Assembly: GCA_012295275.1 (NCBI GenBank)
Contig: CM022679.1
Span: 18,476,001 to 18,540,000, forward strand
DNA: 64,000 nt
Direction: 5' to 3'
DNA from: Chrysomallon squamiferum
Taxonomy: Eukaryota; Animalia; Mollusca
Shown: positions 1-64,000 of the stretch, piece by piece
How the letters are laid out: each line of letters opens with the position of its first letter
How positions within the stretch are numbered: position 1 is the stretch's first letter
Made by a program: the position numbers and the translations under genes
Notes under the pieces: model-generated
The model's input: only the letters and a program-made list of their open reading frames with translations
Databases searched by the model: none
Told to the model about the DNA's origin: nothing

Positions 1-1110
1 GCGGGTATCATTTTGTGTGTGAATTCTACTTTGACGCTCAGCAAAACGCGATGGTAAATCAATATATTGGATACGCTTTAATATTTAATTAGTATGATTA
101 TAGATAACATTAGGTTTCGTTCGCATGTTTATTAGACCAGACTGAGATCATATCACATTGTGAAATTGTTTTGAAATGGTTAATAATTCCAAAAAGTAAA
201 TCTGATTAAAGTGAATATATCTTTCTTTGTTAACTGATTTTAATAACAATTTTAAATTGAGTTATATTATATTATTATTATTAAATTTAAACTCATTATG
301 GCAGTTTATTTTGATTTAAAGAATGTTTTTAAATTAAATTTCTTAAACCTTCACGACATATTTTGACTTAATAAAGCAATTAAGTATACCTACTTGTAAA
401 AACTATTTTGAAGCGATATTAAAAATTTTAATATAAAGGTTTTAGGATATGATGTAAAATATTTAGCACGCTGATATTACTCGAAATCGTTTGTTTTAAT
501 TCTCACTAACTAACTTTTAAATTAAAGTTTACAGTCTTTATTATTATTGTTATTATTTAAATACAAAACAGTTTTCAAAATTATGAAAAGAAAAGTGGAT
601 ATAAATCGGTGCGAACATAGATAATATATTTCACGTCGATATATCAGTCGTATTTATGACCGACATTAAAACAGGTCTTTGAATTTCTGCAGCCGATCAA
701 TGTTTTGCTTTTCACCAGATTGATGTGTTTGTACGTTGCCAAAGCAGCAACACGCAGAGGCTTTTCATACAAGCCAAATCTGTTGTAATCAAAGCATTCA
801 TATGACGACAATTCGCCTTCCATAACCGGTTTAATCCACAAACAATAGCTAAAGATCCGTCAGGTGCTGTTCTAAAAATATTCCAATCAAACAAAAATAA
901 CAAAAAAAACAAAGCACTTGTATACTAGCACAATAGCGTCCACGTCAACCAGTTGTTTCGATTACTTTATTGTGTGTTTCTTTTTCTTTTTTTTCACATT
1001 TTCTTTTCTTAACTCTTTCCTCTGTTATTACTTTACAAACTCCACAAACTTAAAAAGGAATATCTGAATTTTATTTAACTAATAAGCAAGGCATAATTAT
1101 TTATATTATA

Positions 1111-1213
<103 letters not shown>

Positions 1214-2993
1214 GAAAATGCCAGTTATATAACTAATAATCGTGCTGAACCTGTAAAATAACGTGGATGTAAACTAAACATAGAAAAAAACAAATAACCA
1301 TTAAATTTCAGAATTAAAATACATTTTTTATCTCTTGAGTTCACATTTTTCACCGAATTTCGTATGGATTTTTATGCTGATTGATTGATTTATTTATTTT
1401 CTTCTACGTTAAACAAATGAGCAATATACGTTTGAAAATTAATTTTCATAACTGATTAATTACAGATTCTTCGTTTGATAATGAACTTGTTTGACATTAC
1501 AATGTTTCCAGAATCAGGAATATCGAAAATTAAGAAAATCTACAAAAGTTGCAAATATATGTGGCCAATAACTAATGACACCATTTTCCAGTTTGGGCTG
1601 AACAGTTTTCTCACTCATCTGCTCGTGTATGCACAGTGAACACGATCGTCGTAGGAATAATACCTATTTAGATAAATAACTTAAGATAAAAATAAGTAAA
1701 AATATAATTGAAAGTAAGAAATAAAGAAAATGAAAATGAAAAACATAAATACAATTCCAAGATTAGAAAAAGAAAATATAAGTACTACAAACCAACTCAA
1801 CAGAGTTATTTCGATTTAATTATAAATATTCAAGGAACAGAATTTCATATTATATAAGCATTCCTCACTTACATCCCTACGATTAGGTCTTTAAGCAAAT
1901 CGGTCGATACGTTAGACGCTGCCCCTTGTTAGTATTCCAAGCATTCTGTATGATGACATGCTGAAGTAAATTATTCTAGGCTAAACATAGCGGACAAAAA
2001 ATAAAAGTAAAAATAAAAAATAATAAAATAAAATAATATAAAATAAAATCCATACAACCAAAAGATAGTAATGCCGCAGATTAGGTTTAATAAGGAGAGG
2101 TTTTACTCAGTATGTTATTACGATTTTGTTTCGTTTTACTGTTACTGCTGATATGAAAATATATAAAGCACTGCTTACAACATTGAAACAGGCAGATTTG
2201 CCATCGCGATAACAAGTGTACGTGCAAGAAAGTTCTTGTAGCCAGTCTGCATTTTTCAAAGGTGCCTGGCTTTTTACATTCAGATGAGTTTTGTTAATGA
2301 AATAAATCTAATACAAAAGTTTTTCTTCATTCACTAATTTAAAAATATACTATTCAAAATTATAAAATTAACCAGTTGTGTAATCGAACAACAGTTATTA
2401 TTCTTTTTTGTGAAGTTTTCATATATTCAATAATTACTGCCATCCTTTTGTTTTAAATAAAGATGGAGTTTTATTTTGTTACGCTAAACATTTTGAAATG
2501 TATTTTATATTGTCATTTCATTTCAAACAGATGTCTCACATTAATAACAGGATTTGGGGATGTGTAAAATGTGAAAAGGCGAAATTTTATTTGGAGGACA
2601 TTTAAAAATATTATTTTTAATTTTGTTGTTCTTTTTGTAAACAAATGAGACTAAAAAATCATTGAATGTGAAACTGAAAATGGTTGGATGACTGTTTCGG
2701 TGGACAGTGTAGTCCATTTTTCATTTTGATCGACAAATATCGCATGATCTCATTTAATAATGAATTAAAAAAAAAAAAAAAAAAAAAAACATTTCTAATA
2801 TATTTATTTATTTACGGTTTATTTATTGCACATTATTATTATTAGAAGTAGTAGCAGTAGCAATAGTAGTAGTAGTAGTAGTAGTAGTAGTTATTTTTTT
2901 TATCTTTTATTATTATTGTTGTTCTTATTAAATTGTTTGTATTGTTATTCTCTTGTATTGTTAACAGGAAATAATACATTAGGAGAAAATTCA

Positions 2994-3032
<39 letters not shown>

Positions 3033-3329
3033 AAAAACATGTATACATTAGGAATATTTCGATATATTTCAAAACAAAAGAGATATATTTATCTCTTTTT
3101 ATTAACCAAAAATATTGAACTTACCATTACTGACAACTGAATATGTGCAAACCTGGAAAAAAATATATATGCATTAGTGATTCTTATACTTAATAATTCA
3201 CAGAAAGTTTATAATTATATCCGACCAAAATTATTGAAAGAATGACAAGAAAGCAATAGAACAACAACAATAATAGTAAGAAAAAGAAGAATGACAATAA
3301 CATCAGTCAGAATAACTAGAAGAAATGTT

Positions 3330-3331
<2 letters not shown>

Positions 3332-3415
<84 letters not shown>
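3332..3415. repeat. (GA)n microsatellite
   Basis: Uninterrupted GA run. Confidence 0.97.
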
Positions 3416-3418
<3 letters not shown>

Positions 3419-3812
3419 CTTATAATATAAAATAATTTTTTTTAAACTTACAAGTAAAAGACCACATATTATGAAAATATTCGACGCCATTACTTCATTG
3501 TTGTGTTGTTCTTCCGAGTCAGATGGCTGATTTCTCACCTTGCTGTTTGACATGGGTTCATAAACCTGTCGGAATTGATACGTAATAGGAATTCTTTGAT
3601 TCGATTGGTCCGTAGTCGACTCTATCGATACGAACTCTGGCAAGAATGCGGCGAGGCGTAACCAGCAACAGAAGTCGGTCGATTAAAAATTACCCGGCCT
3701 GACTGCTTAACGACGATATTTTTAATGAAAGAGAACAATCGAATGTGATGTTGTCAATATGAATGTGGTTCTATCGATGCACTATAACGATCTACTTTCA
3801 CAGATCATTATA

Positions 3813-3920
3813 TGATGGATGAAAATGTTTTATTCAACGACGCACCGAACACAGTTTTATTATGGTTTGCATGACATGGTTAAGGACCACTCAGATAGCG
3901 AGAGCGAAAACCGCCGCAAC
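3813..3920 (-). mobile_element. SINE-like fragment (3' end)
   Basis: GAAAATGTTTTATTCAACGACGCACCGAACAC...ATGGTTAAGGACCACTCAGATAGCGAGAG resembles, from memory, the 3' end of an abundant gastropod SINE. Not database-checked. Confidence 0.55.
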
Positions 3921-6900
3921 ATAATTATATTCATTTAGCTTCAGCGAATATCTTAAATTATACATTTACCAATAAAGAATATCAAACTGTTTTCGTTCGC
4001 TCCTCATATATATTATTAATGCACTAGAATTACCACTATGTAATCGAAATCGGCGCAAAATGCACTACAATTCACATTTCATATCTTAGCCACCAAGTTT
4101 ACCTAGGTAACGAAATATTAGTGAAAAGCACGATTCTGTGTAGCAGAACAAGTACCACGAGTTGCATTATTGTAAAGGGATCTATTTGATTGGCACCTTT
4201 TTGGTAGCCTTTAAGCGGAATGCGCTTAAGTTGTCGGTGTTATATTGATTATTAGCTCTGCAGAATTGATGGAAAACAAAAATATTTGTTAATCTCTTAA
4301 CTGAAATGGCTTTGATCACATATCATTTCTACTGATTTATTTTTACCAAATTTCTTCAATTTTTATTAGGACTTATTATTTCTTCCTTGTTAAAACAATT
4401 ATTATGTCTGTTGCTATGCTTTAATACTGTTGACATGTATATGCAGAATGCTGTATGAAAAACATACGTATCTTATATACCGTTTGAAAATAACCATGTC
4501 TGTTTAAAAATATAGTGTACATGCTAAACAAATGTATGCATATAAACGTACATATGTATATTATGTACTTATGAAAATAAACATGTATGTCATTGTACAA
4601 AAAGTGTACAAAAATAAATGTTTAATATTGTATGAAAATAAACGTATCTATTAGATTCTGACACCAAAACACATAACCTTTCAAAGTAAAATTGATAGAA
4701 TCATAATATAACTAATATCTGGTAATGTTTCTGGTTATTTTCAAGAGTCTGTGCACTGTCAACCACACCATCATAGCAATAACAACAATAACGGCGACAA
4801 CAATAATAATAATGATAAAGAGATTTAGAAGCATGCATTACATTTCAGTCAGTTGTATATAACTTGCAAACATAAATCTATTTGGATAAACTGTGGTTGC
4901 CAAACTTTGTGGAAGCATACAAAACCTCAAAGATTTTAATATCTCCTTTGGCATAAAAGCGAGTCATATTCTGATTTTTTTCTTGAATGTAAGGTTGTAT
5001 TCATTAAAATATTTAAAAAACAAGTCAGATTTCTTTGCCATCGACATTAAAGGGGTTCAGAAAAAATAATCTTAATAAATTATATTCAATCTGGCCCCAT
5101 TTATGGTTCAGGTTTAGACATTTTGTGTTTAAATATAAATTAATTAGATTCTTGTTATAGCAGCATATTGATCCATGGAAAGCAGGGTTACACAAACAGT
5201 ATTTGTTTCAAGTATTACACTGTGTTTTCATTGTATTTGCAATCTGAATTCTCCAGGTTTATTCGTACAAAATAAAAAACTCTAGCCAGAAACAACTGAA
5301 TATACAGAAATCCTGTAAGTTAATTCTTGGGTTACTAAAATCCTTATGTCTTTATGTCTATATGTGACAATCTGTCTCTCTGTCTGTATTTATGTGTTTA
5401 TCTGTGTATGCATGTGTTGAATGTATAGAAATATTCAGTGTTGTCGTTACTGTTGTTATTTTAAAATGCTTCTGAAGCATAATTAGAAACTACTACCCTG
5501 AGTTGATTAAATGGGGTGATTTTCTTTCGTTATCTAACCATTAGTAATTTCTTTACCGATAAAACTACGCCTTCTGTCATATGATGTTAAATTATAATCT
5601 ACATTGTGTTACAAATCCGCTATGTACCAGGATCAAAATAATTGACATTTTATTTAATGATTTGTTTCTTTTTAATATGGTGAAAAATGAAAATAATTGT
5701 TAGTGCTATTAATATATCTTTATTGATTAAATCCCATTTTAATTCTGTATAAAACTGTATATTCATAGGGATAGTTCCTAAGTAATATTCTCTACAGTGT
5801 GGGGTACACGGAACCAATAACTACTGTTTGTTGTTCCTTGTTGGTCGTTAAAAAATTATTTTCAGTTATATTTATTGTTCTGAATAATGATCTAACCATT
5901 AACAGACGATTAATGATTTTAATGCAGTGAAAGATATTTATTTTTTTTTTTTTGATTTTTTGTTCTACCAGCATTCTTTTAATATTTTTATTTTATATAA
6001 TTAATATTTTCTTTTTTATTTACTAGTAAAATTGCTATTGTCATCCATCACCATTACAGACATTATTACTGTTAAACTGATAATTTTGTTATACTTAAAA
6101 ACATAAGAAATGATAATATACATAATGATGCATTTATCGATCTGGCCTTTCTTTTCTGTTCCTAACCTTTTCTCTTTTGTTAGATGGATCTAACTTTTCC
6201 TGTCATAAGAGGTTTATCTAAACACAAGAATGCGATATCCTTTATATTTATGACACTGTCATAGCAATTCCCTATTAACAGATCAATGAGAATCATTGTC
6301 GTATTTTTCTTCTCTTTTTTTTTCGTATATTAAGCACGATAAAAACATGTATTACTGGCAAACATCCCAGTTCGGAATTATGAAAATCGATAAAGAGATA
6401 GAAAAAAAAAAGAAAAAAAAAAAGCACTGAATAGAATTTTGTAATACTGGACGAAGCACGCAAACACTTCACCGTCAACACGACAAAGCAGTGATCAACG
6501 ACAATGGTTATACCAAACAATGAAACAGAGTTTTATCAGAGATGACTTTTGTTTAAAACTCGTTAACTCAGAGGTGAGGCAGCAAATGATAGCTTTGCTA
6601 CACATTATATAATTATTGCTGTCATCATTAAAAAATCAGTATTGATCAGCAGTGCATCTCTGTATCAAAACTGCTTCGCTACACAATTTTATTGAATGTT
6701 TGCCGACGTTAATTTTCGTCTTAATAATAGTACGTATAGAGGTAAAAATTTGGTAGTATACTTTTACTTATAACACATGAATAATAATAAGAAGAATTAT
6801 GACAGTTTCATGCTGCAACAGAGGTTCTTGATAAGTACCTCCGTGGCATTAATGTAAATCACTGACTTAATAATTTGGGATGTTTCTGTTTCGGTCGGTT

Positions 6901-7596
6901 TCATTTAGTTTCAAATAGCTGGTAGATCCAATCAACCCGTTAGATAACACATTTTAAATATATTACCTTTTTAACCTCTCTACATGCTGGGATACTTCAG
7001 CGGTGATGTAATAGCAGAAGACAAAATCAAAAAATAATAATAATATACATATTATCCCTCGCAGAGAAAAAGTCATAGTGACTTTGTTACTTTGCATTTC
7101 TAGGGGGATTTAACTTCTTTATTACATTCTAGTGTATCCATCAATCAACATTCTTGTTTAAAACTGAACATTCCTTGGACAGTAAATCTCAAATTAAATA
7201 ATTTTCTGATGGATAAAACAAATAATTAGCCATACGCCTATCTGCAACAAACAAATTACGGTTAGCAGTGTATTTTAAACAGTTAGTGTGTTGACAAAAG
7301 GATAATTAACTTACTGAGGCTTCCAAGGAGCGATTACGTTCATTGAAATATTTCAGACAGTATTCCCTTTAATAAATAGGTAGTCTTAGAAAAATGGACT
7401 AAATGTTCTGAATTCAATATAAAGAAATAAGAAAAGAAAAAAAAAAATCAAATAATATGTCATTGAATTTAGGGATTTAGTAACCAATGAAATAATTATA
7501 ATGACACCATGATAATATATATATATATATTAATATATATTTATATACATTAAATGATAAATCTAAGCAAATTGTTGTTGATGAATAAACAAAGAA

Positions 7597-7636
<40 letters not shown>

Positions 7637-9884
7637 CATGCTTTCTTAGTTTATTAAGTTAAGCGGAATATTTTAACTGAATGCCATTTCGTGTAGCCTT
7701 CGCGTGTTCCTGTTCTGTGACAAAACAAAATATATGACTGTACTGTTAGTGTCCCAGGGACCAAACGCCTTTAAAGTCATGTAATCATGTACAATTTATT
7801 TAATAAATACTAACGTCTTCCACAAGAGGAGACAATGCCGAATACTCAGTTTCCTTGCATAATTCTTATTTATTTATTTTATTTATTTATTTTTTTTTAA
7901 ATTTATTTATCTATTTATATTTATATTTATTTTCATTTTTATTTTATTTTATTTTATTTTTTAATTGTTGTTCCTGTTTTATTGTGGGTTTTTTTGGGTG
8001 TAGGTTGGGGTTTGGTGTTTCCTTTTATTATTTATTTATTTATTTATTTATTTATATGATTTTATTTTATATTTTTTTTTTTTTTTTTTTATTATTATTA
8101 TTTTTTTTTTTTAAATAACTACATTTTCCTTCTGTCAGTAAGATATATTTGGTATACAGTTTCTGATAGAAAACCATAGATCGCATTCTTTGCTACATCC
8201 TTGGATGAAATGGAACCTTCTTTAAACAAAGCGGATCATTTGCACAGAAGCATCTACAGTGACGTCAAATTTCGTAGATAAACAACATTAATATGTCTTC
8301 TGCGCAATCGCTGTCAAGTCTGTTTAATTATTACTGAAGTCCATCAAGTGACGGTAATCGAGGTAATTGATGGTGCATTTACATAACTGCCATTTTAAAA
8401 GCAAATACCCTAGCACTGGGCTATGGGAATGTAACAAATCAGTTCACGAAGTGGTGTATGGTGGCTAAATAATTAGAAGCAGGGAAGAGATGTATCACTA
8501 ATAGGTCGCATAAAGATATATCTACTTCTACGCCCTAAAACTGAATATCAAAGGATATGTACGTGCTTTCATCTGTGTACGATATGTATATAAAAAATAT
8601 CTTATAGACTATTAGGACAGAGCTGGGTTAAGATTTTGTAGGCCCCGGCTTCAGTCAGTGTATGATATTTATCTACATTCTTCAGCCAAGAGTTACGAAC
8701 TTCGATATACTATTTAACTAAACCATCACTCTTAAACTGATATTTAGAGGTGTCCGAATTTTAAAGTACGTAACGTAGTTCATTCGAAGACAAACAGAGA
8801 AAGAGGTGACAATACAATAGTCAGAAGTTGTTTGTTATTATTGTATATATTACGTTCTTTATAGTAAAAATTCACTAATCTTTATTTATATTAAATTTGT
8901 TTTCTCTCCTCTATTAAGCAACGGCATTTCGAATTATATGATTTTCCTGTATGAATAAAACCTACGCATATTTTAATAAAATGTATGTAGATGGTTGTAT
9001 GATATGAACAAATTCTGAATCCTATCCAAGTACACTGAACTTACTTTCAAATCTTTAAACTGTTACATTGTGTTTAATAATAGCTGTTATTCTATTGGTT
9101 TGATACCGCAAAAATTAAAAATTTCAATGAGAAGTTTTATAATAAAAATGTGTCTATAAGATAGTAACTGCCAGGATGATTTGATTTGATCATATATATG
9201 AATGCTTTATAAACCCTCTAGATGATTCAGAAAGAAACTGTTCTAAATATGCAGTAATTGTAAATGATTAAAAAAAATAATAATAATTAAAAAAATATTA
9301 ATTATGGGTGTGCATCATGGAAAGAGTAGAACAAAAATAATAAAGTAAATAATTTAGTTGTTTGTTTTCTTGTAAATTATTACAAAATATGCACCGTTGT
9401 GATGTGTTATTTATATAGTAGATATATTTTACTGTAGCAATTTAAAATTTTACTAATTCTTATTGTAGTGTTCTAAACGCCTATATCTCCTAGACATGAT
9501 AACAAGCACCTTAGGCGCTGGCACCGTGACGGTGATTTGAACAGGTTCATAAACTTAATACTGTGTTGTTTTTTTTGTTGTCTTTTTATACTTTTTAACA
9601 ACGATTATGTACGTTTGTTGTCAGAGTTTGCTTCTGCAAGTTTTTTTCACTAGTCGTTTTCAGTATCTGCAATCTGCTCCATATGAATTTCTTTTTTATT
9701 GTTGAAATGGTGAACAATATCAAAGTACGTCAGAAAACAATAAAACAGAATTATTATTATTATTTTAAATTTATTCTTGGTTTAATTCAGCGACACATGC
9801 ATACATACCTACAGTTTTTTCACGCCTGTTTATAAACTGGCTCATCTGTCATAACAGTGAATGCACTAAAACCATTATGACGTT

Positions 9885-9948
9885 AGAAACCTATCAGAGC
9901 ATACCAGCTGCTAGTGAGCTTTTTTTCTAGCATACTCGTCATTATATT
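9885..9948 (-). promoter_or_regulatory. SECIS element (form 2) in GPx 3'UTR
   Basis: Minus strand: ATGAC-GAGTATGCTAG-AAAAAAA-GCTCACTAGCAG-CTGGTATGCTC-TGAT. AUGA/GA core, 11-bp helix II (GAGTATGCTAG:CTGGTATGCTC with G-U pairs), unpaired A run and a small apical stem, about 170 nt after the stop. Confidence 0.9.
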
Positions 9949-10115
9949 CATTACACACGTGATCAAAATGATGGTATATTGCATATGACATATTTACAGC
10001 TGTAAACAACATAATACTTTTTTAAATATCTATATCAAGCAAAGTGACATGCACAAAATATATTTTTCGATTATTATTTTGTATATGATAGGCAAAATTT
10101 AAAACGTTCATCAGC

Positions 10116-10567
10116 TTATTTCGCAAGTTCCTTTCTAATATCATCTTCTAAATTGAGTGGAAGAACTTTCGGGTGAAATCGTTTTACAGCTTGACCTTTC
10201 TTGTTGATTAAGAAGCTTTCAAAATTCCAGATGACGTCACCTTCTCTGATTGGAGTGTAATAGAGATCTGTTTTAAATGCTTTTTGAGTCTGCGCACAAT
10301 ATTTCTACGGCGGAGGTGGAAAGAAGAAGAAGAATGAAAAAAAAGATTTAGAAAAATAAAAAAATATTAAAACGTGTCATGTACTTTTAAAATAGTAAGA
10401 TCATACTTATTTTGAAGGATTATTTCACTGAAAATAATTCGTTATGTCAACATTTAATACATATGAAAGTGAGTAATTAAATAAAGTCACTAAAAGATAC
10501 TCAACAGAAACTGAAAAACATGATTTACATGTATTTCCATTATCTAAAATATAATATTTAGACATCT

Positions 10568-10620
<53 letters not shown>

Positions 10621-11124
10621 TTATATATTTCACTTATTTATATATTTAATGTATATCAGAATCAATGTGGATATATAACTTAAAAATAATATTTGATGCT
10701 ATATGTTACCTTCAGATAATTGTACAGAGGATGTTCGTTGTTTCCATTTACTTCGATTTTCTGAAACATCTGGAAATTTGGAACAAAACCCCCTCCTGGC
10801 CTTACGTATTTGATGCCGTTTAATATTTCGAAAGCACCATCCCCTGGTTCTTGCTAAAAACAGTCAAAGCGGAATGTTAACTGTGGTGATGAAAGTAATA
10901 ATAAGTGATATCATTGTAATTAACTATATAGCAAGTGAAAAAAATGATGGATACGATGCCGATAAGACAAGTGAAATGTAAGAAAGGAAAATAGAAGCAA
11001 CACCAACAACGACGTTCTCGGTAATAGCTCTGACATTAAATAAAATAAAATGCCATGAGGAAATTTAAATTTTGGTATAACAAATTTTTAAACAAAATAT
11101 TACTACTACTACTACTACTACTAC

Positions 11125-11173
<49 letters not shown>

Positions 11174-11617
11174 CTTCTTTTTTTATTTCCTTTGTTCTTT
11201 GTGAGCAAACTAACCAACAATAATAATTAAATAAATTACTAAAAACAAAAAATAATAACAACCACAACTTAAATCACATTTAACGTGTGTAACTGCAAAT
11301 TAACAACATACCTGACCAAACTGATTGCAAGGAAAGCCGAGAACTTCGAAACCCTTGTTCTGGAACATATTTTGTAGTGCATTCAGTCCCTTATAATGGG
11401 TAACAGTTAATCCTCAGTATGTCGCCACATTGGCGATGAGGACAACTTTTCCCTTGTACTTACTAAGAGAAATATTATGCTTTTGAAAAATGTCTGGGAT
11501 GCTGAAATCATAGATATTCTCCGATGATAAAGACTGTTCGCAGACAATTTTTTGCCCACTGCTTAAACATGCCAAACTCAGCAATGCTCCAAGAAAAATA
11601 GCTCTAGGAGGCCCCAT
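10116..11617 (-). CDS. GPX: Secreted selenocysteine glutathione peroxidase (GPx3-like), 212 aa
   Basis: Exons 11617-11312, 10853-10710, 10304-10116, all GT-AG and phase 0. Signal peptide [21 protein letters not shown]; motifs [12 protein letters not shown][TGA=U][48 protein letters not shown]. The ORF track stops at the Sec TGA (11416-11414) but the frame stays open past it. Confidence 0.96.
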
Positions 11618-11857
11618 TTTCTAGAACACTGTAAAATGTATTTGAGAGAAAATGAATACAATGCACACTGGGAGACAGAGAGAGAAAAAAATGTTCACTC
11701 AAATGTTGCAGAAAATAGCTACAGCTTACTGGTCATGTGATGTTTCGTTATCTTTTCCAGTCACGATCTACCCGTGTCACAACAAAGGAGAATTTTTTTT
11801 TTTTATTTTTTTTTATATCTGCTCTGTCATCCAGTGAACTTCTTTTAACAAACTGAC

Positions 11858-11933
11858 CTTTACTACAAGCAACTAGTTATATGAACCGCCCGGCAGTTAC
11901 TTCAGAGCTGTACGCTTGAAACTGCTATTTATA
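11858..11933 (-). promoter_or_regulatory. GPx TATA box and short non-coding first exon
   Basis: TATAAATAG on minus at 11933-11925; AAG|GTCAGT donor at 11858/11857; TTTTACAG acceptor about 12 nt before the ATG. Confidence 0.55.
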
Positions 11934-13400
11934 GAATAATGTTATTACCAGGCTGCGCACTAGTAACACTGAACATTTTGTAGCATTTATTAAGTAATAC
12001 TAATTAAAGTACTGACATTAATTGAATTACTGACACTTTTTTCTTCCTTTTTAATTTGTTTTATTAAAACATAACAGCAGTTATAGCAGAGTTGTGGTTA
12101 TAGTAGTTGCTGCAATAACTGGAAGTTAGTTACAGCAGTAGTAGTAATCAGAATAAAATTACTTGACAACTTAACGTATACACTGCGATGTAGAGAAATA
12201 TAAACCACTCATATCGTGCTCACTATGGTTATTATCTGATGATAAAGGTTAGCTAATTATGTGTTTCTTTGTTGATGTGAGGCATGTATATATATATATA
12301 TATATATATATCATGGATAACGTGTTTTTGAAACATGACAGTGTTACATGCTCAAGAAATTGGTTACTGTCGTTTCTCCCTATCGCTGAAAGCTCTACAT
12401 ATATATCGTTTGTTCTCATAATTTTCATGTAAAATTAATAAAAATTTGATGTTATTTATGATATAAGAGTGACCAATTTATTTTGCTATTCTGTTTGTTA
12501 CGAATGACTTAAGATTTAAAAATTTTATATGGAAAGTAAATGTGCTTGCATTCACAATGTATAAAAACAGTTATTGCCGTATCATTACACACTACAAATA
12601 ACAAAATACTTTAAAATTAGGCAATAAATTATTTTTATACCAGTTTAGCAATGGTGCATACTGAAAACAGTTGAAAAGGTAGTTTGATTAAAGCACGGCC
12701 ACCTTCAACATTACAATATTACAATATTACAATATTAGTAAATTAAATACTACATACTATGCTACTACTGCTACTACTATATGCTTTTTGTAACATGAAA
12801 AATCAACTTAAAACATAAAATCTGTATATAGAACAGAATTACCTGGAGATGCATTATAGTATAAATTGAGAGAAACATTCAGTTACTTAATAAAACGTGA
12901 CTACATATATATTTATAGATCGTTAGTTCAGGTATTGCATCAGATACGCGTTATTCGAACTACTGACCTAGAATGACGCTGCATTCTTTTTGGATATTAT
13001 CTACAAATATACATATACCAACTCAGCAAATTATTCAGACTGATATTTTCAAAATTTAATCTATATATATATATATATATATCAGTGTGATAGGACCGGT
13101 CAGTAGCACTGTATCTCACAGTACAAATGGCGTTCTGTATTCATGCTAATGTATACTTGTGTGCGTGCGTGCGTGCATGGTGCGTGCGTGCGCATCGTCT
13201 AAAATTCTTCGTAAGATAAATTTAGCAACCAAACATTTGACATATAATATCCTACTAGTTTTTATGAATTTTAATTGTATTAAATTTTGACTATTGACCA
13301 TATTACTACTAATACTGTAGTCCGGCAGAAGTACAGTGGAACCTCGTTTTGGCACCTAAATGTTGTTTTTGTTGTTTTTTTAGTGTTGATAATTGATGTT

Positions 13401-15060
13401 TAGAGCATACTTATACTGAAACTGCCCGGTGACGTTTTCTCAGTCTTGAGCAATTTATCCTAGGAGGCTAAATCCAAAATGGCCGCCAAAAATACGGTTT
13501 TACTCCTATTTTCGTAACTAGATCAGATAGAAACATGAACGAAAGGTCGTTTTATATGTTTTCAGACATAAAACATCTAATGCAGCTATGTTTGATTCCA
13601 GTAAAATACAAATAAATCAAGATATAACCATAAAGGGATGAAGATGTGGCTGTTTTAATTAAAATTAAACTCCTATTGGTCTTTTAATACACTATATATG
13701 TTATCATAGGCTAATAAGTAATAGGCAGATAAGAAATAATTAATTATTGAAGTGCATAGTATTTTTGGCTGGTTCAATTACTTAACACATCGTAAGACCT
13801 ATCTGGGATGATTTGGAACTGGATTGTTCAGCTAACAGTGACAGAGAGCACAATCCTTTGTCCCTAGCATGTAGACATGACTGGCACTGCCCTGCTGCAT
13901 CATCATTAGCAGTGATCCTTCTATACCCAGAAATGATAGGTTAAGTCCACTTTTCATAACTTACAGGTCAGTGTTCTTTCCAGTGTCGAAACAGCAACCA
14001 GTAGTGTCACGTTGTCTTAAGAGTTTGGCAGTGGGATTTGTAACATACTATTCTCACTTGCTTTGATGGGATAATTATGCAGTGTAGTCTGAGTCCCTAA
14101 CGGCGTATTTGTTTAATATATATAACTTAAAATTTATATTAACATAATTCTCTCGTTACCGATTCCTTCTTTAAATAGATTTCAGTTGGCTCATTCCGTA
14201 TTTTAACATATTATATTGAATTCAGAACATGTAGTCCATTTTTCTAAGGCTACCTTTTGATATTCCAGTTATGAAAGGAAATACTGTATGAAATATTTCC
14301 ACAATAATTTAGTTTATTTTCGTTTGTGTAATTACAAGGTACTTCGGAATTAATTAATATGTCAAGCTGTCTTTCTGTTGTGTTATTTATCTCGTGGATG
14401 AGGATATTATTATGCCATCATGTAATAAATTACTGTCTAAATTTGAATGTGTTAATCCGTGTCATAGTGCCCCTAGACTCTGATAACGAGCATCTAAGCC
14501 ATGTGCAGTGACCATGTTCTGTCCACCATTGCTGATCTCAGAGTGATGTCTTGGAATGTGATGATCAGCTTGTGATTCTATGAACGGTTTCGACAGAACG
14601 ACACGTCTCGTATGAGATCAGTGCAATTTGTGTCAGTGAGCTGCTTCTTGTTTTCAGTGACAGTCAGAATTTTTTTTCGGCTCCATAGTTACTTTCAGCT
14701 GCAGAACTGTTTCAGTGTTTCTCAGTTTCTTGACATATCTTATGTGCTGTATTCACAGTACTAATCAAACACGAGCTTGTTCTCCGATTTTGACTAATAG
14801 ATATCACCAAAGGAGAACAGAGCCATTGATTGTGATGCCTGTGTTTAGTCTATTAATCGATGAGACTTGCGCTTGACAATGTTTACCACTGCTTCATGAC
14901 GACTCACTAAATCAAAAGAATTGAAACTCATCTCCAGCTTGTGTCTCTGTCATTCCTGCCTCTGGAGATCTTATTCTCTTTAAATATATTCTCCACCATC
15001 ATCGAACATTCCATTGAGGCTGGACTCCAATTTCTTGAAAGTGTGAAGACTTAAGTTTTA
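13401..15060. mobile_element. Degenerate large DNA transposon, Academ-like
   Basis: Starts TAGAGC, with a TCCAAAATGGCCGCC subterminal motif. Broken minus-strand peptides such as LSFLGIEGSLLM...HVYMLGTK and KILTVTENKKQL...HKLIIT recall Academ-type transposases. Many stops. The right boundary is approximate. Confidence 0.5.
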
Positions 15061-17879
15061 TGCTTTGAGTGTTACAGTAAAGATAATAAAGGAATATTTA
15101 ACAGTGTTGTGAGTTCTTTGAATGTTGAATAAATATTACTTTTAGAAGCTAAAGATCAAGTGCCAAGAAAAGTCTTAGCTACTTGAGAAAATGCAAGAAA
15201 GGACAAGTATACAATTCAGACAGATTAAGACGCTTAGCATATAAACTATAATAACGGCATTGTTACTTTACTGAAGGCTCTCCTGAGATTAAGTGAAAGA
15301 TTATTTCATTTATGAATGCTGAATCAGTACTTTAATTTAAATAAGAAGGGGGGGGTGAAAGAAAAAAATCTAAGACAGTTACGTTCAGCTCTGAAGCATA
15401 TAAAAAATAATCATTCATTATTTGGTTTCCTCCTTGAATTTTCAACAATGAATAATGAAAACGTTTATACAGCAGAACGAAGTTTCAATTAGATTTACTC
15501 GGATGAGAAAAAGACGGAATTTAGGACGGCTTTAATACTGAAATAGGAATACGGATTTATCTGTGAAATACCTAAATAAATTTTTCCAACATCAATCATA
15601 ATATCGCCAACATGAATCAGATCGCCAGTGAGAGGAATGACTAAAGAGATGTGCTCTCGCGAATTCTTTTATATGCACAACTTTGAAGCGTTGATGGGAA
15701 GGTTACGCGTTATGAAAGCTTTAAACCATTTTTTCACTGGACTTGCAAATAAATATTCATCCAAACCCGTACTATTTGTCAGTGTGTATATTTCATTTAT
15801 TTATCGATCATACTTATTTCATAGTGGATATTTAGCTGTCCAAAGGTTCTTCAACGGCAAGAATAATAATTATTATAAATTATTGACTGACAGTGTATCT
15901 GTATATTACAATTTAAAACAAAAAGAAAGAAAAAAAAAAAAAAAAAAAAAATTCGCCTCACCAAAACAAAATAAATAAAATAAAATAAAATAAAATAAAA
16001 TAACATAACATAAAATAAAAATCCATTTAACAAACAAAAGAAGATATTGTATACGACAATGACAGCGGAAGATGATAATATATAATTTTTATGTTCAGAT
16101 ATAATTTGTAGAATCGAATTATAATGGAAATTAAATGGTAATCGAGCAGTTAGATTTTATTAGCTAAAAAAAACTACCCACCCCCTTATATTAAACTATA
16201 CGAACCCACTATCGCTTGTGTAACTTAGAATCGGCCAATATTTCCAACGTTAAAACAGTCACCATGCTTTTGCGATAAACGATGTGCATACAAACAAGTT
16301 CCTAGTAACCAAAACAAGTCTAATGATCTTAAAAGAGCATTAATATCTGTTTGTTTTCTGGGGTGTTTTTTACAATTGTAGATGGCGTTTTATTTAATTT
16401 AATTTAATTTTATAAATACAGCTGTCCCGAATGTAATAACGTGCCTACCTTTCCACAAATAGACCTGAGGTTACAGTTAACGTGTACGGTAACACGGGTT
16501 ACTCGAGCACTTGACTACTAAGTAGCTGGTGAGGCGGAAAACACTGGTCAATTTTACAAGCTGAACAATCGAATGTGCGTTTATACAATTTTATATGCAT
16601 CTTTATCGCAGAACTAACAGTAAAACTGAAAGATCGTAGCAATATATTGAGTAAAATCTTTGATAACATGGGATAGACCCTACCTGTAAAATTATCAACT
16701 ATCTCTTTACTTATAGGAGCAGTCTACGATGCTAAGGTTAAATAACAAAAAATTAAATACTTAAATTAAAACAACTCTGCAATGGTTCCTGAGTAAATCA
16801 CCAACGTGACGTCATCACAAAAGGAAAGAGAAACATTTCGCAATGTTGGACTAATTTTGATTATGCATTTTTATCATATGTAATTTATGAAATACAAATA
16901 TCTTACATTCCACCAAGAATGAAATATTACTTGCAAAAATTATTATTATTATTATTATTTGTTTGTCGTTTTTGTTTTGGTTTTTTTTTTTTTTTTTTTG
17001 TCAAATGTCGTATTCGTGCGCGCCCACATTTTTGAGCGTATGTCTTCTGGCTAGAGTATAAGAACCAAAATTTGCGTAATTACTGCACTGGGAGTCAAAT
17101 TCTGATTTTAAGTGTGAGAGTTCCAAATGGTCTGAATAATCCGCAACAAGTTAGTAAACCTCGTACTAGAGGAAACCTAAATATAAGGGTTTTTGTTATA
17201 ATTGAAAATGCTACTAAATGACTTGTACAACTGTATGCATGCTACTTAAGAGTCCAGGAATGTAACGAAGTAAATATAATTCTGTGTGTGTGTGGTTGTT
17301 TGTGTGAACGCATATGCTTAAAAGAAATAAAGAAGGAAATTAAACCATTAAACAAATTAAATTTATTTCACAAGTTTACTGTATTATGATTGACAGAATG
17401 AGGACAATTTAATTTTTTATAAGTACCTATTAATAAAACAATAACTCTGTATAAAAACAATGTCGATGAATGTGTTAAATATAAAATCCCAAACTTTTAG
17501 AACAATTTGCAAGAAAACACTCGTAGGTACAAAAAGAATGAAATAACGAATAAAGTTAAGTAACCGGGTTTCTTACAAGTTTTACGACTAATTACAATGC
17601 AGTGTCTACCGTTCAAAGGTAAAGAAAATTTAAGATTTTGATCACTTCACTAAAGTATAAACATAAACTATCAATGAAACATGAACATTTATAATTCATT
17701 TACCCTGATTAATACAAACTTAATTTTAAAGTGGCAACATAAAAGATTTAAAAAGTTAGAATATTAATAAGGGAAATGTGAAGAAACAAAACATATACAA
17801 AAGCAAGATTACATATGCAAAATTACATGAAGTTACGCAATGATGGTTAGATTAATTATTAACGATACTGACAAGTAAC

Positions 17880-18859
17880 CAGGGCTCGAAATGGCCAGTC
17901 GCCGAAGCTCCGATTGGGCGACGGGACTTTAGAAATATTATTTCGGCGACTTTTTTTCTTTTCTTTTTTTCTGTAAGTTGTAATACAAGAGCCACTATTA
18001 ATAATTTTATCGCTAATATTTATTTTACATAAAAGGTTTGCTCAATTGGTACCGGATCAATTATCCGGACTCCTTGGGGCCTAGACATTTCGCATTTCTG
18101 GATTTTCCGGTTTTCTGGTACCAAGGCATCTAAATATGTAAATAATTAGGCATAAACATTTTAAAATTAAATCCATAAAGAACTAACGATATACAACTGT
18201 AAACAATGCGGCGAGTGAATAAACGACACGCAAACTATGAAAATAGCGTCGGGATAAAACTTCCGGTTTTCTGGTCTTTCAGAATGCCGGATAATTGGTC
18301 CGGAACCTAGAGTTCGATAAACTGAACCTATCGGTTTATCTTAATTTGCCAAATCTATTTATAAACACTAATTTTGTAGACCGGACCGGATATGCATGTA
18401 GTTAACTGTAGTTTTGATAAACAAAACCGTGAGTCTCGCTGATCGAGTATCATAAAACTGATCGTGACCATTCGGATCATCTTGGCCGAATACGCGGACA
18501 AATCCGAATCTTCCCGAATGCCGTCTTAGCTTGTCATGTGCTTCGCTGTGTTCCGATTTCATTTTCATTTTCTTTTCTTTTTTGGAATTGCTTTGTTTGA
18601 CAAAGAATTTCAGTATCCCATGTGCTGGTATATTTGCATTAAGTGACTCTTCGATGCATACTTTTAAATCTTACTTCAAAAGTTAATGACCAAGTAAACG
18701 TTTTCCTTCACTTAAAAACTGAAATACGAATACTGCTTGTTTGGGCTACCAAAAAAAACCTAAAAAAAACTTGGGCACTGAATATTTTTTAAACGAATAT
18801 TTAGCTGCCTTAATTTGTTATTTGGGCCACCACACATTTCACACGAGTTTTGAGCCCTG
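17880..18859. mobile_element. Non-autonomous DNA element with CAGGGCTC terminal inverted repeats (hAT-like), carrying a nested MITE
   Basis: CAGGGCTCGAAA at 17880 and TTTTGAGCCCTG ending 18859. No clear 8-bp TSD. Confidence 0.6.
18048..18307. mobile_element. MITE copy 1 (GGTACCGGAYCAATTATCCGG TIR family)
   Basis: About 21-bp imperfect TIRs; internal sequence shared with 20161-20398 and ~29247-29518. Confidence 0.8.
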
Positions 18860-19583
18860 AGTATGTATGACAAGAATATGGAAACAAAAATTCATACCAA
18901 GCTGAATATAATAAAAGGCAAATCTATGAAAAGCTCAAAAGAATTGTAATATTTGCTTCTTTGTTCAATTAAATTGACATTAGTTGCTACATACCAAATT
19001 TAGTAATACAGGCCACAGGCACTAGCAAATAACTAGTTTAAGAACAGACTGAAGATGTTGAGACTAGCTCTTAAACATTAAAGAAAACAACTCATAACTA
19101 GTATCACAGGAAGTTTCGATTAGAAAGCCAAGTTTCTTCACTTTAATACAAATCATGCTGTTTCTGTAGTCTAAGTTGCTATATCTCACAGTTACAGTGA
19201 GTACGAGCTGTATATAGCAGTTTCAGATATTAAAGTTAAATAACAAAAACACCATCAAGCATTTAAGAGATACAAGTTTCAGAAAATACAAATACTACTT
19301 CAACAGGACAGATATGATGCTTTCCCATCAAATGATATTAATGTGGATGTGTGTTAATTATCAGGAAAATCAGATTTTTTATGGATGAGTTGAACATGAC
19401 GGGAACTATAAACTATTTTTGCAATGAATATATCCTCGGAGACATCAACCAGATGTTAATATTTAATAATTTGAAAATTCACCCATTTATTCTGAATATG
19501 TAGAGACAACTTAGTAGAATAATAATGTTAATTGCATTTAAATTATTTTTCTAAACAGTCCTAGTCAGAAATATTAATTTAAT

Positions 19584-19652
19584 AGCTTATTTTTTTATAA
19601 CTAACCAATGCAGCTAATAAGCTGCATTAGCTGGTTATAAAAAAAATAAGCT
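19584..19652. repeat. About 32-bp-arm hairpin downstream of the GDE1 stop
   Basis: AGCTTATTTTTTTATAACTAACCAATGCAGCT-AATA-AGCTGCATTAGCTGGTTATAAAAAAAATAAGCT. Confidence 0.8.
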
Positions 19653-19780
19653 GCTCAGTGCAGGGATAAATGGAAAAAGCAAAGCAAAGCCATTTAAATA
19701 ACATATTATACGTACTCTACTGAACAAAGAAACTAAAACTAATTAGTTGATTAAAAATAAAATTATTAAATGTTATTTAG

Positions 19781-19818
<38 letters not shown>

Positions 19819-19952
19819 AAAGCAAATAATATAAAAAGATGAAGATAAAATATGTAATGTATAAAAATATTAAATTAAAAAAAAGAAAAACTAATTTAGC
19901 TTTATATATCAGCTGTATAACAATACCATAGCAACAACAACAACAATGTAAT

Positions 19953-20115
19953 CTAAACTATAGAGTCAGTAATGATAGGGCACAACAAACTCTTCTGAAA
20001 ATATTCTCTTTCCAACTGTTCATTCACTGTCCATGGTATAAGTATAATACCCAACTTTTTCCAAAAAATACAGGTCTCTCTGTGCAAAAAAAACCAAAAA
20101 AAAGCACACACACAC

Positions 20116-20153
<38 letters not shown>

Positions 20154-21306
20154 ATATACTGGTACCGGACCAATTATCTGGTGTCTTGAAATCTGGAACT
20201 ACTCTTTCAAGCTGTGTGGTGTTCATTCACTTGCTGCACTGTTTACGTATCGAGTTGACACAGTTGTGTATCGTTAATTTTCTTTATGTTTTTAATTTTA
20301 AAATGTTTATGCTTAATTATTTACATATTTAGATGCACTGGTACCAGAAATCCAGAATGCTTCAGGCCACAAGGAGTCTGGATAGTTGGTCCGGTACCTC
20401 TCTCTCTATATATACATATGTATATAAATACACACACATACACAAAGTTATTAAAATAGAAAGACAAAACAATTTTTAATACTATTTACTCAAACAAAAA
20501 CCAAAAATACTGGATAAAATGATTTTACAGATACTTGCAGTATTTTTATGCAGTATTAAGATTCCGTAAGTGAGATAACTTTGCACAGAAAAATGTTTTC
20601 TCTTTAAATGTATTTTCTGCAAATGGAGTTAAGAGCTTGCTCTAAAAGAAATATCTTAACAACTACTTTTGAGCTCTGTAAACAATGTATTTAATTACTA
20701 TTATAATACAAACCTAGACAAATCATCTTTACAAATTAAGGTAAATGAATTTCCACACAAGTACCAGATCCATGCGTAATGTGACCATTCAAGCAACACA
20801 TCTAGCAGAGGAGCTAATAATGTTTTCCACCAGTTCGTCTCATTTGACATCTTCTTGTTCAGAAACTGTAGTGCATTGTGACGCAATGTCAATCCAGTCA
20901 TTATATGGGGATCTTTTTTTCGGACCTATTCAAAATGAAAGAATAACTGTATTATACAGAAAACAATTATTATAAATGTTCATACTTAATTAATGAACCA
21001 CATTTAATAATAATAACATTGCCCACAGTGATTTTTAATTCTAAATAATAATAATAAAATACATTTATTTTTATTTTCTACTTGAGCAAAAAATGGTAAG
21101 GTAAAAATCAGAATTGATCTAAGAATTAATTAATATGACCATCACATACTTTGTACATGTCTTTTTAAGATCAGCTTTATAATAAGCTTAATATCAAACA
21201 TTTTAATTTCATTCAGATGCAGTTTTCCAAACAAACCCTGACCAAATAACTTATTTGAGATTGGTAATTGAATTATAAAATTATGGATGTGGTGATGATA
21301 TGTTAG

Positions 21307-21354
<48 letters not shown>

Positions 21355-24300
21355 ATTGTAAGCATAGAAGTACAGGTTTGATGTACATCTATGGATGTGA
21401 TTAATTAATTACCAGTTATAACATTTCAACACAATTTGTACATTTGTTCTCTTAATCGAAGGGCAATGGAAGCAATACTGACAGCAAAATAAAAGAAATG
21501 TTGAAAAAAGAAATGCTACATGATAATGTAGCTATTTGGAAAGCAGGGTTTGTCTTTGGATATTTTTTCCTGGAAGAGTTCTATACACATATGGGTATGA
21601 TGAAATACCTACCGCATATATAATAAGAGGAAAGAATGAACAAACGATGGCCTTACTGTACAGTTGGGGATTCTTCTTAAAGAGGTCACACAAGAGGATG
21701 GCTGTCTAAAATAAAACAAACATTTTCATACTAGTTGATCAAGGATCAAAACTTTCAGTGATTTATATTTTTCACATATTTTCTTTTATATGGTAGATTC
21801 TGGATTTAAAAGACTAATAGGGAGGTTCAATGTTTCTCACGTCAGGTAAATCACCAATGTTATAAAATGACAATATTTTATTATTATAACAATGGAATTT
21901 TTATTATTTTATTATTATTGAATGAAATATTTCAAGTACTCCCTTATTTTTGTTTTATTTATTTATTTACTTTAAATAAATAAATAAAACCTTTTTTAGT
22001 TTATAGATCAGTAGTGATAAATGAATATACATCTTCAAAATTATAAGAAACAGATAAATTTGATACAAATATTATTTCGGTCAAAGTTAATAATTACCAT
22101 CAGTATTGAAATATGTGTATCTGATGTTATATATTAAAAAATAGTCCAAAGTGATTTTCTTATCCCAATTACAGTGAAGTAAAATTTTAAGTTGTCAGTC
22201 AAATAGTTACAATGTTACAATTTTTTTTAATACTTAATTTTTTGGTGCAATTTGCTTATTTGGTAATGCCATATTATGTGTTGCAAATACACATTGTTTT
22301 TCTTTTTTTACACTGATGTGTTAGGCCAAACTTTCTAATACCATAACTTGTTTGTAGGTTATTCACATGGTTCACATTTAAATTTTGAAAATTTGTAAAT
22401 GCACTTCTACTTGAACCACAAACACAGTTTGTAAATTATATTAAACTAAGTGAAAAGATCTAGATGATGAAATACATTTAGAAAGGATAAATTAGAACTT
22501 CTAAAATGTTAACTTTTAGGGGGAATTAACCTTTTTCTTTTAACAGATTGCATTTTTCTTCAGCATCGAGCTCTTTCACAGAGCTAGTAAAGGGTATATA
22601 ATAAAGATAACTTGTTGAGTGCTCTTTCCTAACAAATGGGGCTCAAAGCACTTCACAATGAGAGATCTGGATGGATAATGAATCATATTATAATAATACT
22701 CTAAACATTTACATACATTAAATGTTGATGTGAATATAAAGGAGCAGAAGTTGAATTTCACTTTGATAAGGTTTAAGGAGTGACGGATGATAACATAAAT
22801 TGTGAGAGCCTATTTGAGTATTATGAAGCAAATGTCAAACCAAAGTGGAGAATGAATAAGGAAATGTGTACTGAGTGACCTATTACTTTATTATCTATTA
22901 TGGATGTAGTACATTTTGGACCAAGTTTCCAATATAACAAGCTTCATTTTTCCCACTGACACTAATTAACCATACATATTCCATCATCTTTTCCAATATT
23001 TGTTTCCAAGGCATTGCCATAACTGAGAAGATTCTTAGATCACAACATGAAACAAGAAACTGAAATCAGATTATGAAGCTAAGAGACAAAACTTCTGTTT
23101 GGCTGAGTTTGTTTGAAGAAAGTCATGGCAATAAGCACTGGTTGGCAAACACATACTGCTCACATGACAAATCATGCCACACCAGGAACAAAGAAAGATA
23201 AATAAATATATAAACCTTACTAATAGGTCCACAAACCTGCCAACCAAGTGAGTTATTTTCCACCCATATATAGGGGCATACTGTATGCATGTATGTATGG
23301 TCAAAACCCTTTAAAATGTTGCACTGGCAGCAAGAGGTTCTTATAGATAGGATGTTACAAATCAGTCTGAATGACACATGGAAATACCCAGTCCTTCACA
23401 TTATTTTATGTGTAATTAGAATTGTTGAATGCAGTGAATAGAATATTCCTTTCCTTTTTATTAAAATCTGTTAGGAAAAAAGATAAATCTGGGTTAACAA
23501 TCATATGAACAAATGGACTTCAATATTCTTGATCATTTTAAAAAATAGTGTAAATAGTTTCTTGATATGCTTGACAAAATGTTCAGTGATGTCTTAACTG
23601 TTGTAAATAGGATTAGAAAGGTACTAACACTGCATGACGTGTTACCATGAAGGGGTTATTGCTGCATGATTTGACACCCTAATGATAAATTCTAATGTAA
23701 TATTGTTAACGCTGAATTTATTGTTTTCTTATTTTATGGGATTGTGGAGCAGATTATTAAATTTGGATCATAAGATTATTAAATATCAGTTTAAATTAAA
23801 TGGTTCAATTTCATATCTCAGGTTTAGATGTAAATATAATTCAATTATAATAAAGTAATAATAATACTAGCATTAGAAACAAATATAACCAATAAATAAA
23901 CAACAATATTAACAAGTTAACAATAACAACAACAAAAGCAAACGGTAATGGAAAAAAAAGCATAATGGTGTCATTGTCAGTCAACAGACTTTACAGTGTC
24001 TCATGGTGACTAATGATATTCAGGCTGATAATGATTATCAGATATAAAACAGTAACAAAGTACATGAACTCTGTACCTCTCTATTCTTTGAAATGAAATC
24101 ATTTTTGTTTGTTTACTACATGTCACTCAATAAATACCTTTAACCTATTTACGGTGATTGAAAAATAATGAAGATTCATAAATGGAGCAGTGGTCACTAA
24201 TTAAATGTATACATGTATCCTGCAATCATTGTAAATAGATAGGATGACTAGATAAATTTATATATTTTGGTCACTGACCTAAAATTTAGTTTTTCGGGGA

Positions 24301-26056
24301 GTGCATTATCATACATATTGTTTAAAGTTATTTTGTGTGTTAAACTGCTGGTTAAGATCTGAAAAAAAACATTTGAAAACAGTTTTCATTTAAAAAAATA
24401 ACAAATATTTTATTTTGATGTATAGTTTATGTAAGCAAAAATTAATTCAATAAGTGAACGTGGTGAGTTGAAAAATAAAACAGTTAAATTCATTTAGTTT
24501 TTGTATTATATAATATTGAAAGATGAAAAATAATTGCTTGTCACAACCTTAAGTTGATAATTTATCCTGTACAGATTGAATTTTTGAAAAATAAAGCTGA
24601 TATTTAATGATAGTAGCCAGTTATTCCACACATATGTATGTATGTGTATATGCATGTACGATATGGATGGATAAATGAACAGATGGACACAGACATACAA
24701 CCACACACACACACAGAGGCATATATTAACATGGAATTTATATAGTATGTACATTAAAACACTTTATTATTATTTGTTGTTTTGCTGTTGTTGCATAAAG
24801 CTGTTGCATCACATTATTCTTTAATGTCCTTCAGCAAATTTTTATACTAGGAAAAATGTTAGTATTTAAAATTCAAATACTATTATAAATATACAAATAT
24901 TATTATATATAAATAAAAATAACCTGGAAGAAATAAACCGATATAAATGGAAAAATTAATTATAAGAAATAATAAAATTCTAGTACAATAAAACAATTTC
25001 AAAAATTATCTGTATGATAAAGATAATAAAATAAAATAAAATAAAACTGATAAAAGGAAAATCCAAGCTTTGACTAAAATATTTACCTTTTCTGGTTTTG
25101 ATTTGCAATCTATATAAACAGTGAGATCTTCTTCTAAACATGTTGTTAGACATTCCTCTAGTGTTGGAATTTTTACAGGACCAGATGTTTCTCTTTAATG
25201 CATGAAAAAAAAGGGGAAAAAACCCCCCCAAAATATTAGAAATAATTAAAAGTCACAAAACATCAAGAATAAAGGAAATATTTATTGTATACAGAAATAT
25301 TATAAAACTGAAACTAACAGTTTGACCCCTAGAGTGTATATCTCAAGTGCTATAAAAATAATATTAAAGGCTTTTTCCAGTTCCATTAATTTTTTCTACA
25401 TGCCATTTTGTTTTCCATTGCAGATTTTCCTTACCATAATATACCGTACCTAAATATAATACTGAATTAATCTGTGTTCATTTTTGCTTCCACACATTCA
25501 GAGTACAGAAGCATGTTGTTAATGACACTATACATGGTTAAAATATAAAATGTAACAAGTGGCACAAATTACTGCAGATATACACTGATCTACAAATTAA
25601 AACACAATAAAAAGTGTAAACTATTACATTATTTATTAAATGACTGCTATGATGAATTTAAAAATAAGAGAGAGATACAGAAAACTTTTGATTTATTTGT
25701 TTACTTATTTATTTATGTTGCTTTTATGTTGCTTTTTTTTGGACATGCTGGGGTATGAATTTTAAATGAAGATTGAATAGAAAAATTACCTGCACTGATG
25801 AGTTGCCGCTGCATCTAGTCTTGAAATTTCCTCATATGTCATTTCAGAAATATAGCCATGTTCACCAGTTGTACGATCCACAGTCAAGTCATGAAACAAA
25901 ATACCTATACCATCTGATGTGAATGCCATATCAACCTCGACACCCTGGGCCCCATTCTGTTTAGCCTATAACAATTTTATCAAATTTAATATTTTCATCA
26001 TTTAAATGTTTTAAATGCAGATTGGTTTTCAGCTTATTTGTTTGACATATAAAGTT

Positions 26057-26112
<56 letters not shown>

Positions 26113-26628
26113 AAAAATATTTTTGTCACACACATACACAAATGCTGTATAATTATTAGTACTATTTTCTATCACCAATAAAGGCAATATAACACCATAA
26201 TAACTGAATATATAAATATACATGAACTAACAGCAAATATCTTTTAAGAATATCATCAGGTCCATATGACAAGTATTCAGAAAACTTTGTTATTTTTTTT
26301 TAACCCATGAATAACAAGGCACAAGAAAAGATTAAGGAGAGAACTTTCGAACCTCTTTAATTGCCTCCAGTGTATTTTCTGGATACCTGTAATCGCCTCC
26401 TCTGTGAAAAATTGGTGAAAGCTGCAATGAATTATCTGCGCCTGATTCTAATCCAAGTCGGTCGTAAACAGAGTTCAGTTCTAGTTGTTGAATTCGATAA
26501 TAACGCAAAGCAATCAAAAGTAAAATAGTTGCAGTTATTCCAAAGTTGAAATTCACAACAGCTGTGAAGAAAAATAATATAAAAATGGCATTAGTAGCCA
26601 AAGTATAAGTTCTGAAATATGTCGACAT
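19953..26628 (-). CDS. GDE1: Glycerophosphodiester phosphodiesterase 1, ~329 aa
   Basis: Exons 26628-26353, 25965-25790, 25192-25087, 21705-21613, 20925-20714, 20079-19953, phases consistent. N-terminal hydrophobic segment, HRGG..YPENTLEA, GVEVD..FTSDG...HD.TVDRTT, IPTLEE, VCSFFP, WTVN, IITDS. Confidence 0.93.
20161..20398. mobile_element. MITE copy 2, in GDE1 last intron
   Basis: GGTACCGGACCAATTATC ... GATAGTTGGTCCGGTACC TIRs; inverted relative to copy 1. Confidence 0.8.
22520..23750. mobile_element. Decayed transposon-derived sequence in GDE1 intron 3, class unresolved
   Basis: Segment ~23302-23625 recurs diverged at ~28458-28756 (for example TCCTTCACA...TTTTATGTGTAATTAGAA...ATATGAACAAATGGACTTC). 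Only broken frames. Confidence 0.5.
26058..26108. repeat. (GA)n microsatellite
   Basis: GA run in GDE1 intron 1. Confidence 0.95.
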
Positions 26629-27648
26629 GCTGAACGATGTGTCTGTGACACCGACACACAGTGACTGACAATCATGCAACTATTTTCATTTTGTCAAGGT
26701 TAAAGTTCTTTTAATCGCTTGACTGGTTCAGTTATTAAAACGATACGAACATTCGAAAACTGATTCGTTACTTAATATAAACAGTTACCAGAGTTGCAAA
26801 TACTCATGAAAACAGTGCAGAAGTCGTTCGTATTAAAGTTGTCACGTAAAACATTCCAAATTGCACAATAAATTCGTACCGAGACGTTCTGGTATCAACC
26901 AGCTCTCACCCGCTCGTAACGCATTGCATTACAAACGCTCGTTTTCATTTTTTTTATTTTTTTTATTGTTTTACGTTTTCTCCCGAAATATTATGTTCAC
27001 AAAAGCCTTAGGTGGCCTCAGCCCCCTCGTCCATTTATTATGATATATTTTTTTTTTGTCCCGCTCCTCAAGGCGATTAACTTCATTAAGTGTTTTTGCC
27101 TGATACAAAAAAGAAAAGTCTAGTTAGTAAGTACCGGCTACGTAGCTACTCGCAAAGCCTGAATTAGTTAAAAACTGCAATCTTTTCCCGTATCGGCACA
27201 GATGCACTTGTGTTCAAAGGAACAGGCAATATATACCACAATAAAGAACATTATTTCCTCTTTCCAGTGCACTGGTCAGAATAGGTTGGTGAAGTGAAGT
27301 GTATCTTGCCCTGCAGGGTGAGCTGAACTCAGTCATTTGACAACAGTCTCAATCAGTCTTTACCCAATATCTTTCAAGAATGCCGTGTAACCTTTCTTTA
27401 CACAGGACTTTTCATTCTGAACAAACAGTATCAGTATGCTATATTTTGAAATCTGTGCAGTTTCATGCTCCTGCGTATAAATTTTGTGAAAGATATGAGG
27501 TTAACTAAATAACTGATGGCCTATGTAAAAATCGTTTGCTACTAATCAATGTAGAAAGCCTTTGAACAGGCGGCGCCGCCAACTTTTCGTTAAACCATGA
27601 TATTAATAAAAAGTATTTATCATATTACTGAATATTATTTAAAATAAT

Positions 27649-27679
<31 letters not shown>

Positions 27680-28457
27680 TACACACATACGTACATATAT
27701 ACAAAATTTATTCTTGAATAATAAAATATTTAAATAATTTGTATTACTGCATAAGATTTTGTTCTAATTATTTTTTCTGAATATGCTCTATATCTGAATA
27801 TATATATGTGATGTTTTTAATTACTGTTGTTATTGTTGTCTGATTTATTGTAAGTACAATTTTCCAATCACATTATATACAGTATTTAACTTTATGAAGA
27901 CAATCGAATTTCTTTTAGAACGATATTTTTGATACACATAGATTTCAGATGGCGTTTATTTTTGCAGTATTGTGCAAGTCTAGAGATGCAATCTGTTATC
28001 ACTATGAATCAATCTCTAACCAAAAGAATCAGCAGTAGACTTTGTCGTTTTGGAGGAGAAATTTAGTCATATGGGGTTGCGAAGTAACCAATGCCACAAT
28101 GAACCGTAGCTGAATTTTATGCAAATGACTGAGAATGATTTAGAAACCCGAGATCTAAATTGTTTTTCTGAGTCGAATATCAGACACTGTGTACTTTCAA
28201 CATTAAACAAAGAAACAGACAGCTCACTGACTGTTTTATAAGGAAGAAAATTGGGGAACAAGTAGAACAATTATTTATGGGTTTTTTTTTTTTCGTTTTT
28301 CTTAAAGTACAAGGTGTTTCAAAAGTCACCAAGGTATTCAAAAATGAAATGTGTTATAATTATATTTGCTGGTAACTAAATAATTGTTTTTACAGTTGCA
28401 CACCAATTGTTTTTATAGTTGCAGAGTTATATAAAAGTGGATATACCGTTTGTCTAT

Positions 28458-28756
28458 TCAAAACCCTTTGCAATGTTGATTGGCAGCAAGAAGTTCTTAT
28501 GGACAGGACATCACATATCAGTCTGGATGAAACCCAATGGTTCTGCAAAGGTTCAATCCTTCACAACATTTTATGTGTAATTAGAACTACTGAATGCAAT
28601 GCATAGAATATTTCTTTTCTTTTTATTAAAAACCTTTCGGGGAAAAACAAATGCGTTAACATTAATTATATGAACAAATGGACTTCGATATCCCCTGATA
28701 GGCGTGACGAAATGTCAGTGATACCTTCACTATTGTAAACAGGACTAAAAAGGAAC
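28458..28756. repeat. Second diverged copy of the repeat at ~23302-23625
   Basis: Direct sequence similarity by eye, same orientation. Confidence 0.75.
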
Positions 28757-29246
28757 ATGAAGACGATTGTTTTATAGGGAAAATAGAAATGTCATTTATA
28801 GATACACATTTTCTTATAGTATTTTGGATGAATACTTCAAGGATTATCTATTCGTAGATATTACAGTTCTGACTATTCATGAAATCTGCTGGTGATTTTC
28901 TGGCATTGAAATATTGCCAGTAAGCTTTTTGGGTGAGAATAATTCATCCATTACAGCTGAAATAAAATACCAAGTTTTTTGTTCACTTGTGAAATTTTCC
29001 ATTTATAATTTCCAAATGTTCATCAATATTCCGAAAAGTAAAAACAGAAACGAGTAAATTATAAAAATTCCAATCTTTTATTAAAATTTTAAATCCCTAA
29101 CGGATACCCTGCATATTGTAATGTCGAGATTACTTGGAATTCGAAAATAGCCATAAACAATATGAAGTGTCAAGAAGAATCGAACTGACAAATGACATGC
29201 TTATTATAGTAACTGGTTGTATCTAGTCATGCCAAATTGGTATGCA

Positions 29247-29518
29247 AATTATCCGTCGTCCTGAAATCCGGAAAACCCCTAAAACCGGAAAGTTTTTACC
29301 GACGCTATTTTCATAGTTAGCGCGTGCGGCTATTGTCCTCACCAGAGCTGAACTACTCTTTCAAGCCACGTGGCGTTCATTCACTCGCCGCATTGTTTAC
29401 CTGTCGAGTCGCCACAGTTATTTACGTATTTAGATGCCTTGGTACCAAAAAGCCGAAAAATCCCCAAATCCGGAATGCCTCAGACCCCAAGGAGTCCGGA
29501 TAATTTGTCCGGTACCTG
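29247..29518. mobile_element. MITE copy 3 (left TIR truncated)
   Basis: Ends CCGGATAATTTGTCCGGTACCTG followed by TA, which suggests a CAGGTACC TIR with TA target (Tc1/mariner-like). Confidence 0.75.
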
Positions 29519-29845
29519 TAAATAAATACTTTGAGACAAAAACAGTGCATACATATAAGAGTGATTACCCGCAAGGAAAACATTTAAGAAACGTCTAACA
29601 TATAAAATGAATAAAATTATTATATAAATACAGTTTTGGAGAAAAAAAATTAAGAACGTATAAGACTCTTTTGATTTTGAAAGTTTTCATGTCTTATTTA
29701 ACAAATATATCTGAAATCTAGCGGTGTATGTTTTTGTTTATTTTCTATTTGAATTATTGCATTCCACAATAATTCAAATGCTTAAGATCATACTTATATT
29801 CCCTGTAGACTACACAAAGGCAACAACAACAACAACAACAACAAC

Positions 29846-29877
<32 letters not shown>

Positions 29878-30663
29878 TTGTTGAAATATTACGATAACCA
29901 TATATATATATATATATATTTTTTTTTTTTCCCTCCATTCCAGTTATAAGTATCTTCAGATATATTTTATTAATATCGTTAACGATCATATTGTTGGGGT
30001 CACATACCGTTCAATCTGGAGGTGCATTTTGTTAAGTGCGCCATCATCAGTCATGTTTAAGTATAAGAATTGTCTCTTTGTAATCCGATTATGACAACGA
30101 TTATGGTCGCTTTCAAAACAGCCAAAATGGTCGAAAATAGTATAAATTGTGAAATTGGAACCTGAATTGTATCTGAGTGTTGTTATTTAATTTTTATAAA
30201 GCGTACAAAATGCCAGCGTTTTTCTATATAATTAAAAGAAAAGAATTTAATAATTCTACGACAAATGTTTAAGGGATGAAATTTGTTAGATAGCAAGTAT
30301 TTTGCTACCACCATTATTCTTCAGACGTGCTTTTCCAGCACGTAGAACCATGTCGTCAGTAATGAGATTACCAACACGTTATCAGGTTACATTTCCATAA
30401 TAATTAATTCCTGCACCAGGTAAGATATATGCAAATGCTCTTTATTATTACAATTTATTATTAATATTGTTGTTGTCGTCGTAATCATTGTTGTTAATGA
30501 TTCTTTCTTGCTCACTTTCATTCAGAGCTTCGCTTCTACATGTTAATATTACCGGCATAAGATTAATAAATTAATGTTTTGTATAACTAGAAATACATTG
30601 CTAACTAAAAATTTTAAAAGATGAGAAAAGAAATAATGTCAAAATAATATATATATAAACCTT

Positions 30664-31647
30664 TGTTCATAAATTCTCATTAATAAACACATAATCCAAT
30701 AAAAAAATTAAAAACCTCTCTCTCTCTCTCATTTGTTTTTCATTTCCCTTTCTCTTCTACCATCCTTTCCTTTCTCTTCTTGTCTATGCTTCTATCTTTC
30801 TTTTATTGTCCAATACATATTGCAGAGTAACATATATTATTATTATTATATTATTATAGTATTATTATAAAAATAAATAAATAATTATCAACACCACTAA
30901 AATAAAATATTTTGAGTCATCGTTAAACAAACCCATTACTTCTGTTACATTAACAGGAAATTTTTATTTATTCCAGTCTAGACATTCATTTGCATACTGC
31001 AGTGTTACAAGCTTACTTGTCGGTGTTAATTTAGAAACAATTTCATTAACATTACTGTGACATTATGCCTTCGGGCCTTGTCTCCACTGTTGTATTTATG
31101 AAATGATTAAGTAATATTAGGTTTTGTACCTAAGATTTTGTAAGTAATATTAGCAATATCACAAAACGAATTGATATATATGAATACTATTTCCTTCCGT
31201 ATAATTACATAATGCTGTAAATTTTTAAAATAATGTTATTAAATTTAATACTTTACTATACATCTTTCAGTGGTAATCATTGAGTAATACTTTACATACA
31301 TATACACATATACACATACACAGACACACACACAGACACACATACACATATATATATATCCATACACATACATATATACATTTTTCGTATTTTATTGCCA
31401 ACTAACAATTTTAAATATGAAAAAAGAAAAGTTGTCAAAATAATACATATATATATATATATATATATATATGTTCATAAATCCTCACTTAATAATTACA
31501 TATTCAAAAAATGAATAAATAAAAATATTAATAATAATTCTCTCTCTCTCTCATTTGTTTCTTTCTTTTCTACCATCCTTTCCTTTCTCTTCTTGTCTCT
31601 GCTTCTCTATTTTTCATTTATTGTCCAATTCATATTGCAAAGTAACA

Positions 31648-31650
<3 letters not shown>
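30664..31650. repeat. Local ~180-bp direct duplication (30664-30840 and 31472-31650)
   Basis: Shared TGTTCATAAAT...CTCTCTCTCATTTGTTT...CTACCATCCTTTCCTTTCTCTTCTTGTCT...ATTGTCCAAT.CATATTGCA.AGTAACATAT. Confidence 0.8.
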
Positions 31651-31702
<52 letters not shown>

Positions 31703-31949
31703 ATTTTTCTGTTATTCGGTCCATACCCTATGCAAGGTTAGATTCAGGCACCCCCAGGAAAATACCAGTTTTTATACACAAAAAAAAAAAAAAAAAAAAA
31801 AAAAATCAACATTTCAATGCAGATCAAGGGTAATTTAAAAATAAATAAATAAATGAATAAATGAATAAAATTACCCCTCTGTGCTCAAATACCACTTTTT
31901 GATACTAGTTTATTTGCAGAATTAAGTCAAAAATAAACAAACATAAAAA

Positions 31950-34400
31950 TATACATAAGTGACGAAATAACAACGTAATGGACTGTTGAACAGACACTCA
32001 GTACTAATACACCTGAAACAAAATCTGGCTGATGGATAAATGCAGCCAACTAGTCTCTCTTACACTGTAGAGTGAATGTAAGATTTTATAAGCTTGATCT
32101 TTGAGAAATTAGGCTCACCACTGATACTGCAAGTCTGACAAGGATCCACAGTGCAATAACAACATTAGGGTAATTATCCAAAAGTTTTTGCTGGAGTGTG
32201 AAAATAAGTACTTCTTTTGGTGTCATAGACTTTGGTAGTCTTCGAGCTATGGCTAAAAGTTTACAGCACAGATCCTCCACATCAATATCTTTGTTTCCAT
32301 AAAACATCATAGATTTTTTCCAGATTCTTGTAGCCCTTAAGTATATCATCAGTAGATTTATCCTTTACATTGTATATATTATGCAGAAAGTCAAAGAGTG
32401 AATTATATGTTGCAGCTGCAGGAATCTCTCATCAGTAGATTGTATGGCCATGTCTAAACATGCACTGTAAAAACTTACTTTAAATTTCTGTTTTGGAATT
32501 TCAGTAGCATCTGCCAACACTTTTTGAAATCTCTCTTCAGACTTGCAGTCCACAAGATATTTCTAAGTTGTTTGCAGCTGTTTTGTAGCTGCATGTAAAT
32601 CAGCTTCCTGACTTTGTAATAGCCTTGCTTGTAAGGTTAACTTCAAACATGAAGTTGTACCATGTAAGGAGTGATACTACAAATTTGAACTTGCTGATTG
32701 CACCAGCAAGGGCTTGACTTCATCTCGAAACTTATTGCCAGAGGGACCTGTTAAGCTTGTATCATTAAATATCTGCATCAGAGTATCATATATATCACCA
32801 AGACGATATTTGAGTTGATTCAGAGATTCTATCTGATCCTCCAATATGTTTCAGACAATGGGTTAACAGTTATACCCAAGTCTGATATATAACTGTTAGA
32901 ATTTGTCAACACTTAGTTGATTAAGAGAAGTTGGTATAGACTTGTCAAACAATATTGAAAAAATAGTTGCTTCAAGACAACACCTAGTGGCATCATTGAC
33001 TACCGAGTTTAAAGAGTGTATGCAGAACACAAAAAAAAAAGCACTTCGGTTTATGTCTAGGATCCTCTTTCATACACTATTTTCTTTGCCTATCATTTTA
33101 CATCCATTATCATAACTTTGACCATGCATATTTTCAGTTGATAATCAATCCACTTTGCCAAATCTGTTCAAGAAGAGTTTCTGCTATAAAGGCGCTGTAG
33201 TTTCGTTGAGTGGAACAAATCCCAGGAAATATTCTTGAATGAAGGCTTCAGGCTCAGGTATTCCATTATCTGATGTTCTGATTATATCAACAAAACAGAC
33301 ACTCATTTATTGTCATTTGCTCAAAATGACCTATGTCAGGTGTGCAATTATGGAATAGTATTTAGCTCAGTTTAAACAAGTTAAGATTAATTTTTTTCAT
33401 AGCATTTGCTAGAAGCTGTATGAGCTCATTTTGGATATCTTTTCCAAGACAGTGAACCAGTGTTTTGTAATTCTTAACTCTACACAAATGTTCATTATGA
33501 TAGATCAAAAAAGTTTAGTTGTTCCCAAAATTCCTTTTACCAGGGCCTACAACTTTTCATTTCTACTATGGAATGCCAAGTTTTGCATGTCGGTAACATT
33601 CCTCTTGCCTAATTTTCTGTTGGTCGATATCATCAGTTGTTTTCCCTTTAGCTAAGCACAGTTCACGTTTATGCCAGGAGTGATAAGTTTTCTAAATGGT
33701 CAGCAATCCTCTCAGGTGAAGAAAGAATTTTCTTCCATTCTTTTGAATCTGTTTGTTGGAGAGATGATGCACCATATTACCAGGTCTTATAGCAAAAGCA
33801 CATTAAAGGCAAATACAGCAGCCAAAATCATCGATTTGGCCTTTGGTGTCACTCCACCCAAAATGTGATTTCTGCAGAAATAACATTTTTAAAGCCTTAT
33901 CTTTCAACAAAATATTCATTTACAGCAGAATTGCACTTGTAATATTTTTAAAACATTTATTTATGGGATTTCAAGAGGCAAGATTTTTTGTCATGAACAT
34001 TTAAATACCCCACACAGACCATTTCTTTCCTTATTTATACCACTGAAATAAGGAGTTACCACCATCAATTTGGTTTCTGCAGCAAACTGAAGGTTTTGTA
34101 TATGCATGAATCTACAGACAAACTCATGGCCTATAAAAACATGCTAACATAATTACATCCTGAAAGTTTCGGATATGTGCAATTTCACTCATTCATTTTG
34201 GTTGTTCCGGTCAGCCTGTTGTTTGGATCAGACAGAATCTACTCATTTATTTGTCCCTGTATGAAATAAACCAGGATAAAAAATGACCCTCAATAAAACT
34301 GTAATTTATCTCTACCCAGTGAATAAACAGGTACTGTTTTTGTTTAAGTAACAGTTGTCTCTTTACCTTTCTTCCTGTGTAGGCCCAATTTAACTCCAGT
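31950..34400 (-). mobile_element. hAT (ZMYM1/DUF4371-like) transposase relic
   Basis: Minus-strand fragments CTPDIGHFEQM, NMHGQSYDNGCKMIGKENSV*KRILDIN, NPLSETYW, FKVSFYSACLDMAIQSTDERF, YPNVVIALWILVRLAVSVVS with stops and frameshifts. Boundaries approximate. Confidence 0.88.
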
Positions 34401-35358
34401 CAGAACTGATACATTGTTAACCTAGTCTCATAAAGGTAATTCCCTTTTATGAAAAAAAAAAAAAAAAAATTAATAATAATAATACAAAATACAAAATAAA
34501 AATCACAAAAGAACAACTATTATGAGTTTATCTAGAGGTTTTTATTTATATAATTTTTTTTTTTTCTTTCATTGAAAATATAATAAGCAACATTTGACAA
34601 ATGCAGATTTTTGTTCTGTAGAGTTTTGTATTACGAATACATCATCTATATACAGAAGACCATTTCTTACATAAAAAGCTTTCTTGCTTTCTCCTTTCAT
34701 ATATTTTAAAATTTATGAAATATACCACTTTTATTTTTTTATTATTATTTTTTTTTTTAATGAACAAGCTTCTTAACTGTTTTGATTACTTTTGAGATCT
34801 GTTTTAACATATTTCTGTTAAGTTTTTATAAAGACATCCAATTATTTCTGCTAATTATAAATTTTCAAATTATAGATAGTTTAATATTTTTGTAAAAATA
34901 TAAAATTAAATTACAAATTGTCATAATAAAAATAGTGTACATATGTTAATTTGATTTTATCACTAGAATTAAACCAATTATTTGTACGTTCTGATCAGCT
35001 GAATTACATTGCATTCTCAGATTTTACCAGTATATTTTCAGTTATCATATTGATTGACAATTTGAGCACATCTAAATAAACAAACAGTGTATCTAGAAAA
35101 TATGTATTTATGTAAGAAAAAAATAATGATAAAAATAAAATAACACAATTCTAATTTCTTACAATTTAAGAAGCTAATGTTCTTGAATAAAATTGCCTGT
35201 AATTCTAAGTCTCTGAATTAAAATTTATTATACTTTAGCTAAGCATAAAGAGGTATGTACCTATCAAAATATGGCATGATTTTTGAAGAATTGTACTATT
35301 AATATGAATTGTCTATCAGTCAAATTTATTTATAATTTTGCTTACAGTTAACTCCAAG

Positions 35359-35423
35359 ATGTCAGCAATGCGTGTGTTGGTAATATGTTTTACAGGCATG
35401 GGTAAGTATTTTAAATAATAATG

Positions 35424-35460
<37 letters not shown>

Positions 35461-38400
35461 CTTGACCAGAATAAAATATTATTAAAATAAATAAGTGCAC
35501 CAGTAAAATTTATATCAGATAATTTTTTTCTCTACCCTGATAATTTCATGTTAAGCTTTTATTAACACTTAAATTCTCATTAGACCTCTTTAATTATATA
35601 ATTTTTAATTGAAATATTATTTCTCTTTTTAGATAATTGTTGAAAATGACTGTCACTTGTATATAATTCTAAGGAACAATAATCTTGATATTTCTTGACT
35701 AATGTGCTGTACTTAAGATATGTTCAGCTGCTGTGATAAATATAATCATTGATGCTTACATTCAAGACTTTAGAATTAAAGAGTACCTGTGAAGAGATCA
35801 ATAATAGCTTAAATACCTTGTCAATACCAACATTTTACTTTTGCATTTGTGTCTGACAAACAGTTGCTGCAAATAAAACAGTATGACAATAAAATATTGC
35901 TATCAAATAATTTCAAGTACACCACCATTTCGTCCTTTTTCAAAATTCTTTGATCAGTTTGGTTCTTGTGTATCCAAAAACACAGAAAATATTAACTGCA
36001 CATTTATGCTTTTTATAAATTTGATTATTGTAAACAATAATTGTAAGTTTATGATCTTATTTTCCATAATTTGCAGTGACACTCATCTCCACATGTTTCT
36101 GCAAAACAACCATGAGTAGTACATCTGATTCTAACTTAACAACATCAGAAAAATCAACCTATGATTTTGTCAGTGAAGATATGCAAAGCGATAATTTCAC
36201 CATTTCATCAAATTGTATTAATATATCCACATCAACAATTCACACCATTAATGTAGAAACCTCAACTAAACATTCTGTATTAGATGAAAAATACGAAAGT
36301 AGAAATCCTTCAATTATAAAAACATTTCTCTTTTCTAGAAAGCCCAATGTAACAGACACTTTAACTGAAAACTTAATACTGACTGTTTTAAACACATCTG
36401 CACCAACTGCCACTTTCACAGAAGCACCTGTTAGAACAAGTAACATTCTTTTATCTGCTACAATCAGTAATACTAAGGGTACATCTGGCATAAGCCATAA
36501 TACATTTAGAATATCAACAAAAAGAAATAATTTAATCAAATGGAATGTGACTTCCTTTATCAGAACAATACCACCGACAAAAACCAGTGTCTTCAGTCTA
36601 TCTACAATGACTGAACAATTCATCAATATGAGTGCACCAGTTACTAAGACACAGTCTACCATAAATGTCAGTGATATATCACAAATGACAAGAAATGTTA
36701 TTAACTCATCGAAGAAAACTTTAAATCCCATCCCAGTGGAAGTGTCAACAAAATATTTCATCAGTATATTTAAATCTAAAAGAAATTCCCTTAATCCAGA
36801 TATAACTAAAGATTCCATAACAACTGAAACATTTATTACAAATTTTAAAAGAACTGAACATCCTCCAAATAAAATTTACAATGTTTCATCAACCATTTTT
36901 GATTCATCAACGTCATCAGAAAATAACTTTACTTTAAATACAAAATCTAATGAAAGAGCATCAAAAACAAATCCTATTAATATGTCTCTATTGAACTCGG
37001 AGATAATGAGTTCAGTCACAGCAACAAAACACTCCATTAGTAAAACAAAATCAACAACAAAATTTAAACTGAGTAGCTCCATCAATAGTTCATACACAGC
37101 AATTACAGAACCCAGTACCAACACAGTAACAAATATTGAGTCTTCAAGTACAGCTATGTTTAGAAAGTTTTCATTTGTCACATATGCAGCAACCACAAAA
37201 TATAAAATGAAACAAACAAACAAAAATATAGAGGTATCAACTAGTATAGAGGTATCAACCATGACTCCAACCAGTACTGGTCCTTCCAGAATTAAACAAA
37301 ACAGTACAGTTTCATTGGTGACTAGTACTAAAAGCGCATCAACATTTATCTCTATTCTAATTAGTACTGTAGCTCATAGAACTGTGTATAACATTACTGC
37401 AAAAGTGAATAATGCCAGTAGATCTACCATAATTCCAACAACTGCAAGAATTAGTAATACTATTCCAAAACAGGTAACTGAAACTTTATATATTACAACC
37501 ATGCCTGCTAATATTCTTCATAAAACAGTTCATCATTTTACATCACACAACATAAATACTCTATTTACAGTTCCAAACAGCACAGATGTACATGAAACTA
37601 TTACAGATGTCATGAATGAGATTTCTACCAACATCAACAGTAAAACTGAACATAATAATAGTTCAACATTAAGCTTTGTTCAGTATAGAATGAATAGTTT
37701 TAACACAACTGTTACTAATCACAATAAAAGAGTATCACATAACAAAACATTATTAACATCTTTGAATAGTTCTCTACAAACTATTCCAAATCACACTACT
37801 CTATCAACCAGTACTGCAGGTACAAGAAAATCAGAAACTCATACTTCAAGTAAAATGATCATGAATACCATTACACTCAACAACAGTGGACCAAGACAAA
37901 CAACCTTTGCAAATGAGAAGACATTCAAAGGCAGCCAGAAAAATGTACTAACATCAAGTGAAACAATTTCTAGATCATCTGAGACATTTGGGTTAGTGCC
38001 AACCACAAAATCATTACTGCTCAGTACAGACAGTCTAAAGAAATCAACAGAAACAGAGATGGTTAGTTTTGCTTTTTCCTTATTGTTATCAATGAAAATT
38101 GCTTTTATTTTTAATCTTAATCCATGCATCGTAACTGAATATAAATGGTCAAAAATAAGGCAATTTCCTTAAGAGCCTATGCATAGGATGTATTTGAGAA
38201 CACATGCATAGTTTGCATATATATGTGAACATATACACACATTCAGCATACATACATACAGCATTCATAAGTGCATGCATATATACATATGAATACATAT
38301 ATATATATATAAATATAAACATCCATACATATATACATATATATTATATGCATGTACATTCATAACATTGAAAATGTATTTACTACTGTTATCATTAAAG

Positions 38401-39303
38401 CCTAATAATCAGGAAACAAAAACCACATCAAAATCAGCTTTTGAACATTTTATATCCAGCAAGATTAAAAAATATAAAACATAATTAAAATGCCCTAATT
38501 ATCTTAAAATAAGAAACTACAGCTGTGTACATTAGATTCAGCAAATATTTATTTATTTATTACAAACATGGTAGACAATGTTTACCAAAGTATAAAAATT
38601 GTGATAATAATAATAATTCAGTATATACATGTATATGAATATGATCATTCGAAAGTATCTTATTATCTTTATTGTTTATAAATTTTGTTTTTAATCTGAA
38701 TTTGAGGTATGGATTAGTTCCATTTGACAAAATAACAAAAGTGCAAAATACTTTCAAGAATATTAAAAAAGAAAGAAAATAAACATAAGACAAACACACA
38801 CAGACACATACACAAACAAATGTATTTAATGAAATTGTTAATTTTGTTTGTTTAAAATTAATTTAATCTCTAGGTCAATATGTGTTTCAACTTCACTTGC
38901 AATGATGAAAACTGTATTGGGAAAGCGAAATACTCCAACAGTTGTCCTATGACAAAATATGGATCATGCAGGGTAAGCAAAACACGGAATGAGTGAATGT
39001 TGGTGGGCATGGTTGCATAGTGTGTGTAAGAGAGAGAGAGTGAGAGATAATCTAATGTAATATTATTATTATTTCTAGCTACAGCGGCTCACTAACAGAA
39101 GTGTTATTATATATATTGGTGGATGCATTGATAAAGACTGTACATATGAAGAAATAAGCACTAGAGGTGAAACTATATCCAGCAACTGTTGCAGAGGACC
39201 ATTCTGCAACAATGATATTCTGTTACTGAAAAATACTGCCACCAAAATTGCAGGCTTTATTGTGTTTTTTTTCAGTTCTTATGCAATTATGTGGTGCTCT
39301 TGA
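35359..39303 (+). CDS. Secreted/GPI-type protein: ~650-aa Ser/Thr-rich mucin-like region plus C-terminal Ly6/uPAR (three-finger) domain, 783 aa
   Basis: Exons 35359-35401, 36077-38061, 38874-38972, 39079-39303, phases consistent. Signal peptide MSAMRVLVICFTGMVTLISTCFC; 10-Cys domain VNMCFNFTCNDENC...SCPMTKYGSC...GGCIDKDC...NCCRGPFCN; hydrophobic tail IAGFIVFFFSSYAIMWCS. A possible non-coding exon ends at 30419 (CAG|GTAAG). Confidence 0.85.
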
Positions 39304-40337
39304 AATCTGTTAATTGATCAACAGTTCTTTTCATTATATAAGAGGAATCGGTACTGTGTGTTATGTACTTAGAATATAAAGCCATTATTTCTAATATTAG
39401 GCTGGAGAGAGAGAAAAGTATAAAAAAATAAGATAAAATAAAATAAATAAAAATTCTATAGAGAAGAAAGAAGGAAATAATTATTGTTTCTGACAAGCAA
39501 CAAATGAAAGGAAAAATTATAAGAGATTTACCAGATGATCTTTGTCTACAGTTCATTCAATGGCCTATACAGACAATGGTAACCACCAACTAAGCATTTT
39601 CAGTACTGTGGTCACATTACTGAATGTCCTGAACTCCAAAGGAAAATGTTAATGAAAATCAAGCAGAATTCGATGCTTCCTGGGCATGTGTGTAATTTAT
39701 ATTATACCGATTTTAATAAAGATGATAACTATGATAACATTGATGATCATGAATATAATAATGGCAGCCTAAACTGATGATTGCTTTACATATAACAAGT
39801 TCAATTAATGAATTTCATTTGACATTATGGAATTTCTGACAATTTAACTATGAACAGTCAATTGCTGTCAACAATAGAAATAAAGGAATTAATTCTTTTC
39901 TTCTCAGTTCTTCTTTCTTCCTCTTCTTTATATGCAATTACAATTATCTATTTGATATATTATTTCTTGAATTAAGAAGCATTTTGCAAATAAAACAGTA
40001 GATGCATCAAACTATCCATACTAATTTCTAAATATCAGACAGAAACATTATCTTAGATTTTTGTATGTATATAAAAAAAAAAATGACTACCATTTTCTAA
40101 GGTTAATCATACTCTTCTTTAACTTTTAGAAAAAAAAAAAAAAAAAATCAGGTTGAATGTTAGTATTTCAGGGAAATCTTTAATTTTCAATAAAATGATT
40201 AAATAAATTAGTAGTCACTGACTTGCATTAATCTGGGAATTTTGCTGCTTTTAAATTCAGTTCATTTTAAAAAATAAAGAAATTACAAAAATAAAAAGTG
40301 TATGACAAGTAATATTATTATAATTAGGGTTGTATTT

Positions 40338-40390
<53 letters not shown>

Positions 40391-41210
40391 CTGATGGATG
40401 TAAAATAAACAAAAAAGATTTTAAAAATTACTAAATTTTTTTATTGTTTAGATTTACTTATTATTTAGCTTCTGTATGAAAATTTAAAAAGTACTCTTCA
40501 TTTAAAAAATACACGCATACATAATACTTGTACTGAAACATTTATCTGGCATGCATGAGGTGGTCTGGATTTCTGGATGAAGGGTAAATATATACTTAAA
40601 ATAAAAAATAAGAAAGAAAGAAACTGTATTTAAGAGGTACCAAAAAATCAATCCACTCTTAAAGGAGGGTCTGTTGATATTTATTAATATATTAAAATTA
40701 TTAAAATACCTTGGTTGAATACCAGGTATAATAAACAGGATAAAAATTAAATGACAGTAAGAAAGAACATATTTTTTATTTAAAAGATAGAGGTACAAAT
40801 TAATACACTTCTTAATACAGTTAAATTTATTACATATTTAAATTGGATGAAAAAATTCATGAAAAATAAAAAATGAAGAGCAAAATGTTGTTTAACAGTC
40901 ACACCTTTGTACCTGTGTATAATAATCACTTGCTGTGATAGGATCACCTTTACACACGACAGTCTGACTTAAACTGGCATTGTTCAACACCTATGGAAAC
41001 CAAAACATTTGCTGCCAAGCAGTGAGCTACAGCATACAAAAGTCAATTTAAGAACTAATTAGCCAGTTTTCAAGACTTTTCTTTATTTCAGAAAGCTGCA
41101 TAAATGATTTGATACCTATATAATTCATTTTTGCAGCTTTGAATACTCAACATTAAAGTAGTTTTTATTTAATCAAAATACAAGGCAAAGCAATTTTAAA
41201 AGTTATAGCT

Positions 41211-41743
41211 TTATATTTCATTTAATTTATTTGTCTTTTTCTTTGAAGCATTGTTATAGAAACAGTTTATGAAGAAATCAGATAAACTGGTGGGAAGATA
41301 AGTTCTAAGCCGAGCAAGCATCTGAAAACAAAATACAATCTATTACTAAAACTATGCTTTATCTGCAACTGAAAAATCAAATATTTTTACATTCACAAGT
41401 AAACAATAATAAAATTTAGTATTTGCTTTGCATCAACAAAAATAACCAAAGAATAATTATGAAACATTGCTGTAAACATACTCACGCATTCTATATCAAT
41501 CATAGTAGAATTTCCATAAACAAGAGTCCTTGGGGATGGATACACCAAAGTAACAGCCTCTTCAATGACATTAATAACTGGATCCATCGACTGTTTAGGA
41601 TTTAATTTGGTGGATGTTTTTAACATATCTGTTAACAACTTCTCTTTATGAGCAATTTGTACTTCAGAATTTGTTTGTTCCTTCATTATCTGGAATCCTG
41701 CTCTCTGAAATTAAATAAATTAACTAAAATCCCTCAATCAATC

Positions 41744-41792
<49 letters not shown>

Positions 41793-43529
41793 CATCAGTG
41801 TATTATTTAATTCATGAGAGAAACTGTGTATAACACATGCACATATACAAAATTAAAGCACAATATAATACATTACATTCATTATGGAAGTGGAATTTCC
41901 ATAGCATCCTGGTTCAATAACAATGACTTTTACTCCAAAACGCGTAACTTCTAAACGAAGAGAATCAGAAAATGCTTCAACACCAAATTTGGAAATAGCA
42001 TACGCTGAACGTCCAGGCACAGCAGCCAACCCACGCACACTAGATATATTCACAATTCGGCCTTAAAAAAAATAAATAAATAAATAAAAAAGCAACATTT
42101 TTACTGTTCCTGGCAGTGATCCATGATTACAGAAAAAAGATACCAATGTTAGACTCAGACACATATACCTTTGAATAAATAAATACAGTTAAGGTTGTAT
42201 AACCATTTAAAAGAAAAGTCACATCATATGAATTTTATGTACTTAAAAATACAAAAAACTGGTGTGAGTTTCACACTGATTGCAATTCCAAGTTAGGCTA
42301 TAATCAAAAATTATTTTTAGATATATTTCTATGATATTAAGCATTCATTTGAATATTTAGGTTTACATAATGATAAGAGTTAAAGTTATTAAGTAACTAA
42401 AAAAACATATAAGTAATTAGAATTAATAATTGAGCAAAAACTAATATAAATCCATCAAGTTAGTAATCTAATAAATTGCCAATTCTTATAACAAAATAAA
42501 TTTAATGTATTTTTTAATTTTTTTTACTAAAATCATAGATTAAAAACAAACCTTTAGATTTTTTGATGAGGGGTAAGAAAGTTTTTGTCATTCTTATGAG
42601 ACCAAACAGATTCACTTCACAAATGGACTTATATTCTTCCATTGTAGTAGATTCTGCATCCCCCATTGACAGAATTCCAGCATTGTTTATTAAAGCCCAT
42701 ATATCTGAAAAATAAATACCTAATAATTTTTAAAGATTCATTAACTTTGTTTAATGCATGGATTATTTTAAAATAAGTCTTCAGTTACAGGACTTCCAAA
42801 ACCAAATTTTTAAACTGATCAGTATTTTTGTGGTATTATCTGTCATGCCTCCCTTACAACAGATAATAACCCCAAAGTGTTCCTTTTTCCTTTCCTAGTT
42901 TTAATAATTATTAAATTTGCATTAACATTACACTAACATTACAACATCTATTATTATCTACCTACCTTCTTCTCTACAGTTTTGCTTAACATATTCCAAA
43001 CAACTCAGAACACTGGTTACAGAAGTGACATCAAGATTACAGGTGAAAACATTGGTTTCTGACTGAAGTTGTTTTGCTCCTTCACCACTTTCATAAAGAC
43101 AACAAGCAATGACTTTAAATCCACTGTAGTCAAGTTTTCTGGCTAAAGCATTGCCAAATCCTGAAGATAAAATGTAATGTTTTAATGAAACATCTCATCC
43201 TAAGGACATTGTTCAATTTAGGTTCAAGTGTTATAATTTTTATCAATAATAACATCAGATTAATTAATTTTTCTATTATTTCCTACCTTTTTTTTTTATG
43301 ATTAAAGAATTTGATACCTATCTTTAAATAGCTTACCTGAATCACAACCAGTTATAATTACAGTTCGATTTTCTGGTGATATTTTCTGTGTTTGCTTGAC
43401 AGCAAAGTGAAAAATCCAAATGCAGAGAACAATTAATAATGGCCACATCATCAAATGGAGTAACACGATATAAAATATGTAAAGTGTTAGCAGCACCATT
43501 AAACAGCCAGTAACATAACTGGGCAACAT
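41211..43529 (-). CDS. Membrane-anchored short-chain dehydrogenase/reductase, SDR9C type (BDH1/RDH/17b-HSD6-like), ~351 aa
   Basis: Exons 43529-43337, 43160-42966, 42704-42552, 42061-41877, 41704-41486, 41321-41211, phases consistent. [39 protein letters not shown] (YxxxK), IEPG. Confidence 0.93.
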
Positions 43530-44683
43530 TATTACTTTCCTACTTGTTGATAATAGAAATGTGTTGTTTGTTTAATTTAATATCAAGCTTCTTGAACTTT
43601 TAAATCAAAAGGTTTAAGAAATATTAAATACACTAGTTTTGTCTGTTCCAAAAACATAAAACTTATTTTACATTAAGTAAACACTTTTCCAGATTTGGCC
43701 TAGTTTAAATAACTCGCATTAAATACTTACTTATCAGATTACTTTTACTCAGGCTATAAAAACAAACACCATATGACTGCACAAAAAGATCAAGGATAAT
43801 CATTTGATAACAGTGAAGCATCCATTTTATTCCTAAGGCATAATTAATTGTGACTGGATGAACTATGAGATAGTCATTGAAGATAATTTTTAAAAATTCA
43901 CATAAAATATTCATTTTTTTAAAATAGATTACATGATGACTCAAAAGTACACATTATAATTATTTATATATGTCATTCTATATTATACTAACGAGAGCTT
44001 CACTTACTTCCTATTTTGAAACACAAATGTGTTAAAACACTAATTTTGTACTCCACTGAAGAAGACCATGTAACTATGTTTCTAACTGGTGTTATAAATT
44101 TGAAGTTAATGAACACTGAAAAATATAATAACAAATATTTATTTTAGATGTTATATCCATGTTTGTTTTCTTATTAAAAATTATTTTATATATATATAGG
44201 TACACACTCACACACACAAAGAAATAAAAAAAGGTGACAATTCTAGTTATAATGGACTTATGACTTACTATTATTATTATTATTTTGAATTAATATATAA
44301 AACAAGTACATAACACACAAGAAAAAACTGCTTACTGTCTTAGGTTAGAAGTGCTCCAATACTGTAGAGCTGGATTAGGCCATTTGACTCGAGCAAGATA
44401 AAGATTCACATTTAATGATTTTGTTGTTGCAATGCATGAAACCAAATAGTTCTTAAACAACTGCAATTTATTTCAGATTCTTATTAAAATGAAAACTATT
44501 TTCAAAATTGTCTTTTAAGATATAAACAAGCAATTAAACTTTAAAGAAATAACTTATAATTTATTTAAATGTTAACTGCTTTCACTTCCACTAAACAGTG
44601 AAATTCATCCTTATACTCTCCTTTAGATGACTTGGATGTATATTATTTCACATATAACCTATACTGTTCCAGTGGGATATGAA

Positions 44684-45337
44684 GAAATGGAAAAAATGGC
44701 ACCTTATTTTTTCTGTATAGTTGTTTTAAAAAAATATTAAGTAATATTTTTATATTCAAATGAAACATGCATATTAATATATAGCATCACTGAGCCATTT
44801 AATTTTGCTTAACAAAGTACAGTATTATATCAGATTTTAATATCACACACATATATACATATGCACACACGCACATGTGTATATATATTTATATATATGC
44901 ATGTATATCACACACACACTTACTTGCATACTCGCACACATACACACATATATAATTACACAGATTCATACATATTATACATACATATATATATATATAT
45001 ATGCTAGCACACATACATAAATGCATCAGTACATTCATATATATATATATGTATTTGGGGGGTTGTTTTTGGTTTACATTTGTTTTGTCTGACCATTTAA
45101 TTATGAACTGTCAACAGTTGTTTAAGATGATATTAATTGTGGTTCTATATTATTTTTGACATTAAATCATTATCTCAAATGTGTGCTTTTTATGTGCAGT
45201 TATGAATTGTTTTTGTAAGCAGGACTTCACCTACTAAATGTTAATAAGCAATAAAAAAATAAAAATGAAATGCCATTTCTTCCATGTGCCATCGTTTCCA
45301 AGTGCCATTTTACTGAGTGCCATTTTTTTCCTACACC
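44684..45337. mobile_element. Degenerate non-autonomous DNA element with GGAAAAAATGGCAC subterminal repeats (MULE-like)
   Basis: GGAAAAAATGGCAC near 44689 and repeated inverted GTGCCAT(T)n units ending GTGCCATTTTTTTCCTACACC at 45337. Confidence 0.45.
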
Positions 45338-45876
45338 TGTTCAAACAGACATATTTACAAGTTTTACTATCCAAGCTGTACACATATGATTTTGTAATAA
45401 AATTATGTATGATGTTTAATAAACACAATTAGCAGCTATGAAATGATCAATACCTTTAGTTAATGGTACATGTATTGTCTATGTATAGAGGCATATATGA
45501 CTATACACAGGACAAATATAATCTTGCTAAAACATCTGCATTTTTACTGGATCCATTTCATATCATAGTGACATTCTTCACTTTCATTTAGTCTCTGGGT
45601 GAGGCCTGTATTTTGTAAACATAATTTGTGTGAATTTTACTTAATATGATAATGTTTTAAGTGCCTGACATAAGTTGATGGAAAGTTTACTTTTGTAGCA
45701 TTGTAGAGATGTATTCAGTCATAATATCTTTCCACTATGTACAGTGATAGCAGAATATGTATGTATCTAGTCATTGAAAGTTGTGCTTTAAGCCATCCTT
45801 GGTGATTTTCTTATATATCTAATTTATTATTTATTTTACCAAATAAACTGAACTAACACATTCCTGTCCAACAAAA

Positions 45877-45921
<45 letters not shown>

Positions 45922-46067
45922 TGAATAAATAAAATAAATAAATAAATAAATAAATAAATAAATACAGTTAGAATAAAATAAAATAAAATAAAATAAAATA
46001 ATTTATACATTTCTTGTCTCGATAATGATATTTGTTTAGTAAAATGTAAATTTATTGGGAAAGACAG

Positions 46068-46099
46068 GAACCGGAAACATCCTTTCTAAAATATATCAC
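46068..46099 (+). promoter_or_regulatory. RPS2 TCT/5'TOP start and short non-coding exon 1
   Basis: ETS-like CCGGAA just upstream; pyrimidine tract CCTTTCT at 46081; donor C|GTAAGG at 46100; acceptor TTTTTAG| at 46380, 3 nt before the ATG. Confidence 0.75.
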
Positions 46100-46383
46100 G
46101 TAAGGAATAAGGCGTGTTCATTTTCATTACAGGAATTAAAATCCACAATTATCATCAACATCAAATTAATCTGTTACAATTCATACATATTAACACGCAG
46201 TAATATATCTATTAATGTAGGACATTTCTTATTTTCGGTTATATTTTATTAATCCTACTGTATTGTTAGTAAAATGATAGCAACTGGATAGGAATATTAT
46301 CAGTATAAATTAATATATCAAATAATATTTGAATGTATTCGTAGTTTTGTATCTGCAGGAGTAGTAATAATATTTTTTAGCAA

Positions 46384-48953
<2,570 letters not shown>

Positions 48954-49983
48954 GCTCCAGTAAAAAAAAATTGTAATGGTGAAGAAAAAGAAAACAATAA
49001 AAATAATTTGAAGACCATCTTTTTTCCTGTACAATTGTTTATATTTACTTGTTATTACTTTTAAACTTCTGTGTTCTCAGATGTATGAAGAAGTATGATA
49101 GATACATTTTCTAGTTTTTTTTCTTATAAAGTACAGTTAATTTATTTTTTTTTATTACAAAAGGTTTTAATAATTCTCATGTTCTTTATCACCATTCGTA
49201 TTCCAAGTTTTTATGATGGTTTAGTATTTCATCTGGCAGATGTTTTTTATTAATAAAGGGGAACTGTTAACTTTTTTTTTCATGCCTACTTTTACAATAC
49301 AAAAACATTCTTGAGTTGTTTTCTTTCTTCAACATGGATGTTTTGAATTGGTTTTTTGCCTGTCCCTAAATAATAAAGAATGCAGTAACTGGCAGTATTG
49401 TTACATTTTGCTCAGTGAAATCATCAGTACTGACACTGAATCTCCAACTGATGAGATGAATTTTTTATATTTTTTTATTGCCACTGTGGTCAAAATTATT
49501 TTCTCAGCTTTATGAAATAAAACTTTCATCTATGCAAACTAATACCGTAAACAAAGGTAAAAAAAAAAAAAAAAAAATGTTAGTTTTAAATAAAAAAAAA
49601 AGTTTGTTTACAATCAGAAAATGGAAAAGAGGATTCCATGATGTCCAAAATATTCACAAGATAATACATTTTTAATTTCATCTTGACATGATACATTCCA
49701 TTAAAATAATATGCATTAATAGGAACCATTTTTTTAATGAAAAATAAATTATACATGCTAATGTAGACAGCAGTCACTTTCTCAGTGTCCTAGTATAGAA
49801 ATGCTGAAAACAGCATTCACTGATTATTGTAAAAAGATATTCAAGTGTTTCCAAATTTAATTACTTGCTGAAGCACCATGTAGCCTAGAGTTGCAATTTA
49901 TAATGAAGTGATAGGCCTAGTCATAGGTGCTTTTGTCTCATTCTGACAACTGTGGACATAATGTGGGGTGGTGATGGAAATAG

Positions 49984-50338
49984 TATGTATCTATCGACAG
50001 ATTGCATTACAAATTTAATTTTGAATACTTTTAATTTTAGGTCTCCCATTTTAACATAATTCTGTGCTGCAAACTTCAAGCCATTCCTTGTGTAAACAAA
50101 AACAAAAACATACCTGTTTTTTTAATCCATCCTACTTGACCATCATTAGCCTATAACTTGAATGGATACCATTTTAAATTGCAAATCTATATATTTACAT
50201 AAATACTTTTTTTTTTTTTTTTTTTTTCACACAAGGAATGGGTTGAAGTTTGCAGCACAGAATTATGTTAAAATGGGAGACCTAAAATTAAAAGTATTCA
50301 AAATTAAATTTGTAATGCAATCTGTCGATAGATACATA
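49984..50338. repeat. 110-bp near-perfect inverted repeat (foldback/MITE-like)
   Basis: 49984-50093 is the reverse complement of 50229-50338 with one mismatch seen; 135-bp spacer; both outer ends read TA. Confidence 0.93.
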
Positions 50339-52679
50339 TGGACATTTTTTTCTTTCTTTGTACTGTAATTAAGATCATCATTAAAATGGTACAAAGCTAT
50401 CAAACTCAAATTTCAATCAAAGGATTTTGGAAACCCCCCAAAACATAAACTAAAATTCATAGTTCTTTTCCACAAATATGCATGTGCCTCATGGCTTGTG
50501 ATATAAGATAGTTCCAGTACAAACCCTTGACCTATATATTCAAGATAACGTTTTTTGTATATACATCTCTCTTCATACCCAATACATTTACCAGTAACTA
50601 AAAATATTGATAATTTCATCGCTGCTAATTGTGTTTACTAAAAATTGATACATATTACAAAGGTAAAAAAAAAAAAAAAAAAAAAAATTTACATTCAGCA
50701 TTCATGAAAGAAATTATAATGGAAGGAAACAAATACAGTAAATATTTGAAAACATTACATAGGTAGAGGCAGACAGTTATAGTTAAGCCAATCACTAAGC
50801 AGTATGCAAAATGCATGTTTTTTTAAACCTATTTTAATTCTGCATACAAGCAATCTAACAACATGAATTGCTTGGAAATAAAGTACCAGCTGGACTGTCA
50901 TAGTTGAAGATAGTTGTGATCAACAAAAGACCGTGGATTCTCATAGGTAAAGTTGGATATCAGAGCATCTTTACATCCATTGGAAGGTTTATTGTGGCAG
51001 ATCCAGTAAATCCAGTCTTTGTTAATGATCTGCATGTATATGGAGGTATTGTAGCACAGCTTTGCCTCTGTTGAACTTTATAATCTCCATATTGGTTTAG
51101 AATTTAGGAATGATTTCAAGCCCCCTTTCTTTATAACTTTATAGTATATCAATATAAATTTGGAATGGCTCTAACCGAGTACAAAATCACAGAGAAGAAT
51201 TTGAGTTTTTGAAACTTCGTTTAGTTTTCCCATCAGAACAAACTAGTTTTTATTTATTTGAACAATGTCAAATCAAGTACAAATCAAATAACCTTATGAC
51301 TTTGGAGAATGTTATCTTGATTGCAATAATTCTGTGATGTTCTGAATAATATAATTTAAGAAAAAAAAAAAAAAAAAAAGAAGAAAATGACCATGTGATA
51401 ACGTGTTACTAAATTTAGCAAGGCATAACGTGTAACGTTAACGCACCTGCAATTCGTACAAGAGCTATTCTTATTTTATTCTTATTCATAACAGTCGAAA
51501 GAGCTAAAATGACCTCTAAAATAGTACCAAAATGTTTATGATTGGCCGATAATTATAAAAGTTGCGATCCAAAAAACGTGTCTAAATGTATGTAAAAAAG
51601 CTCTATCGCAAATTTGTATAGAAATAGAGCATACAAGTAATGCCCTGAAGTGGAAGTAAAATAAACATCCAGACTAACAGGATTATTTTGTTTAGGTGAC
51701 CTAATACGATAGGATAAAAATTTGTTTACAATCTTTACCGTCAAATCATGACTTTTTACAGAAGGTTGAAAATAGTTTCCGATCGATAGATTTTATTTAT
51801 ATTATTAAGTAACTGAAATGGTTTTATTGTGGAAAATTTAGAAAACGGACGAATAATAACACTCTTGAACACGGGCAGCCCCTAATGGCTACTATTTTGT
51901 ACCTACTTTGTTTTTAAAAAAGTGACATGGAGCCTCAAAACAACTGACATTGTATTGTACATGCACTAAACAAACCACCATACTAAAGTATTATCAAGGT
52001 TTCAAAAAAAAGTTTAATCTTTTCGTAAATTCATCATCTGGGTTTTGAAGCACCACATTTCTGCACTTATTTTCTCTAGAAACGTCTACTCAGATGAAAA
52101 TAAAAGTAGGACAATGTTGGGCAAAGTGCGAACAACCTCACGAAAGTGTTTCTGAAATGTCGGCCAGTTAGCACAGCGTGAAGATAGTTACCAACGTCAT
52201 ATCTCCAAAAGTACATCAGAATAATTTTTATTATTATTATTTTTTGTTCAGTTCGAATTCACAATTTCTATTTAACTAACAAATAAAAATAAAATAAATA
52301 CAAAAAATTATTAAAAATATAAAATAAAAACAAAAAGATAAAAATTTCAACACTTTGGAGTCAGTTTCCTACAATAAGAACTATTAGTTAAAAGAACACC
52401 CAAATTCCACCTTTTTCGTAAAAGCACTAACATGCCAAAAATTACTTTTTAAATTATTTATTAATTTTGTTTTTTAAGGACGTGTGAAGATACACAAGTG
52501 TTTTCAAGCATTGACACAAGTGATTAATCTTCAAAATCGCATGAAATTCAACTACTTTATTACACTCTTACGTGGTAGATGATAAATCGTCCATGTCGAC
52601 ATTATAAACTGCTACCACGGTTTAATTCCGTCAAAGGTGCTCATTACTAATAGAGAAAATTAATAAAAAAAGAAATATA

Positions 52680-53085
52680 ATGGCGGCATCGAATGCTACT
52701 GAAAATGAATTGAATATTTTACCAGGAATTTATGACGTTATTCGCAGGTCACATTTGACAAAAATGCAGAATATTTTTAATTGAATACAAACATTATTTA
52801 TTTCATTTCATTTCATTTTTAAATTTATTTTTATTTATTTCATTTTTAAAATTATTTTTATTTATTTTCAGCATTGAGAAGGATTCTCATGACATAAATC
52901 AGAAACTATCTGACCTACAGACACGGCTGCAGAAAGCAAAGGAATGTGTTGATAAATTACCAGGCATTCAACAAAGCAAAAATGAGCAGGTGAAGAGAAT
53001 CCAGATCCTCCGTAAACAGCTAACAATAAAAACAGAACTCCTCCAGAAACATAAGAATTTGTCCAAATTTGAAGTTGGGCAATAA
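52680..53085 (+). CDS. MED9: Mediator complex subunit 9, 93 aa
   Basis: Exons 52680-52747 and 52872-53085: MAASNATENELNILPGIYDVIRSIEKDSHDINQKLSDLQTRLQKAKECVDKLPGIQQSKNEQVKRIQILRKQLTIKTELLQKHKNLSKFEVGQ. Matches the Med9 pattern LP.I..II...EKD...LPGI..S..EQ......K.ELL. Absent from the ORF track. Confidence 0.9.
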
Positions 53086-53138
53086 CTTGATTTCATTTAC
53101 TTTTATTTTTAAGCGAAGTCATTTCAGAGGTTTCAGTC

Positions 53139-53666
53139 ATGAGTGAGGAAGGAAACGAAGTGCATCCTGTATTTCAAAAAGACCCAGAAGATTGGATGCA
53201 GTATGTGTACAAACAGGTTCAGGTTTTAACACGGGATGCAGTAGAACACATTGGCTGGGTTTATACGATTGACCCAGTATCAGAAAGTTTTGTTTTGGTT
53301 CAGTTTGTTGATGACCAGCCTCAACTTGACATACTGATAGGTCATGCCATTAACAAGGTTATTGTGATAGATGAAAACACTGAGGCACAAAAAGACAAGT
53401 TGAATCTCCTTTTCCGACCAGATATGTTTCCCACTATGTCTTCCGAAGACTTGAAGAAACGGCAGTTGCTGGTGAAGTTTTGGTTAGACAAGAATAGATT
53501 ACCAGTACAGGTTGGAGGGGTTGGTGATGAGTTACTAATGATTTCAGACGCTCTTGTAATTGAGCCACCTTACAGAGTGGAGAACTGTCGATGCACTAAT
53601 GAAATAATTTTGGGCAGAATTCAAGGATTGTTAAAAAGCATGCCTGAAAATTATGATCAGTGGTGA
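53139..53666 (+). CDS. GEMIN6: Gem-associated protein 6 (SMN complex, Sm-like fold plus AD domain), intronless, 175 aa
   Basis: P.DW..YVYKQV.V...GWVYTIDPVSESFVL, IGHAI..V, WLDKNRLPV, I.PPY..ENC..TNEIILGRIQGL are the Gemin6 signatures. AATAAA at 53931. Confidence 0.92.
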   Translation: MSEEGNEVHPVFQKDPEDWMQYVYKQVQVLTRDAVEHIGWVYTIDPVSESFVLVQFVDDQPQLDILIGHAINKVIVIDENTEAQKDKLNLLFRPDMFPTMSSEDLKKRQLLVKFWLDKNRLPVQVGGVGDELLMISDALVIEPPYRVENCRCTNEIILGRIQGLLKSMPENYDQW

Positions 53667-55482
53667 TAGTAGTATTTCCATGTATAATTAAAGCAGAAGA
53701 AAAATTATTCATTTATCTAAATATATCTTTAAGTTTTGATGTTGATTTGTATTAATTGACATAACTTTAATTGTCAGACATTTTGCTTTCTTTGTTCATT
53801 TGGGTATTGCATTAATAATGAATTTAAATATATATAACAATTTTAATGAATAACACATTTTTGTCCTTTTGTAATGGATCTTGTCAAAGTTGTTTTCCCA
53901 AAGATATTTATAAAGACTGAATTTCAAACAAATAAAATGAACAATAGATTTACTATCAGAAAATTTTAATATTTCAAAAATTGTTTAAAAACCATCTGCC
54001 TTTGATCTAAAGTTTAAAAACAAATGGCCTAAATACATTTTGTGTATTTCCAAATTATGACCTAATTTATTTGTAGTAACTGATTTTTTCTAATAATTAC
54101 AGGGTAAAGCATTTCATGTTGAAAATGGAATAAAATGCCTCAGACCAGTGGAAATCAATAAGCTAGCCTGAGAACTTTATTTATATTTTATGTACACATA
54201 TTCAAATTTAGTTTAATTCAAAATTTTTATAATAATTTTATGCTTTGAACGTAATCGGTACACATGACCTAAGTCAAAAAAGGTAACTATTTCAGAAAAG
54301 AGTCACACAACCTGTAATTATAAAAACTATTAAAGAATAAGATTTGAATAAAGCATGACAACACAAGTTTTACCTTTTATCTTGTTATGTAAAAAAATTT
54401 ATCCAGGGATATTTTTATATTTCTATGAGCAATATAAAATAAAATAATGAAACTATTTAGTTCTATCTTAGTACTGTACTTCTGCAGTTCAGCCATGCAA
54501 ATTACCTGAATTTAATTGCTTATGTTACTTTTATTATTGTTATATTACAAATAGAATTTTAATCTGTTAAAACAGAATTTCTGAAAATCTAAAATCGAAT
54601 TGTATTTTTAAAATGTAAAAATTAATCATAAATTTACAAAATATGTAACAGGAGATTGTTATTTCTTGTCTGATTTTTCTCAGTTTTATATCAAAATATT
54701 ACAAGAATGATTTGAAACACTGCACAAAAATAATAATCAGACTAGCTTGGTTTGGTATTTTTTTTAAAATCACATTTAAATTTAATAATTATTTTATAGT
54801 TTCATGTATTTTAAAATAGTATAATGTTTTAAAGAAATAATATAGTTCTTTTTGACTAAAAGAATCAAACTAATACAAATGTTACATTTTATACTCACAG
54901 CATTTAACAACTAATCAGTAAGTTGAAAAAATAGTAATTCAGTTTCAGTTTATTCTAGATTATATATAAAATGGTAATAAAATATTTTATACAATATGAA
55001 TATCTGAACAATACCATTTCTGCATAGAAGGCATGTGAAAGTATAATGTAATTAAAATTTAATTTAATTTTTTTTTTTTTAAATTGCCTTACATAATTTA
55101 ATAATGTTGATTTATCTCTGGAATGGCATTTCAAATATATCAAAATTTTATTTTAAATTGGTTTAGAAAATTATAATTTTTTCTAAAAAAGAAAATAATC
55201 CCCCCCACACACACACACACACATACATACACAGTTTATGTTAAAGGTTTGCCTAACTTTGAAGGTTCAAAAATATTTGATTGTATACCAGTACACCATT
55301 AGTTTAAAAATAGCAGGGATATTTTGTGTGTGTGTGTGAAAAAATCCTGGTAATTATATAAAAAGGTAATAGTGTTAAAAACGAGAAAATGTTGTACCAT
55401 TAACTGATTAAATACAATATAATATAATAAAGAAGTAGTAATTTCATAATGTCAGGGTCATTTAATTTTAATATTTATATCT

Positions 55483-58139
55483 TCAAATATAATTTTCACT
55501 GACGTTAGGTATTACATCTTCAGGATCTATCTGTTCAAAGCTGTCCTCTGATGAAGAACCATCTCCAAGGTACTCATCAGTGTCATGATTCTGATTACGA
55601 TGGTCAAGGTCCAGGAACTGTCGTATTTTATCTTCTACTTGGTAATGTTCACTAAATAAACACATTAAAACACTGGTAGATACAAAGAAGAAAGGAAAAC
55701 ATTTATAGACAAACCATATCAAAGATGTGAAACATAATCACTCTTGTTACAGCAAGGAGGATTTTGAGGAATTCATTTTTTTTGTTTGGTAAATGGAGTT
55801 TATATTGAAAATTTCTCTGTTTTCAGTTTTAACAGTTCTACATTATTCGTTATGCTGAATTTCAGAGTTCCTTTATTTTAAAACATAGGAAAACAATATA
55901 CATCAAAAGACTGAAAAAAGAACAATCATAACAAAAAGAAACAAAACCAGCTAATGGATTGGAATGGATTTAAAGGCTCTCACCTACTGCTTCCAAATGT
56001 AAATGACTGTGTCACACCAATGGACATTCCTGTGGCAAATAAAAGCACAACCTGGTGACCGTTTCCAAAGAATCGAACACTCTCCTCTTCTACTCTAACT
56101 CCAACAATGTCATCCAAGTTCGTTACCACTGAATAAGTAACAAAGTACTGAATACTCTGTACAATTACATGTCTAACATATCTAAAGTGTTTACTAGTTC
56201 TCAGTACAAATAACTTTGATAAAAATAAATAATAAAATAACAAAATATCAGTCAAATTCCTGTACTAAAATATCTTAGGATAATTAAATCTTTAGCACAC
56301 ACATGTACATGTTTATATAGTAAACTTTAAGTCAAACTGATAAAGTTATCATTATATTGTATCAGTGAATAGTAAAACAAAAATCTTTATACATGTACTT
56401 CCAAGTTATTATTTTATTGTCAACATTAATAATAAAATATTACAATAGGAAAATATTGAGTATTTTCATTTTAACCCTTTACAATATTGTTTTGTGGGTT
56501 TATTATGTGAATTTTTTTTTCTGAAAACACTTGAAGAAACTTTACAGAAAATCTATTCAGTTTGTACAGAATGACATCATAATTATGGAATTAGATAATT
56601 TTAAATTGTATTTTTTTGTTATACTTAGTTATAATTAAAATAAGACAGTGAAAAAAAAAAAAAAAACATGACCCCCCCAAACATTATTTGGAGATATGTA
56701 GACTATACTTTTTCTTTATGTTGCCAAAGGTAGTCATCAAAGCAGTTTCTCACCTGTGTGTTTTTTAACAAGTGGATGTAGAAACTTTTGTAGCAGACTG
56801 CAGCTGCTAATTCTTGTTTCTCCACACTGTTTGTCAAACTCACAAATCTTAAAATAAAACACACGACTCGGTTATATATTTTTTAAGTGAAACAATAATT
56901 TGTTTGGTTTATTTTCTTAGTTATTGATTAACCCTGAAAAGATTTATATTTGTAACATAAAGATAATTCATTTCATTTATATACTCAAGACAGGTCAAGA
57001 ACTGGTTTTTAATAATTTTAACTTTAATTTATTAAAAATAAATATTTAAAAAAAAAAAAAAAAATAAGAAAATAAAAAAATATTTTAAAAGTAGAAATTA
57101 TAAAAACTGAAAGTAGAAAAAAGAAAACCAAAGAAAGTTTACAAGAATAAAGGATATAGTAACGGTATTAACAACTGGGTATTTCATAAAAATAATAGGA
57201 ATTTTATCTACAAAACACTGAAAATGATTTGCAGAATTATTTTCATTTAGCAATTCTGTTATATACATATACACAGCAGTTGCAGTTTCCAGATTAATCA
57301 GAAATGTGTCTGCATTATTTAAATAGTTTTCGAATTTATAAATGAAAATAATTTAACATTTAAAATGAATAAATACTTTATTTTTAATAATGCCTTACCT
57401 CCCAGTCATCCATGCAGTAGATTCCTATGTATATGGCACCAGCCATATATATCAATTTCCATATCAAATAATCTGCAATGTATGTTTATATATTTAGTTT
57501 CCACATAAAACCCCAAAGTTGTTTGTTTTGTTGTTGTTCTGGTTTTATTTATTATGTTTGCTTTTTATGATATAACTATCTGGAAAAGGTTACTATGATT
57601 ATAACTTATTAAAAAGAATGATTTAATTCATAAATATTCAAAGATAAATCATACCTGAACCATAATATCCTGCTCCAAAACCAAAGGCCACTGCTCCTAA
57701 AAGAATGTACCACAGAATGTTATTTAATATATTTTTGGCAACACACACATACACAAAAATCTATTGTGTAATATATGAATGTAAATTATTCAGTTGTGAA
57801 AAATAAAGAAAATATAATGATGATAATTATAATATTAATATCATCTAATTACTGTACTAATGGATCAACATTTAAGTCTGTTTCCTATCCCAGCCATTTT
57901 AAATATTTTCTTAATTTTCAACATAGCGAATATTATTATGGATACAAATAATGATATGATTCAGAATTTCTTGATATACACTTTGTAGCCATTTTTCTGT
58001 TATGCTGTAATGATGGTTTGTCATTTGGAAATTAAGAATCTCAACAATAAATATATTTAAGAATCAAAAACTTCTTTTCTCTTATCCTTTTTATAGATCA
58101 AAAGTTATGAAAATTTAATAATGCTCTGGGACTTTATAT

Positions 58140-58173
<34 letters not shown>

Positions 58174-58965
58174 CACACACACAGATAGAGATATATATAT
58201 ATAGATAGCTCTGTTTTGATTGAGGCCACTTGCAGATGGTCTTTCCAAGCAGAAGTCATCAATGAAAAGTCTTGGTCTGATATGCATTGCTGCACACAAG
58301 CAGAAATGATATAAACATTCACCATCTTCATATTTGTAAACAAGGCCTCAGATTTACTGAACCATTTGAAATAATATTCTTCACAGTTACTGTCTGTCAG
58401 CTCAAGAGTACTGATATTTGCCTGAACCAAACTCTTAATATAATTCATCATTATATTGCATATTGAAGGTTACTGGTCCTGTCTGCATCACAGAATTCTC
58501 CGAAATGTAGTAAGGCTACATTTTTACAACTGTTTTCAGAGAAATAATATCCAAATATAATATTCATGGAAAATAATGGTTATTACAGCATTTCAGTTCC
58601 CATTGTTTTTAGTTTATCAAAGATAATGCCCTGCTTGAGTGTACTGGGTGAAGGAAAGAATGCTCAAATCTTCTAGTTTCCCAATTTATAGCATTTTAAC
58701 AACTCATTTAAGTTTCTAACTTAATAATTAACTGTTTATACTTAGCTAGCTTGCCTAAAATGTTTCCAACTGCCCTAATAACAATGGTAATAGTACTAGG
58801 AGGATGGTATTGGTAATAGAAGTTGTTGTTATTATAACAGGAAATGACAGTGATGATACCATATTTTAAAAACATACCAACAAAAAGACCCCAAGACCAA
58901 ATGTTTGGCTCCCTTGAAAAACACAGTCTCTTTGGAGTGTCTTCTTTAACTGTTATATAGCCCAT
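55483..58965 (-). CDS. CYBC1: Cytochrome b-245 chaperone 1 (EROS/C17orf62), 203 aa
   Basis: Exons 58965-58878, 57696-57655, 57472-57399, 56847-56754, 56128-55984, 55651-55483, phases consistent. REPNIWSWGLFVG, YYGSDYLIWKLIY, MDDWE, FDK, VEEESVRFFGNGHQVVLLFATG, VTQS. Confidence 0.92.
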
Positions 58966-59382
58966 GATGGAGCATATGGCCTGTTAAAGTATAATGTAAC
59001 ATAATATAACATATCAAATCATATCATACTATATAACATCATAAACATAAAATACACACACATACATATATATACGTATATATGATGACTGTTAAATGGT
59101 GATCGCGTCGTAAAGTGTAGTCTGTTAATGTGTAAGTGAATATTTGTTATTAGCGACGGTAATAAAACAAATTTCAATTTTTATTTTAAAAAGTTCAGAA
59201 ATCCAATTCAATATATAAAATCTGTAAATGTAACACTAACAGTGTAATACTCACAACTATTATTCTTAAATAATGTAGCACAAATACATTAGCCATCAAA
59301 ACAACCTAATACTAGTAATAGTAATACAACCAAAAGCTAGAACAAAATACAGCTGTTCACTCAAACATATTTATGTTCTCAC

Positions 59383-59640
59383 ATTTCTTTTTTGTGTCCA
59401 AAAACAAATCCTTGTTGAAAATACGTAATTATATTTACAACATTCCAAGAGCTGTCAAAGATATTTGTTTATATCGGAAATAGAAATCTTGCGACCAGAA
59501 ACTCAAAAGAAGCGTTACTTTAGGTGTGATTGGTCAACAAGTCAGTTGATGTTTTCTTTCAGTATTCGTAATATTTTAATTGGTTCTCGGTGCTTAATTC
59601 TAATATTTGAAACATTGATCATCATAATATTTAACAAGTA
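59383..59640. promoter_or_regulatory. Probable bidirectional promoter region for CYBC1 and HEXD
   Basis: Divergent genes; minus-strand GTGAG donor at 59382 for a CYBC1 non-coding exon; two ATTGG (CCAAT) boxes at 59529 and 59579; local CpG. Confidence 0.45.
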
Positions 59641-60651
59641 TACTGTATAGTATTGTGTTTATTAATCGAACACTACTGGTCTTTAAAGTTGTATTATAAT
59701 GTAAATGGTACATTCACATTTAACTAATTTTGTCAAAATACAATCTTCTTTAACTTAACTCATAACTGCTCAAAACAACAGAATTTCATTCGACTTTGGC
59801 ATTGGTAATCGAAATTCTGTTTGTAGTGATAGTACTGTTACTTACAATAGTGGTTTCAAAGTATGATTTGTACCCTAAAGCATCAACAACAAAATATTTT
59901 TTGAAATGTAATTACGGCAACACAAATTAACATTTTATCATAACCTGAAATTACACTGATGTTGAGTTCAAATTTCCATTCTGTGGTACGCTACTGTATA
60001 TAAAATGCAATTATACCTAACATTTATAAGATACTTAATTTGCAAAGGCAGGGTGAGAATCAAATTACTCAACTTAATTATGCTACTGGTGTCTTTATAG
60101 AGAGAGGTTTGCCTTTGTCACTACATGAACATTCGTAACATTGTCATTCTAGAAATAAAATTATATTGGTATTTTAGCAACAAAATTTTAAGTTTTTTAT
60201 TGTTCCATTTTGGTTTAAAAATATAAATTTCAGTGTCTTTTTGAGATATTACTTATGTCCAAGAGTATAAAAAAAGAACAGTAACAAGTTTTGACAGCTG
60301 AAATAGTTTTTCAAAATAATTATTTATAGTGCTGATTAAGGGTAATAAGTTCCAGATAAATATTTTCTGTAAAAGATTGTTTGTATTCAGAAATTTTGAT
60401 TTAAAATTACAGTTTGTTAAAATGCACTAATGTTAATAATTTCATTATTTATCCTAAATTCACTCAACAATCTGTCTCATGTATAGAAAGTAATATTTAA
60501 CCTCACTTTAAAAAATCTTTTATTGAAAGTACTTATAATACTTATTTCATTTTCATTAAGACAGAGATATACTGATACTATTGTTTCTAACATTCTCTGT
60601 GGATGACTAAAAAACACACCTTTTAATTTCAGATGTCACCTGGTCTTGACA

Positions 60652-63600
60652 ATGACCAATATTGAATTACGGTAAGTTTAATTGGTTATTTTGTTCCTCA
60701 CTGGTAAATGAAAAAGAAATGAATAGCTGTATTTAAAAAAAAAAAAAAACAACAACAAACAATTGTGGTTATGATCATGATCTCAGTATTTCATTACAGT
60801 ACATTACCAAGTAGTTATTTATTTTATTGTTGTTGATTTTGTTGGTGTTGTTGTTGATGGTTGTTGTTTTGTATTTATACTGATATTATAAACATCAAAT
60901 ATTTTGAATATTTTAGAGTGGTGCATCTAGACCTAAAGGGGGCAGCACCTAAAGTTGAATATTATCAGCAGGTATCTGCTTAAATATTTTTATTTAATTA
61001 TCTACTAATGTCTTTGAAACTGTATGATTATATTTACTGTTTTATATTTTATCATAAACAAAATATCTTATTCTGTTTCTGTTGCATATTATAAAGACTT
61101 TTCCACTTAAAAAGTCTTGTTTATCTTCATTAATAAAATAATATTATTATTATCATTATTGTTAATAATGTAAATGTTATTATTTGTTTGTTCCAAAAAG
61201 CAGATATACTGAATAATTGTTTAAATATTAATTATTATCATATTTTTATTATTATTATTTTTTTTTTGACATTGCTGAATGTTTATCTTAATTAGGTTGA
61301 TCAAAAAAAAAAAAAATCCCTATTTGTCTTTGTCACTTTAATTTAGCTGTTTCCACTGCTAAATCAGTGGGGCTGCACAGGCTTACTCATAGAGTATGAA
61401 GATATGTTTCCTTATACTACACCACTCGAAGATCTAGCAGCCCCATATGCATACAGGTACTTTTGATGTTTTTACTTCTTGGTGTTTCTAGTTTCACTAA
61501 TTTGATATCCTGAGCTTACCTTTGGTTTTTGGTTTACATATTTGAAGTTTTTGGTATATATATTTATTTTTTTCTTTCAAATATGATAAAACCTATAATT
61601 AATTAACATGTAAGTTGTCATGATCAATGAATCAATAAATATGTTTTAGGTAATGATAAAATACTGAAATATAAATTCCTATTTTGTAGCAGAATGTTAA
61701 TTTAGTAGTAATTAGAATAATGAAAATATTCTGAAATTTGAAATTGAATATTTGTGTGTTACATTTCCAAAAGTAGATCGAAATTTTTAATAGTGATTTT
61801 GTGATTTTTATTGTTATTATTGTGATTTCAGTAGAGAAGCTATTCTGGAAATACTACAGCTTGCTGCAAAAAGCAATCTGTCAGTCATACCACTTGTACA
61901 GACATTTGGTCATTTGGAGGTTTGCAGTTAATATATTTTTAAAAAGTTTTATTATTGTAATTATACAACTACTTTTTTCATCTGTCAAAAAGTTATTTAA
62001 TTTTATGTACTTTAGAATTATCTTAAATTAGTAATGTCTTGTGCGCATATAATGATTACAACTGCTTTCTTACATTCAGAAATAATTAACCTCCCCCCAA
62101 CAAAAAAGAAAACAAACAAAAAAAAAATATGCGGATATAAACATCTTTCTTCCATGAACTGAAATTTTTAATTATTTTTTTGTTTAGACTATGTTTTCTT
62201 ATTATGATGTTTTTAAAATGTATTTACTCTATATTTTCCATTTTTTTTTGTTCTCAGTTTTTATTGAAACATGAGAAATTTTCTCAACTGAGGGAGTTAT
62301 CCAGATATCCAATGGCTCTTTGTCCATCACATCCAGGTAGTATTCAGGTTTTTTAATATGGTGCATTTGAGTAAATTGGATACTGAATTATGACACACAA
62401 AGAACATTTACTAGTTTGGATCTAGCATATTTTTAGATTTAATATTTCCAGCAGAGTAATTTTTCTTTTTTCTTTTTGTCAAAAAGAAGATGCAGAATTG
62501 AAGATTTTCATTGTTTGCGTTTAATACTGTTTTTTTAAAATTGTCTTTATTAAGTGAAGAATCCATCAAGTGGGTTATGTGACAGTGGGCTAATCATTGT
62601 TGTATGTGTTTTGAAACCTCAACTTTTTGTCTTCAAATATAGAGGTACCTACTTAGGCAGAGTTATGTCTGAAGTGTTTTATATAGTTAGAGAGATAAAT
62701 GGTATTTAATAATGGCTTTGCACAGAAAAATAATATAATATGTCAAAAAATATTAACAAATTGATGTTTCAGACAGTTTTAGAACAGTATGTACTATGAT
62801 AGACCAAGTTATGCAATTACATCCTGGCATTGAACACTTCCATATAGGCTGTGATGAGGTGAGCATTATGACTAGTATCTTAAGAAAGGTTTTGATAAAA
62901 CAACAGATATTTAAAACAAAATGAATTTGAAGTTGTAATTATTTTCTATTCATTGCATAAACCAGAGTTTACAAATAAAAGTTTCAGAAACTTCTAATTT
63001 TTAGGTAATAAAATAACTGTTTTAGAGATTTGTTTTAATAGTCAGCTGTTACCCTTAAATAAAAACTTGCTGAATAGAACATTTTAAAATCTGGTACTCT
63101 TAAGAAAATGTCCAGTCTTCACTTATTTTAATGTTTATTTAATTTCAAGGTTTATCATATTGGCCACTGTCCAGCTTGCAAGTCTAGAATGGTCAGTGGT
63201 AGCCATGGAATCCATCAAATGTTTTTCTCACATGTCACAGCTGTAGCCAAACATATTCGCACTATGCATCCTGCTGTGATACCACTGATCTGGGATGATA
63301 TGATGAGAAGTATAGAGCTGCCTGTTCTCATTGGTATATAGTAGAATTTCTTCATTATGACCATTTCAACTAATTTTAATAAAGCATTCTTAATGGATAT
63401 AATTATATTATATATAATTTATTACATATTTATTACTGTACAGATTTTTTTCCATTTTATTATCTAACCAGTGATCTCTTTTAAATCATAATGTATATAA
63501 ATTAGGTTTCTTTTTATGGTAAAAATTAGTTTGTTCTTTGATGAGCAACAGCTTAATTTTAAATTAACAATGCCCCTTCATTACAATAAACCTGGATATA

Positions 63601-64000
63601 ATTTGCTTTTCATATTTTCTAAACAGGCTATGTATATATCTTAAAATCTCTTTATAATTCTTTTTCTGGTGTCTGCAAGATAGACTCTGGATTGAAAGAT
63701 TTGGTGGAACCTATGATTTGGCATTATCTACCTTCATTTTCATTGCCTTCAGGTTTGTATGAATTGTAAATAAAGAGACATTTAAAATATATTCTGTCTG
63801 TGCATGTCTATTGTTTATTTTTTATTTATTTTTTTCTAGTAGGTACAACATTTTGAAAGTTTGAATGACCTAACTGAAACTACATTAATTTTATTAACAC
63901 AACTAAAATTGATTAATAATTCTTGTATTCTTTATTTTGTAGAAAATATAATTTTAATAATTATTCATTAATCATCCAGTATTTTTAATTACAGATTTGT
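60652..64000 (+). CDS. HEXD: Hexosaminidase D (GH20), 5' part, runs off the window
   Basis: Exons 60652-60671, 60917-60971, 61347-61456, 61832-61919, 62258-62336, 62773-62858, 63150-63333, 63684-63752, 63995-end. VHLDLKGAAP, GLLIEYEDMFPY, IPLVQTFGHLEF, HIGCDEV, IWDDMMR, VEPMIWHY. Confidence 0.96.

Follow-up and report, generated by a model that had tools for sequence, protein, structure and literature searches.

Introduction

Dicistronic mRNAs are known in animals, yet few have been shown to persist across phyla. Crosby et al. (2015) list 159 dicistronic pairs in Drosophila (PMC4528330, FlyBase 6.04). File S1 of that paper annotates Drosophila MED9 exclusively in di- or polycistronic form, as a 5′ cistron separated by 28 nt from its 3′ partner CG42518. 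In green-algal bicistrons, leaky scanning is marked by a weak start context of the first ORF and by few ATGs ahead of the second (Duenas et al., PMC11291117). In the well-characterised examples covered by a review, reinitiation after a long ORF is viral or retrotransposon-borne and needs RNA elements (PMC10275272). Human bicistronic mRNAs include MIURF-MIEF1, PYURF-PIGY as well as ASDURF-ASNSD1, and the main text of the paper that lists them mentions neither MED9 nor GEMIN (PMC13303939). Our search of mostly non-subscription literature found no publication on a MED9-GEMIN6 pair, which the supplements of PMC3514665 may list; the papers retrieved under both gene names are, by their listings, unrelated expression or network studies, and no paper listed in the other searches for the pair placed MED9 or GEMIN6 in a dicistronic context. 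The pair described here bears on how ribosomes get to an ORF that is preceded by one of 90 codons with a strong start.

Results

Organisation of the MED9-GEMIN6 locus

The window, that is, the whole 64-kb stretch of Chrysomallon squamiferum DNA analysed here, has the composition of AT-rich animal DNA, and an Rfam search of it returned no match. Additional features lie outside the locus of interest. A multi-exon gene on the forward strand (46381-48950), which we take to encode ribosomal protein S2, has a first exon that by itself gives no Pfam match and one acceptor that is apparently AAG. A short-chain dehydrogenase exon (PF00106) lies on the reverse strand at 41856-42062, and coding-like frames without a Pfam match at E 0.001 lie at 55486-55737, 50901-51077 and 58137-58469 on the reverse strand and at 63132-63338 on the forward strand.

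MED9 is encoded on the forward strand by two coding exons. Exon 1 (coding part, 52680..52747) starts with ATG 52680, ends in phase 2 and is 77% identical to the N-terminus of Gigantopelta aegis MED9, and exon 2 (52872..53085), which ends with the stop TAA at 53083-53085, carries PF07544 and is 88% identical to the same protein, a named orthologue. The 93-aa product matches PF07544 with an E of 9e-15 and 54.9 bits, against a Pfam cut-off of 26.9. The intron between them (52748..52871, forward strand, 124 nt, phase 2) has a donor, GTCACA, that matches the consensus poorly; its acceptor position is matched in seven of seven related genomic loci checked. When this intron is kept in, MED9 is reduced to a 34-codon ORF. 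An AATAAA lies within the MED9 coding sequence on the same strand (53025..53030); cleavage here would truncate MED9 ahead of its stop, so a complete MED9 mRNA is impossible from that signal. A donor-like CAG/GTGAAG is also seen in exon 2 at 52989-52990, roughly where one related locus (L038) carries an additional intron.

The GEMIN6 ORF (53139..53666, forward strand) encodes 175 aa in one exon without intron. It matches PF06372 (60.1 bits) and PF20417 (75.8 bits), both above cut-off, and the LSM12 family is not among its Pfam matches. Its named matches are GEMIN6, the others being unnamed models that carry the same two domains, and the nearest named GEMIN6 is that of the gastropod G. aegis (84% identity), with which the tree pairs it with full support. 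The predicted 3′ UTR (53667..53936, forward strand) contains ATTAAA at 53687 and, as the likely poly(A) signal, AATAAA at 53931.

Re-derived coordinates agree with the initial annotation in placing the MED9 stop 53 nt ahead of the GEMIN6 ATG on the same strand. The intercistronic spacer (53086..53138, forward strand, 53 nt) is U-rich and holds neither an ATG nor an AATAAA. The locus thus consists of two non-overlapping, same-strand ORFs, both intact and conserved, with no poly(A) signal in the spacer between them, as expected of a dicistronic unit.

RNA contigs bridge the two ORFs

The stretch is present in five sequencing runs, four of which are RNA from one study; the libraries are metatranscriptomes and may include DNA or pre-mRNA. 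Contigs of four runs (X1, X2, X3 and X5) were mapped on 52875-53970, and X4 was excluded as a possible duplicate of X3. MED9 exon 2, for which this mapping gives RNA contig coverage from 52875, the spacer and GEMIN6 are bridged by a single contig in X2 (52875-53903, zero differences) and again in X3 (52875-53805), two runs of the same study, and the mapping shows neither joints nor loose ends. These contigs are assemblies in a mapped region that begins in exon 2, and single molecules, strand and start sites are not readable from them. No contig of X1 or X5 covers 52875-53970, although these runs contain 0.84 and 0.81 of the words. The word shares agree with the mapped contigs (0.73 expected and 0.74 seen for X2, 0.69 and 0.68 for X3) and, for X1 (0.84), with a spliced contig, but are too coarse for use.

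Two side observations concern X3. Over 931 nt its bridging contig disagrees with the window only at the neighbouring positions 53099-53100, in the pyrimidine tract of the spacer, and this difference abolishes a TTTAC branch-like motif 14 nt upstream of a candidate acceptor. A further X3 contig of 861 nt begins at 53901 and continues past the AATAAA at 53931; the 3′ UTR may extend further, a convergent neighbour may be transcribed here, or the contig may derive from DNA.

The tight MED9-GEMIN6 arrangement recurs across animals

In G. aegis, GEMIN6 (XP_041362767) and MED9 (XP_041362769) have near-consecutive accessions on an 81.6-Mb contig, and in Patella caerulea the pair carries the consecutive tags SNE40_005874 and SNE40_005875; in each of these species the two genes are assigned to contigs of equal length. 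Additionally, the protein records P0037 and P0092 both lie on a 5,048,976-nt contig. Among 49 metagenome loci fetched with a GEMIN6 alignment, nine have MED9 upstream of GEMIN6 on the same strand, and Pfam confirmed this in three of three tested.

The nine loci differ in the form of their spacers. In L001 it measures 56 nt, and MED9 precedes GEMIN6 without its conserved intron, so that L001 is probably a transcript. The sister loci L002 and L003 have spacers of 31 and 32 nt, L007 has one of 56 nt with a U-rich tract lacking an AG, and in L038 GEMIN6 (4971-5756), a protein of 261 aa whose Sm-like domain carries long insertions, lies 40 nt behind MED9. In L006, whose GEMIN6 is identical to that of Paralvinella palmiformis, the spacer is -1 nt; the annotated start is the second ATG, 11 nt from the stop, so the stop-start overlap may be incidental. 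L049, on a long tree branch, comes from a compact genome, has a 2-nt spacer and keeps the same phase-2 MED9 intron. The remaining two spacers are of 255 nt (L004) and 718 nt (L040), and the latter shrinks to 40 nt if an inferred intron, with its donor 16 nt after the MED9 stop and its acceptor 24 nt before the GEMIN6 ATG, is removed. A(A/T)TAAA is absent from all eight short spacers, that of the window included.

The other 40 loci comprise two without the first GEMIN6 exon, 29 that form one clade, and nine insect-like ones. In the 29-locus clade no MED9 is seen within up to 5 kb, and the GEMIN6 ATG is preceded at 15-94 nt by an acceptor-like site; in the insect-like loci no MED9 is found in the 156-4115 nt upstream of GEMIN6. 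Two of the latter, L042 and L043, have in common, at about 160 nt ahead of the GEMIN6 ATG, an upstream ORF of 6 codons, some 45 nt from the start. Babylonia and Priapulus carry the two genes on separate contigs, and human MED9 and GEMIN6 lie on different chromosomes. In a tree of GEMIN6 with 54 rows, where 18 of 50 inner branches are open, the only loci placed beside named rows are L006, L039 and L042 (with insects) and L037 (with Glandiceps).

Taken together, these comparisons indicate that the MED9-GEMIN6 pair is old, occurring in limpets, annelids and other animals. The loci without MED9 and the separate contigs in Babylonia and Priapulus imply that it is not universal and has been lost several times. 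Of the features that the initial annotation named for comparison, adjacency is conserved (in Gigantopelta, Patella and the nine loci), and acceptor and phase are not, as the frames vary. Because tight spacing recurs across animals, a shared mRNA is likely. The shared transcription unit proposed earlier is accordingly upheld as likely by three observations, namely the contigs across both ORFs, the L001 contig and the deep conservation of a tiny spacer. Specifically, we think it probable that the unit has a single promoter, located upstream of MED9, and a single poly(A) site, located behind GEMIN6.

Probable translation of GEMIN6 behind MED9

We favour, at somewhat better than even odds, a single dicistronic unit whose spliced mRNA yields two separate proteins, with GEMIN6 probably produced by reinitiation. 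Transcription would start at one promoter upstream of MED9, run through both ORFs and end at a poly(A) site after GEMIN6. Ribosomes would translate MED9, terminate at its stop and reinitiate at the GEMIN6 ATG shortly downstream. As a second possible route, transcripts that keep the weak MED9 intron would have nothing but short ORFs, of 2-34 codons, before GEMIN6.

Leaky scanning had been judged unlikely in view of the strong context of the MED9 ATG and the several out-of-frame ATGs that follow it, and this assessment holds. The ATG at 52680 has A at -3 and G at +4, A occupies -3 in all three MED9 starts seen, and six out-of-frame ATGs were counted between the MED9 and GEMIN6 starts in the spliced mRNA. 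Across nine loci, out-of-frame ATGs in MED9 show no depletion (20 observed versus 17.7 expected). Thus both marks of leaky scanning, a weak context of ORF1 and depletion of ATGs before ORF2, are absent.

Around the second start, the short spacers contain 0 or 1 ATG. In 9 of 10 loci the GEMIN6 start has a purine at -3, and L006, the exception, has one there at its second ATG. The short gap, the scarcity of ATGs and the purine at -3 fit reinitiation after the MED9 stop best. If the mRNA is dicistronic, we put the chance that termination-reinitiation is the main route to GEMIN6 at roughly one half. UGGGA, which is TURBS motif 1, is found within 110 nt of the MED9 stop in none of 10 loci.

Other routes were also considered. 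No IRES-like structure is indicated at the MED9-GEMIN6 junction, where folding compared with shuffles is nothing unusual (z 0.61). Stop-codon readthrough is disfavoured, as all nine spacers that are short, or short once spliced, put the two ORFs out of frame (probability 0.026 by chance, calculated for loci that are not independent). For a trans-spliced operon with a spliced leader at the spacer, no loose end is seen in the contigs, and an acceptor would not fit into the spacers of L006 and L049.

Intron retention as a possible main source of GEMIN6

GEMIN6 might instead come mainly from transcripts that retain the MED9 intron, or are spliced in a way that breaks MED9, under one promoter, with ribosomes passing the short upstream ORFs by reinitiation. 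The weak donor GTCACA contrasts with those of the neighbouring ribosomal-protein gene (GTAATT, GTATGT, GTATGA and GTAAAA), and the retained form has ORFs of 2-34 codons at its upstream ATGs; yet these ATGs number eight, which is many, and the weak donor is not conserved, that of L049 being GTATGT. The RNA contigs bear on this point. Those of X2 and X3 both extend exactly 6 letters past 52875, to 52869, where the spliced sequence parts from the unspliced one, the final three bases of exon 1 and of the intron being identical. This suggests a fork between spliced and retained-intron forms, both present in the runs; the fork is read from contig extent, and DNA or pre-mRNA would look identical. In FlyBase, a splice variant of MED9-CG42518 breaks the 5′ CDS, and retained introns do likewise at Tim10 and CG7071. 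Against this route, no MED9 exon 1 was detected close to exon 2 in L002, L003, L004, L006, L038 and L040, so the introns there appear longer. Overall, we consider intron retention unlikely to be the main source of GEMIN6.

Overlapping monocistronic genes as a possible alternative

A different arrangement that would produce identical contigs is one of overlapping monocistronic genes, in which GEMIN6 has a start site of its own within the MED9 intron, within exon 2 or within the spacer, and the GEMIN6 region serves as MED9 3′ UTR. The spacer contains three initiator-like TCAKTY hexamers, at 53093, 53119 and 53133, over a background of 2.3 per kb, which makes a separate GEMIN6 start site near the spacer possible. 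The earlier reading that the spacer lacks an AATAAA stands; its claim that there is no room for a promoter may not hold. In Drosophila, moreover, monocistronic forms of 3′ members usually arise from a downstream promoter (PMC4528330), and in the insect-like loci GEMIN6 occurs without MED9. However, this arrangement does not account for spacers that stay between -1 and 56 nt in distant lineages, and compact loci would need a promoter within the MED9 CDS or within a 68-124-nt intron. We therefore regard it as quite unlikely, and retain the dicistronic unit with reinitiation as the preferred reading.

The candidate in-frame acceptor in the spacer

The initial annotation had further proposed that an alternative acceptor in the spacer joins MED9 exon 1 to GEMIN6 in frame and so switches output between the two proteins. 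Candidate acceptors lie on the forward strand at 53113 (in frame) and at 53127 and 53136 (both out of frame). In silico splicing of 52747 to 53114 does give the open fusion frame described, of 206 aa; joining to 53128 or 53137 gives 28 and 25 aa. The pyrimidine tract before 53113, noticed earlier, also exceeds background, because an AG as pyrimidine-rich as that of the spacer occurs in only 54 of 2412 53-nt window tiles (top 2%), by a threshold chosen after the site had been seen, and one that is also in frame and open in 12 of 2412. The tract is hence a real feature. An AAG acceptor is apparently used in the ribosomal-protein gene of the window as well.

A common splice from 52747 to 53114 would fork the assembly near 53112. 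At depth 13-17, neither the X2 nor the X3 contig, of a kind that drops rare forms, has a joint, loose end or break at 53112-53114, so that in the sampled RNA the fusion is probably no more than a minor isoform. Among related loci, the frame of the spacer differs, the sisters L002 and L003 being one base apart. L006 (-1 nt) and L049 (2 nt) have no space for an acceptor before GEMIN6, skipping to the spacer-intron acceptor of L040 runs into a stop, and in the clade with an acceptor before GEMIN6 (L008-L036) the site is in frame and open in 1 of 23 distinct loci. In-frame acceptor-like AGs occur 4 nt ahead of the ATG in L001 and at 52 nt in L013. At the protein level, 79 GEMIN6 proteins contain no MED9 match (best E 0.14), 150 MED9 proteins contain no GEMIN6 match (best E 0.2), a weak search of 175 candidates found no longer MED9 proteins, and G. 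aegis GEMIN6 is a 175-aa one-member cluster. Conserved acceptor and phase and fused proteins in relatives, as would be expected of an alternative-acceptor fusion, were thus not found, and across the loci compared the predicted fusion appears not to be conserved. As a regular source of GEMIN6, a fusion through the 52747 donor and the 53113 acceptor is very unlikely, despite its in-frame, pyrimidine-rich site and the similar sites in L001 and L013, since it left no trace in the contigs of the two runs or in the proteins searched and since L006, L049, L040, the L008-L036 clade and L007, which has no AG, speak against it. The proposed switch is thus unsupported, both as the chief route to GEMIN6 and as a conserved one. 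Since rare forms are lost from contigs, C. squamiferum may still make a minor fusion isoform.

One MED9 record, P0094, has a C-terminal tail (residues 108-172) without a Pfam family. It may be a gene model fusing MED9 with another downstream partner, the tail being presumably NCBP2AS2-like.

Discussion

We regard MED9-GEMIN6 as a probable and unusually old dicistronic pair of animals. It would connect a Mediator subunit with a subunit of the SMN complex at the mRNA level. It also offers natural variants, with spacers from -1 to 56 nt, a spacer intron present or absent, and lineages in which the pair is split. Annotation that allows one ORF per transcript may miss either MED9 or GEMIN6.

Poor splicing could, by way of MED9 intron retention, lead to more GEMIN6, a spliceosome-assembly factor; splicing feedback through this locus is speculation. 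A broader scenario, in which MED9 has been a lead cistron since early animals, is followed by element-free cellular reinitiation, survived a swap of partner in arthropods and also uses intron retention, is tentative and, as a whole, rather unlikely.

The closest described locus is Drosophila MED9-CG42518, which resembles MED9-GEMIN6 in having MED9 first, a 28-nt gap and a partner listed as unrelated, and where a splice variant that disrupts the 5′ CDS yields a monocistronic 3′ member (PMC4528330). It differs in that the partner here is GEMIN6, and in that the fly locus is based on curated gene models and the snail locus on contigs. CG42518 is probably a gene other than GEMIN6. The idea that it is the missing fly Gemin6 is unsupported: the insect-like GEMIN6 loci have no MED9 upstream, and the searched supplements of two SMN proteomics papers do not contain CG42518. 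Matera et al. concluded that Gemin6 was lost in Drosophila, with no mention of MED9 in the passages covered, and judged CG14164 (Hezron), once proposed as Gemin6, to be Lsm12-like (PMC6385987). CG14164 takes the 5′ position in a different dicistronic pair (PMC4528330 File S1, row 270).

Like green-algal bicistrons (PMC11291117), MED9-GEMIN6 probably combines two unrelated ORFs, separated by a short spacer, in a single nuclear mRNA, but it has neither the weak ORF1 context nor the ATG depletion. As in reinitiation in caliciviruses and influenza B (PMC10275272), a long ORF1 is followed by an out-of-frame second start near the stop, as in the L006 overlap and the 2-nt spacer of L049; unlike the viral cases, these are cellular genes, UGGGA is found in 0 of 10 loci and most spacers measure 31-56 nt. 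In its general design, with the ORF of a small conserved protein placed before that of an unrelated protein, MED9-GEMIN6 is like the human MIURF-MIEF1, PYURF-PIGY as well as ASDURF-ASNSD1 mRNAs (PMC13303939).
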